From NCBI GenBank assembly GCA_002269645.1, contig NIVC01002705.1:62001-126000 (forward strand): 64,000 nt of DNA, given 5' to 3'. Every line of letters starts with the position of its first letter. The first letter of the stretch is position 1. This document shows positions 1 to 64,000 of this stretch, piece by piece. The position numbers were made by a program, and so were the translations under genes. The stretch is from Macrostomum lignano. Its lineage: Eukaryota. The notes beneath the pieces are model-generated. The model saw only the letters and a program-made list of their open reading frames with translations. It searched no databases and was not told the origin of the DNA.

Positions 1-1518
1 TTAGCACCCCTATACTATTTAAAATCATTAGATTCTTCAATACTAAATAAAATGTCATTAAATTAAGCAAATAATGACATTATAATTATGCCATCTCATA
101 ATCATTGGCCCATCAGTAAGTTGAAAAACAGATAACTATAAAATTTTTGCTCAAGTCTATAATATTTAGTAGGTACATTTATAATATGTTTATAAATTGT
201 ATAAAGGTTCCATGATTCAAAATTTATTCATAATTATGAAACCAATATGATTACTGTTCTAATACTAAACTTGTTTAAAATGCTATACAACTATTTATAT
301 AGCCAAAAACTTATGTTACTAAGTGGATAATTATACTGATTAATAAATTAGATGAAGTGATAAAAAATGAATCCTAAAAAATAAATCTTGAATTCATTTA
401 TCTTTCATTTAACAGATAAAAGTATAATTTACATATGAGCATTCAATTTTATTTTTCGTATCTAATGCTTAGTAAAATGAACAAATAAAAGACGAGACAC
501 GGAAAAGTAAGCATAAAGTTTATGAAAATTGAATGAATTCAAACAACCAAAGAGAAATAAGTAATAAACCATACTAAGTATAAAAAGTAAAAGTAAAAAC
601 TTCTGTATTCTAAGCTAGAAGTCCTTCAGTTCAACGTAATTTTCTTCTAATAAAGTTTAAATTTTTAAAACATAATAAAGTATAGTTTGAAGAATTTTTT
701 CCTTAAGGACGTCAAATTTTTATAAGCAATATAGGGGTGTTTCAACACAAAAAATTAATCTCGTGAGAACACCTGATCGTATATAAATATAATTAACACA
801 CAATCGTCAATATATCAAGGTCTAGTCAAAGCGTTGAAAAAGTTTTAAATATTTTCCCATGCAGCCGGCACGATTGCGCGAAAATTAAATGTATTAAAAA
901 AATACAGTTTCACATCAATCGACGCTAAAACTAGGCGCAGATACATGTAAAATATTTTTTTTATAATGAGTTACTTTTTGCTTGTAATACCAGCATCACA
1001 ACAAATACTATTAAAAAGTTTTTGTTATATTGGGTAAAACAGAAAATTCTAGTGGTTTGAAACCTTCTATGAAATACTTCAAGTACATGTCATGATGTAG
1101 TACTGTAGCTGAAACTTGAATTTGGGTTGCTCTGCGTCATTCAATTGCATTTATGTACCTTCTGGAAGTTTCTAGTAATTTATGTAGGCTTTTCTTCGGA
1201 AACCGCGAGAACCAATTTTAGCTGTTTTTACCCAATATTTTGAATTCATAACTGCAAACGAACCAAGACTATCGATACATAGTGAAAATAAGAATGCTTG
1301 GGAAGTTCTAACAAGCTTAAACAGTTACAAGACTCTCAAATTTAACATTTTAATCCCTGTTTTAGAAGTACTTTCACAGCCGTCGTCTCAATACTTTTTG
1401 GTAGATTCTAGGTAGAATTAGTTTGTTTCAAGAAACACCCCGATCTACATATGTACTAAATAATGCACAAATCAACCAGACTCCAGAGCAGACAGTCATG
1501 AATCCAACTGCTGTTCCG

Positions 1519-2795
1519 TTATGCATGGTAGTAGCACTGCATAACCATATGTGGACGTTTGTTTTGCTGCAGGTGATCCGTTCTCCACCTTGGCTGGCCA
1601 CGAAACAGACGCACCCCAGCAGCTCGGTCGGTGCCACCGGCACCTCCGTTCCTAGCTTCTGTTGCGTGCGCACCAAAACAAGGTGCAATGTTTAGCCAGC
1701 AGCGGCGTAAGCGAAGTCGAAGTCTCACACGAAATTCTGCACTAGAGCCGCAATAGACGACAAAGTTAACTAAACTGTCCACCAGCATTAGAAGGTTCAG
1801 TATGCGAGTGTTGCAGCGTCGATTTTTTATAAATCGAAGTAGGGCACACACAAATGTTGGACAGTTAAGCGATATAAAAACCAGCGACAGCGGCAGTACT
1901 ATTCTTGTAGCGCGCATGCACAGGTAGGCCGATACTGACGAGGAGCGCCGCTTTGCGAAGGTGATAGCAATTACACCAACAGAGCTGACGCCCACAAGAG
2001 CCACTGGGAGGGCGCGTGAGAAGATGAAACGACCTAATCATTGAGGGCATTGAGGTTCATTTTAATTTAGGCAGATTTCCATCTTCTGGAAATAATTATT
2101 TGAATAAGAAAATTTTCTACATGTCGCTGCATGTACTAAAGAAATATATTACCGAGGCGCAAGTGCGCCAGTAGCGCAGCAGGTAATCCGTTATTCGGAA
2201 CCAGGTAAACCTCATCTCTGCCGCACTGAACGAAGCGGTTCATAAAGAAGCTGCCGGTAGAATCAGCCAACGATAGCACCGCCAGAATGCCGATTGCCCA
2301 GCGATTTACCAGTGGCCGGCGGAGCACGCGCCATCGGCCAGACGGCGAGCACAGCAGCGTCTCTAGACGGGCGGCGGACAGCAGGACGATCTGCCAGTTG
2401 CGCAGGCGCAGTCCTAGATTATTGAGAGTGGCACCAATGGTGGCCAAACGCAGCAGCGGCAGGCAGAGTCCCGGTCGAGGCACCGGAGCGGCAAACATGC
2501 AATCTGTCGGCAGGTGAATGGCAGCCAGTAGGAGGTAGCCAGAGTTGCAGATGATCTCGCCGATGCACAGCCAGCCGAGGTTCAACCAGAGAGAGCGGTT
2601 GTGACCGCGCATATCAGGGAAGACAGTTAGAGCGGCTGCGTTGAGACAGACGCCAAGCAGGGCGAGCACGGCAGCGCAGGCGTACTCAAGCTGGTAGTCC
2701 GGCCTGCTCGAGCAGCCGTAGCACTGGCTTCTCAGCCGGGCTCGGCTGCAGTTTCCTGTCGCAGTTTCGAACAGAATCGCTCCGAAGTCTGACAT
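1519..2795 (-). CDS. Class A (rhodopsin-like) GPCR, peptide/FMRFamide-receptor-like orphan; 2 exons, complement(join 2153..2795, 1519..2033), 385 aa
   Basis: ORF 2136..2795 gives TM1-TM4 and ORF 1519..2004 gives TM5-TM7 with VNFVVYCGSSAEFR (NFxxY). GT donor at 2152-2151 and AG acceptor at 2035-2034 join in phase 1 (LRLG|RFIFSRALPV). Confidence 0.8.
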
Positions 2796-3381
2796 TGGCC
2801 TGGCGTTGAGTTTACCGGATTCGACCGGTTTCTTAAGCCGGCTGCAAGCTGCCTACAACCGTATATAAGATAAGAAGATACACAAAACACAGACATGCGT
2901 AGGAGGAAGCAGGATGCAGGATGTCATTTTTTATACGGATTCAGAAAGGAGGAGACAGCGATATGAGCAAACACGACTGGGACTTGCTTGGGGAGAGGAT
3001 TGGGGAGGCCGCTTGTTAGCCTGGGCTTTTTGCCGAGCAAACACAACAGCAACGAGCGATCGGCCCGGGTCTTATCAACGGCAAAGGCGGGGGGCTCAGG
3101 GAGCGACAGATGTAAGCGCGTTGGCCGCCGAACCGCGCAAATTTGTCCAATAAATTTCCAATCGATCACTACATCAGTCAGAGAGAAAATCGACTGCAGC
3201 TGTTAATCCGGCACGCACGTGCGACTGTCCGTCAGCCCATTAGTTAGCTCCCGCCCTGATTTTCCACTCCTCGGGTTTGACTTATGTGTACAGTTCTTGC
3301 CCAAGCCTGTGTTTGCGGTTGAATATGAAAGTGACTTTTTCATCCACTTCTAAAACTTGCTCTTGCATTGTTTGATACATG

Positions 3382-4386
<1,005 letters not shown>

Positions 4387-4984
4387 GTCGAAGCTTGTGC
4401 GACTCCAGTTAACAAGCTTTCGTGGCGTTTTACTTATCAAACACAAAAGGGATTTAAGCACAATAGACTTCCATTGTAAATCGCAAATGAGCCTCAATTG
4501 ACAATGTGACAATGCCAAGACCCTCTGTTTCACTTTCAAATTGAATAGAAGAAGAGTTCTCCTTAGCGCGGCTTGAGAGGATGGCAGGTGAGAGAACCCC
4601 TGAGGCTAGAAAAAAAAAGTTTTTCGTGGCAATTCCACTAAAAATTCCGTTTCCTATCCAGTTTTCTGACTTGATGCGTCTCTGAGAAAGGCGAAGCGAT
4701 AAGCAACAAAAAATTCCTGCCAGTAAAACAAAGGAGCCCTGTCGTTGGCAATGGACTGATGCATACTTGAAAAGTAGGGAAAGGAAAGGTAGAAGAAAAG
4801 AAACCTCTTCCTTGATGAATGGGTGAAGTGCTTTTTATTGGAATTTATAACTGGTCTATGTAGATGCAACATTATACTAGTGTTTCATTTCTGCAAAAGC
4901 AAAACAGGAATGGAATGAAAATATTAAAGGGGTAGCTATGGTCTATTTTGCTGCTTTTATAGCTGGTACTACTCGTACAGGCGA

Positions 4985-5105
4985 TGTGAGGACAGGCGCC
5001 CTACAGTTGAGGACAGCCGCCTTACAGGAGAGGACAGGCGCCCTACAGGAGAGGACAGGCGCCCTACAGGAGAGGACAGGCGCCCTACAGGAGAGGACAG
5101 GCGCA
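4985..5105. repeat. 21-bp minisatellite (gaggacaggcgccctacagga), about 6 copies
   Basis: Direct tandem copies visible. Confidence 0.9.
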
Positions 5106-5813
5106 CATTGGGCGTTACGCCGACTGCCCTCTAGCTGACGCCGGCGCCTAATTTTGTTGACGGTGTGGCCTTCAATTAACAATTTTGCCCAAATTTTTTT
5201 GTTAGTATTGCTGCTATTGTTAAAGAGTAAGGCTGAGTCACTTTGCATGTGCTACTACGAGTGGTACGTTAATGAAAATGATTAAAATTAGCTCGTGATA
5301 AGATAGATAGATAGATAGTAAAGACAGTAAGACACCAAAAAAATATTCAATTACTGAATTGTATTGATAGAAACTACGGTTAACCATGTCTGAACCAACA
5401 CTCGACAGTCACTAAAAGGCATTATTGAACACTACAGCGTGACAAAATCACTGTACGATTATTTTGAGTAAGAAAATTATCCTACGCGTATTGCTTTCAG
5501 AAGAGTCCGTGCAGCCGAGGGAAAAGCTGTACGTCTAGAAAGCGGTATAACGGTAGGAGAATATATGATTAGCTACACAATAAAGACCTTGCAGTGCTAT
5601 TTTTAGCTCTATTTTTAAACAAGCAGGAAAGTTAAACTTCGGAGAAAAAAGTATGCACGATATATTGGATGTTAAATAACATTCGATTTAAGGAAACAGC
5701 ACAAAACGATAGACCAGTTTTAGCAGATAGGCAAGCAATTCTTCCCTTTTGCAAAGTACCCTCGTATGATAGAAATTTGGATATCGATCGAGTGATTTTT
5801 TCTTTGATCAGTA

Positions 5814-6847
5814 TCAACAAGCTGGCGTCAGCAGGCACTCAAACGTCTGCATCGAGTAGTCAGGACTCAACGGGTACGCTGACCCGGCGTACACGTAGAC
5901 CAGACCTTTCCACTCCTGGCCTGAGGCCGTCAGATTCAGGGCTTCCGGTGGATAAAAATAAACACGGTTCGGATCGAAGCTGACACACGATCGGTACCAC
6001 CAGGCGCTGTTGTACATCCCAGCACACGAGGCGATGTTCAGGTCATTGTCCGAGTCGATAGTGGAGAACCTCATTCCGTCCATCGACCGACCGTCATCGA
6101 GTGGAACCTGACCGACATTCGATCGGGCGGTGTCCAGAGGGCCCATACTCACCCTGAACTTGTCAGACGCGTCCGACACTGAGAAGTGGGTGTTCTCAGC
6201 CCAGTACCAGGTCCCGTTCCAGTCGCTGAACTCCCATCGAACTCTGTAATTACCGTTTCTTGTGAGCTGGTGCAGCTTTTCCAGTCCGATCCAGAAGTTT
6301 GCATTCTCTCCCTGTCCGAACTCGGCCAGGTACTCGTTCCACCCTCGGGAAAATTGCCCTGATGCATCAACTCTGTGCTGGAACGTGGTCCAACAGTCTT
6401 TGATCTCTGGTATCTGTCTAATCTGCAATGAAATAAGAGTTCCTATCTGATCGGACGTGTAATCTTGCAGTAAAGTTCAGTAAGGACTGCTGTTCAGAGA
6501 CAAAGACTCACCCAAACGGTTGGCAATGAGCTGTTTCGGTGATTCCTACACTTCCTGCAGCCAGAACGTCCGAGCTTGCACTTGAACTGTCGGCAGGACC
6601 GGTCGGTTTCGGAGTAGGCGACTGCAGACACCTCGTCGTTTCGCTGGGCCTCAACAATGCAGGCCCAGGAAGTGTAGGGGACGGGACGGAGTCAACTTTG
6701 ACGGAGGCTTGGGACGGAGTCAACTTTGATTAGTAGGTATTCATCGAGATCTTCGTGGACGCTGGTGAAAGTTTTATCAGCGCTGATCAGGACAGAAACG
6801 CTGCAGAACAGCAGCACAGAAGCATAAAGCGTCTGCATAGCACGCAT
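5814..6847 (-). pseudogene. Secreted PAN/apple-like + fibrinogen C-terminal (FReD) protein with an in-frame TGA at codon 52; exons 6512..6847 and 5814..6422
   Basis: Exon 2 is a clear FBG domain (WTTFQHRVD..GWNEY..FG..NFWIGLEKLHQLT..FSTIDSDND..AWWYRSC). ATG 6847 opens a signal peptide (MRAMQTLYASVLLFCSVSVLISA). The same frame continues past TGA 6694-6692 as SWACIVEAQRNDEVSAVAYSETDRSCRQFKC to a phase-0 GTGAGT donor at 6511 that matches the CAG acceptor at 6423. Confidence 0.75.
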
Positions 6848-7074
6848 ACAGAAGTGGGGGCCTTAATTGTTTTCGGTATATTTTTGGGTTAAAATTGTCT
6901 TCTGTTTCTCTACTGCTTGAGCCGGGGATGATCGTTTATTGGTTAATTGTTTCTGCCAAATAAAATTTTTGGCATATAAGTTCCCCAAATGCGGCTCCGC
7001 TTAATTTTCTAATAGTATTACTTCAAGTAGACTGGACCGCATGAGAGAATTTAACCATTGAGTATTTCATTTAG

Positions 7075-7593
7075 GAAGATCCAAAAAATCTTCTCAGAGG
7101 ATCCGAGCCGTCCTCCAGTTCGAAGCGCTGCACGACCGCCAGAGGGCTCAGCTGTGGCAGGCGGTAATCGAAACCGTCCTGCTATACAACACCGAGACGT
7201 GGACGTTGACGGCTACGCTGGAGCGGCAGCTGGACTCGGCGCACTCAGGGCTGCTTCGTGCGGCCTTTCGAGCTGACGAGAGCGTCGGGACCGAGGCCCT
7301 GTACGATCGGGCCAACGCAGCGCCCGTCCACCATCCTGCGCCGGCGGCGACTTCAACTGGTGGGCCACGTGATCCGAGCCGAGGGCTACTGCCCCTAACC
7401 TGTTCAGGACGTCCTGCTGCTAACCTTGCAGGGCCCGTTCAGGTGGGGTCAGGCCCAAACCCGTCGATACTTGGACTTGCCTGCTTTGCTACGCTAGGGC
7501 GCCCGACACTGCCAACGGGGCTCTCAGGCTCTGCGGCGCGCCATCTGACGCGCCCTGCTCTAGCTGTGACCCTGCGTATTTTGTTGTTGTTGT
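7075..7593 (+). mobile_element. 3' fragment of an RTE-like non-LTR retrotransposon with (TTG)n tail
   Basis: Translates to AVIETVLLYNTETWTLTATLERQLDSAHSGLLRAAF..QLVGHVIRAEGYCP, resembling the RTE ORF C-terminus (LLYGSETW..LD), with stops and frameshifts. Ends in ttgttgttgttgt. Confidence 0.7.
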
Positions 7594-8821
7594 CTCAAAG
7601 GATACTAGAACATGTACAAAACAAGTGTCTCATGCATACAGACATTTTTACTCTTTATTACTTTAATTCTTACTTTGAGCGGTACGAGCGTAAGAAAAAC
7701 GTTGAATAGCTTGAGAAAATTGAACAAATAAATGAAATTTCATCGATTTTCTCCTACCATGGGGGAACAATTAGTCATTGTTCTGACGGCGTCGGCACCT
7801 TCAGCAGATGGCACCAGGCGATTATAGATGCCCCCATTTTGAATTTCTCTGATGCGCTGATCAAGCCTCGACAGTGGGCAAGCCTCAACTGCTCGGCATC
7901 CTCATCTAGTTTATTCTCGAGTGCGTCATCAGCGAGATCTGCAAACCGCATCGGACAATGCTTGCGCATTGTGAGACCGTAAACCGAGCGGCAGACTGAC
8001 CTACTTGAGTAGCTGTATGAGGGTGCCCGTCAGAACTTCAAGCCGAGTTGGGCTCTTCTTTAGTTTATATATTAGTCGTGTAAAATGTACATTTTACTGT
8101 GCATGTACGCTGATTTACGTAAATAAAGCCATCAAGTGTTTGGTATCCGAATTCTGATTCAGTCCAAGGACTACTACTACACTAAACGAAGTGTTCCTAG
8201 TGGTCCATGATTCAGTCATGCTAAAGCCAGTAAACTGTTTTAGTCATTATATCAAAGTTTTTTAATGAACCGGATCAGCGAAATGTACAACGCAAAAATT
8301 TTATTTTGATTTAACACGGACTCAACACTTTTCGTGCAGTGTGTTACTTTTTGATTTTGTGTCACCATGCGGGAAGTACATGCCTTTATGGTAGCACGCT
8401 TAGTACACGGAAAAAGTTTGATTGAGCAGATTCACATGCAATTAGGATCAGTAGTAATATAGAATTATGTGCTACATATAGATATAAATCAACTGTAATT
8501 TGCTGTTACAAAATGTAGAAGACAAGTTCTTCGAGCATGGAAGTTCTTAGGGTTTGGCTAACAGCTGCATTAATGGACTGCAGGATGCAGATAGTTAGTT
8601 TTGGGACATACTACACGCATACATGTTCAGTTAAACACACATGAGCAAGACACTTGGGAGAAGTCATCAGAGATACTAAAGCAAGGCAGCAAAAAAGGCG
8701 CCACTAGGGTGTCGGTCTGTTTTCAAGGTGAAAAATGACAGCCCAGCTGTCAGATGATCATGGCGTGTCCATTTAGGTTTTGTATTATGTAGTTATTTAT
8801 ACAGAGGCCGATCGGTCGCAC

Positions 8822-9394
8822 TCAGTGACGCCCGCAGTCAGTCGCTGGTGCCTGTTTGCGATTATCGGCCGAGGCGAAAGCGGGCAGTAGACGCCGCCTG
8901 CTGGGGTCCATGGCAATGTGTGCCCTGTGCTTCCGCTGCTGTCGCTGGCCACGGCTTGAGCGGCTGGCATCGGCTGCGGCTTGAAGCTCCCGCCGATGCC
9001 GACGCTCCCGACGGGCCTCTTCGTCGAGATCCAGCGACTCGTAAGGCGCTTTTGTTTGAACTTCGTCGATGCCGTAGACGGCGAATAGGCGGCGGAGGCC
9101 CCGGCTCGGTAGGCCGCAGAAGATGTTAGCGAAGGCGTTGCGCCGGCTGCGACCCACCGGGCAGTGATCGAAGAGCACCTTGTCGTCCGACTTGACTTCC
9201 TCGCCAAGCAATCGGGCGAGCTTGTTGACGCTGGCTATCTTTGCCGCGGCTAACTGGTCAAGGCCGCTGACGCATTCGTCGTAGCTGCCGCGGCCAGAGG
9301 AACTGGAGGCAGCTCCGGATGAGGCACCGCTGCCGCAGCGGCAGAATCCATCGCGGGCCTTCTTGCCGAGAGCCGATAGAGTCACGTTCTTCAT
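8822..9394 (-). CDS. Intronless hypothetical protein, 190 aa
   Basis: GC-rich, codon-biased ORF with ATG in good context (gaaATGa). TATA box about 100 nt upstream. No family recognised. Confidence 0.65.
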   Translation of the reverse strand: MKNVTLSALGKKARDGFCRCGSGASSGAASSSSGRGSYDECVSGLDQLAAAKIASVNKLARLLGEEVKSDDKVLFDHCPVGRSRRNAFANIFCGLPSRGLRRLFAVYGIDEVQTKAPYESLDLDEEARRERRHRRELQAAADASRSSRGQRQQRKHRAHIAMDPSRRRLLPAFASADNRKQAPATDCGRH

Positions 9395-9492
9395 TTCGTG
9401 CGCTAGTCAAAGTGTCGATAGAGCCGCGTTTGTGCTTGGTGAAGTTGCTTCGTAGCCTAAGCTTGAAGCGTCTACCTCGATCGCGCTGCTCG

Positions 9493-9578
9493 CTTATATA
9501 GACTGAGAAGGGCGGAATTCAGTTGCTAATTTTATCCTCCTAGCTCCCTACTAGTGAGTCACCATCGCTCCGCGTCAT
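9493..9578 (-). promoter_or_regulatory. TATA box (TATATAAG 9500-9493), AP-1 site (TGAGTCA 9555-9561) and CRE/ATF half-site (TGACG about 9574-9578)
   Basis: Motifs read directly, positioned upstream of ORF 8822..9394. Confidence 0.5.
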
Positions 9579-12052
9579 TACAGTAGTAATTGTGAAAGCT
9601 CCGTCGCTGTTCCCCACTCTCCAGCCTTCCTTACCCCCTCAATTGTTAGCAAGCGCACAAGGCATGCCTTAAAAAGTAATTTTCCCTGCCTCGCCTCTCC
9701 ATATTTTTACTCTCAATTCCTTCCTTCCCCTCATCTCCTTCTCATACTTTGGTACTCAGCGTCTACCTGAGCAGGAGGAGGGAGAAGGGAGTCAGCTCAG
9801 GCAGGGCGGCGCGAGGCAACCCTGCTGCACCCAATCCAAACTTTGCATTGAGCATCAAATTAGCCAAAAAAGGTTCAAGCAGCACCTATAGGGATTTGAG
9901 GATGCGGGGTTGAATAGAGATTTCCCCCGCCAATGCGCAGCCCACTTCAGCCTCCTCACATTGATTGAGAGCAAGCAGTTCAAAACGAGAGCGAGCCCAT
10001 ACCTCTGTGAGCATCGATTAAACATGGCTCAGGAGGGGATGACTCAGTGAGCTGGAATGCCTGAGTTTGCACACGCGGCCGCAACTTCCAAATAGGGGTG
10101 GAAGGCAATTTTCCACTTTTTTTCTAATTACAGCACAGCAAGACAGATCAGTGCAGCTGCGTGCCGTCCTCCGCTGCTGGCATGGCAACAACTAGACGCC
10201 AAGCAGCATCAGCTTGCGCTACAATCGCCCACACAACTGTCTGGAGAGCTGCTGGCAGCCGGAAAATTCCAGTAAGGGTGGCCTCTTAAGAGCCTTTAGG
10301 ATTTTTTAGCATTTCCGACAACAAGATAGCGTTGGTCGGTTGCCATGGCGGTTGCCTTTGGATAAATGTATTTCTATACTATGTACTTATAGACATTCAA
10401 TTCAAATCACAGTAATTAATCTGTCATTCGGCTCCCTTACTACTAAGTAAAAATGGTAAGAAGAGCGTTTGACCCGATATCTCTTTACTGAAAGAAAGAG
10501 GCTGATTACATAGTGTGGCTTAGTGGTGGTGCGTTTCACAGCCATGAGGACCAACCAAGGCACAGACAGAGAGTGTACATGCTTTACAATTTAGGGTCGA
10601 TGAGCCCCTCGCTGTGCACCCTGTCAGCGTGTGTTCGAGTGTGTCTGCGTACAGTATTGACGCACTTGTAAGAGCCCGGTATGAGCTCAGGAATGAGCAG
10701 AATTGCCTCAGCGCTGCATGCTTGTGGGACCATGTCGCCAAAGGCGTTACGCCAGTGTGACCCACAACCCTCTTCCGAATATCATTATTATACCATTAAA
10801 TCCACGCGTACAATCTATACTGGATTAGTATTGGGGGCAACATAAGCAAAAACATTATGCCGCAAGGAGCATTTACAGCAAAGACTTCTTGTAGCAGAAA
10901 CTTCTGAAATTCGAGCCCGAAAATATTCTTGTTATAGCGTCTCTCATTACGAGTATAAATTATAGCAGTACAGGAACTCAATTCGAGTTTTCAAATGTAA
11001 CTAATTTCGAATTTACAAGTATGCCCCGATCCTAAAGCTTGAACAATTAGTTTTACGCCCGCTTCTTTCATCTCCTCACGTTTGTTCCTGCAATACGACG
11101 AGATATCGACGACTAAGCCTTCCTTTATTTGTAGCACGTACCGCTACAGGGCCACTGGATCATACAGATGCAACTTCAGTACAACTCCAATATGCATGTT
11201 CATGCCGAATTTTTGCCAGCCTATTCATGTCTTTGTCAGCCGTCGTTTGCCATGCCAGAGATTTGCCAACTAACAATAAGCATCCCATTCTCCCTATTCA
11301 TTGGTACATTAAGTATACATTTCAATACTCTAAATTCATGCACATGCACATGTCATGTACCATGTGACTTACATATACTTTCTGAATGACGCTTAAGCAA
11401 AATACTGTATATGCGGGGCACGTGGGCCGATGGCGTGCTGGCTGGCTATTACTAGGTATCCCACATATATGCGCATGTGTAACTTCGACATGGTCTAAAC
11501 TATACGTTGTGCGTTTCAATAGTACGCAGGCAAGGAGCTGAGGAAAGTTTAAAATGCAGATAATTAGATAGAAATAGAAAACTAATACTGTACCAAAAAG
11601 TAGCTAGCTTTGATTATGTTGAGTTTTTGAAGGCACTGTACATTCATAATAGTAGGGTTCATTCATTCTTCCTTTCTAAGCCGCTAATTTACGTCGACTA
11701 GGACCTGATTCTAAAAATAGTATAGAATTCGATTAAAACAAATTTTAATTAAGAAACTGTTTTCAAGAATTATTTCATTTCTTTTTAAAGTTATTTATTT
11801 ACGTTTAAAGGGTTTTTGAGATTTTCATAGCCATGCATTACTTCTACTAGGATGAGTGTTGCAATCTCAGTCAAGGAAAAAATTCCGGCACGGATCTTTT
11901 TATTTCGTCAATTTTTTTAAGCTCTAGTTTGACATTGGCATGAGGAATCAAGATTTTATGGTTTGTGAAAAGTAATTATTAAGTAGTAATATCATTAAAA
12001 TAATAAAAAAATAAAAACAAGTTGTTATTCATTGACATTGAGTCATTGTCTA

Positions 12053-12246
12053 CAGTGGCGCAACCAGGGGGGGGGGCGGCGGGGGCGGTCGCCCCCCCCC
12101 CTTAGGCGGGGGACCGAAAAAAAATCAAAGGGGGGACCAAGCGAATTTTCGCCAAAAACAGAGCCACCCCTCCGCCGCCCCCCCTCCCGGGACTTTACCC
12201 TCAGAATCCGCCCCCCCCCCTTGAAAAATTTCTGGTTGCGCTACTG
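12053..12246. mobile_element. hAT-like MITE, 194 bp
   Basis: 15-bp TIRs cagtggcgcaaccag / ctggttgcgctactg (1 mismatch); perfect 8-bp TSD attgtcta at 12045-12052 and 12247-12254. Confidence 0.9.
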
Positions 12247-13820
12247 ATTGTCTATGATGTCAGTCTTTTGGTTTGGTTTTAGTAGCCCCCCCCCCCTAGG
12301 ATGGGCGTGGGCGATGGGGGGCTAGCCAGCCAGCTATTGCCTATTGTTTGGAAATCAAATTGACATGTAGTAATTGCAATGTATCTTCCTAAGTAGCAAT
12401 CGTACCATCGTGTATAACTCTATTTCACATAAAAAATATATAATGCAGGATTGCAGGATAGTTTAGTTCAGACATGACTAGGCTAGGCCTAGGCCCCTAT
12501 ACATTGGCAAGTTGAGCTAAATGAGACCAAGTAATGCTGACTGCACCAAGGTCAACTAACAGCTATATAACCTAGTAGTGTAGCATAGGTGTTTTTTAAT
12601 TCATTGCAAACTATCAATCATATTAAAATTTGTTATAATAAATATAAAAAATTATGTATAATTCTAGAGTCTTCAATTATGACTTATTATCTATTTAAAT
12701 ATTCTGTCATCTCCTGCTGCACTGCATTGTTACATTGCTCCATGCTGCACTAACCTAAAATAAAATTACAAAAATGTGAGCTAGACATATCTAAAAACTT
12801 TTTCTATAAGGGCCAATACTACTTTTTTCCAACTTGGCTATTGGCAGTCAAGTTTTTCACAAAAGGCCTCAAGTACTCAATTTGAAACTTGGTGAGTTGA
12901 ATACTCATCTGGCCTGTATTCAGTAATAATCACTATAGATGATTTGCCATTTTTGCTGTTGGTTTGAGTATACAATATTACATTGATTGCTAGTCTCTAT
13001 ATATACTAAAAGTGACAATGTTTGTCTGTCTATATGTTTGTGTATATGTTGCAATTGAACATCTAGACTACTAGAAAGTCAGCATCAAAACTTATAAGAG
13101 AAAACTTCTACTTGTAAAAATCAAAACTGTATATGTGTTTCCCTAGTCTGGCAAGATGTGGAAAAAATAGGTTTCAAAATTAACTAACTTTTGGCTACTA
13201 TAAGTTTGCTCCACATAAAGCAATTGACTTCAAACTTGACACAATTCTTCATTGACTCTTTCTCTGTCTAAATATAAAGTTTCAACATGTGAGGGTTCCC
13301 CAATAGATAGGCCTATTCCCGACAAATATTTTCTCCTTCGAACAGATAATTCAAACAAAAAATGAATTATGTTTCGGGATGCATTACTTACTCTGATGCC
13401 ATATTCAGCTTTAAATTTTTTAGACAAAAATTTTATGTCTTAAAGAAAAAAATATTGGTACAAATACAAAGTGTGTCAAAACAAATTTTATCACACATTC
13501 CTTACAAAAAAATTCTCACGCCAAAGAACTTATGAAGTAATGGAAACAATTAATTTTTTGTCAGTTTCTGACGCATGTCTCAGCTTTGTAATGACACCTT
13601 AGACACATGTCTTTAGACACTTTTTCTAAGAGTTGTCCTTGTAGAAAATTTTTGCTTTAGGAAATTATGCAATATATAAAAATACTATGATTATTTATTT
13701 TACTGAATTCTAAATAAACATTGGATTGAATAAAATCTTCATGAACGCAGCGCCTCTCGCGCCCGCCCAATTAGCATCAACCAGCCAGCATAGATCAGTC
13801 AGCACCGCCACTATCCAATC

Positions 13821-16800
13821 ATGCTAGACTTCTTCACCATATTCAGCCGGGGCGGCCTGGTGCTCTGGTGCTTCCCATCTACCAGCACTCTGTTCACCAG
13901 CTCTGTGAATGCGCTGATTCGCTCCGTGCTTCTACAGGAACGAGGCGGCGGCGGTGATGCGTTCTGTCACGAGTCTCTGGCGCTGCGGCACCGGCTAGAC
14001 AACGAATACGAGCTGGTGTTCGTTGTCTGCTACCAGAAGGTGCTGCAGCTCAACTATGTTGACAAGTTCCTTGACGATATTCATCGGGAATTCCGTGACA
14101 AGTACAAAAATGAGCTGACCAGCGGCCAGTTCGCTGCCGGATTTGACGACTTCCAGTCCGTCTACGCCCAGGTGCTGCAGGCCAGCGAGTCCGCCGCCCG
14201 GGCCAACGCCAAGCGGCCCAAGGAGATGCGCACCTACGTTGAATCCGAGAAGTCCAAGAAAACTGTCAGCTCAATGATTGTCGGAGCTGAGCAGCCCGCC
14301 GCCGCCTCCTCTGCTACCAAATCGGCGCCCGGCGCCAAGTCCGCTAAAAATGGCGCCAGCGCCAAGGCTCCGGCCAAGGCCAAGCCGGCGGCGCCAGCTG
14401 CCGAGTCAAAGAAGCCGACGGAGGCGCCACCAGCAGCGGCCGGGAGCAACGGCCAGCTGGATGAGGAGACCCGGCTGCGCAATCTGGAGCGGCTGGCCGC
14501 TAAGAAGCTCGGTGGCAAAGCCAGCAAGCAGCCGTCGCCCACAGCTGTTCCGAGCACGGGCTCGGAGACCGGGTCAGGCAAGCGGGTGAAGCAGAAGACT
14601 GTCTGGGCGGGCAGCAAGCTGTCCAGAGCCGAGATGGAGGCGCTGGACCGCAGCGACGATAAGCCGACAGGCCCGAATGGCGCCAGCGACGCCGGCGAAG
14701 CTGCCGCTGTGGCCGCCGCCGATCCGGCGCTGATAAAGCAGAAACGCGACATGATTGGCGACCTGAAGGAACTCAGCGTCCAGCCAGTCGATTCGGCCGA
14801 CGCCGGTGACGATGACAGCGACAGCGACGGGGCTGCTGACGCTGGCAACGCCGCGCCTGCGGCTGGTGGCAAAAGCGGCGGCGGCGGCCTATTCGGCATG
14901 TTCCGCGGTCTGGTTGGCTCGAAGACTTTGAACCGGGAGGATCTGGCGCCGGTGCTAGACAAGATGCGCGACCATCTGGTGGCTAAGAATGTTGCCGCTG
15001 AGATTGCCGGCAAGCTTTGCGACTCGGTGGCCGCCAGGCTGGAGGGCCGCACAGTTGGCGCCTTCTCCACCGTGGCCTCCACCGTCCGCTCGGCGATGAC
15101 GGACGCCTGCCTGCAGATTCTGAGTCCTCGCCGTCGGGTTGACATCCTGCGCGACGCTTTGGACGCCAAGGCGCGCGGCCGGCCCTACAGCATAGTGATG
15201 TGCGGCGTCAATGGTGTGGGCAAGAGTACTAATTTGGCTAAGATCGCCTTCTGGCTCATCGCCAATGGCTGCCGCGTGCTGATCGCCGCCTGCGACACGT
15301 TCCGGTCTGGCGCTGTTGAACAGCTGCGAACTCACGTGCGGCGTCTGGCTGCCGCGTATCCGCCTGGTAAGGACGGTGTGATAAATTATTATCAAGAGTA
15401 TTGACGTGTTTGTATGTACTAGTCAAAAATGACAAAAAGGTTGCACACTGAAAGACATGTCACACTGATTCTACTAGCACTGAGATTCAGGAATTCAGGT
15501 TATCACTGATGAGTTTAGCTCAAATAATACAGAAGGGTAGTTAGGTAAATAGGTGTTTAGGTGTGTACGTTGTTATATAGATGTAACAGGTAGATGTGTC
15601 TACAGGTAGCTGTGTAGCTGTGTAGGCAGGCAGGTAGGTATGTAGTTGTATAGGTAGGTATGTAATTGTGTAGGTAGGTATGTAATTGTGTAGGTAGGTA
15701 TGTAGTTGTGTAGGTAGGTATGTAGTTGTGTAGGTAGGTATGTAATTGTGTAGGTAGGTATGTAGTTGTGTAGGTAGGTATGTAGTTGTGTAGGTAGGTA
15801 TGTAGTTGTATAGGTAGGTATGTAATTGTGTAGGTAGGTATGTAATTGTGTAGGTAGGTATGTAGTTGTGTAGGTAGGTATGTAGTTGTGTAGGTAGGTA
15901 TGTAGTTGTGTAGGTAGGTAGGTAGTTGTGTAGGTAGGTATGTAGTTGTGTAGGTAGGTATGTAGTTGTGTAGGTAGGTATGTAGTTGTGTAGGCAGGTA
16001 TGTAGTTGTGTAGGTAGGTATGTAGTTGTGTAGGCACGTATGTAGTTGTGTAGGCAGGTATGTAGTTGTGTAGTAGGTATTTAGGTAGTTAGACATTACG
16101 AGTACATTACATTACGGCACCATAGTTGATTAGTAAGTCTGATTATTAATTCAATAACGTTTGGATTCTTTCTTATCGGCACAGGGGGTTGCTTACATTT
16201 GTCAGCCAAATAAGTTCGGTTGACAGCATTAGAGTTTCGATAAAAAACGATTCGAGAAGCAGTACTGGTCTGCGTTTTTTAATTCTGTATTTGGCATTTC
16301 ACAATCCCGAAAATTCGAAAGCTCGAGGCTTCAAAAAGTTGAAAATTATGAAACTCAAACCCCCCTAAACACAAAACTTCATAAACTCGAAGGCAATGCT
16401 TGAAAAACCTTCTTGACAAACAATGCTTCATAAACCCAAATCTTGGTAAACTCAAATCTTGATAAACTCAAATTAAGCTTCATAAACCCTAAGCTTGATG
16501 TACTCAAATCTTAATAAACTCAAAACTTCATAAACTCACTCAAATCTTGATAAACTCAAAGCTTCATAAGCTCACTCAGGTCTTGATAAACTCAAAGCTT
16601 CATAAGCTCACTCAAATCTTGATAAACTCAAAGCTTCATAAACTCACTCAAATCTTGATAAACTCAAAGCTTCATAAACTCACTCAAATCTTGATAAACT
16701 CAAAGCTTCATAAGCTCACTCAAATCTTGATAAACTCAAAGCTTCATAAACTCACTCAAATCTTGATAAACTCAAAGCTTCATAAACTCACTCAAATCTT

Positions 16801-17376
16801 GATAAACTCATAGCTTCATAAACTTGAAAGCAGTACTTAATAATCTAAGTATTCATACATTTCAAAACTTCATAAACATCCGCATGATACTACTCGCCAG
16901 AGTCGGACGGGTCCAGCTACGTGGAACTATACGAGAAAGGCTACGGCAAAGATCCGGCCGGGGTTGCCATGGAAGCGCTCAGGTACGCGTCTACTAAACG
17001 ATTCAACGTGTGCTTGATTGACACGGCCGGCCGGATGCAGGACAATGAGCCGCTGATGCGCGCCTTGGCTAAGCTGGTCAGCGTTAACGAGCCGGACCTG
17101 GTGCTCTTTGTCGGCGAAGCTCTCGTTGGCAACGAAGCCGTCGACCAGCTGGTGAAGTTCAACCAGTCCCTGGCTGACATGAGCCAGTCTGAACAGCCGC
17201 ACACCATTGACGGCATTGTGCTGACAAAATTCGACACAGTTGATGATCAGGTTGGTGCGGCTATTAGCATGACGTACATCACCGGACAGCCTATCGTGTT
17301 TGTGGGCACCGGACAGACCTACACGGATCTGAAGGCTCTGAGCGCTAGCGCCGTTGTCAACACTCTGCTGCGTTGA
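13821..17376 (+). CDS. SRPRA: Signal recognition particle receptor subunit alpha; join(13821..15366,16901..17376), 673 aa
   Basis: N-terminal [16 protein letters not shown] longin domain; [10 protein letters not shown]-loop, DTAGR and TKFD motifs of SRP GTPases. Phase-1 GT-AG intron 15367-16900 restores YPPE|[17 protein letters not shown]. Confidence 0.97.
15590..16085. repeat. 20-bp minisatellite (gtaggtaggtatgtagttgt) in the SRPRA intron
   Basis: Tandem copies visible. Confidence 0.95.
16440..16825. repeat. 36-bp minisatellite (ataaactcaaagcttcataaactcactcaaatcttg) in the SRPRA intron
   Basis: Tandem copies visible. Confidence 0.95.
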
Positions 17377-17959
17377 ATTTTTTTGGATACATTAAGTTAG
17401 GCATGTCCCAACTGCGCTACTGAAAGTAAGGAAAAATGTTTGCGTAAATTCAAAAAGATAATAAAATTATTATCTATGGGAATTGATAATAGTTATGAGA
17501 ATTTGCTTTTTAGTTTCTAACTGACTTACTTTTAATTCATTCGTTATGCAAATAGCTCGGATTCTTAACGAGCTTGCACTGCAAAAATTGATTTGGGTAT
17601 TTATTATTACATTCTGCATTGAATTGTCCTATATTGCTGTTCTATATTGTTGTGTGTGTCTGTGTTTTGGTTAAAATCAATGCCCGATCTTTATTCGCCA
17701 AAAATATTTATGTACACTCGTGAATTAATCTGTTTGCTAACTCTGTATCGAATCTTTGGTGATCGTTACTTTTGCGCTCTGCCATTTTTTTGCTTGTCTT
17801 GTGTGTTGCTTTAATCTTCTTTCTGTTGGCCACGACTTCAAGTAGAAGAAGGTGATGAAATGAGGACGGTTAAATTTCTTTGGAAACTTAATTATTTCCA
17901 AAGAATTACTTTATTACTTAATTACTTTTTAATCGCTGACACTAGCTGCTAGGGTAAAT

Positions 17960-18200
17960 GCACCCCAATGTACACTCTCCTCACCAGCCCTCTTACCCCA
18001 ATGTACACTCCCGACCAGCTAGCTCCCTTACCCAAATGTACACTCCCGACCAGCTAGCTCCCTTACCCCAATGTACACTCCCGACCCGCTCCCTTAACCC
18101 CAATGTACACTCCTGACCGGCTCCCTTACCCCAGTGTACACTCCCTCCCAGCCCCCTCACCAAAATGTGTAGTCCCGACCAGTCCATCCCCCAATGTACG
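17960..18200. repeat. Degenerate ~37-bp minisatellite (ccccaatgtacactcccgaccagctagctcccttac)
   Basis: About 6 diverged copies. Confidence 0.85.
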
Positions 18201-19014
18201 TAGCACACATGATTGACATTATTTTTCACATCGAAGCATTCACGCCAGCTTAATTCTTTTTATGTCGAGCAGCCAAGAGTGGTTCTACGTTGTCAATAGT
18301 TTTTATTTTTGTGATTTAGCTTCAGCAACTATCAGAGCATTATATAAAGATGAAAGGCTATGTTATACAAATCTTCCATTATTCCTCATTATTTTGTGTT
18401 ATCACAGAGAGCTGTGATTACTCAATCGCAACGGATTGATGACTTTAATTGTTGTGGCTAAATGTCATCAATGCTCTTATATTTCACGGTCGGTGCGGGG
18501 CTCATCTCAATTGGGTACGGTTTACATATGATATAAGTGTGCATTAATATTCTGCTTACCCGTTTTGTCTCCGCAATCTGCACTAATCCCGCGTTTCTAT
18601 GAAACCAGTCGCATCTTTTTTGTCTGCTCAGTCGCTGTCAAGTCTGATGCGCAGACTGTGATTGATTGATTGATTCAGCTTTTGCGTTTAGTGAAATCAT
18701 GCGATCCACTCCCTGGTCTACACACCTAGCACCTCATGGTGTAATGTGTTGGGTTAATGCGCTAACTGTATCCATATAAATCTTTTAATCTTGACTTGCT
18801 CTGACATTATATTATTCTGTTTCCTTTGTTTATTGATGTTTATTTATTGAGCGTTTATTATATGTGTGAGTTGTTCTGTCTGGGCCCTGGGTTGCAGATT
18901 GGCTGGTAGCGCAGCGACAATGCGCTTGTTTGTAGTAAAAAAATTTGAATTGAAGATTTTTTTGTTTTGTTTCCAGTCTGTTGTGATCAAAGTGTCCTTG
19001 CCTTAGCCTTCTTT

Positions 19015-19575
19015 CATGTTCTTTTTCAGTATGCAGAGCAGCCTAGAGACTCACAGATCATGTTCTCTTTCAGTATGCAGAGCAGCCTGGAGACTCACAG
19101 ATCATGTTCTCTTTCAGTATGCAGAGCAGCCTGGAGACTCACAGATCATGTTCTCTTTCAGTATACAGAGCAGCCTAGAGACTCACAGATCATGTTCTCT
19201 TACAGTATGCAGAGCAGCCTAGAGACTCACAGATCATGTTCTCTTTCAGTATACAGAGCAGCCTAGAGACTCACAGATCATGTTCTCTTTCAGTATACAG
19301 AGCAGCCTAGAGACTCACAGATCATGTTCTCTTTCAGTATACAGAGCAGCCTAGAGACTCACAGATCATGTTCTCTTTCAGTATACAGAGCAGCCTAGAG
19401 ACTCACAGATCATGTTCTCTTTCAGTATGCAGAGCAGCCTGGAGACTCACAGATCATGTTCTCTTTCAGTATACAGAGCAGCCTAGAGACTCACAGATCA
19501 TGTTCTCTTTCAGTATACAGAGCAGCCTAGAGACTCACAGATCATGTTCTCTTTCAGTATGCAGAGCAGCCTGGA
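19015..19575. repeat. 44-bp minisatellite (cagtatgcagagcagcctagagactcacagatcatgttctcttt), about 13 copies
   Basis: Tandem copies visible. Confidence 0.95.
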
Positions 19576-19702
19576 GATCAGGGTGGCAGAGCTGGAATTA
19601 GGTTTAGGGAGTTTTATTTGTAGATGGAGACATCCTGTTGTTAGTCCTATCATCAGACAGTCAGTTTTAAACGCTAAAGTTTTCATTTTATGCTTCAAAT
19701 AA

Positions 19703-21634
19703 ATGGCGAACACCGCGGTCAACGGTACAGAATCCACTGACTGTGATCGTAAGACGCATGACGTGCCTAATCCTCCTTTGAATTTGGTATGTATATTTTA
19801 GCATTGCCAGTATTCATACACAATTGATAAGTAGTATTTTACTTCTTGCCACGAACTTCACAATTATTTTACCGTAGGCTTCAGAGCCGCTTCCGAAGCT
19901 TTCCTTCTTTGGACATGCAGACTCTTCCAAAGCTACTATCGCGGACCGATCCGCGATTGACAAGGAAAAGCTCCCGGGCCAGACTGCGATTACCAAGACA
20001 ACAAATTGTGTGGCGTACGCCTTTGACAATCACGATGGGAATTGTGATGGAGCAGTCCAGATAGTAAGTCATTTTTGTGGACAAATCTGCATTAGCTTGT
20101 GGCATCCGAGTAGTAGTTTACCGATTAATCCCACCTGAATCTTGCCTCCTGCAAGGGGAAAGGAGGGAGAGAAAGGGAGAGAGAATAGAGCTAAGAACAG
20201 ACAAAAAATGGAGCGGGCCGGATTCCCGTTCTGATCCTATGAAGGAGAGCTGCTGCGTCTATGTTTGACGAACGCACAGGTGTACTTTATATAGCATTCT
20301 TGATTTCTATCTCTTTGCAGCCGGACATTGCTGATGGTGACGACCAGCAGCAGCTGCCTGATCCTTCATCTGCGACAAGCTTGGAGCCACGGCCAGAGGT
20401 TGCTGTCCCGCCGAACTCAATACCTGCTCTGTCTATCTTCAGTGGCAAGCCAACACCATCTTTGCAGCAGCTTGCCACTGTCACAGTGTCGCCTTTGGCT
20501 TGCTCTCTATCTACAAAGGCTGAGCATGAGCACTTCCATAGCTCCCATTCGACAAATAATTATCAAAGCATTTCTATTAACCCTAATTCTGGGGCCAAAT
20601 CATTGCCAAATTTGGAGGTTTTCAGAAACAATGGCCCATCGACCGTTAAACAGTCGGTTAAGAATAGCGTGAGTTCTTGTAGCCATTCTGTGCAATGCTC
20701 TCCTGCAGCTCTTCTGAGTCCTAACCGCCCCTCATTCGCAGGCCCAACTGCCGAACTTGCAGTGCATGTTGAAGACGAGAAGCTCACGTAAGCACAGTTC
20801 GCAGCGCGGAATAAAATGCAAAGCTCGGGTGAGCTCTTCTGTTTTTTATTATTTATTAACACGTAGAATCAGTTAAGCAATGTGATTGGTGACCCCAGCT
20901 GCTCTGGGGCGAGTCTTGTGGCTTTTTAACGACTCAAACGACTGGCAAACGCAGAGGCAAATGTTGAGTCACGGGCGCATCACGGAAGTTGCAGAATCGG
21001 GAAAAATGGCAAAAAAGTCATCCAAGAGTTGTGCTTAGGTGCTTATCTTTCTACTACTTCAAGTAGACTAAATAGAGCCGTTATAAATGCGGAATGCAAT
21101 TATAATTCATCAAGTATCGCAGATGCGCTTCAGACGCAACTCGGTGATTCTACAGCGACTCTAGTACGCCTCAGATACGACTCTGCGGCCCCAGAGTCGT
21201 TATAAAAGCGCCCCAGAGTCTCAGACAATAAAACCTCAAATTGACTCTTTGGTGAATTGTGCCGTGACATGTCGTCCTTTTTGGAGTCATCTAGTGTCAT
21301 TTCTTTTCTATTTACCTGCGTTACCTGCAAGGACTCTGAGGTGATGCAAGTGACCCTCTAGAACGCTTGTTAGCCTGGGTTCCGTTTTCATTGGGTTGAG
21401 GTTTAATTTAAAAAAAAGAAATTTATGTTTCTTCTTTTAATTTTATTCTTTCGATTTTTTGCAGTCTCGCAGTCCTATATCGAGAGATGTCAGTATGCCT
21501 GATGCTGACCGTTCCGGTGGGTCAAGTGCTGTGAAGCTTGAGGTAAATCTATATTGGCATATAAAAATATTGCATCCAAATAGGATTTGTATAATATTTG
21601 ACTAAAACTTCCTCTTTTGTGTCAGCCTGACTGA
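19703..21634 (+). CDS. Low-complexity S/P-rich protein; join(19703..19786,19878..20063,20321..20787,21473..21542,21626..21634), 271 aa. Its first three exons may instead be the N-terminus of the downstream ETS-like gene
   Basis: All introns are GT-AG with compatible phases (0,0,2,0) and give an open frame from MANTAVNG to AVKLE|PD*. No domain recognised. Confidence 0.55.
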
Positions 21635-22276
21635 GTGCCGCTCTGCCACATGTCAACACGTCATCTCGGACACCCGTCAGCTGCGACACGCGTCAGCTCG
21701 AACTCATTAGCGCTTTATTCATCGTCATATAATGATGATGAAGTACATGGCAAGACATACATTATATCATATAATATATAGATTGTATTGTATTGTAATT
21801 ATATAGTAAAAATTATTGCTACGATTATTGCTTCTTCGTACACTCTTCCTCCAAAGTGGCAACTTCCATCTTGATCTTTTGTGTTTAACACTCTTATTGC
21901 AACATTGTTAAACAATTTAAATAGTTGTGTACATAGCTATTTTAAGGTAGATATAGATAGTATGAGAAATATTTAGATATTTTTTCATTCTTTTACTTCA
22001 CCCATGCATCTTTCATTGCCATACGCTTCTGTTTGTTTAGAAACAATATATATTTTAATACCCAAAAACTTTCTTTATTAAAAGGTACTTTACATTTTCC
22101 TTTCGTTTCTCTCATTTTGGTGTCTAAAAACTAACTAAATATGCATTAAGGTTCATTAATTGAAATGCTAAAGACAGTTTAAGGCCCTAAATGAATGCTT
22201 GGGATTAGTCGGTCTGTTAAATTAAGATTGTCAATGAATAATCGCAAGGATTAAGCACGCATTTTTTATGGATTAA

Positions 22277-23435
22277 GGTATCTGAGCACCCATAGGAATG
22301 CAGAGGTAACTGAGCACCCATAGGAATGCAGAGGTAACTGAGCACCCATAGGAATGCAGAGGTATCTGAGCACCCATAGGAATGCAGAGGTATCTGAGCA
22401 CCCATAGGAATGCAGAGGTATCTGAGCACCCATAGGAATGCAGAGGTATCTGAGCACCCATAGGAATGCAGAGGTAACTGAGCACCCATAGGAATGCAGA
22501 GGTAACTGAGCACCCATAGGAATGCAGAGGTAACTGAGCACCCATAGGAATGCAGAGGTATCTGAGCACCCATAGGAATGCAGAGGTAACTGAGCACCCA
22601 TAGGAATGCAGAGGTAACTGAGCACCCATAGGAATGCAGAGGTATCTGAGCACCCATAGGAATGCAGAGGTAACTGAGCACCCATAGGAATGCAGAGGTA
22701 ACTGAGCACCCATAGGAATGCAGAGGTAACTGAGCACCCATAGGAATACAGAGGTATCTGAGCACCCATAGGAATGCAGAGGTATCTGAGCACCCATAGG
22801 AATGCAGAGGTATCTGAGCACCCATAGGAATGCAGAGGTAACTGAGCACCCATAGGAATGCAGAGGTAACTGAGCACTCATAGGAATGCAGAGGTATCTG
22901 AGCACCCATAGGAATGCAGAGGTATCTGAGCACCCATAGGAATGCAGAGGTAACTGAGCACCCATAGGAATGCAGAGGTAACTGAGCACCCATAGGAATG
23001 CAGAGGTATCTGAGCACCCATAGGAATGCAGAGGTATCTGAGCACCCATAGGAATGCAGAGGTATCTGAGCACCCATAGGAATGCAGAGGTATCTGAGCA
23101 CCCATAGGAATGCAGAGGTAACTGAGCACCCATAGGAATGCAGAGGTAACTGAGCACCCATAGGAATGCAGAGGTAACTGAGCACCCATATGAATGCAGA
23201 GGTATCTGAGCACCCATAGGAATGCAGAGGTAACTGAGCACCCATAGGAATGCAGAGGTATCTGAGCACCCATAGGAATGCAGAGGTATCTGAGCACCCA
23301 TAGGAATGCAGAGGTAACTGAGCACCCATAGGAATGCAGAGGTAACTGAGCACCCATATGAATGCAGAGGTATCTGAGCACCCATAGGAATGCAGAGGTA
23401 ACTGAGCACCCATATGAATGCAGAGGTATCTGAGC
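22277..23435. repeat. 28-bp minisatellite (gtatctgagcacccataggaatgcagag), about 41 copies
   Basis: Tandem copies with gtatct/gtaact variants. Confidence 0.97.
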
Positions 23436-23492
23436 AGCACAAATCTACATTAAACAAAGACTTTTACTGCTTCTGCGCTAATCCCAGCCACA

Positions 23493-23675
23493 ATGGGCCT
23501 TCTGAAGCCTCCAATTGTGGAGCCCGCCCTGCCTGAGACCCACATCAATCGGCGGGCGATGCGACTGTTAAAGTACAGCATGTACTTGGGCGCCGCCGCT
23601 GTCACTGTTAGATTTATCTACCGCCTGCCGCTGGCTCGCCCCGGCCTCTACCGGATGTTCTACAAGCAGAAGTGA
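23493..23675 (+). CDS. 60-aa single-TM protein, possibly COX6C-like (cytochrome c oxidase subunit 6C)
   Basis: Acceptor-like ctaat..cccag just before ccacaATG; GC-rich codon-like composition; AATAAA near 23790 and 23810. The pattern PxLxxxH..R.L..S..L[TM]..Y..FY recalls COX6C from memory; the C-terminal tail is missing. Confidence 0.5.
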   Translation: MGLLKPPIVEPALPETHINRRAMRLLKYSMYLGAAAVTVRFIYRLPLARPGLYRMFYKQK

Positions 23676-23964
23676 AAGAACACTGATAGCAAATGCTCGC
23701 ACCTACTGTCATCCAAGTAGCTTATAGCTGGCTCCCCTTCTCATTGTCAAATAGCCGGCCAATAACCGTCTTATAGAGTCCTTGAATACAAATAAATTAT
23801 CTGTAGCATAAATAAACAAATAAGTTTGAATGCCTTTTCAAACTATAGTTGCTCATCATTTTAGGAGCTTTAGCCAATTTTAATTATTTGGCTATTTTTG
23901 TTTCAGTTTTGTTTTTTTATTAGATTTTTGCGACAGATGTAATTCCCACCTTAAAATTGCTGTC

Positions 23965-25045
23965 CCAAGCTACACAGATCCCATCGCAATCCCAAGCTAC
24001 ACAGATCCCATTGCAATCCCAAGCTACACAGATCCCATTGCAATCCCAAGCTACACAGATCCCATTGCAGTCCCAAGCTACACAGATCCCATTGCAATCC
24101 CAAGCTACACAGATCCCATTGCAATCCCAAGCTACACAGATCCCATTGCAGTCCCAAGCTACACAGATCCCATTGCAATCCCAAGCTACACAGATCCCAT
24201 TGCAATCCTAAGCTACACAGATCCCATTGCAATCCTAAGCTACACAGATCCCATTGCAATCCCAAGCTACACAGATCCCATTGCAATCCCAAGCTACACA
24301 GATCCCATTGCAATCCTAAGCTACACAGATCCCATTGCAATCCCAAGCTACACAGATCCCATTGCAATCCCAAGCTACACAGATCCCATTGCAATCCTAA
24401 GCTACACAGATCCCATTGCAATCCCAAGCTACACAGATCCCATTGCAATCCTAAGCTACACAGATCCCATTGCAATCCTAAGCTACACAGATCCCATTGC
24501 AATCCCAAGCTACACAGATCCCATTGCAATCCCAAGCTACACAGGTCCCATTGCAATCCCAAGCTACACAGATCCCATTGCAATCCCAAGCTACACAGAT
24601 CCCATTGCAGTCCCAAGCTACACAGATCCCATTGCAGTCCCAAGCTACACAGATCCCATTGCAATCCCAAGCTACACAGATCCCATTGCAATCCTAAGCT
24701 ACACAGATCCCATTGCAATCCCAAGCTACACAGATCCCATTGCAATCCTAAGCTACACAGATCCCATTGCAATCATAAGCTACACAGATCCATTGCAATC
24801 CCAAGCTACACAGATCCCATTGCAATCCTTAGCTACACAGATCCCATTGCAATCCCAAGCTACACAGATCCCATTGCAATCCTAAGCTACACAGATCCCA
24901 TTGCAATCCCAAGCTACACAGATCCCATTGCAATCCTAAGCTACACAGATCCCATTGCAATCCTAAGCTACACAGATCCCATTGCAATCCTAAGCTACAC
25001 AGATCCCATTGCAATCCTAAGCTACACAGATCCCATTGCAATCCA
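23965..25045. repeat. 27-bp minisatellite (gctacacagatcccattgcaatcccaa), about 40 copies
   Basis: Tandem copies visible. Confidence 0.97.
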
Positions 25046-25076
25046 AAAACCTGCCATTGCATGTAGCAGCAGAAGC

Positions 25077-27534
25077 ATGAGTACAGGGAGTCAGACAGAC
25101 CCTCTAGAGCGGGTCGGCAACCTGTCGGTGGAGTCCGGCCTGGCCTACCAGGGTGGACAGCAAGACCTGGACTCGCTGTTTGCGATTGAGCAGCAGTCTA
25201 ACGATGTTGAAATGCTGTCGGACGAATCCAACCAACCCGTTGAGCCGGCGACCCTTGATCTGTATTTTCCCGGCGTCATCGTCGGAGACTTTAGCGACGT
25301 GGACAATTGCTTGGCCAAGGCTCCATCTTGTGAAGATCTGGTGGCCTATTTGGATGAGAAGCCGGACGAAGATGACTCCAAGAGCAATGACGGCCTGGGT
25401 GTCTGCATGGCTATGGGTAAAGTTTCGTCTCAGGCCGACCTTGTTGACCTGTCTGAGAAGCTTAACCTGGAAGAAATGGAGCTCGTCCCAATGGACCTCG
25501 ACGTAAGTAAAAATTTTTATCTGATCTCTGTTCTGTATTCCCTGAGTTTTGATAGATTATACAGTTTCATTTCATTGATAAGTTAGTCCGGATTTCACAG
25601 GGAAATTGGTCCGGATTTCACAGGGAAATTGGTCCGGATTTCATTGGGAAATTGGTCCGGATTTCATTGGGAAATTGGTCCGGATTTCATTGGGAAATTG
25701 GTCCGGATTTCATTGGGAAATTGGTCCGGATTTCATTGGGAAATTGGTCCGGATTTCACAGGGAAATTGGTCCGGATTTCATTGGGAAATTGGTCCGGAT
25801 TTCATTGGGAAATTGGTCCGGATTTCATTGGGAAATTGGTCCGGATTTCATTTGGAAATTGGTCCGGATTTCACCGGGAAATTGGTCCGGATTTCACAGG
25901 GAAATTGGTCCGGATTTCACAGGGAAATTGGTCCGGATTTCATTGGGAAATTGGTCCGGATTTCACAGGGAAATTGGTCCGGATTTCACAGGGAAATTGG
26001 TCCGGATTTCACAGGGAAATTGGTCCGGATTTCACAGGGAAATTGGTCCGGATTTCACAGGGAAATTGGTCCGGATTTCATTGGGAAATTGGTCCGGATT
26101 TCATTGGGAAATTGGTCCGGATTTCACAGGGAAATTGGTCCGGATTTCATTGGGAAATTGGTCCGGATTTCACAGAAATTAGTCCGGATTTCACCGGATT
26201 TTGGTCCGAATTTCACCGGGATGTTGGTTCGGATTTCACTGGAATTTTTGTCCGGATTTCACCAGAATATTGGTCCGGATTTCACAGAAATTAGTCCGGA
26301 TTTCACTGGGATTTTGGTCCGGATTTCACAGAAATTAGTCCGGATTTCACCGGAATATTGGTCCGGATTTCACAGAAATTAGTCCGGATTTCACCGGATT
26401 TTGGTCCGAATTTCACCGGGATGTTGGTTCGGATTTCACTGGAATTTTTGTCCGGATTTCACCAGAATATTGGTCCGGATTTCACAGAGAAATTGGTCAG
26501 GATTTCACAGCGAAATTGGTCCGGATTTCACAGAGAAATTGGTCAGGATTTCACAGAGAAATTGGTCCGGATTTCACCAAAAAATGGATCCTTTTCACAT
26601 AAATTTGTCGGTCCGGTTTTCACATAGAAATTGGTCCGGAAAATCCCACCCGTACAGGAAGTACTGCAGTACGTTAAGGAGGAGGAGCAGGAGCAGAAAG
26701 AGAAGCAGCCATCGACTGTCTCCGATCTGCCCGCCTCGCTGACTGGCCTGGCTCTCTCGCCGGGAACTCCGGCCGAGGCTTCGGACCACTCGGTGACCAC
26801 CACTCCGCAGCTGCCGTCTCTGCCCGTGCTCGGCCTGTACCAAGCTAAGCAGCAACCGCCTGTCCAGCAGACGCCGCGTTCTGTGGCTTGTCAGCCGTTG
26901 CTAAACAGCTTTGAGACCATGGCTGACCCGGCCGACAGTCCTAAAGAAGAGGCAGCCACAGCCGCCGCCGCTCCCAGCCCCCGCGGCAAGTCGACCGTTC
27001 GACGTCGAGCCTCCGCCGCCAGCGGCGCCGATCAGAGCAACAAGACTTACGAGGCCCTGTGCCAGAAGAACCGAATCTTTGATAGCAGCGCCAAGGCTCG
27101 CTACCTCATGGACCAGCAGCTGCAGCGGGACGCCATTGTGGAGAGCATTGTTGGTTATGTGAAACGGTGTCTGGATCCCGGTTAGTGCTTCGCCGAGTTA
27201 GTTAGTTAGTTAGTTAGTTAGTTGTTAGTTAGTTAGTTAGTTAGTCAGTCAGTTAGTTAGTTAGTTAGTCAGTTAGTTAGTTAGTTAGTTAGTCAGTTAG
27301 TTAGTTAGTTAGTTAGTCAGTTAGTTAGTTAGTTAGTTAGTCAGTTAGTTAATTAGTTAGTTAGTTAGTCAGTACGTTAGTTAGTTAGTCAGTTAGTTAG
27401 TTAGTCAGTTAGTTAATTAGTTAGTTAGTCAGTCAGTTAGTTAGTTAGTCAGTTAGTTAGTTAGTCAGTTAGTTAGTTAGTTAGTCAGTTAGTTAATTAG
27501 TTAGTTAGTTAGTCAGTACGTTAGTTAGTTAGTC

Positions 27535-27565
<31 letters not shown>

Positions 27566-28535
27566 CAGTTAGTTAATTAGTTAGTCAGTTAGTTAGTTAG
27601 TTAGTTGTTAGTTAGTTAGTTACTTAGTCAGTTAGTTAATTAGTTAGTTAGTCAGTCAGTTAGTTAGTTAGTCAGTTAGTTAGTTAGTCAGTTAGTTAAT
27701 TAGTTAGTTAGTCAGTCAGTTAGTTAGTTAGTCAGTTAGTTAGTTAGTCAGTTAGTTAATTGGTTAGTTAGTCAGTCAGTTAGTTAGTCAGTCAGTCAGC
27801 CAGTCTGAGTTGACTTGCTCAGTTCTTTAACTGGGTTTTGGTGGGTTTATATAGATTATCTGTAAATAATTATGCTTATTAAATTACTTTTTTCACAGAG
27901 CGCGACCGGGTCCACCGCTTTCTAATGGTGATGCTGGTCGACGGTCAACTGGAGCAGGGACCATACTGGCGCTTCTTCCAGGATGCTGTGTACTTTTGCG
28001 ACGCCCGCAAAGAGCGCCTAGTTGGCGAGCCGGGGCCAATGTTTCACATCAGACAGTCCGCCTACGTTGGCCTGCTCTGGGGCCGCTACAAAGGCAACGA
28101 GTGCTGCGACTATGCCACTCTGGGCGACGCGATCAAGTGAGCCTACTTGCAGTAGCTGCTGTAGAGTTTTGTCTTTTTGAAAGGAAGTCTGCGATTGATC
28201 AGAACATAATAAAACGTCTTCTGTCTGTCCGTCTTAGTGTCTGTAAGTCTGTCTGTCTTAATGTCTGTAAGTCTGTCTGTCTGTCTGTCTTAGTGTGTGT
28301 AAGTCTGTCTGTCTATCTGCCTGTCGTCAGCGCCCCCTAACGCAGCCAGCCCCAACGCCTGCCCGTCAGGTCCGTGAAGTCCAAGCCCAGTGGCGAGCTG
28401 TACTTTGTTGACCCGGACTTTGGCAGCCTGATTGGCAAGCCGAAACGGCTGTTCCAGTTTGGCGAGGTCGCTTTCAGAGAAATCTGCCGCTACAGGGCCC
28501 AGCGCGTTGAGGCCGGCCCGATTGAGGCTAATTAA
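25077..28535 (+). CDS. Protein with a divergent C-terminal ETS-like domain; join(25077..25502,26658..27180,27899..28136,28370..28535), 450 aa (699 aa if joined to exons 19703..20787 via acceptor 25067)
   Basis: GT-AG introns in phases 0,1,2 give an open frame. The C-terminus VHRFLMVMLVD..MFHIRQSAYVGLLWGRYKGNECCDYATLGDAIK..KRLFQF aligns by eye with ETS LWQFLLELL..FKL.DP.EVA..WG..K....MNY..LSR.LR..KR..Y.F. Confidence 0.75.
25585..26640. repeat. 23-bp minisatellite (ggtccggatttcattgggaaatt), degenerating 3', intronic
   Basis: Tandem copies visible. Confidence 0.95.
27197..27800. repeat. (GTTA/GTCA)n microsatellite, intronic
   Basis: 4-bp periodicity. Confidence 0.97.
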
Positions 28536-29379
28536 GAATGTTTATGGAGCAAGACTCATGTGAAACTCAGACAGTGCGCCTTGACCTCTCAATATTTAGC
28601 ATCTTTATTGTGGTTTTCAGATTCCTTTTTTGAAAAAAAATCAATTAATATCAAATGAAATCTGTATTTTATCGACTGATTAATAGCACTGCTAATTCTG
28701 TCTTTTTATTAATAGAAGTTTAACTTTAGTAGTATTGTGTGAATTTTAACTCTATATTTATGTAATATCATTACATTCTTCAATTTTGCGTACACATGTA
28801 GCCTCACTAAGCCCTTGTTAAGAAGTGATTAGTTAACTCTAGTTAATAACGTTTGTGCTAACAATTTTATTCAAATACTAATGTTTTTATTGTGAAACTC
28901 GCATATACTACTCCTAATGTCAGCAGGCGCTCTCGAGCCATCTTGTCGTATTTTTCCTCAAAATTTATACCACTTAAAGTTATATTTATGCTATCGTACG
29001 TTATTACTCCAGACCAAATTTTAATCTACGATCGTTGATTTTTTTTTATTTTAAACGACGGGACACGTCTGCTAAGCACTACTAAATATAAGCTGAAAAG
29101 TAGTAAACAATGAAAGTTTTCTAACAAAAATATTTCTTCACATGGCTAAGCGTACAAAAGAACGAACTATTTTGTTTCAGTTTTGATGACGTAGAAATAT
29201 ATCAAACTGAAACGGAGGCTCCAGGCTCCGGCTCCAGCGCCTGATATTGAAACTATTTTTTATCAAAATAATAAATAATTAGCACAAATTCTCAACGAAT
29301 CGCTTTGTTTTGTATTTCTTTTTTCTGTCCATTATATGCCTGTCTGCCTGTCCACCTATCTATGTGTCTGCCTGTCTAT

Positions 29380-29601
29380 TGTAGCAGCACCAAAGCATTC
29401 ATCATTTATTCTAATTATTTCTTATTCTATATTCCAATCGCTTTAGTTCACCCATAGACACTTCTGTACTATTCGTTCGCCCCAGCGCTAAATAGCCCCC
29501 AACGCAATGACAAAATATACTAAAAAAACCTCCCGCTTTTGCTAGCTATCTTCGAAGTGCCACTTACACTCGTAAGCTTGTAGCGGTAACCTAACGCTAC
29601 A
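29380..29601 (+). repeat. 5' LTR
   Basis: TG..CA ends, followed by the PBS. Confidence 0.95.
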
Positions 29602-29854
29602 AATTGGTAGCAGAGCGTGCAATCCCAACACTCGACGACTACGACAATGGAAGACACCCAACGTCAACAACCTACATCAGACACTCCAGCAGCTTCTTCG
29701 GAGAACGCCATACCGGAACCGGTAGCGTCGGTACAACGCGCCACAATTAGACCACCGCCGTTCTACCGTCAAGCACCCGAGATTTGGTTCCGCCAACTCG
29801 AATCACAATTTACCCTGGCTGGAATCAGCTCCGCCAGCACCAAATTCCCACCCG

Positions 29855-31316
29855 GGGGCGCCAAGATCCGTCTTTTTTTCTCACCATATGAAGGGGCGAT
29901 GCCCACGGGCTGGAAGATGGTCGGACGATTCCGAGTCGAAGCAGCTTGTCAAACTCTTCCTTTGCAACAGTGAACTTTTCCGGTGACAGTGGTCGTGGTC
30001 GGCAGAAGATCGGCTCGCCTTCCGTTTCGATCGGATGTCGGACGCCTGTTGCGGATGGGGTCGTGTAGTCGGGCGCCTCTAGTACGCGTGGAAACTGGGT
30101 GAGCGGGTTTGATGGTTCCATTTCCGTTGTCACGTTGATTTGTGGAACTGGATCGGAAGAGCAGTTCAGGGCTGTGGATAATTCCGTTACTGGGTCTGTG
30201 ATGCGTCTCGACTTAAGGTCGATGATCAAACCGAACTTTACGAAGAAATCCGCTCCGAGAATCGGTGCCGTATTAGTGACGCTGAATGTTGCTGGGTATG
30301 GTCGCCGGAGCCCCGGAATAGAGAGAGTCAGACAGCATTGTCCAAAGGTACGGATCTCGTGTCCACCAATGCTGCGCAACTTCACGGGTGTCGGAGTAAG
30401 CAGATTTTGAGGGACGTACACGTACTGTAGAGGCAGGAGTGACCGTTCGGCTCCAGTGTCAACAATAAATGAAACCATGGTGCGAAGAACGTTGCAACGG
30501 AGTAACAAAGTGGTGGCCTTGCTCTGGTCACGGGTCGGCCAGGGCACGTGACCGACTAGTTTGAAGCACTTTCTAGAGTTGGGTTGTTTGCACGCGAGTG
30601 ATCTGGTGTTGTCTGGCGGCTGCTGAGCATCGTTGTGGGTTTGGGACCGGGCCATTTGCACCAAGGTCGGCACGTACGGGCTTGTGAAGCGTAGAATAGA
30701 TGGCCATTACAGATCTTAGGTCTCTTACGATAGGAGCGCTGTTGCCGGTGATCTCCTTCGTACGCCTGCCTAGGCTTGAACGCGCCGTGCGGTCTTGAAT
30801 CCCTGGCTTCGGACGTGCGCTGAATGGGTAAAAACGGAGTTCGGCTGCCCGCGACGGCTAACATGCTGTCGGCGATTTTGGCGAAGTCTTCTAGCGGAGA
30901 TTTTTCATGACCGACCAACGCAGAACGGATGTGCGTTGGGAGCGCCGTGAGCAGGCGTGACTTGATGATAGACTCGTCGGCTGCTAAACCCACTTCGATG
31001 AAGCGGCGCTTAATGTCAGTTACCAATTGCGAAGGGCGTTTGTCGCCGAGTTCTACTGCTGCAAGGGCTTCCTCGATACGCTGGTGGCGGTTGGCGCGCA
31101 GTGAGTCTAGAACAGCTGTTTTGAGTCGGTTGTATTCGACGATGTCTATGTCGATGTAGCAGGCAACATCCTCCGGGAGAGCGGCCAGTGCGTGGTGGAA
31201 TTTGGTGCTGGCGGAGCTGATTCCAGCCAGGGTAAATTGTGATTCGAGTTGGCGGAACCAAATCTCGGGTGCTTGACGGTAGAACGGCGGTGGTCTAATT
31301 GTGGCGCGTTGTACCG
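29855..31316 (-). pseudogene. Inverted gag - aspartic protease - RT N-terminus fragment
   Basis: Gag ORF 30556..31323 overlaps pol ORF 29825..30673 (FIVDTGAERSLL protease; PSSSPWASPLHMVRKKDGSWRP RT start), truncated right after WRP. Confidence 0.9.
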
Positions 31317-31606
31317 CCGCCACCGGAGACCCTTCCAGAGCCTACTGCTCCGCCTAATGATTCACCAGCCGCTAATACTCGTTCAAGAAGTTCTCGCCAT
31401 GTTCGATTTGCCTCTCAGCCGTCGATAAAATATTTTACACCTTGATTCTACACTTCTTGACTTGACTTGATTCTACACTCCTTGATTACACTTGACAATT
31501 TGATTCTAGAGAAGTAGCGCCATGAATCTGTTACCCCAAATTTCCCTCCTGCTAATTCGTTGTTTTAATCCTAGAAGTACTCCGTTATGGGGAAGGGGGA
31601 GTATCT

Positions 31607-31828
31607 TGTAGCAGCACCAAAGCATTCATCATTTATTCTAATTATTTCTTATTCTATATTCCAATCGCTTTAGTTCACCCATAGACACTTCTGTACTATT
31701 CGTTCGCCCCAGCGCTAAATAGCCCCCAACGCAATGACAAAATATACTAAAAAAACCTCCCGCTTTTGCTAGCTATCTTCGAAGTGCCACTTACACTCGT
31801 AAGCTTGTAGCGGTAACCTAACGCTACA
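31607..31828 (+). repeat. 3' LTR
   Basis: Preceded by the PPT; matches the 5' LTR. Confidence 0.95.
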
Positions 31829-31834
31829 CTATCC

Positions 31835-32245
31835 TTGGCTGTGTCTGCCTGTCTATCTGCGGCTGTGTCTGCCTGTCTATCTGCGGCTGTGTCTGTCTGT
31901 CTATCTGTGGCTGTGTCTGTCTGTCTATCTGTGGCTGTGTCTGTCTATCTGTGGCTGTGTCTGTCTATCTGCGGCTGTGTCTGCCTGTCTATCTGCGGCT
32001 GTGTCTGCCTGTCTATCTGTGGCTGTGTCTGCCTGTCTATCTGTGGCTGTGTCTGCCTGTCTATCTGCGGCTGTCTGTCTATCTGTGGCTGTGTCTGTCT
32101 GTCTGTCTATCTGTGGCTGTGTCTGACTGTCTATCTGTGGCTCTGTCTGACTGTCTATCTGTGGCTGTGTCTGTCTATCTGTGGCTGTGTCTGTCTGTCT
32201 GTCTATCTGTGGCTGTGTCTGTCTGTCTATCTGTGGCTGTCTGAC
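31835..32245. repeat. Degenerate ctgtgtctgcctgtctatctgcgg minisatellite (the LTR element's insertion target)
   Basis: The same motif precedes the 5' LTR at about 29335-29379. Confidence 0.85.
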
Positions 32246-34255
32246 TGTTTTAGACTTTATCTATCATTTAGATAGTTAATTATCAAGGTGACAGTTGACC
32301 ACAAGACAGGACATCCTCGCCCTTAGTTGACAGATTCATAATCCTCAGGCCAGTCTCACTGCATCCTTCATCAATCTACTAAGCCGCTAGAATTGCGCGC
32401 GTACGTACTGCCTGCTGCCACCCCTACCCAGTCTGCCAAGAGACGAGGTGGAGAAAGAACGGGAAAAGGAGACACGAGACATAACGGAGTAGGAGGGGCC
32501 GGTCAGACAGAGAAGCAAAGCCAGGGACCGCTACTTAGGGAGTCTGTGGATTAGAGAGAAGCCTACTAGGCTAGACTAGAGACAGGGCCTGTCTGACCCA
32601 GCATCGATCGATAAAAGCCAGACAGACGTCTAGGAGGGGTTCCGGCCGGGGAGGGTGTATGGACTGGGACTGGGGAGTGTGTCTGGCTTGTGGGAGTGGG
32701 GTATCGGATCCGATGGGGAAAAATGCTAAAGTGCAAACGAACTGGCCGAGTGAGTGCGCCTGGTCGGGAATCGGGTTTAGGATTAGGGCGGGGACAAGGG
32801 GAGTCTTAAATCTTCACCTTAAATTCTAAGAAACTATTCCGCTGCCCTATTTAACACCGGCGGAAAAACGGTCTGTTAACGGTAGGAATTCAAAGCCAAA
32901 TTGTCAGGGGGAATTTCCCCTTGGTAGTTCTACTCTTAGTGAGCATGTTCCCATCCCCCCTCCCCAGTGAACGCAAATATCAATAGTTGCAGTGCATTAA
33001 TCTGTTCCTTTTTGGAAAAGGGGGCACCGAGCACTAAAATGAGAGCAGATGATCCAGCAGAAATCGCATCCGTGAGACGCCAACCTGCCCCTAGCAAATA
33101 AGACTGGACTCCATTTTTTGTTTTAAAGTTCAGTTCAGCGAAGAAAGCTGTGGCAAAGTTAACGTCTCAGGGATTTGACTAATCTGCATTGTTGGCTTGT
33201 GTAATTTGAGGAAAAAATCGTTTAAGTATTATATTAGAGTACAACGCCTACTATACACATGCATGCAGAAAGGTGTGGCTTACCTTTTCGGTCCAGAACT
33301 CGGGCCAGACAGACCGAATGACCCCAAGTGGCACGGCAGAAAAAGCTGTGCCTGCAGGAAAGTTCTGTAGTTTTTTTGGTTGGCTTGGATTTAAATAAGA
33401 AAGAATGGCGGGTGTTAATTCGCTCTCAGTTCGGTCCTTCCCAGCTCTACTTCAGCACGCTCACACCACTGGCATGTCTGTGCCCTGTGGGCCCAGCGCA
33501 CTTACTCAGCCTAGCTAGAGTATCACCAGTATATCTGTAATAGGCTCGGTTTGGGGCGGGTAAGCAGACTCGCTAGTGGATTGATCGTTATATAGGTTCC
33601 TACTATTTCTTACCTTCGTATTTCCTTCCCCTCACCGTATTTCTTCTCTTATAAGCCTTTCTTCACCCTTCTCCAGGAATTGTTAACGCTTTAACGTACT
33701 GTATATGAATGTATAGGTTAGTTAATATTATGGTGGGGTGGGCCAGTCCAGACGATCCAATGCATCCAATAGGCGGCTTTTAAGGGGTGCGCTTATCTGT
33801 GCCCCCACGGGGTCGGCGGAAAGCTCGCGAGCCAACAACCCCCCCTCCCGCCAGTTCTTTTTTCTAAAAACTCTTAACCAGTCGAGTAAAGTACATGCGC
33901 ACTCCCAGTGCGTCTGTCTGTCTGGGGCTGTTCTCTTATATAGCCTCGTCCCGAAGCCTCTTGAGTGCAGTTTTTTAAATCCAGTTAGTTCCAAAGCCTA
34001 ACTTCAACCAAGTTATATTACTTGGTCTGTGCATTAAATCGGCGGAGAAATTCACACTGGGCTGGGGTGAATGGACTGACTGATCACGTGATCCCTTAAG
34101 TTGGAAACCCCTAATGTACATTAACTGACTTAGAGGCAGCTTTAAAATTAAGAAGTATGTACAGTTTTATTTATAAGAGCAAATACGAGCTATGTACATG
34201 TATTTAGACTTTAACACAATCTACGACCCAATTTCGCATAACTACCGGCTTACCC

Positions 34256-34597
34256 TACCCCCGATTCGCCGATTCCCGATTTGCCGAATTTCCTGATTCG
34301 CCGAATTTCCTGATTTGCCGAAATTCTTTATCGCTGCTCTGAAACTTTAAGAAATGCTTTAGTAGCATAAAGATATAATAAATGCTTTAGTAGAGTTTCT
34401 TGTTACAGTCAGTACTCAATCAAAAATAAAAAAAATAGCACGTCTCTGATGCGCCACAGTGGCCACATGATGGTCTTAATATACATACCCTGACCTGATG
34501 ACCGACTTCCTCTCCACCCCATCAGTATCCCTCCCCGCCACCCATTCCATTTTATAATTCCATCCAATCAGGATAAGAATTTCGGCGAATCGGGGTA
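34256..34597. mobile_element. Possible TA-flanked MITE
   Basis: Imperfect TIRs tacccccgattcgccga / tcggcgaatcggggta with internal ttcgccgaa subrepeats. Confidence 0.4.
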
Positions 34598-35433
34598 AAC
34601 CGAATTGATTTGGAAGATTTAAGGCTCATTCACAGTTCACAATGCCAACTAGGAAACCCATCCCCGGGAAATTTTGATAAAACCCTCCCCGGGGAATTGT
34701 TTCGGGGACCCGGCGAAAATGGGAAAGTGAAGTAAGTATACACGGAAATGATGTAGCAACATTGTAAAACTGTTTGTCCTTAATTTTAAATGACAATATT
34801 AATATTCAGGCTATTATAAACGCTAAAAATTATTCGTTTTTTTTTTGTTTGCAAGCGTGTGAGATCGAGATGTGATGTCTTTAGGATAGGACTGACTGTC
34901 TGCCCAGTGTCCACACGCAAATGCTAATTGAGAACTAAGAAAAAGCTTATAAGAACTGTGACAATAGCATAATGTCAATGACAATGAGTGTGACACTTAG
35001 CAATCAGCTTTCCAGGCTCCCGCAAGTAAATATTGTACTTATCAGTGGAATTATGCATCACTGACAGTCACAGATGATAAGAAAAGTCATTGACACATAC
35101 AGATACAGACAGGAGGCTGTTTGTTATAATTATAGCTCTCATTTAAAACTGGGATGTCATAAGAATTGAGAGCGATGTGTCATTCTCCGAAACCCTTTCC
35201 CAGGGAATTGGATTCCCTACTGCCATAGTGCCATATCAAATGAGCAACCAAATCACACGATCAATGTGCACAAATAAATCAGATCTGATGTACAAGTTGC
35301 GTTATCACACGAAAGTTGACCATATTTGATGTGAAGTAACAAATTTACAGCTATTTAAGCATGTAAGACTCAGAGCGACAATTACACAGCGCCGGGTGCG
35401 TCGCCAGACTCGCCACCACGGATACTAGAACAA

Positions 35434-35847
35434 CTAGATAGGCCACTCAGCACATTTGCGTGCCAGCTACTTTCAGTTCAGTAGTAAGTTAAACAGAAAC
35501 ATTCTAATGTATTTTTAAAGCCAAAGCTTATTTATTGGCTCTAACCCTTCCCAAGCTATTAAACCCTCAAACTCCTCATAGAACCTCTACCCCCGGCCCG
35601 CGACCTAATTTATTACCTTCTTTGATTGTTCCGGCCTAAATCTGCCTTGTACATTTCAGTGGCTTATGTACATTTTGGCTGAACTAATTAGCAAGCTGTT
35701 TACGCCTGCAAGCTTGGGCTTCTAAACTTATCAAAGTCATTTCAGCTGCCGTTATTCTTATAAAATAGCTTATATATTATTCTTTGCTACTGAACTGAAA
35801 TTAGAAAGCTGTTTTGCCAAGTATATATGCCAGAGTGGACCATCTAG
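35434..35847. mobile_element. Possible MITE with imperfect ~50-bp TIRs
   Basis: ctagataggccactc..tttcagttcagtag versus ctactgaactgaaa..gagtggaccatctag; no clear TSD. Confidence 0.35.
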
Positions 35848-36009
35848 TTATTATAGTATCTGTGGTCGCCACCTGGGGGGAGAGGGGACATGTCCCCTCC
35901 ATTAAAAGCTATGGGGGGGACAGGTCTATGCTTTGTGTCTCCCCATCCACCTTGTGACTAGTTGTGGTAATCGATAATGTTTCTTTAAAGCGCCAAAATA
36001 TAGCGCCTT

Positions 36010-37400
36010 CGCCGACAAAATGAGTGCCTGAGGAGCTAAAATGAGTGCCTGCAGCGCTAAAATGTGCCTGCGGCGCTAAAATGAGTGTCAGCAGCGCTAA
36101 AATGAGTGCCTGCGGCGCTAAAATGAGTGCCTGCGGAGCTAAAATGAGTGCCTGCGGCGCTAAAATGAGTGTCTGCGGCGCTAAAATGAGTGCCTGCGGC
36201 GCTAAAATGAGTACCTGCGGTGCTAAAATGAGTGCCTGCGGCGCTAAAATGAGTGTCAGCAGCGCTAAAATGAGTGTCAGCAGCGCTAAAATGAGTGCCT
36301 GCGGCGCTAAAATGAGTGTCAGCAGCGCTAAAATGAGTGCCTGCGGCGCTAAAATGAGTGCCTGCGGCGCTAAAATGAGTGCCTGCGGCGCTAAAATGAG
36401 TGTCTGCGGCGCTAAAATGAGTGCCTGCGGCGCTAAAATGAGTGCCTGCGGCGCTAAAATGAGTGCCTGCAGCGCTAAAATGTGCCTGCGGCGCTAAAAT
36501 GAGTGCCTGAGGAGCTAAAATGAGTGCCTGCAGCGCTAAAATGTGCCTGCGGCGCTAAAATGAGTGCCTGAGGAGCTAAAATGAGTGCCTGCAGCGCTAA
36601 AATGTGCCTGCGGCGCTAAAATGAGTGTCAGCAGCGCTAAAATGAGTGCCTGCGGCTCTAAAATGAGTGTCTGCGGCGCTAAAATGAGTGCCTGCGGAGC
36701 TAAAATGAGTGTCTGCGGCGCTAAAATGAGTGCATGCGGCGCTAAAATGAGTGCCTGTGGCGCTAAAATGAGTGCATGCGGCGCTAAAATGAGTGTCAGC
36801 AGCGCTAAAATGAGTGTCTGCGGCGCTAAAATGAGTGCCTGCGGCGCTAAAATGAGTGCCTGCGGCGCTAAAATGAGTGCATGCGGCGCTAAAATGAGTG
36901 CCTGCGGCGCCAAAATGAGTGCATGCGGCGCTAAAATGAGTGTCTGCAGCGCTAAAAGAAGTGTCTGCGGCGCTAAAATGAGTGCCTGCAGCGCTAAAAT
37001 GTGCCTGCGGCGCTAAAATGAGTGTCAGCAGCGCTAAAATGAGTGCCTGCGGCGCTAAAATGAGTGCCTGCGGCGCTAAAATGAGTGCCTGCAGCGCTAA
37101 AATGAGTGCCTGCGGCGCTAAAATGAGTGCATGCGGCGCTAAAATGAGTGCCTGCGGCGCTAAAATGAGTGTCTGCAGCGCTAAAAGAAGTGTCTGCGGC
37201 GCTAAAATGAGTGCCTGCAGCGCTAAAAGAAGTGTCTGCGGCGCTAAAATGAGTGCATGCGGTGCTAAAATGAGTGTCAGCAGCGCTAAAATGAGTGCCT
37301 GCGGCGCTAAAATGAGTGCATGCGGCGCTAAAATGAGTGCCTGCGGCGCTAAAATGAGTGCATGCGGCGCTAAAAGGAGTGCCTGCAGCGCCAAAATGAG
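36010..37400. repeat. 21-bp minisatellite (gcggcgctaaaatgagtgcct), about 65 copies
   Basis: Tandem copies visible. Confidence 0.97.
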
Positions 37401-39147
37401 CGCTGACAACATGATTCTCAAAAGAATGGAAATTTAGGAGGACTTTAGTCATGTACATGTGTGCATGTTGAATTTTTGGCTTTGTCTTACCCACCATAAA
37501 ATCCATGGGACGCCCCTGCACGACGTACCAAGCATCGTTTAGAGACTCCGAATGCAGTTTTTATTACAATATTATGTAATTAAATATAGAATTTATGCTA
37601 CTGTAATTATTGTAAAGTCCACTTACTTCGTGTATACTATTACAGACCTATAATTCGTTCCTGACGTTTCGCCTTCATTTAGCTAGTGTGTGCAATGCAC
37701 TTTAGTTTTCTATAGACCATTCCGTGTGTCTGGTTGAGGTAAGAGTAAAGTTATACTTGCTTGCTGAGTTAAGTCAGTTAGGCACGCAGCATATTCAAAT
37801 GCAAGCAAATTTTATGAATTTATTAGCAAGTACAGACAGACCCGCACACCCTGGCAGTCGCAGACCACACACTGTGTGCCTGTCTGAGCACTGGTGAGTG
37901 CATGTCTTTCCAAAAAATTCTCTTACTTCTCATTTCGACACGAAATCAACAGGTAATTACTTATTTCCTGCTGGTGTTATTGTAAGTAGTATTGTATGCA
38001 AATTGTATGCCATGTTTTCTATTTCATTGCGGTACCAATGAGGTAAAGTTAAAAAACAATAGATACATGTAAACTAATCAGCAAGCATAGATAAATGTAA
38101 ACCAACTTGCACAATATAGCCTTATTCTTCTACTGTTAGTACTTATAGTAAGTGGAACATTTTATTTCTTTTCTTACTATTAGACTGCTCATTTAAAAGA
38201 AAAAAAAATTAATTTGGATGCGATGAAATTTAAATGGAAAACTATTATTGTGTCTCATTGAACTTGAATTCTAGTTAGAAAAATAATTGAGTTGTCCTTG
38301 AGCTGTACCGCAACACACGGGTGTATATGAGTCTTACAAGACAGGCATTGTATACGTGAACGAGGGAGCAAAATGACAAAATCATGAGAACGGGTGACTT
38401 ACTCTCTAATGCCTCATCTCTCTTTGGACTGCCAACCTGCGTTCGTGATATCATGGAGAGCCTCATTTCGTCTTAATTATCCCTCATAGATGATGGCTCG
38501 ATACGAGTTTCTCTCCTACTAAATCTTAATCTTCTCCTCCAGCGTTCAATCCAATTAACTTGAGAAGCACTTTGCACTTGTACCGTAAAATGGCTTCTTT
38601 AAAACCTTACCAACGAATTCTTGCTTTTTCTTGAAGTTATTCAAGGACGTATCCAGCCCCAGATTGCAGATCCTTCTGTAAGTTTCTGAGTCAGCATTCA
38701 GTGCAGTTTGGTTAAAGTTCATTAATTAATTTCGGGAAAAGTTCCAGAAAAAGTCGTCCGATGACTTCATAAAATCTTCATTTTCCGGGATCAGAAATTC
38801 TCGGGATTGTTAGGACCCGAAATTCGGGACCCCGGGATTACAAAAGTCCGGGAAATCGGGAGGACTTCCTCGACTCAGCGTGCGGCTTTTCCGATTGCTT
38901 GAAAAAATTCCTATTCGAGGCCCTGAGAAAACTACCTTATTAGGATTCCCAGCCAGGTCAGTCAGCCATCGGACGCCTGGACTGCCTACCGACAATCGAT
39001 CCTGCTTATCTCTGGCGCTGTTCAACCAGCAGATAACGACAAGCTCGCCTTAATGAGGCACGTTGCTGAGGTGTTCTTGTAGCCCCTTACTGTACCTCCG
39101 GCGTATCGAATGACACCAATTCTTATAGGCTTAATTCGGGTCCACCC

Positions 39148-39715
39148 CAACTGCCAGCCGGAAAACTGCCAGCCGGAAAACTGCCAGCCGGAAAACTGCC
39201 AACCGACAACTGCCAGCCGGAAAACTGCCAGCCGACAACTGCCAGCCGACAACTGCCAGCCGGAAAACTGCCAGCAGACAATTGCCAGCTGACAACTGCC
39301 AGCCGGAAAACTGCCAGCCGACAACTGCCAGCCGACAACTGCCAGCCGACAACTGCCAGCCGGAAAACTGCCAGCCGACAACTGCCAGCTGACAACTGCC
39401 AGCTGATAACTGCCAGCCGACAACTGCCAGCCGACAACTGCCAGCCGACAACTGCCAGCCGACAATTGCCAGCTGACAACTGCCAGCTGATAACTGCCAG
39501 CCGACAACTGCCAGCCGACAACTGCCAGCCGACAACTGCCAGCCGACAACTGCCAGCCGACAACTGCCAGCCGACAACTGCCAGCCGACAACTGCCAGCC
39601 GGAAAACTGCCAGCCGACAACTGCCAGCTGACAACTGCCAGCTGACAACTGCCAGCCGACAACTGCCAGCCGACAACTGCCAGCCGACAACTGCCAGCCG
39701 ACAACTGCCAGCCGG
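39148..39715. repeat. 14/15-bp minisatellite (aactgccagccgac) = expanded left TIR subrepeat
   Basis: The same unit occurs inverted, about 5 copies, at about 41600-41672. Confidence 0.95.
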
Positions 39716-39779
39716 ACAAGTGCTAGCTGGAGTACCACTAATATTAATGCAGACAGCTGTAAGAAATAGAGCTCGGACT

Positions 39780-39975
39780 ACGTCATCCGTGCCGAAAGCT
39801 ACTGCCCCAACCTGTCCAGGACGTCCTGCTCACCATGCAGGTCCTGTTCAGACGGGGCCAGGCTCAAACTCAGCGATATGTGGACTCACTGGACTGCCTG
39901 CTGTGCAACGCCAATGCGCTGGACACCGCCGGCGGGTGGACTTCGTTCTCTTGCTAGCCCTGCGGCGAGCCATTG
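39780..39975 (+). mobile_element. Second RTE-like 3' fragment, inside the MULE
   Basis: gtcatccgtgccgaaagctactgcccc..ctgtccaggacgtcctgct is similar to gtgatccgagccgagggctactgcccc..ctgttcaggacgtcctgct at about 7370-7415. Confidence 0.65.
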
Positions 39976-40804
39976 GACACTGCCTCTATTTCTGTAACTC
40001 TTGGGCTAATGTAATTTATTGTTCATGTTGTTTCTATAGTTTCCTTTTAATAAAACTGAAGTGTGACTAACAGAATTTATCTGAATTCGATCGAATTTTG
40101 CTGACCTACAAAGCTTTGCTTGGCTTATTTGCTATATGAAATTTAAAGACTAACAAAACAACAGATCATGTTCATGTTCATGATCTTCTCATGTTTAATG
40201 CAAAATAAAAAAGGAACGAAACAATTATAACAGGAAAATAGTAGAATTTATTTCTGATAGCTTATCAGCAAATGCGCCCGCTAACTGCGTCGGCAAAGTG
40301 TGCAGTAAAATAAAAGCTGGCCAATGAAAAATAGGTGCAATTTTACTATAATAAAACAGCATATTTTTGCAACTGCATTAATTATCGCATTTTAGAAGTA
40401 ATGCAAAATTAATTAGCTTCGTACCGTCAAAACAAAAAACGTCTAATTGCACCGGCACTAAAACTGTCTGTAAATTACTAGCTGTCTCATTTTTTTATTT
40501 CTTCTTACACCTTATCAGTCTATGGTTTCATAGTTTTGTCGTACTTTAGAAGTTGCTAAACTGAGAGTAAACTGTTTTTGTTAAAGTTTTATTGGGGCTT
40601 TATTTTCTGCTAGCATTCTAAAAAACATTAAATAATAGTAGAATAGCTCTTGGGATGACTTGATGCGCCAAACTTAAGCTAAGTCCTAAATAACAGAGTA
40701 CGAAAACAAATAAAAAACAAAATTAGTCAGCATTCGATGCAAATAACATGTAACAACCCGTTGTCTGTTCAGGTCACACATGATTGAAGAACCATAAAAA
40801 TGAG

Positions 40805-41053
40805 TTACTTCTTCAAATGATGAGCAATGCCACGTAGGAATGACCGGAGTGGGAAGTCTACTGGCAGACCACCATTCGCCTCATCCCATCGCTGGGCAAC
40901 GCGAAGAACGTTAGCGTTGCTCCGGGCATACTTACTTCTGATGATTGGTGCCTCCCCAGCTGCAGCTCGCTGCATGGGCAATTGCTGGTGGTCCATCTCC
41001 TGCTTCAGGTGTCCAAGCAACTTGAAAAGCTGTGGGTTGTTGCAAAGAGGCAT
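40805..41053 (-). pseudogene. MULE transposase C-terminal fragment
   Basis: NPQLFKLLGHLKQE..SFLRGIAHHL resembles the HPNIWKF..LK.E..YLR.IAH.L tail of invertebrate MULE transposases; lies between the TIRs. Confidence 0.6.
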
Positions 41054-42159
41054 TCAGGATCTAGCTAGAAAGTAGACAGTTTTGTTTACTATTTTTTAAA
41101 TCAGTTTATTATTCAGCAAAAGCAAGTAGCCATTGCATTGTTACAGAAATCAGTTAGCCCAGCTACAAGTTGTTTTGTTTTATCGCCAACAAAAGTTTGT
41201 AAGCTTGTGCGGCATGTGCGCGAATTATCAGAGCTGGCAACTTTCGGCTCCTGCACGAACATCTTGGTTCAAATTTCGTATTTTAGGTAGCCTTTGCTCT
41301 TTCTTTGAAAGCTTTATTTAAGTAAAGTAATTTAATAGACTTTTCTAGGATTGCGTCATATAGCAATCGCAATCGCAAATTAAATAGAAAAGTAAATGAA
41401 CTTTCAATACAGAAATATTTACAATAGGCATTACAGAATGCCTTCTCTTTCACATATACACTTCTAATGGAAATCTGAAAAAATTAGGGAAGGGAAGAGC
41501 GACATTTAAGGCTACCCCACAAGCCTTTTGCTAGCCAAACAGTTTCGTGCTTTTTACTTAGCTAATAAGTAGGCTACAGTAGATTCAATTAGCTAGAACT
41601 TGTCGGCTGGCAGTTGTCGGCTGGCAGTTGTCGGCTGGCAGTTGTCGACTGGCAGTTTTCCGGCTGGCAGTTGGGGTGCTCCCGCTTAATTCAGATTCGA
41701 TAATCAGCACGCGAAAAACAGGATTTAGAAATGTTTGTTCAGCAGTAAGCATGGGTCTGTGTGATTGTCAGATAAAATAATTAAGCTAATGCTCATCATT
41801 CTTCCTATTAGAATTTGGATCTTCTAAACTACTTTCTCCTCCAGGTATTGTCACTGACCTCTGTGTGGTGGAAAAATGTGCCCAGGGGCACAGGGGGCAG
41901 GGCCACATGTCAATCATTATTCGATGCGGCGTCATGCAGCTTTCGAACAGCATGCATGGTGTCCAGGTATAACCTCGATGGCTACAGGATAATGAACTAC
42001 CGCTTTTGACTGCATGCTGTTTTTGCAGTCTCTGGCATTGGCAACTGTATAGGTAATGAATCTATGTAGGTTTTAGGGTATAGGGGAACTTTTGAATCTA
42101 ATAGCCGGACCGCAGCTTGTTCAGTCAGTCTGCCAAGTAGCATGAGGACAACTTAGGCA

Positions 42160-42345
<186 letters not shown>

Positions 42346-43451
42346 CAGGCAGATATTTCATACCCAGTGTTACCTGTTCTCGAAATCGTGGCCCTTTGAA
42401 CAACGGACAAGGACAGTTGCAAGGAGTTCAGTTGTCCTTGGACAGTTTGCTACCTTTTAATGCTTTTTAGGCAGCAAAAGCGGATGGCGAACCTATTTGA
42501 CGTCATGCAGCTTCCTTTCCTGCAGTGAGCTAATTTGGGATTGATCTGAGCGCAATCATAAAAAATAGGCAGAAAATACTGAAGCCGATTTCCACGAAAT
42601 GTTTATGGTATACCTACCGTACACTAAACGACATTTATGCGATCGATCGGTTTAAGCAAGAACAGGGTTTATCTGCTACTCTGACCACGATAAGATCTGC
42701 AAGTTTCTGAGGCTATAAGTTATAAAAATGTGCCAGGTGCAACCGGAAGCAGAAAAAAATGCTGTTCCGACGCAAGGTCAAAGGTTTCCACATCAATCAT
42801 GGATTGTCTTTGCCCAGTCTGTCGATATGCTGCAACCCTAGTAATGTGTAAAGTTACAATTTAGAGTATTGAGCCCTTTTGCGACTAAATGAAGTTTCGT
42901 GTATGACACCTTTTTTGCTTACTCGTAGCAACACCAAGCTTTTTACAAGCCGGTGTAGAAAATCAGCTTCTCAAATGTGTTTGAAAACCAGCTGTTCACT
43001 GAAGTTACTTGACTTCAGAACCGAAAGAAGAGTTTGAAGTTTACCTAAAACATAATACCCCGATGCATACTAAGAAAGAATAAGTATTTCCAATCAAAAT
43101 GGTTGCTGTTTCGAGTTGTGCCAGTGCGAGAGAACTGAAGCAAAGTGGCAGTTCACGGGATTGATAAAATTGATTAGCACTTATTTAGTGACAGAAACTG
43201 ACTATACTTCTGCTTTAAAAATAGGAATACCGAAAAACTTACAGTGATTGAAATACTCGTAGATTTCCTGTGGCGAATTTGACAGCTCTGGCAGGCCGTG
43301 GGCGGTGTGACAGGCCGGGACCGCGTCACCTGCAGCGGCACCAGCGGCACCATAAATGAGAGCCCAGCGACCGAGCCCGAGACCCAATCAGCAACTCAAC
43401 CCAGCAGCCAGTTTCAAGAAGCCAGCAACCAAAGCACCCAGCTCAGCAGCC

Positions 43452-43739
43452 ATGTGCAAGCTCGTCTGCCTGTTCGCTCTCGTGGCCTTCGCCGCCGCCG
43501 CCTACACTCCGGAGCAGAAGAACGAGGTCGTGAACGACATCATTCACGAGGTCGTTCCCGTGCTCAGCATCGACACCAACTGCCTGCTGCAGAATGGCAT
43601 CGACTCCGTGATGTGCCTGGTGACCAACCTGATCACCTGCTTCTTCTCCAGCGGCACCAACATCAGCCAGCTGGCCACCTGCCTGGCCAGCAAGTGCGGT
43701 GGCAACGCCATCCAGATCATCAGCTGCATCAAGCTGTAA
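43452..43739 (+). CDS. Small secreted six-cysteine protein, 95 aa, intronless
   Basis: ATG in gccATG context; signal peptide MCKLVCLFALVAFAAAA; strong C/G third-position bias; six Cys in the mature part. Confidence 0.85.
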   Translation: MCKLVCLFALVAFAAAAYTPEQKNEVVNDIIHEVVPVLSIDTNCLLQNGIDSVMCLVTNLITCFFSSGTNISQLATCLASKCGGNAIQIISCIKL

Positions 43740-44599
43740 ATGCTCGATAGCTTTATTTCAGATAGATTCCAAATACACTACTTGGCTTCCTTGCAATTCG
43801 AGATGTAACATCTACATCAATTAATAAGCTTTGTCAATTTAATCTTTATTTCTTAAGCTACAACTCAGAAGAATGGAGAGTAGGTGCTGCTTGTGTCGCT
43901 AATATTTTGGCAATGTTTGCATTAAGTATAGATGCGCTGCGCTCTTGTCATTAAGGAGTTGCGGTGCACCCTGGCGCAACGCATTTGGCGACATGGTCTC
44001 ACAACCAGCGCTGAGGCAATTCTGCCCATTCCGCTGGCTCCTGAGCACACACAAGCGCGCCAATACTGTGCGCAGTAGCCCTTCTACCATACTACCATGG
44101 TTAGCTGACCCGTCCGATAGCGCCCAAGAAAATTTCCGACACAAATGGAAAGTCAAGAAAGACAAGGACATGCATATAACTGAGCAAACAGCAAGTGTTG
44201 AGCAAACATATTTATACTATATTCATATATTCATTCAAACTGCCCACAGTCCTTTCTATCTAATCAATATACCTAAATCTAGGCCTAAATGTAAGCCAGG
44301 CTCACCGATAAGCACCTCTCAATAATGAGCAAATCCTCCTATTAGCCTTGTGAACACGCTAGCACAAGTCGAGCATAGCGCCGCAACAGCTAGCTTTGCT
44401 GTCTACATGAGCAGCTGAATTTAGAAATTTGCTCAGTTTCCACAAGATGCAGAGTCGCGTCGATACATAAGAACTGATTTCCACACGCAACTTTGACGAA
44501 CTTTGACCAAATCGCCTGTCAGTTCTTGGATTGGATTGTTGTGAAAAATAGGAACGAGTTTGCTACAAACAAGTCACCTCTTTTTCAGTAAGTGAATGA

Positions 44600-44859
44600 A
44601 CTAATGGCAGATGTGCAACTGACAGCTCAGCCGCAGCTATTGCGCGGCGCATCTGAAGGCTGCGTACGGCTGTTCAGTCCAAGGACTTGGTGGAGGGGGT
44701 CGCCACCCATGCTGGCACCCATTTTACAGTTGGGGAATCTGAAGCAATGCAGAGTTAAGTGTCTTGCTCAAGGACACAGATTGTTTCAGTGGCATCGGGA
44801 ATCGAACCCCCGACCTTCAGGTCGTGAGTCCGACGCTCTGACCACTAGGCTACAACCCC
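44600..44859 (-). mobile_element. tRNA-derived SINE with a CORE-like central domain
   Basis: Minus strand: A box tagcctagtgg, B box ggttcgattccc, then gtgtccttgagcaagacacttaac. Confidence 0.8.
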
Positions 44860-45282
44860 CTACTAAGTAAGTAAGTATACAACCGTAATTATCTTTCCAA
44901 CTGGACTAGACTAAGCCAGCCTGCGTGCGCTAACCACAAGTGTCTGAAAAAGCAGCGTTGTGTTGCAAAAGGTGAAAGCTACGGGGCCAGAGAGAAAGAG
45001 CCATGAAAGCAAAGCGCCAAACTAAGGGCGGCATTGAATTTCAGCTATTTTTGTCTTAACTTTTTCCTTCTTTCTGCTTCCCCTCTGTCTTCTTCAACAG
45101 GATTGGCCGCCGCTGCCATTGGTCCCCTTGACGTCGCCAGAGTCAGTGCAGAGCTCGAAGAGTCCCTAGCCGTCAGCTATATCTGGCTGTAATCGGCAAT
45201 AGGGGCGGAGCTTCCGAGAGCCGCGACCATCAAGTTCAGTACCTAGACACCGACAGCGAAGCCAAACTCAGTCTCAGCACCA

Positions 45283-46598
45283 ATGTCCTGTCTGAACCAG
45301 AGCTGGCACAGCATGCAACAGCCGGGCGGGAGCACCCAACTGGCTCTGGGCGCAGTAACTTGCGCTGTGATGTCACTAATCACCTTGGAGACCGTTGCCG
45401 GCAATCTACTGGTGATCGCATCCGTGATGAAATTCCGCAGACTGCACTCCCGCAACTGCTTCCTGCTGCTGGCCTCGCTAGCCTCTGCCGACGTCGCCAT
45501 CGGGCTGCTGGTGATGCCCTACTCGGCGCTGTACAGTTTCCTCGGCTGCTGGCCGCTCGGCGACTTCTACTGCAAATTCTTTCTCTCGGCCGACATCATG
45601 TGCTGCACGTCCAGCATCCTGCACCTGTGCCTCATCAGTCTGGACCGCTACATTGCCGTTACAAGTCCGCTGCACTACAAGTCCGCCGTTCGACCCCGCC
45701 GGATTTGGGCCGCCGTGGCCTTCGTCTGGTCAATCAGCATCGGCCTGAGCTTCGGCCCGGTGTTCTCCGGCACCTTCAGCTTTGAGCAGCGCATCGGCTC
45801 GGCTGCTGTCCCGTCCGCAGCTGAGAACGCGACCGCAAACGTCCCCGGGCAGTGCCAAATGTCCGTCAACCGTATCTATGCCGTGGTCTCTGCGCTGACC
45901 TCGTTCTTCCTGCCGCTGCTGGTGATGACCGCAGCCTACATCCGGGTGCACCGCATCGCCGCCGATCACTCGCAGGTCACCAGGCAAAGGAAGGCGGCCG
46001 CATCAGCCGGGACAGCTTCCGCCGCCGTGTCTCGCCAGATTAACAGCGAGTCCAAGGCTACTAAGACGCTTGGGCTGATTTTGGGTGAGTGCCGACTTGC
46101 ATCGTGTCTTTTTTGATGAATGGAAACCATGTCATTAGCACGGTTTCAAAGACAACTCAGCACCAAGATCACGCTATCAACATCGCAGGCTGCTTCTACG
46201 CCTGCTGGTTCCCGTTCTTCCTGATGTACATCGCCTGCCCGTTCACGCTGGACAACTGCTCCGGCCTGCCAGCCTGGGCGGTCACCCTGATCACGTGGAT
46301 CGGGTACGCCAACTCGGGCATCAACCCGCTGCTCTACGGCTCCAACCAGCGCGAATTCCGCCTGGCCTACCTGCGCCTGCTCGGCTGCCGTCGCGAGTCC
46401 GACCTGCGCTACCTGCGGTCGGACAGGCGCACCGCGCTCAGCTTGTACCGGCGCACCGCCGCCGGGCTGAGGCCGACTGGCACTGCCGACCTGCAGCTGC
46501 GTCGGGCCGCCGTCATCGCCGCCTGGGGTGTCGGCGCTACCCGGGTGCCGGCGGCGACAACTTCCATGGCGGCTAACAGCGGAGAGACTGCAGTCTGA
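45283..46598 (+). CDS. Biogenic amine GPCR (dopamine D1/octopamine/histamine H2-like); join(45283..46084,46189..46598), 403 aa
   Basis: TM3 Asp (ADIMCCTSSILHLCLISLDRY), TM5 serines (SALTSFFLP), KATKTLG, CWFPFF and NPLLY motifs; phase-1 GT-AG intron. Confidence 0.92.
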
Positions 46599-46680
46599 CT
46601 AGCGAAGAGATTGACTGACTCTCTGACTAGCGGAGAGATTGACTGACCCTCTGACTAGCGGAGAGATTTACCGACCCTCT
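46597..46680. repeat. ~28-bp repeat x3 (ctgactagcggagagattgactgaccct) starting at the GPCR stop codon
   Basis: Tandem copies visible. Confidence 0.8.
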
Positions 46681-46729
46681 GTTGAATTAAATTTGCATTG
46701 GACTCTTGAAAACTCGATTGTCAGAATTG

Positions 46730-47510
46730 TCTATGGCTGATTGTAGCAGTACCCACGGCAAACTGCAGCTATGGTCTGTGGCAGATTGTAGCAGTACCCA
46801 CGGCAGACTGCAGCTATGGTCTGTGGCAGATTGTAGCAGTACCCACGGCAAACTGCAGCTATATGGTCTATGGCTGATTGTAGCAGTACCCACGGCAAAC
46901 TGCAGCTATGGTCTGTGGCAGATTGTAGCAGTACCCACGGCAAACTGCAGCTATGGTCTGTGGCAGATTGTAGCAGTACCCACGGCAGACTGCAGCTATG
47001 GTCTGTGGCAGATTGTAGCAGTACCCACGGCAAACTGCAGCTATATGGTCTATGGCTGATTGTAGCAGTACCCACGGCAAACTGCAGCTATGGTCTGTGG
47101 CAGATTGTAGCAGTACCCACGGCAAACTGCAGTTATGGTCTGTGGCAGATTGTAGCAGTACCCACGGCAAACTGCAGTTATGGTCTGTGGCAGATTGTAG
47201 CAGTACCCACGGCAGACTGCAGCTATATGGTCTATGGCAGATTGTAGCAGTACCCACGGCAGACTGCAGCTATGGTCTGTGGCAGATTGTAGCAGTACCC
47301 ACGGCAAACTGCAGCTATATGGTCTATGGCTGATTGTAGCAGTACCCACGGCAAACTGCAGCTATGGTCTGTGGCAGATTGTAGCAGTACCCACGGCAAA
47401 CTGCAGTTATGGTCTGTGGCAGATTGTAGCAGTACCCACGGCAGACTGCAGCTATATGGTCTATGGCAGATTGTAGCAGTACCCACGGCAGACTGCAGCT
47501 ATGGTCTGTC
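46730..47510. repeat. 45-bp minisatellite with 47-bp variant units
   Basis: Unit tatggtctgtggcagattgtagcagtacccacggcaaactgcagc. Confidence 0.95.
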
Positions 47511-47724
47511 ACTATGGAAACAAGATCTTAAACTTGTCATTTTATCTTAATTGGACTTGGACTTAAACACGCTCGCAATTCTTGTACATGAAATTTCACT
47601 GTTGCGATCCGAAATATCGAATTTATGACAGTTTGCTTCTATTTGCAAATATCCGGCTCGTAATGCTGCACCCTGCATAGCAGCCTCTGTTCTTTCTAAT
47701 CTTTTTAGGAATCAATACTCAATA

Positions 47725-48070
47725 TAGTGCACAGAAGTGAAAAGAGTGACAGAAGTGAAAAGAGTGGCAGAAGTGAAAAGAGTGACAGAAGTGAAAAGAG
47801 TGACAGAAGTGAAAAGAGTGACAGAAGTGAAAAGAGTGGCAGAAGTGAAAAGAGTGACAGAAGTGAAAAGAGTGACAGAAGTGAAAAGAGTGACACAAGT
47901 GAAGAGTGGAAGAAGTGAAAGGAGTGAAAAGAGTGATAAGAGTGACACAAGTAAAGAGTGGAAGAAGTGAAAAGAGTGACAGAAGTGATAAGAGTGACAC
48001 AAGTGAAGAGTGGAAGAAGTGAAAGGAGTGAAAAGAGTGACAGAAGTGAAGAGTGAAAGGAGTGAAAGAG
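47725..48070. repeat. 18-bp purine-rich minisatellite (gacagaagtgaaaagagt)
   Basis: Tandem copies visible. Confidence 0.93.
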
Positions 48071-48959
48071 TGATTTGCAATCTACAGCAGGAATTACAGA
48101 AAGGAAGAGATGCTCGTAAGAAGTGAAAAGAGCTGTGCCAGTAGGTAATGAAGATTATGAAATTCGTTAAAGGCCAAGGCTCCATCCCTGCCAGAAAAAG
48201 CTGACTGTTTGGCCTCATCAATTTCTTTCTAGGCAGGCAAGGGTAATATTTTCTGGCGAAGGAAAAAATGCGAATTTTCTTTCATTTTTTGCCAGAGTCT
48301 TCTCCAGGAAATTCTCTCGTTTCTTCTCCATCTCCCTGATTTTCCTATTTCGTGAGCAGTCTGCATCAGGACCCGGGCGTTCCCAACCTCAGCTTCCCCA
48401 ACCAATTAGTGAAATTCAATTCCTCGTCTTTGGAAGACAATTATCTGTATTTGTCGGGATTTCTCCCGGTAGTGACGAGTCTGCGACACTTTTAGATTCG
48501 CCATCGTAAATTCTGACCTCAATTCCGAGAGCCAAAAAACTTTTTAGCGAATCTCTGCTCTAATAAAGGGCTTTCTGCCACTTTTGTCAGCTCAACATTC
48601 ATATTTATTTCTTTAGCATTATCATTCTTTCGATGCTCAGAGCCGTCTCCTAGAAGCAGAAACTCTAGAAGCATGCATGAATGAATGTTGCCCCCCCGAT
48701 GGGATGGAAAATTTCAAACTCGGGACTGACAGAATTCAATTTCGAATCTGTCCATCTGCCTGATTTGCCTGCAGAGAAGGCGATGAATAATCCGCAATAT
48801 CCCCTTACCAAAAATGGTAACTGAAAAATCTTCGGCTAAAAAGTACTTCTACAATTTTTGTTAGAGCACGCACATCGATATGCTCGCAAAAAAACTTTTT
48901 TTTAAACATTAAACGGCAGTTTGACGATTTTAAATTTATTAGGGTAGTAACTACTAAAG

Positions 48960-49630
48960 TAGCTGTCAGTGTGGCGCTGATGCAGTTGTCGGTGTGGCGC
49001 TGATGCAGCTGTCAGTGTGGCGCTGATGCAGCTGTCAGTGTGGCGCTGATGCAGTTGTCAGTGTGGCGCTGATGCAGCTGTCAGTGTGGCGCTGATGCAG
49101 CTGTCAGTGTGGCGCTGATGCAGTTGTCAGTGTGGCGCTGATGCAGCTGTCAGTGTGGCGCTGATGCAGCTGTCAGTGTGGCGCTGATGCAGTTGTCAGT
49201 GTGGCGCTGATGCAGTTGTCAGTGTGGCGCCAAAGTGGCTGTCAGTGTGGCGCAAAAGCGGCTGTCAGTGTGGCACCAAAGCGGCTGTCAGTGTGGCGCT
49301 GATGCAGCTGTCAGTGTGGCGCTGATGTAGCTGTCAGTGTGGCGCTGATGTAGCTGTCAGTGTGGCGCTGATGCAGTTGTCAGTGTGACGCCAAAGCAGC
49401 TGTCAGTGTGGCGCTGATGTAGCTGTCAGTGTGGCGCCAAAGCAGCTGTCAGTGTGGCGCTGATGTAGCTGTCAGTGTGGCGCTGATGTAGTTGTCAGTG
49501 TGACGCTGATGTAGCTGTCAGTGTGGCGCCAAAGCAGCTGTCAGTGTGGCGCTGATGCAGTTGTCAGTGTGGCGCTGATGTAGCTGTCAGTGTAGCGCTG
49601 ATGTAGCTGTCAGTGTGGCGCCAAAGCAGC
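48960..49630. repeat. 23-bp minisatellite (gcagctgtcagtgtggcgctgat)
   Basis: Tandem copies visible. Confidence 0.95.
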
Positions 49631-50230
49631 TCCAGACGAGCGTACAACAGCACTGAAATTGAGAAAAACTGCAGCTGTTACTGTCCAGCTAAAAATTCGC
49701 AGCTTTAGTTGCTATGCGGGCGGCTACTTAGCGGTCGAGCTAAGCCAAGAATTTCTAATTCAAGCTTTTGAAAGTTCAGCCTACAGCCTCTCTTCTGCTT
49801 CGGTCTCTGACAGTTGCTTTGATGAAGCACCGTAGAGGCAGAGGCCGGCAGAGACGCCAGCCAAGTTTCAATTTACACGCAGCGGATTTGGCTGAGAGAA
49901 AAAGTTCCAGCTGAGTCCAGTTGGGCACTAGTGGGAAATCCTGCTCAAGGCTGTCTGTCTGTCCGGTGGCAACTTCTTTCATTAGCGAAAGAAGACTAAG
50001 TGCTCGGCAGGAAAGGGCCTCGGCTTCTATTTGTAATCGGGGTTGGGGCGCAAGGCTTAAAGAGTCGAGAGCTGATGGTCATTTCTGAAGAAGTTGCTAA
50101 CTACGAGTGCCTCTACGCTGCAATAAAATGTCTTGAGAAGTTCTGAAGTGTCTCTAATGCTGCTGACTGGTTTCGAAATTTATTTTTGACAAGTTTGAGC
50201 TCTGGCTTGTAATGGCTTGTGTGCGAGTGC

Positions 50231-51505
50231 TAGGGTGGGAGTGTTACAGTGTAGGGTGGGAGAGTTACAGTGTAGGGTGGGAGAGTTACAGTGTAGAGTG
50301 GGAGTGTTACAGTGTAGGGTGGGAGAGTTACAGTGTAGAGTGGGAGTGTTACAGTGTAGAGTGGGAGTGTTACAGTGTAGGGTGGGAGAGTTACAGTGTA
50401 GGGTGGGAGTGTTACAGTGCAGGGTGGGAGAGTTACAGTGTAGGGTGGGAGTGTTACAGTGGAGGGTGGGAGTGTTACAGTGGAGGGTGGGAGTGTTACA
50501 GTTAAGGGTGGGAGTGTTACAGTGGAGGGTGGGAGTGTTACAGTGTAGGGTGGGAGTGTTACAGTGTAGAGTGGGAGTGTTACAGTGTAGAGTGGGAGTG
50601 TTACAGTGTAGAGTGGGAGTGTTACAGTGTAGAGTGGGAGTGTTACAGTGTAGAGTGGGAGTGTTACAGTGTAGGGTGGGAGTGTTACAGTGCAGGGTGG
50701 GAGAGTTACAGTGTAGAGTGGGAGTGTTACAGTGTAGGGTGGGAGAGTTACAGTGCAGGGTGGGAGAGTTACAGTGTAGGGTGGGAGAGTTACAGTGTAG
50801 GGTGGGAGTGTTACAGTGCAGGGTGGGAGAGTTACAGTGTAGAGTGGGAGTGTTACAGTGTAGGGTGGGAGAGTTACAGTGCAGGGTGGGAGAGTTACAG
50901 TGTAGGGTGGGAGAGTTACAGTGTAGAGTGGGAGTGTTACAGTGCAGGGTGGGAGAGTTACAGTGTAGAGTGGGAGTGTTACAGTGTAGGGTGGGAGAGT
51001 TACAGTGTAGGGTGGGAGTGTTACAGTGCAGGGTGGGAGAGTTACAGTGTAGGGTGGGAGTGTTACAGTGGAGGGTGGGAGTGTTACAGTGGAGGGTGGG
51101 AGTGTTACAGTGTAGAGTGGGAGTGTTACAGTGGAGGGTGGGAGTGTTACAGTGTAGGGTGGGAGTGTTACAGTGTAGAGTGGGAGTGTTACAGTGTAGA
51201 GTGGGAGTGTTACAGTGTAGAGTGGGAGTGTTACAGTGTAGAGTGGGAGTGTTACAGTGTAGAGTGGGAGTGTTACAGTGTAGGGTGGGAGTGTTACAGT
51301 GTAGGGTGGGAGTGTTACAGTGTAGAGTGGGAGTGTTACAGTGGAGGGTGGGAGTGTTACAGTGTAGGGTGGGAGTGTTACAGTGTAGAGTGGGAGCGTT
51401 ACAGTGGAGGGTGGGAGTGTTACAGTGTAGGGTGGGGAGTGTTACAGTGTAGAGTGGGAGTGTTACAGTGTAGGGTGGGAGTGTTACAGTGTAGGGTGGG
51501 AGTGT
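50231..51505. repeat. 21-bp minisatellite (gttacagtgtagggtgggagt), about 60 copies
   Basis: Tandem copies visible. Confidence 0.97.
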
Positions 51506-52229
51506 TAGCAAACCCAAGTTCGAATAGAATAAGCTACAGAAGAAGAGAAATAGTGCAGAGTAAAATTTCCTTGACTGTGCAAGCAGAATCAGTAGAAAGA
51601 ACTGTTAGCAACATTAAAATATTGTCTAGCAAAAAATATTTCATGCGATTATTGCCTTGCGTGTCGGTGAGATTTCAGCGGAATCCGAGCAGAAGAATGG
51701 CGAGGCTGGTACTGGACTGACCCGGGAGCGAAGCGGGAAAGCAAGAGTCAGAAGCAGCAGATTATGTCCCACACCGAGCACGCAGGTTTGTTGGCAGATA
51801 GGGATAATTAAATTAAGCATAATGAGCAAGAATTTAATGACAGGAATGGGTCACGCATGGGGGATCGGGTGCTAAAGCAGTGGCCTCAACTAGCACTGCA
51901 TGCCTTCTGCTTTGATGTTACTCTTGGGGGCTTTTTTGGGCAGGCAAAAAACGCTGCCTCAGAAAAGCAGAACTCGCTGAAGCAGAAGATCGAACCGCTG
52001 ATACTTGTATGCGACGAACAGGATTAAGTCTTACGCGAGGAATTTTTTTTACTTTTTATTTTACGTACATGTAGACTCGGAGGATGAGACCTAGAGAAAC
52101 TGTCATACCGTTGTTTTTTGCTACAAATTTGTATTTTACTTGGACGATAAGGCGATAAGAAGACAGAGATGGGCTGGAAGGGAGTATAGAGGAGAGGGTG
52201 GCGGGGAGTTAGTTGGCAGAGGGAATGTA

Positions 52230-52720
52230 AGGGACCGAGAGGAGAGGGAGATAGGGAGATGGTTGGCGGAGAGGGACTGCAAAGGACAGAGAGGAGGGAG
52301 GTGGTTGGCGGAGAGGGACAGAGAGAGGAGGGAGATGGTTGGCGGAGAGGGACTGCAAGGGACAGAGGAGGGAGGTGGTTGGCGGAGAGGGACAGAGAGA
52401 GGAGGGAGGTGGTTGGCGGAGAGGGACTGCAAGGGACAGAGGAGGGAGGTGGTTGGCGGAGAGGGACTGCAAGGGACAGAGGAGGGAGGTGGTTGGCGGA
52501 GAGGGACTGCAAGGGACAGAGGAGGGAGGTGGTTGGCGGAGAGGGACTGCAAGGGACAGAGGAGGGAGGTGGTTGGCGGAGAGGGACTGCAAGGGACAGA
52601 GAGAGGAGGGAGATGGTTGGCGGAGAGGGACTGCAAGGGACAGAGAGAGGAGGGAGGTGGTTGGCGGAGAGGGACTGCAAGGGACAGAGAGAGGAAGGTG
52701 GTTGGCGGAGAGGGACTGCA
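52230..52720. repeat. 40-bp purine-rich minisatellite (ggagggaggtggttggcggagagggactgcaagggacaga)
   Basis: Tandem copies visible. Confidence 0.95.
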
Positions 52721-53204
52721 ATTCTATCTTTTGTCTACTAAGTTGATGGTCCTTCGCATTATAAACGCAAGAAGAACTACAAATGAAAGAGAGGGAATGC
52801 TTCTTAAAGAATTTATTGCTGCTAAATTCAATTTGTTTCTAAACCACATCTCATTTGCATCTTTGAAGCTGAGACTCTTAAATTTGTACTGGCAGCTCCG
52901 GCACCGAAAGGTCAATACTCGTATCGCACCAGCACTCGGCATGAAGCCACTTTGGTTCACTTTATACTCTAACAGCCTTGCACTCCATTGCCGGCTTTGA
53001 GACCCTGTGGCCGCCCAATCAGCTGCGACCGCTGCAAATGAAAGCTGGCAGTTGGGGCTGATGGAATCTGCCTATTTTATAGGGAAGTCTCGTGCATTGA
53101 AATTGAATAGTTAGAAGGCAGGGATATGCGGGGGCAGGGATGATATATGCGAGTCAGGACAGGCCCGGGAAAAGGTCAGGACAGGCATTGATCACCTTCC
53201 CTCC

Positions 53205-53525
53205 CACACTGTAACTCTCTGTCACTGTAACACTCCCACCCTACACTGTAACACTGCCACCCTACACTGTAACACTCCCACCCTACACTGTAACACTGCC
53301 ACCCTACACTGTAACACTCCCACCCTACACTGTAACACTGCCATCCTACACTGTAACACTCCCACCCTACACTGTAACACTGCCACCCTCCACTGTAACA
53401 CTCCCACCATTCACTGTAACACTTCCACCCTTAACTGTAACACTTCCACCCTACACTGTAACACTCCCACCCTCCACTGTAACACTGCCACCCTACACTG
53501 TAACACTTCCACCCTACACTGTGTA
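53205..53525. repeat. 21-bp minisatellite, reverse complement of the 50231-51505 array
   Basis: Unit ccaccctacactgtaacactc. Confidence 0.95.
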
Positions 53526-53534
53526 ACAGTCAAA

Positions 53535-53815
53535 TCAGGATAGGCACAGGGCAGGGTCAGGACAGGCACAGGGCAGGGTCAGGACAGGCACAGGGCAGGG
53601 TCAGGACAGGCACAGGGCAGGGTCAGGACAGGCACAGGGCAGGGTCAGGACAGGCACAGGGCAGGGTCAGGACAGGCACAGGGCAGGGTCAGGACAGGCA
53701 CAGGGCAGGGTCAGGACAGGCACAGGGCAGGGTCAGGACAGGCACAGGGCAGGGTTAGGACAGGCACAGGGCCGGGTCAGGACAGGCACAGGGCAGGGTC
53801 AGGACAGGCACAGGT
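53535..53815. repeat. 22-bp minisatellite (gggcagggtcaggacaggcaca)
   Basis: Tandem copies visible. Confidence 0.95.
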
Positions 53816-54524
53816 CCCGTCAGTCAGCAGTAGGTGACAGCAGAGACGAAGCTGCAGATGCAAAGTACGCCACACCCAAATTCAGAAATACTAAAAGAAT
53901 GAGCCACATAGCCAAATTTCTGAATCACACACCTGCCACACACAACGATGAGCATAATATTTTGAAGCATGCAATGTGCAGTTCTATTTGAATAAATATC
54001 ATTAAAATCTGGGATCACAAGTGGAATACAAAGGTGCACACGCCAAAGGAGGCACGGCCACTCACGGTACAATAGGAATTGAGAAGAAAATGCTTTTTCA
54101 AAAACAGAGGAATAGCGAGAACAATTAAAAGAAGACAATTTACAACAAAAAAAGCAAATAAAGACAAATATCAGTAATTAAAAATTCTAATTCTTAAATT
54201 AAAAAACGGCACAGATCGTTGTCCCACCGTGCTACTCACTGAAACAAAAATATAGTAGTAGTTACCGCATTTTAGAAGTACTAAAACAGCTTTAACTTGA
54301 CAACAAAACAGAGATTAAACAAGCATAATAAGACGAATTTATTTACCCACAATAAGCATAATTTAGCGGTACAATAATACAATAATTTAAGCATAATTAT
54401 TAAACTGCCCACAACAGTGAAGCAGGAAAGCAAAAGTCATGGAAACAAAACAGAAAAAAGTAAATGAAAAAAATTGTTTCAATTTTGACTGGAGAAGAAA
54501 ATTTGTAAACGTAAAGCAGATTTG

Positions 54525-54820
54525 TTAATCCCACACCCTCGGCCTGAGTTGGAGCTCAATCCCACACCCTCAGCCTGAGTTGGAGCTCAACCCCACACCC
54601 TCAGCCTGAGTTGGAGATCAATCCCACACCCTCAGCCTGAGTTGGAGTTCAATCCCACACCCTCAGCTTGAGTTGGAGTTCAATCCCACACCCTCAGCCT
54701 GAGTTGGAGTTCAATCCCACACCCTCAGCTTGAGTTGGAGCTCAACCCCACACCCTCAGCCTGAGTTGGAGATCAATCCCACACCCTCAGCTTGAGTTGG
54801 AGCTCAATCCCACACCTTCA
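54525..54820. repeat. 31-bp minisatellite directly after the PICK1 stop codon
   Basis: Unit aatcccacaccctcagcctgagttggagctc. Confidence 0.93.
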
Positions 54821-54821
54821 G

Positions 54822-57800
54822 TCAGCCCAGCTTCAGCAGCGGTTCATCTCCGCCAGGTGACTCGCTGCTGTTGGCGACCGCAGACACCGCGGCAGAGGCG
54901 GCGGGGGCGGCGGCAGCGGCGGGAGCGGCGGCGTCCCACGCGGCGAACGGCGCCTGAGGCGAGTCGCGGAACTCCCTGACGCCGGACCGGGGCTCGTCAG
55001 CGTCGTCCTCATCGTCCTCGTCCTCGTGCAGCGGAGTGGTGCTCTCATATTGGAAGCTGTTCTTGTTCAGGTCCATCTCGATTGGGAAGATTCTGCAGCC
55101 CTTCATCACTTCGCAGCAGTCATTGTGGTACTTGCTCATGGCCTGGACCAGGCACTGCAACTGGGACACCGTGTCCTGCACTGCATGGGCGAGGTGACGG
55201 CTATTGCGCGATGAACTGTAGATGTACTTTTAATAGTGAGACTTGATAATTTGATAGATTTGATAATTAATGAGAGAGATTGCAAATTTGATATTGGATG
55301 GATGAGATTCGATAGTGGGTGGGTGAGATTTCATATTGGGTGGGTGAGATTTAATATTGGGTGGGTGAGATTTAATATTGGGTGGGTGAGATTTAATATT
55401 GGGTGGGTGAGATTTAATATTGGGTGGGTGAGATTTAATATTGGGTGGGTGAGATTTCATATTGGGTGTATGAGATTTAATATTGGGTGGGTGAGATTTA
55501 ATATTGGGTGGGTGAGATTTAATATTGGGTGGGTGAGATTTCATATTGGGTGTATGAGATTTAATATTGGGTGGGTGAGATTTAATATTGGGTGGGTGAG
55601 ATTTCATATTGGGTGTATGAGATTTAATATTGGGTGGGTGAGATTTAATATTGGGTGGGTGAGATTTAATATTGGGTGGGTGAGATTTCATATTGGGTGG
55701 GTGAGATTTAATATTGGGTGGGTGAGATTTAATATTGGGTGGGTGAGATTTAATATTGGGTGGGTGAGATTTAATATTGGGTGGGTGAGATTTAATATTG
55801 GGTGGGTGAAATTTGATATTGGGTGTATGAGATTTAATATTGGGTGGGTGAGATTTAATATTGGGTGGGTGAGATTTAATATTGGGTGGGTGAGATTTAA
55901 TATTGGGTGGGTGAGATTTCATATTGGGTGGGTGAGGTTTAATATTGGGTGGGTGAGATTTCATATTGGGTGGGTGAGATTTAATATTGGGTGGGTGAGA
56001 TTTAATATTGGGTGGGTGAGATTTAATATTGGGTGGGTGAGATTTAATATTGGGTGGGTGAAATTTAATATTGGGTGGGTGAGGTTTAATATTGGGTGGG
56101 TGAGATTTAATATTGGGTGGGTGAAATTTGATATTGGGTGTATGAGATTTAATATTGGGTGGGTGAGATTTAATATTGGGTGGGTGAGATTTAATATTGG
56201 GTGGGTGAGATTTAATATTGGGTGGGTGAAATTTGATATTGGGTGGGTGAGATTTAATATTGGGTGGGTGAAATTTGATATTGGGTGTATGAGATTTAAT
56301 ATTGGGTGGGTGAGATTTCATATTGGGTGGGTGAGATTTAATATTGGGTGGGTGAGATTTAATATTGGGTGGGTGAAATTTGATATTGGGTGTATGAGAT
56401 TTAATATTGGGTGGGTGAGATTTAATATTAGGTGGGTGAGATTTAATATTGGGTGGGTGAGATTTAATATTGGGTGGGTGAGATTTAATATTGGGTGGGT
56501 GAGATTTGATATTGGGTGGGTGAGATTTCATATTGGGTGGGTGAGATTTAATATTGGGTGGGTGAGATTTGATACTGGGTGGGTGAGATTTGATATCGGA
56601 TGATGAGATTTGATATTGGGTGTATGTGATTTAATATTGGGTGGGTGAGATTTCATATTCGGTGGGTGAGATTTCATATTGGGTGGGTGAGATTGAAAAT
56701 CAGTAAGTGAGATTTGTACTGGGTGTATGAGATTTGATATTGGGTGGGTGAGATTTGATATCGGATGATGAGATTTGATATTGGGGGGTGAGATTTGATC
56801 GAAATTAAAGAAGTCAGAATTGGAAGTCGCCGCTCACCGTGCTTGTTGTCCAGCAGCTCGATCTTCACCAGCACATCATTGCGCATCTTGGCAAACCGGC
56901 TTCTGGCTTCCTGACGGCAGCGGAGGATCAGCCTGAGCAGGGAATACAGTGGGATGTGGGATCTTAGTAAGTACAATAGCTATTCCGAGACTCATAACAG
57001 CCTCACCTATTCTCATAACAGCCTCACCTGTACTCATAACAGCCTCACCTGTACTCACAACAGCCTCACCTGTACTCACAACAGCCTCACCTGTACTCAT
57101 AACAGCCTCACCTGTACTCATAATTCCCGGTCTCCACCCGATAAAGCGGCTCCTGAAGCGCGGCAAAGCTGTACTCTTCATCATCCATTTCTTTCACTTT
57201 GAGACAGTAGGACTGCAATTTTGAGGTGTGAAGTTTTCAAACATCAAATTCCGTATCATTATTAGTTGCATCGAAACAAATACTCGAACAAACAACTCAC
57301 CAAATATTCGAATTTGCAATCCAGATATTTCTTTACAGTCAGTCGAGTGTCGGGCACCACTTTAGTCAGGAATGTGTTCATATCGCTGATCATCTGTTGC
57401 GAGAATTGGAGGGATTTGAAGAGGATCCATAAGATTGGGATTTGAGTAGTTAGACTAGGATTTGAGTAATGAGATTTGGGATTTGAGTAATGAGATTAGG
57501 ATTTGAGTAATGAGATTTGGGATTTGAGTAATGAGATTTGGGATTTGAGTAATGAGATTTGGGATTTGAGTAGTTAGACTAGGATTTGAGTAATGAGATT
57601 AGGGATTTGAGTAATGAGATTAGGATTTGAGTAATGAGATTTAGGATTTGAGTAATGAGATTTGGGATTTGAGTAGTTAGACTAGGATTTGAGCAATGAG
57701 ATTAGGATTTGAGTAATGAGATTTAGGATTTGAGTAATGAGATTTGGGATTTGAGTAATGAGATTTGGGATTTGAGTAATGAGATTTGGGATTTGAGTAA

Positions 57801-60800
57801 TGAGATTTGGGATTTGAGCAATGAGATTTGGGATTTGAGTAATGAGATTTGGGATTTGAGAAATGAGATTTGGGATTTGAGTAATGAGATTTCGGATTCA
57901 AGTAATGATATTGGCATATAAGTTCTAAATAAGCCATCATAATAGGAGCCTCCAATCGCTTAAAAAACATACTCCCAGCCATACAGGAATGCGGGCCTCA
58001 CAAAACTGGTACTAAATAATAATGACTGACGCGGGAATTACCGGTAAGTTGGCCAAAGACAAACTGAGTTTTATTTCTACAGCAAACAATCTGGCAGGGA
58101 AGAGGCGTTAGCTTAGTTTATAAAAACCCCGGTTTGCCTGTTCTGCAAACAAAAATGTTCTGTGGATCCAGAAAGATATAGCAGCAGCAGCACCCACCGG
58201 CTTCACAGTCTTCAAGCACTCGATGGCCGCCTGCTCCATCCTGCGGTGAGTCCCGCCAAACTGGGTGAACGCCTCCGAGGCCCTCGGCTGCGGCTCCTTC
58301 ACCCCGACCTCAGACAGAATCTCGCCGAACACCCGCTGCACCTGGCTGAGCCGATAAAAAGCCTTAATTAAGGACTTAGTCTGGTTCATCAGGCCGAAGA
58401 ACATCCCGGCTGTCCGGTTCATCTCGTCCAGCTTCTTCAGTAGGCCGTCTGGAGCAGGGATTTGGGAAACTTAGAATAGTTAAGACTGGCTTTCAATAAT
58501 AGTATTCATATTCATATTTTACCAGAGACCGGCACAACACGAGACAATTATTGATGGCAGGATTATAGCTAAATGAATTCGATATCTATTTAAAACAACT
58601 GCAACCCGAATCTACGATATTTCATATGCTATTTCATAAAATGGTAATGTCACCAACCTCGAAATGTCATAAGCTGGAAATCTCATAGAACGGAAATCTC
58701 ACTAGATGGAAATCCCACTAGATGGAAATCCCAGTAGATGGAAATCTCACTAGCTGGAAATCCCACTAGATGGAAATCTCACAAGCTGGAAATCTCACTA
58801 GATGGAAATCTCAGTAGATGGAAATCTCACTAGCTGGAAATCCCACTAGATGGAAATCTCACAAGCTGGAAATCTCACAAGCTGGAAATCCCACTAGATG
58901 GAAATCTCACAATTTGGAAATCTCACAAGCTGGAATTCTCATAGAATGGAAATCTCACTAGATAGAAATCTCACAAGCTGGAAATCTCACAAGCTGGAAA
59001 TCCCACTAGATGGAAATCTCACAATCTGGAAATCTCACAAGCTGGAATTCTCATAGAATGGAAATCTCACTAGATAGAAATCTCACAAGCTGGAAATCTC
59101 ACAAGCTGGAAATCTCACAAGCTGGAAATCCCACTAGATGGAAATATCACAATCTGGAAATCTCACAAGCTGGAATTCTCATAGAATGGAAATCTCACTA
59201 GATAGAAATCTCACAAGCTGGAAATCTCACAAGCTGGAAATCCCACTAGATGGAAATCTCACAATCTGGAAATCTCACAAGCTGGAATTCTCATAGAATG
59301 GAAATCTCACTAGATAGAAATCTCACAAGCTGAAAATCTCACAAGCTGGAAATCCCAATAGATGGAAATCTCACAATCTGGAAATCTCACAAGCTGGAAT
59401 TCTCATAGAATGGAAATCTCACTAGATAGAAATCTCACAAGCTGGAAATCTCACAAGCTGGAAATCCCACTAGATGGAAATCTCACAATCTGGAAATCTC
59501 ACAAGCTGGAATTCTCATAGAATGGAAATCTCACTAGATAGAAATCTCACAAGCTGGAAATCTCACAAGCTGGAAATCTCACAAGCTGGAAATCCCACTA
59601 GATGGAAATCTCACAATCTGGAAATCTCACAAGCTGGAATTCTCATAGAATGGAAATCTCACTAGATAGAAATCTCACAAGCTGGAAATCTCACAAGCTG
59701 GAAATCCCACTAGATGGAAATCTCACAATCTGGAAATCTCACAAGCTGGAATTCTCATAGAATGGAAATCTCACTAGATAGAAATCTCACAAGCTGGAAA
59801 TCTCACTAGCTGGAAATCCCACTAGATGGAAATCTCACAAGCTGGAAATCTCACAAGCTAAAAATCTGTATACTGCAGCTAACACCCATGTATTGTTATA
59901 TAGAAATGTAGTGAAATTTCTGCAATTTTGTTAGTCATTTGTTGTCTATCTAAACCAAATGATTAGGTTTCATTATTTGAACGAATTTCATATCCGGTTG
60001 TAAAAGTCACAATCTGATTGTGTTGCTGAGATGCCAAGCGTCAAAGGGTTAGTGAAGCCATGGCTTAAAGGGAGGCTCAAAGATGGAAATCTCACAAGCT
60101 GGAAATCTCACAAGATGGAAACCTCACTAGATGGAAATCTCACAAGACGGAAATATCACAAGCTGGAAATCTCAAACTCAAAATCTCATAAACGGGAAAT
60201 CTTATAGACTGAAAATCTCACAAATTGGAAATCGTACAAGCAGGAAATCTCATGAGCTGGAAATCTCATTAGAAATTTCACAAGCTGGAAATCGTACAAG
60301 CAGGAAATCTCATGAGCTGGAAATCTCATTAGAAATTTCACAAGCTGGAAATCTCACAAACTGAAAATCTCAAAAGTAGGAAATCTCATAAATGGGAAAT
60401 CTCATAAACGGGAAATCTCATAAACGGGAAATCTCAAAAACTGGAAACCTGAAGACCTCATGCCGAAACCACAATCAAAACAACATCATAATTATTTAGC
60501 AAAATCCACAACAACAAAGGAAAATAACACAGAGAAGACCAGACTGCCTTCGTGAACCAAACTCTCATTGCAGTCCGATATTTTCCAGGACCACGGCGTG
60601 GTTGGCGCTTATTCTACTCGTAGTAGAAGGGGGCATCGATTGCGCTAAATTAAAATTTACGAGCTGCAGTCAGAACAGCGTGGACCATGGGGGCGTCTGT
60701 CAGCGGGCGATTGACGGAATCACCGACAGCACATTCAGCCGAGGCAGCTGCACCCACACCCAGAGGAGAACTTTCGGGGGCTGGTGGACCGGCTTCTTTG

Positions 60801-63484
60801 CGGCAAGTATTTGCGGGAATTCGGGGAAATACGGAGCTAGCGTTCACGGGAATTTGAAGCTAGCGTTCACGGAAATCCGGAGCTAGCGTTCACGGGAATT
60901 TGGAGCTAGCGTTCACGGAAATTTGGAGCTAGCGTTCACGGAAATAAGGAGCTAGCGTTCACGGGAATTTGGAGCTAGCGTTCAGGAGAATTTGGAGCTA
61001 GCGTTAAGGGGAATTTGGAGCTAGCGTTCACGGAAGTTTGGAGCTAGCGTTAAGGGGAATTTGGAGCTAGCGTTCAGGGGAATTTGGAGCTAGCGTTCAC
61101 GGAAGTTTGGAGCTAGCGTTCACGGGAACTTGGAGCTAGAATTCATGGGAATTTGAGGCTACTATTCACAAGACTTTAAAGCTAATATTCACAAGACTTT
61201 AAAGCTAATATTCACAAGAATTTAAAGCTACTATTCACAAGACTTTGAAGCTACTATTCACAAGAAGCAACGGATCGGTATATGTAATTCACAAGACTTC
61301 AGAGCTCACGGGCATTGGAAGCTAGTGTTCATGGAAACTCTCGAATAACTCGCAGCATTGGAGTAACAACAAAGATCATTCTATACACCCAACTCGAACA
61401 GGGAGAGGTCAGCGTGGCCAATGTGACCGTGTGGAACAGGCAGGACTGCTGCCCAGACAGACTGGACGATTTTGACCTGTCAATCGGCGGCTCCGTGTGC
61501 CAGCACTCAGCCTCCCTGGCCAGCAAGGCTTGGGCTACGCTGGACTGCCGGGGACTGCGAGGCGACAGCGTTACCATAGCAACTAAATTAAAGGAGGCGT
61601 TGACGCTATGCGAAGTGGAAGTCTACGGCGAATATTCAGGTGAAAATGTTGAGCAGACTGCGGCGCGAGAGTGAAACAAGTACCATTCAATTACAAAGAA
61701 AGTAGGCATTCACTACACAAGGACAACAGGTACTTTGACAGAGAAAAAGCAATTTCCGAAGGTAAAAGTAATCGGTAAGTTTTAAATTTCAGTCAGTATT
61801 CTTTTCTCAAATATCCAAACTATCCTACTATAAGTAGCGGAGAAGAAAAACTAAGCGCTATATTTTGTGTGTACAACAAATAAAAAGAAAAGTGCACAAC
61901 AGTCAGGTCAAACCGTTGCACAGAATGGCCCGGCTAAGGCCCAGAGCGTCAGCCGTGTCGTTGGACATGTTCTCAACAACCTTGTGCTTCACTTTCTTCA
62001 GTACTTTAATTATATACGGTTTGCATGGCGAAGCGGGTTATGCTATTATTTAGCAACTATCCAGTGAAACTACATCTAGCATGTAAATGTACTTTTACAC
62101 CGCGCACCGAAACCCGTCCTGTGCCAGCAGCCCAGTGCGCAATCAAACAAAAATATACAAGTTATGATTTACCACCAAAAATCATTTCAGTCAAGCCCTA
62201 GAAAAAAACGATTGAAAAGGGACAAAGATTCGAGAAATGAATAGAAAATTGGAATTGAAATTTGAAAATATTTTATGGTCAGGTTGGAAATCTTACCGTT
62301 GACCAGCACGGCTCTGGAGAGGCCGAGGCCGTCCGCGGTCGAGCTGGACATTGTATCCACTACCCTGTGCTTCGCCTTCTTAAGGACTTTAATAGTTTTC
62401 AAGGGTGCGCCAAGAGTGACATGTACAACGGCAACTTAAATGCTTGAACATTAATAAATTAATTACATAAATTTGTAACGCCTAAAAAGCAGAAGGGCGA
62501 TTTTAAAAATAGATGTGACATGAAGCCAAAAGAATGATATCGTTAAGGTTGTGGTTGTGGTTTCCCTGATGAATTTCGAGAGGGAAAAATAGGATAGGGT
62601 AGGAAAGAGAGGGGTAGGAGAGAGGTAGGAGAGAGGGGTAGGAGATATAAGGGTAGGAGAGACAGGGGTAGGAGAGGGGTAGGAGAGATAAGGGTAGGAG
62701 AGACAGGGGTAGGAGAAGGGTAGGAGAGATAAGGGTAGGAGAGACAGGGGTAGGAGAGACAGGGGTAGGAGAGACAGGGGTAGGAGAGACAGGGGTAGGA
62801 GAGACAGGGGTAGGAGAGACAGGGTTAGGAAAGACAGGGGTAGGAGAGACAGGGGTAGGAAAGACAGGGGTAGGAAAGACAGGGGTAGGAAAGACAGGGG
62901 TAGGAGAGACAGGGGTAGGAGAGGGGTAGGAGAGGGGTAGGAGAGACAGGGGTAGGAAAGACAGGGGTAGGAGAGACAGGAGTAGGAGAGACAGGGGTAG
63001 GAGAGACAGGGGTAGGAGAGACAGGGTTAGGAAAGACAGGGGTAGGAGAGACAGGGGTAGGAAAGACAGGGGTAGGAAAGACAGGGGTAGGAGAGGGGTA
63101 GGAGAGACAGGGGTAGGAGAGGGGTAGGAGAGACAGGGGTAAGAGAGGGGTAGGAGAGGGTAGGAGAGGGGTAGGAGTGAGAGAATGCGGAAGGCAGGTA
63201 TCATGAATATTAATTCAAAACCTAAATTAAAGAATCCGGTATCAAGTGATTCAACACAAAATGCAATGTTATCGGAGTTGCCATGTTCATGTCAATTATT
63301 AGGCTGCACTGCAAAAATACTTCAACGGAAGATAAAAATAGCATACCGTAATAAATGAAATAGGCTATTAATAACAATAATTCTCAATAAATGCCGTTAA
63401 AACATTTTCCCACTTACTGATATCCAAACTCTTGCCCTGCTTTGGATCGGCATGCAAGCAGTTGTAACCGATGGTGACCGCGCC
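54822..63484 (-). CDS. PICK1: PICK1 (PDZ + BAR/arfaptin homology), 5'-partial. Exons 63418..63484, [62297..62386 and/or 61914..62003], 58198..58448, 57301..57393, 57112..57212, 56838..56932, 54822..55180
   Basis: The spliced translation matches PICK1: ADPKQGKSLDIILKKVKH..TADALGLSRAILCNDGL..EPQPRASEAF..KFEYLSYCLKVKEMDDEEY..GNYEYRLILRCRQEAR..FPIEMDL plus an acidic tail. All introns are GT-AG with compatible phases. Confidence 0.95.
55290..56800. repeat. 21-bp minisatellite (ttaatattgggtgggtgagat) in a PICK1 intron
   Basis: Tandem copies visible. Confidence 0.97.
56990..57122. repeat. 21-bp minisatellite made of a PICK1 exon end plus its splice donor
   Basis: Minus strand tatgagtacag|gtgaggctgt x6. 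Confidence 0.95.
57430..57900. repeat. 21-bp minisatellite (ggatttgagtaatgagatttg) in a PICK1 intron
   Basis: Tandem copies visible. Confidence 0.95.
58660..59865. repeat. 16-bp minisatellite (ggaaatctcacaagct) with 112/128-bp higher-order repeats
   Basis: The marker ggaattctcataga recurs at 58932, 59044, 59172, 59284, 59396, 59508, 59636 and 59748. Confidence 0.95.
60031..61674 (+). CDS. F-type lectin (fucolectin/FTP domain), secreted, nested antisense in a PICK1 intron; join(60031..60047,60574..60802,61402..61674), 172 aa
   Basis: RAIDG..SCTHT..WW..V.V.NRQDCCPDRL..LTLCEVEVYG with the H..RxDxxxxR fucose-binding triad; signal-like TAWLALILLVVEG. The short first exon (ATG 60031, GTTAGT donor) is inferred; the second intron needs a GC donor. 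Confidence 0.85.
60080..60450. repeat. Degenerate 16-bp ggaaatctca array in F-lectin intron 1
   Basis: Same family as 58660-59865. Confidence 0.85.
60825..61270. repeat. 23-bp minisatellite (ggagctagcgttcacgggaattt) in F-lectin intron 2
   Basis: Tandem copies, degenerating to AT-rich variants. Confidence 0.92.
61914..62003 (-). other. PICK1: Duplicated PICK1 exon (copy B), 90 nt, phase 1-1
   Basis: ttaaag|TA CTG AAG AAA GTG AAG CAC..CTG TGC AAC G|gtttga = ILKKVKHKVVENMSNDTADALGLSRAILCN; paralogous to copy A at 62297..62386. Confidence 0.9.
62600..63180. repeat. 15-bp G-rich minisatellite (aggggtaggagagac) in a PICK1 intron
   Basis: Tandem copies visible. Confidence 0.95.
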
Positions 63485-63524
63485 CTGCAATGCCGGGTGC
63501 GGGCTCAAGTATGTGTACAGCGGC

Positions 63525-64000
63525 AGCTGTCACCCTAGCATCAGCAGCAGCTGTCACCCCAACATCAGCAGCTGTCACCCCAACATCAGCACCAGCTGTC
63601 ACCCCAACATCAGCAGCTGTCACCCCAACATCAGCAGCAACTGTCACCCCAACATCAGCAGCTGTCACCCCAACATCAGCACCAGCTGTCACCCCAACAT
63701 CAGCAGCAGCTGTCACCCCAACATCAGCACCAGCTGTCACCCCAACATCAGCAGCAGCTGTCACCCCAACATCAGCAGCATTCGTCACCCCAACATCAGC
63801 AGCAGCTGTCACCCCAACATCAGCAGCATTCGTCACCCCAACATCAGCAGCAGCTGTCACCCCAACATCAGCAGCAGCTGTCACCCCAACATCAGCACCA
63901 GCTGTCACCCCAACATCAGCACCAGCTGTCACCCCAACATCAGCAGCAGCTGTCAACCCAACATCAGCAGCATCCGTCACCCCAACATCAGCAGCAGCAT
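63525..64000. repeat. 24/21-bp minisatellite (cagcagcagctgtcaccccaacat) in a PICK1 intron, running off the window
   Basis: Tandem copies visible. Confidence 0.95.

Follow-up and report, generated by a model that had tools for sequence, protein, structure and literature searches.

The gene for PICK1 on the minus strand of the 64,000-nt stretch of DNA analysed here (the window) raises the question of why an exon encoding part of the linker between the PDZ and BAR domains should be present twice, and whether the two copies are used as alternatives, together, or one without the other. By its predicted Arfaptin-homology/BAR domain and its PICK1-specific sequence the gene is classed as an orthologue of PICK1 (PRKCA-binding protein): the spliced model matched the Pfam Arfaptin-like domain with 246 bits and the BAR domain with 33 bits, and the protein is 85% identical over 282 aa to M. 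lignano PICK1 (PAA49277.1 / UniRef A0A267GQ44) and 60-69% identical to the annotated PICK1 of many phyla. The last exon of the PDZ region (GAVTIGYN..) alone lies inside the window, the 5' PICK1 exons being beyond position 64000. This constitutive exon (63418..63484, minus strand, cag acceptor and gtaagt donor) encodes the last part of the PDZ region and the first part of the helix, GAVTIGYNCLHADPKQGKSLDI plus the first base of codon 117 (ending ..SLDI + A), and is identical to that of M. lignano in 20/20 aa. The next constitutive exon (58198..58448, minus strand) contains the start of BAR helix 1, D-GLLKKLDEMNRTAG...TVKP; its first bases, AC GGC CTA.., read D-GLLKKLDEM, and whichever copy of the duplicated exon precedes it, this AC supplies the rest of the codon for the invariant Asp147. 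The remaining exons inside the window, also on the minus strand, are 57301-57393, 57112-57212, 56838-56932 and 54822-55180 (with the stop codon), spanning 54822..57393 and separated by minisatellite-filled introns. No known RNA families were found in 54000-64000. Assembly of these exons confirmed the flanking junctions, 63418 as the end of the upstream exon and 58448 as the start of the downstream one, proposed in the initial annotation.

Between these two junctions lies a tandem duplication of the 90-nt linker exon, and both copies are intact. Copy A (62297..62386, minus strand) encodes (I)LKKAKHRVVDTMSSSTADGLGLSRAVLVN and has the acceptor attaaag and the donor gtaaga; read from 62386 to 62297 it runs tc CTT AAG AAG GCG ... 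GTC AAC g. Copy B (61914..62003, minus strand) encodes (I)LKKVKHKVVENMSNDTADALGLSRAILCN, has the same acceptor attaaag and the donor gtttga, and runs from 62003 to 61914 as ta CTG AAG AAA GTG ... TGC AAC g. Their phase is identical (2 nt, 29 codons and 1 nt), and the description of two open, same-phase 90-nt exons lying 293 nt apart with ttaaag acceptors and GT donors proved exact to the base when the minus strand was read and the exons were assembled. The intron between them (62004..62296, minus strand) is AT-rich (37% GC) and without tandem repeats, and contains a local GC-rich hairpin at about 62098-62143. The copies share 69% of their nucleotides (62/90) and 69% of the amino acids of whole codons (20/29), with 11 of the 20 differing codons synonymous. 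When one copy was used as a tblastn query against the 64-kb window, the other was recovered at E = 8e-11, a resemblance well above chance, and no third copy was found over the 64 kb. A repeat search returned a single direct repeat of 99 nt (72%), which takes in the exon together with the GT and 7 nt of its acceptor. With only 69% identity between its members, the pair cannot stem from a fault of assembly or from two haplotypes.

The duplicated exon corresponds to residues 117-146 in human numbering, comprising the amphipathic helix with V121 and L125 and the invariant TADALGLSRAIL linker. According to PMC8884907, which cites Herlo et al. 2018, the V121E-L125E mutant is a PICK1 deficient in curvature sensing, and the region encoded by A and B is exactly human 117-146 of that system. 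The helix was placed with the AlphaFold2 model of the M. lignano orthologue, in which residues 99-112, equivalent to human 114-127, are helical (pLDDT about 63-69) and the BAR helix begins at residue 133. In this model the helix begins in the upstream exon, at LDI, and directly precedes BAR helix 1; its hydrophobic face takes in positions 121 and 125, a pattern kept in both copies. The proposal that the duplicated exon carries the linker amphipathic helix thus agrees with the residue numbering, with PMC8884907 and with the M. lignano model. Neither copy has lost the basic face (K119, K120, K122, H123, R/K124), the hydrophobic positions (I117, L118, A/V121, V125, V126, M129) or any of the residues strictly invariant in 67 distinct homologous segments; the Pfam Arfaptin match begins at model position 2-3 in both isoforms, with 246 and 241 bits.

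The isoforms would be unlike at 9/30 residues of the PDZ-BAR linker, with position 121 being Ala in one and Val in the other, and with further differences in the loop 127-132 and at positions 136, 143 and 145 of the otherwise invariant linker. B is canonical throughout, having the metazoan consensus at every constrained site. The earlier view that B is the ancestral-like copy and that A had lost a Val and a Cys holds against the pan-metazoan majority but not against the flatworms, where Ala121 and Val145 of A are typical: Val145 (ILVND) is found in the closest relative, M. lignano, and in all the neodermatan flatworms, and Ala121 in M. lignano, Clonorchis, ticks and echinoderms. The true oddities of A are E127D, A136G and I143V, at positions near-invariant in the 67 segments. 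All three are conservative, and are therefore candidates for residues that tune rather than abolish function. That A deviates at three such positions could also mean relaxation. The initial annotation had further proposed that the two isoforms bind membranes differently; such a difference was not visible in the hydrophobic moments, which were equal (0.309 vs 0.307).

The linker exon is single-copy in three M. lignano loci and in Schistosoma, Clonorchis and Taenia, which answers the call for a check of other flatworm PICK1 genes and indicates that the duplication is lineage-specific among the relatives examined. The M. lignano PICK1 has the same exon boundaries as the window gene, and its single exon, VLKKAKHRVVESMSSTTADALGLSRAILVN, is identical to A at 24/30 residues and to B at 23/30; it differs in having one copy, whose CAG acceptor follows a strong pyrimidine tract. 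The 820-nt intron downstream showed no trace of a second copy, and in the comparison with M. lignano exons alone aligned, with no conserved intronic elements. Synonymous divergence is 0.60 between the copies (pS, about 21 synonymous sites) and 0.45 between the species in the neighbouring exon (about 56 sites), with overlapping errors. The tandem duplication of the exon in this macrostomid lineage may date from roughly the time when M. lignano split off, or from before it. Full-length and 131-aa queries containing A plus B, searched against a collection of 5.8 billion proteins, retrieved no match from the species of the window and no protein with two diverged copies. Among the 1457 PICK1-like proteins ranked by the A+B query, the only doubled one was that of Tupaia chinensis (P0007), in which the homologous 90-nt exon forms a tandem pair, both members being included in the annotated protein (..ILCN-V-VLKK..). 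Unlike A and B, those copies and their flanks are 100% identical, as part of a perfect 200-bp repeat in a draft assembly, which makes the doubling an artefact or a very recent event and not a diverged, selected pair. All the other PICK1 examined have a single version of the helix, whereas the window gene has two variants of it; the statement that no such arrangement had been described for PICK1 was borne out, none being found in the PICK1 literature or in the other PICK1 genes examined.

Constraint on both copies is suggested by several modest signals, in all of which the selection tests rest on 29 codons. Comparison of A and B by NG86 gave pS 0.60, with synonymous sites near-saturated, and pN 0.22, for an omega of about 0.21. 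When the 27 observed differences were placed randomly, nine or fewer amino acid changes resulted in only 2e-5 to 2e-4 of the trials, and a simulation conditioned on the synonymous divergence, in which one copy had been neutral since the duplication, gave P of about 0.03; simulations of the same kind with omega 0.2/0.2 or 0.1/0.3 for the two copies fitted. These three approaches agree with the purifying selection that had been read from the divergence pattern. One copy, either A or B, could nevertheless be a dead or dying pseudo-exon, with the gene splicing in only the other or nearly so. The neutral-copy model is rejected only at the P of about 0.03 given above, and a recent inactivation may have occurred; M. 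lignano and the three neodermatans do with one copy, and A carries its three changes at near-invariant positions. The donor of B (gtttga) is the weakest of the gene, matching 4/9 consensus positions, and both acceptors are AAG without a pyrimidine tract. However, neither copy has stops or indels despite the near-saturated synonymous divergence, and the odd changes of A are conservative while B follows the consensus. The GC3 of A (0.83) and B (0.76) resembles that of the other exons (0.55-0.84) amid introns with 0.37-0.47 GC. On both sides of A and B the flanks have fully diverged, with local alignment scores no better than those of shuffles, yet the exon itself survives along with its GT and the attaaag motif of 7 nt at its acceptor. 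We consider it rather unlikely that one of the copies is dead.

If both copies work, they could be joined or exchanged. Inclusion of A and B together is in frame and would add 30 aa (..AVLVN-V-LKKVKHK..), the 293-nt intron is ordinary and the donor of A (gtaaga) is strong; a protein with both would have a 30-residue internal duplication, that is, two tandem helices and linkers between PDZ and BAR. The slight relaxation of A in its C-terminal half, which would move away from the BAR domain, is consistent with such a protein, and Kassiopeia (PMC3923563) lists constitutive exons that satisfy all the criteria for mutually exclusive exons. Against it, the N-terminal half of B and the C-terminal half of A would stand in non-canonical contexts and yet have kept their invariant residues. 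The invariant Asp147 requires a junction between a copy and the exon starting at 58448, and at the A-B junction it would turn to Val; in addition, the sole doubled protein among those ranked is the Tupaia model, derived from an assembly repeat. Constitutive inclusion of both seems quite improbable. The same arguments from conservation hold equally against an arrangement with one constitutive copy and one cassette copy, whose products would be a canonical isoform and one longer by 30 aa. A 90-nt in-frame length would permit it, regulated exons typically have weak AAG acceptors, and neighbouring exons that resemble each other are in many cases not mutually exclusive and often differ in their inclusion (Hatje et al. 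2017, PMC5740500); but neither copy has splice sites that are clearly of constitutive grade, and we regard a cassette as distinctly unlikely.

Of the modes considered, mutually exclusive splicing is predicted as the likeliest for A and B. The exons of such pairs are recognised in sequence as neighbours of similar length, in the same frame, homologous and with compatible GT-AG sites (PMC3923563), and at the RNA level by junction reads joining each exon to the flanking exons with no reads joining the two exons to each other (Hatje et al. 2017, PMC5740500). A and B fit the sequence description: they are of equal length (90 nt each), in the same phase, 69% identical in nucleotides and in amino acids, bounded by AG and GT, and 293 nt apart. 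We infer that both copies are spliced into mRNA as alternatives rather than joined, because each is conserved over its full length, including the ends that depend on canonical neighbours: the helix begins in the upstream exon, and Asp147 is completed by the downstream one. Theirs are also the only two AAG among the eight acceptors of the gene, and the orthologous exon has CAG or TAG in four other flatworms.

A mechanism enforcing exclusivity was not found in the folding and duplex scans, a point in favour of joint inclusion. Since joint inclusion and joint skipping are both in frame, nonsense-mediated decay cannot enforce exclusivity, and the test for a frameshift/NMD safeguard of the pair was negative. 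The 293-nt A-B intron is too long for steric hindrance, and the splice sites of both copies (donors gtaaga and gtttga, aag acceptors) belong to the U2 type, which does not fit U2/U12 incompatibility. The folding of the 601-nt region was no better than that of shuffles (MFE z = -0.5), and a 16-nt segment at 61768-61783 with 81% complementarity to the donor of A was at chance level, as were short inverted repeats. The best docking/selector duplex, between the A-B intron and the downstream intron across exon B, had -39.3 kcal/mol, compared with -33.0 +/- 3.2 for block shuffles that preserved local composition (7/100 shuffles as good, p of about 0.07).

Like the catalogued substitution exons (Pillmann/Hatje/Kollmar: Kassiopeia, PMC3923563, and the human set, PMC5740500; Martinez-Gomez et al., PMC8373072, PMC9741552), A and B are neighbouring homologous exons of the same length and phase with GT-AG sites, which encode one structural element and show purifying selection. 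Unlike them, the pair has a length that is a multiple of three without a frameshift safeguard, and is without detected competing RNA structure, steric constraint or U2/U12 incompatibility. The event would also be young and confined to one lineage, while most of the catalogued human events are ancient according to the abstract of PMC9741552.

Taken with a probability of about 0.5, our preferred reading is that A and B have both been retained as working exons that substitute for each other in a mutually exclusive or nearly exclusive manner, so that one gene would give two PICK1 isoforms. These isoforms may differ functionally, in curvature sensing or in PDZ-BAR coupling. Only tentatively can the pair be seen as a regulated tissue- or stage-specific switch of the curvature-sensing helix and the TADALGLSRAIL(C/V)N linker, which might change how PICK1 senses curvature or the autoinhibition between PDZ and BAR.

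Substitution-type splicing of tandemly duplicated exons is a familiar route to isoform diversity, and the mechanism is not new; what is new is that an event of this kind should be met in PICK1. A pair of this kind is liable to be merged or dropped by an annotation pipeline. The PDZ-BAR linker of PICK1 combines an experimentally defined curvature-sensing helix with a 14-residue motif of poorly understood role that hardly differs between flatworms and mammals, and one lineage keeps two versions of this linker. A and B are thus a compact pair for comparing linker variants and, if the regulated switch is true, they would be a natural isoform experiment on a motif fixed in all the other animals examined.

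The 3' two-thirds of the PICK1 gene lay inside the window, on the minus strand, with the PDZ exons past position 64000. Besides the two exon copies, A and B, it comprised an upstream exon (63484-63418) and, after B, exons at 58448-58198, 57393-57301, 57212-57112, 56932-56838 and 55180-54822, all bordered by GT-AG introns. The closest database relative was the cluster with Macrostomum lignano PICK1 (PAA49277.1; 85% identity over 282 residues), and identity to all other phyla was 58-69%; on these values the window was assigned to a macrostomid flatworm other than M. lignano. Minisatellites filled every PICK1 intron in the window (54527-63998) except the one between A and B; examples were the arrays at 63518-63998 (24 nt x20), 62597-63158 (15 nt x40), 60833-61266 (23 nt), 58641-59854 (48/112 nt), 57435-57912 (21 nt x23) and 55286-56796 (21 nt x72), and a further array (54527-54821, 31 nt x9.5) stood directly behind the stop codon. 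No Rfam family matched in 54000-64000. Elsewhere in the window there were an SRP receptor alpha gene on the plus strand with two large exons (13821-15404 and 16921-17376; Pfam matches to SRP-alpha_N, SRP54_N and, divided between the two ORFs, SRP54 GTPase), a rhodopsin-family GPCR over two plus-strand ORFs (45283-46598; 7tm_1, 150 bits), and on the minus strand an ORF for a fibrinogen C-terminal domain (5814-6428; 126 bits) and, at 29825-31323, DUF7041-containing ORFs that overlap one another and resemble a gag-pol remnant of a retroelement.

Minus-strand reading and exon assembly reproduced exactly the two exons of the initial annotation. Copy A (62386 to 62297) and copy B (62003 to 61914), 293 nt apart, each had 90 nt (29 whole codons flanked by 2 nt and 1 nt) directly preceded by attaaag, and were followed by the donors gtaaga and gtttga, respectively. 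The upstream exon, reading ..KQGKSLDI plus one A at its end at 63418, gave the Ile117 codon with either copy (ATC with A, ATA with B), and the AC at the start of the 58448 exon completed GAC (Asp147) behind A or B alike. The copies were identical at 62 of 90 nucleotides; 9 of the 29 whole codons were identical, 11 differed synonymously and 9 changed the amino acid. Within the window the two peptides matched each other by tblastn (E = 8e-11), neither matched anything else, and the repeat search returned a single direct repeat spanning the exon copies (99 nt, 72% identity), which included 7 nt of the acceptor and 2 nt of the donor. The heptamer ACCTGAC, which may have survived from the duplication, bind a splicing factor or be there by chance, occurred 3' of both donors on the minus strand (62284-62278, +13, for A; 61908-61902, +6, for B).

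Pfam Arfaptin matched the spliced product with 246 bits when B was included and 241 with A, starting at model position 2-3; the arfaptin-homology domain therefore begins with the 30 residues of the duplicated exon. Because the motif LKKVKHRL begins at L118 in vertebrate PICK1 sequences, these are human residues 117-146. AlphaFold2 modelling of M. lignano PICK1 (mean pLDDT 73.5) gave a helix at 99-112, corresponding to human 114-127, followed by a short helix (116-121), a connector of low confidence and, from 133, BAR helix 1; with this predicted layout, the exon would encode most of the helix and the entire connector. PMC8884907, citing Herlo et al. 2018, states that PICK1 becomes fission-incompetent when the amphipathic helix of its N-BAR region carries V121E-L125E.

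The purifying selection proposed earlier was supported by the Nei-Gojobori comparison of the copies (pS 0.60, pN 0.22, omega about 0.21); the neighbouring 249-nt exon compared with M. lignano gave pS 0.45, pN 0.11 and omega 0.18. When the 27 observed substitutions were placed at random, nine or fewer amino-acid changes arose in 2e-5 to 2e-4 of the trials. Intron flanks of A and B were no more similar than shuffles; similarity persisted in the exon, its GT and the 7 nt of the acceptor motif. GC3 was 0.83 in A and 0.76 in B (0.55-0.84 in the other exons; surrounding introns, 37-47% GC), and both copies carried all residues strictly invariant among 67 distinct homologous segments. That one of them is a pseudo-exon appears unlikely: in simulations conditioned on synonymous divergence and limited to substitutions, neutrality of one copy since duplication had P about 0.03, and models with omega 0.2/0.2 or 0.1/0.3 reproduced the data, while a recent loss of function of one copy would be compatible with these 29 codons. 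Several independent, individually modest lines agree, and it is reasonable, if not conclusive, to consider A and B as both working exons.

The pair showed every sequence feature from which mutually exclusive exons are predicted (PMC3923563): the exons were adjacent and homologous, of equal length and in the same frame, with compatible splice sites. Hatje et al. (PMC5740500) caution that exclusive use is lacking in many pairs of similar neighbouring exons. The splice sites of the 293-nt intron between the copies were U2-type, and no built-in safeguard of exclusivity was found, the frame being kept both on joint inclusion (..AVLVN-V-LKKVKHK..) and on skipping of both copies (..SLDI-N-GLLKK..). 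RNA folding of the region was no better than shuffles, and the strongest pairing that would loop out exon B was equalled by 7 of 100 block-shuffles. A GC-rich local hairpin (62098-62143, minus strand; about -21 kcal/mol, stem GCGCAC.../...GUGCGC) was present in the otherwise AT-rich intron between the copies, roughly 100-140 nt before exon B, and pairing over a long range between it and 61440-61563, on the downstream side of B, was not significant (7/100 block-shuffles). Constitutive inclusion of both copies, which the frame would allow, is quite improbable: each was conserved over its whole length, including the parts that depend on the canonical neighbours (the start of the helix lies in the upstream exon, and only the junction of a copy with the 58448 exon yields the invariant Asp147), and none of the natural PICK1 proteins searched had a doubled, diverged linker. 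One constitutive copy with the other as a cassette exon would also be in frame and seems rather doubtful. Only A and B among the gene's eight acceptors had AAG, the single orthologous exon of four other flatworms having CAG or TAG, and B's donor was the weakest, features that fit regulated rather than constitutive exons. Full-length conservation, the lack of a diverged doubled PICK1 and the unusual acceptors and donor together favour substitution, and we give a probability of about one half to A and B being alternative exons of this type.

The homologous 90-nt exon, with the same borders, was single-copy in 3/3 M. lignano loci, Schistosoma, Clonorchis, Taenia and a mammal, and a second copy was undetected in their introns (tblastn, E <= 1-10). 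The M. lignano loci (NIVC01000616.1, NIVC01003922.1 and NIVC01000201.1) encoded an identical 440-aa PICK1, with identical exon and flanks and gene spans of 37, 18 and 16 kb; an RRM-domain gene was called upstream at the first two. Among 1457 PICK1-like proteins, ranked with an A+B query on which doubled ones score better, two exon copies were found only in the Tupaia chinensis model (P0007; locus L007, 13802-13891 and 14002-14091, KB320903.1). The draft assembly there contains a perfect tandem repeat of 200 bp, with exon and flanks 100% identical, and the doubling most likely arose as an artefact of assembly or annotation. The literature search for PICK1 and mutually exclusive exons returned incidental co-mentions only. 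The duplication is lineage-specific. Judged by the proteins searched, the genomes of four flatworms and the literature, it is new for PICK1, in agreement with the initial annotation.

The proposal that B is ancestral-like and that A lost Val and Cys held against the metazoan majority, Val121, Asn128 and Cys145 of B being the majority states of other phyla, but not against flatworms. M. lignano had Ala121, shared with Clonorchis, ticks and echinoderms, as well as Val145 (ILVND), shared with all the neodermatans examined, so that copy A bears the flatworm-typical states. The loop of B had two novel residues, N131 and D132; the oddities of A (E127D, A136G and I143V) were conservative, at otherwise near-invariant sites. 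Compared with M. lignano, pN was 0.10 for A and 0.18 for B. Since synonymous divergence between A and B was not below the between-species value, the duplication probably took place around the time of the split from M. lignano or before it; in the latter case M. lignano lost one copy.

A and B did not differ in the hydrophobic moment or the mean hydrophobicity of their helix (muH 0.309 vs 0.307; LDI.. 18-mers). The copies differed on the hydrophobic face (Ala121 in A, Val121 in B), in charge and polarity of the turn 127-132 (DTMSSS vs ENMSND) and in the invariant connector (G136, V143 and V145 vs A136, I143 and C145), and judging from the sequences these positions might be relevant to function. 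The PICK1 pair, a classic tandem exon duplication, joins a known class, and it provides a natural variant pair of a conserved, experimentally tractable membrane-sensing element, of which we infer the alternative use.
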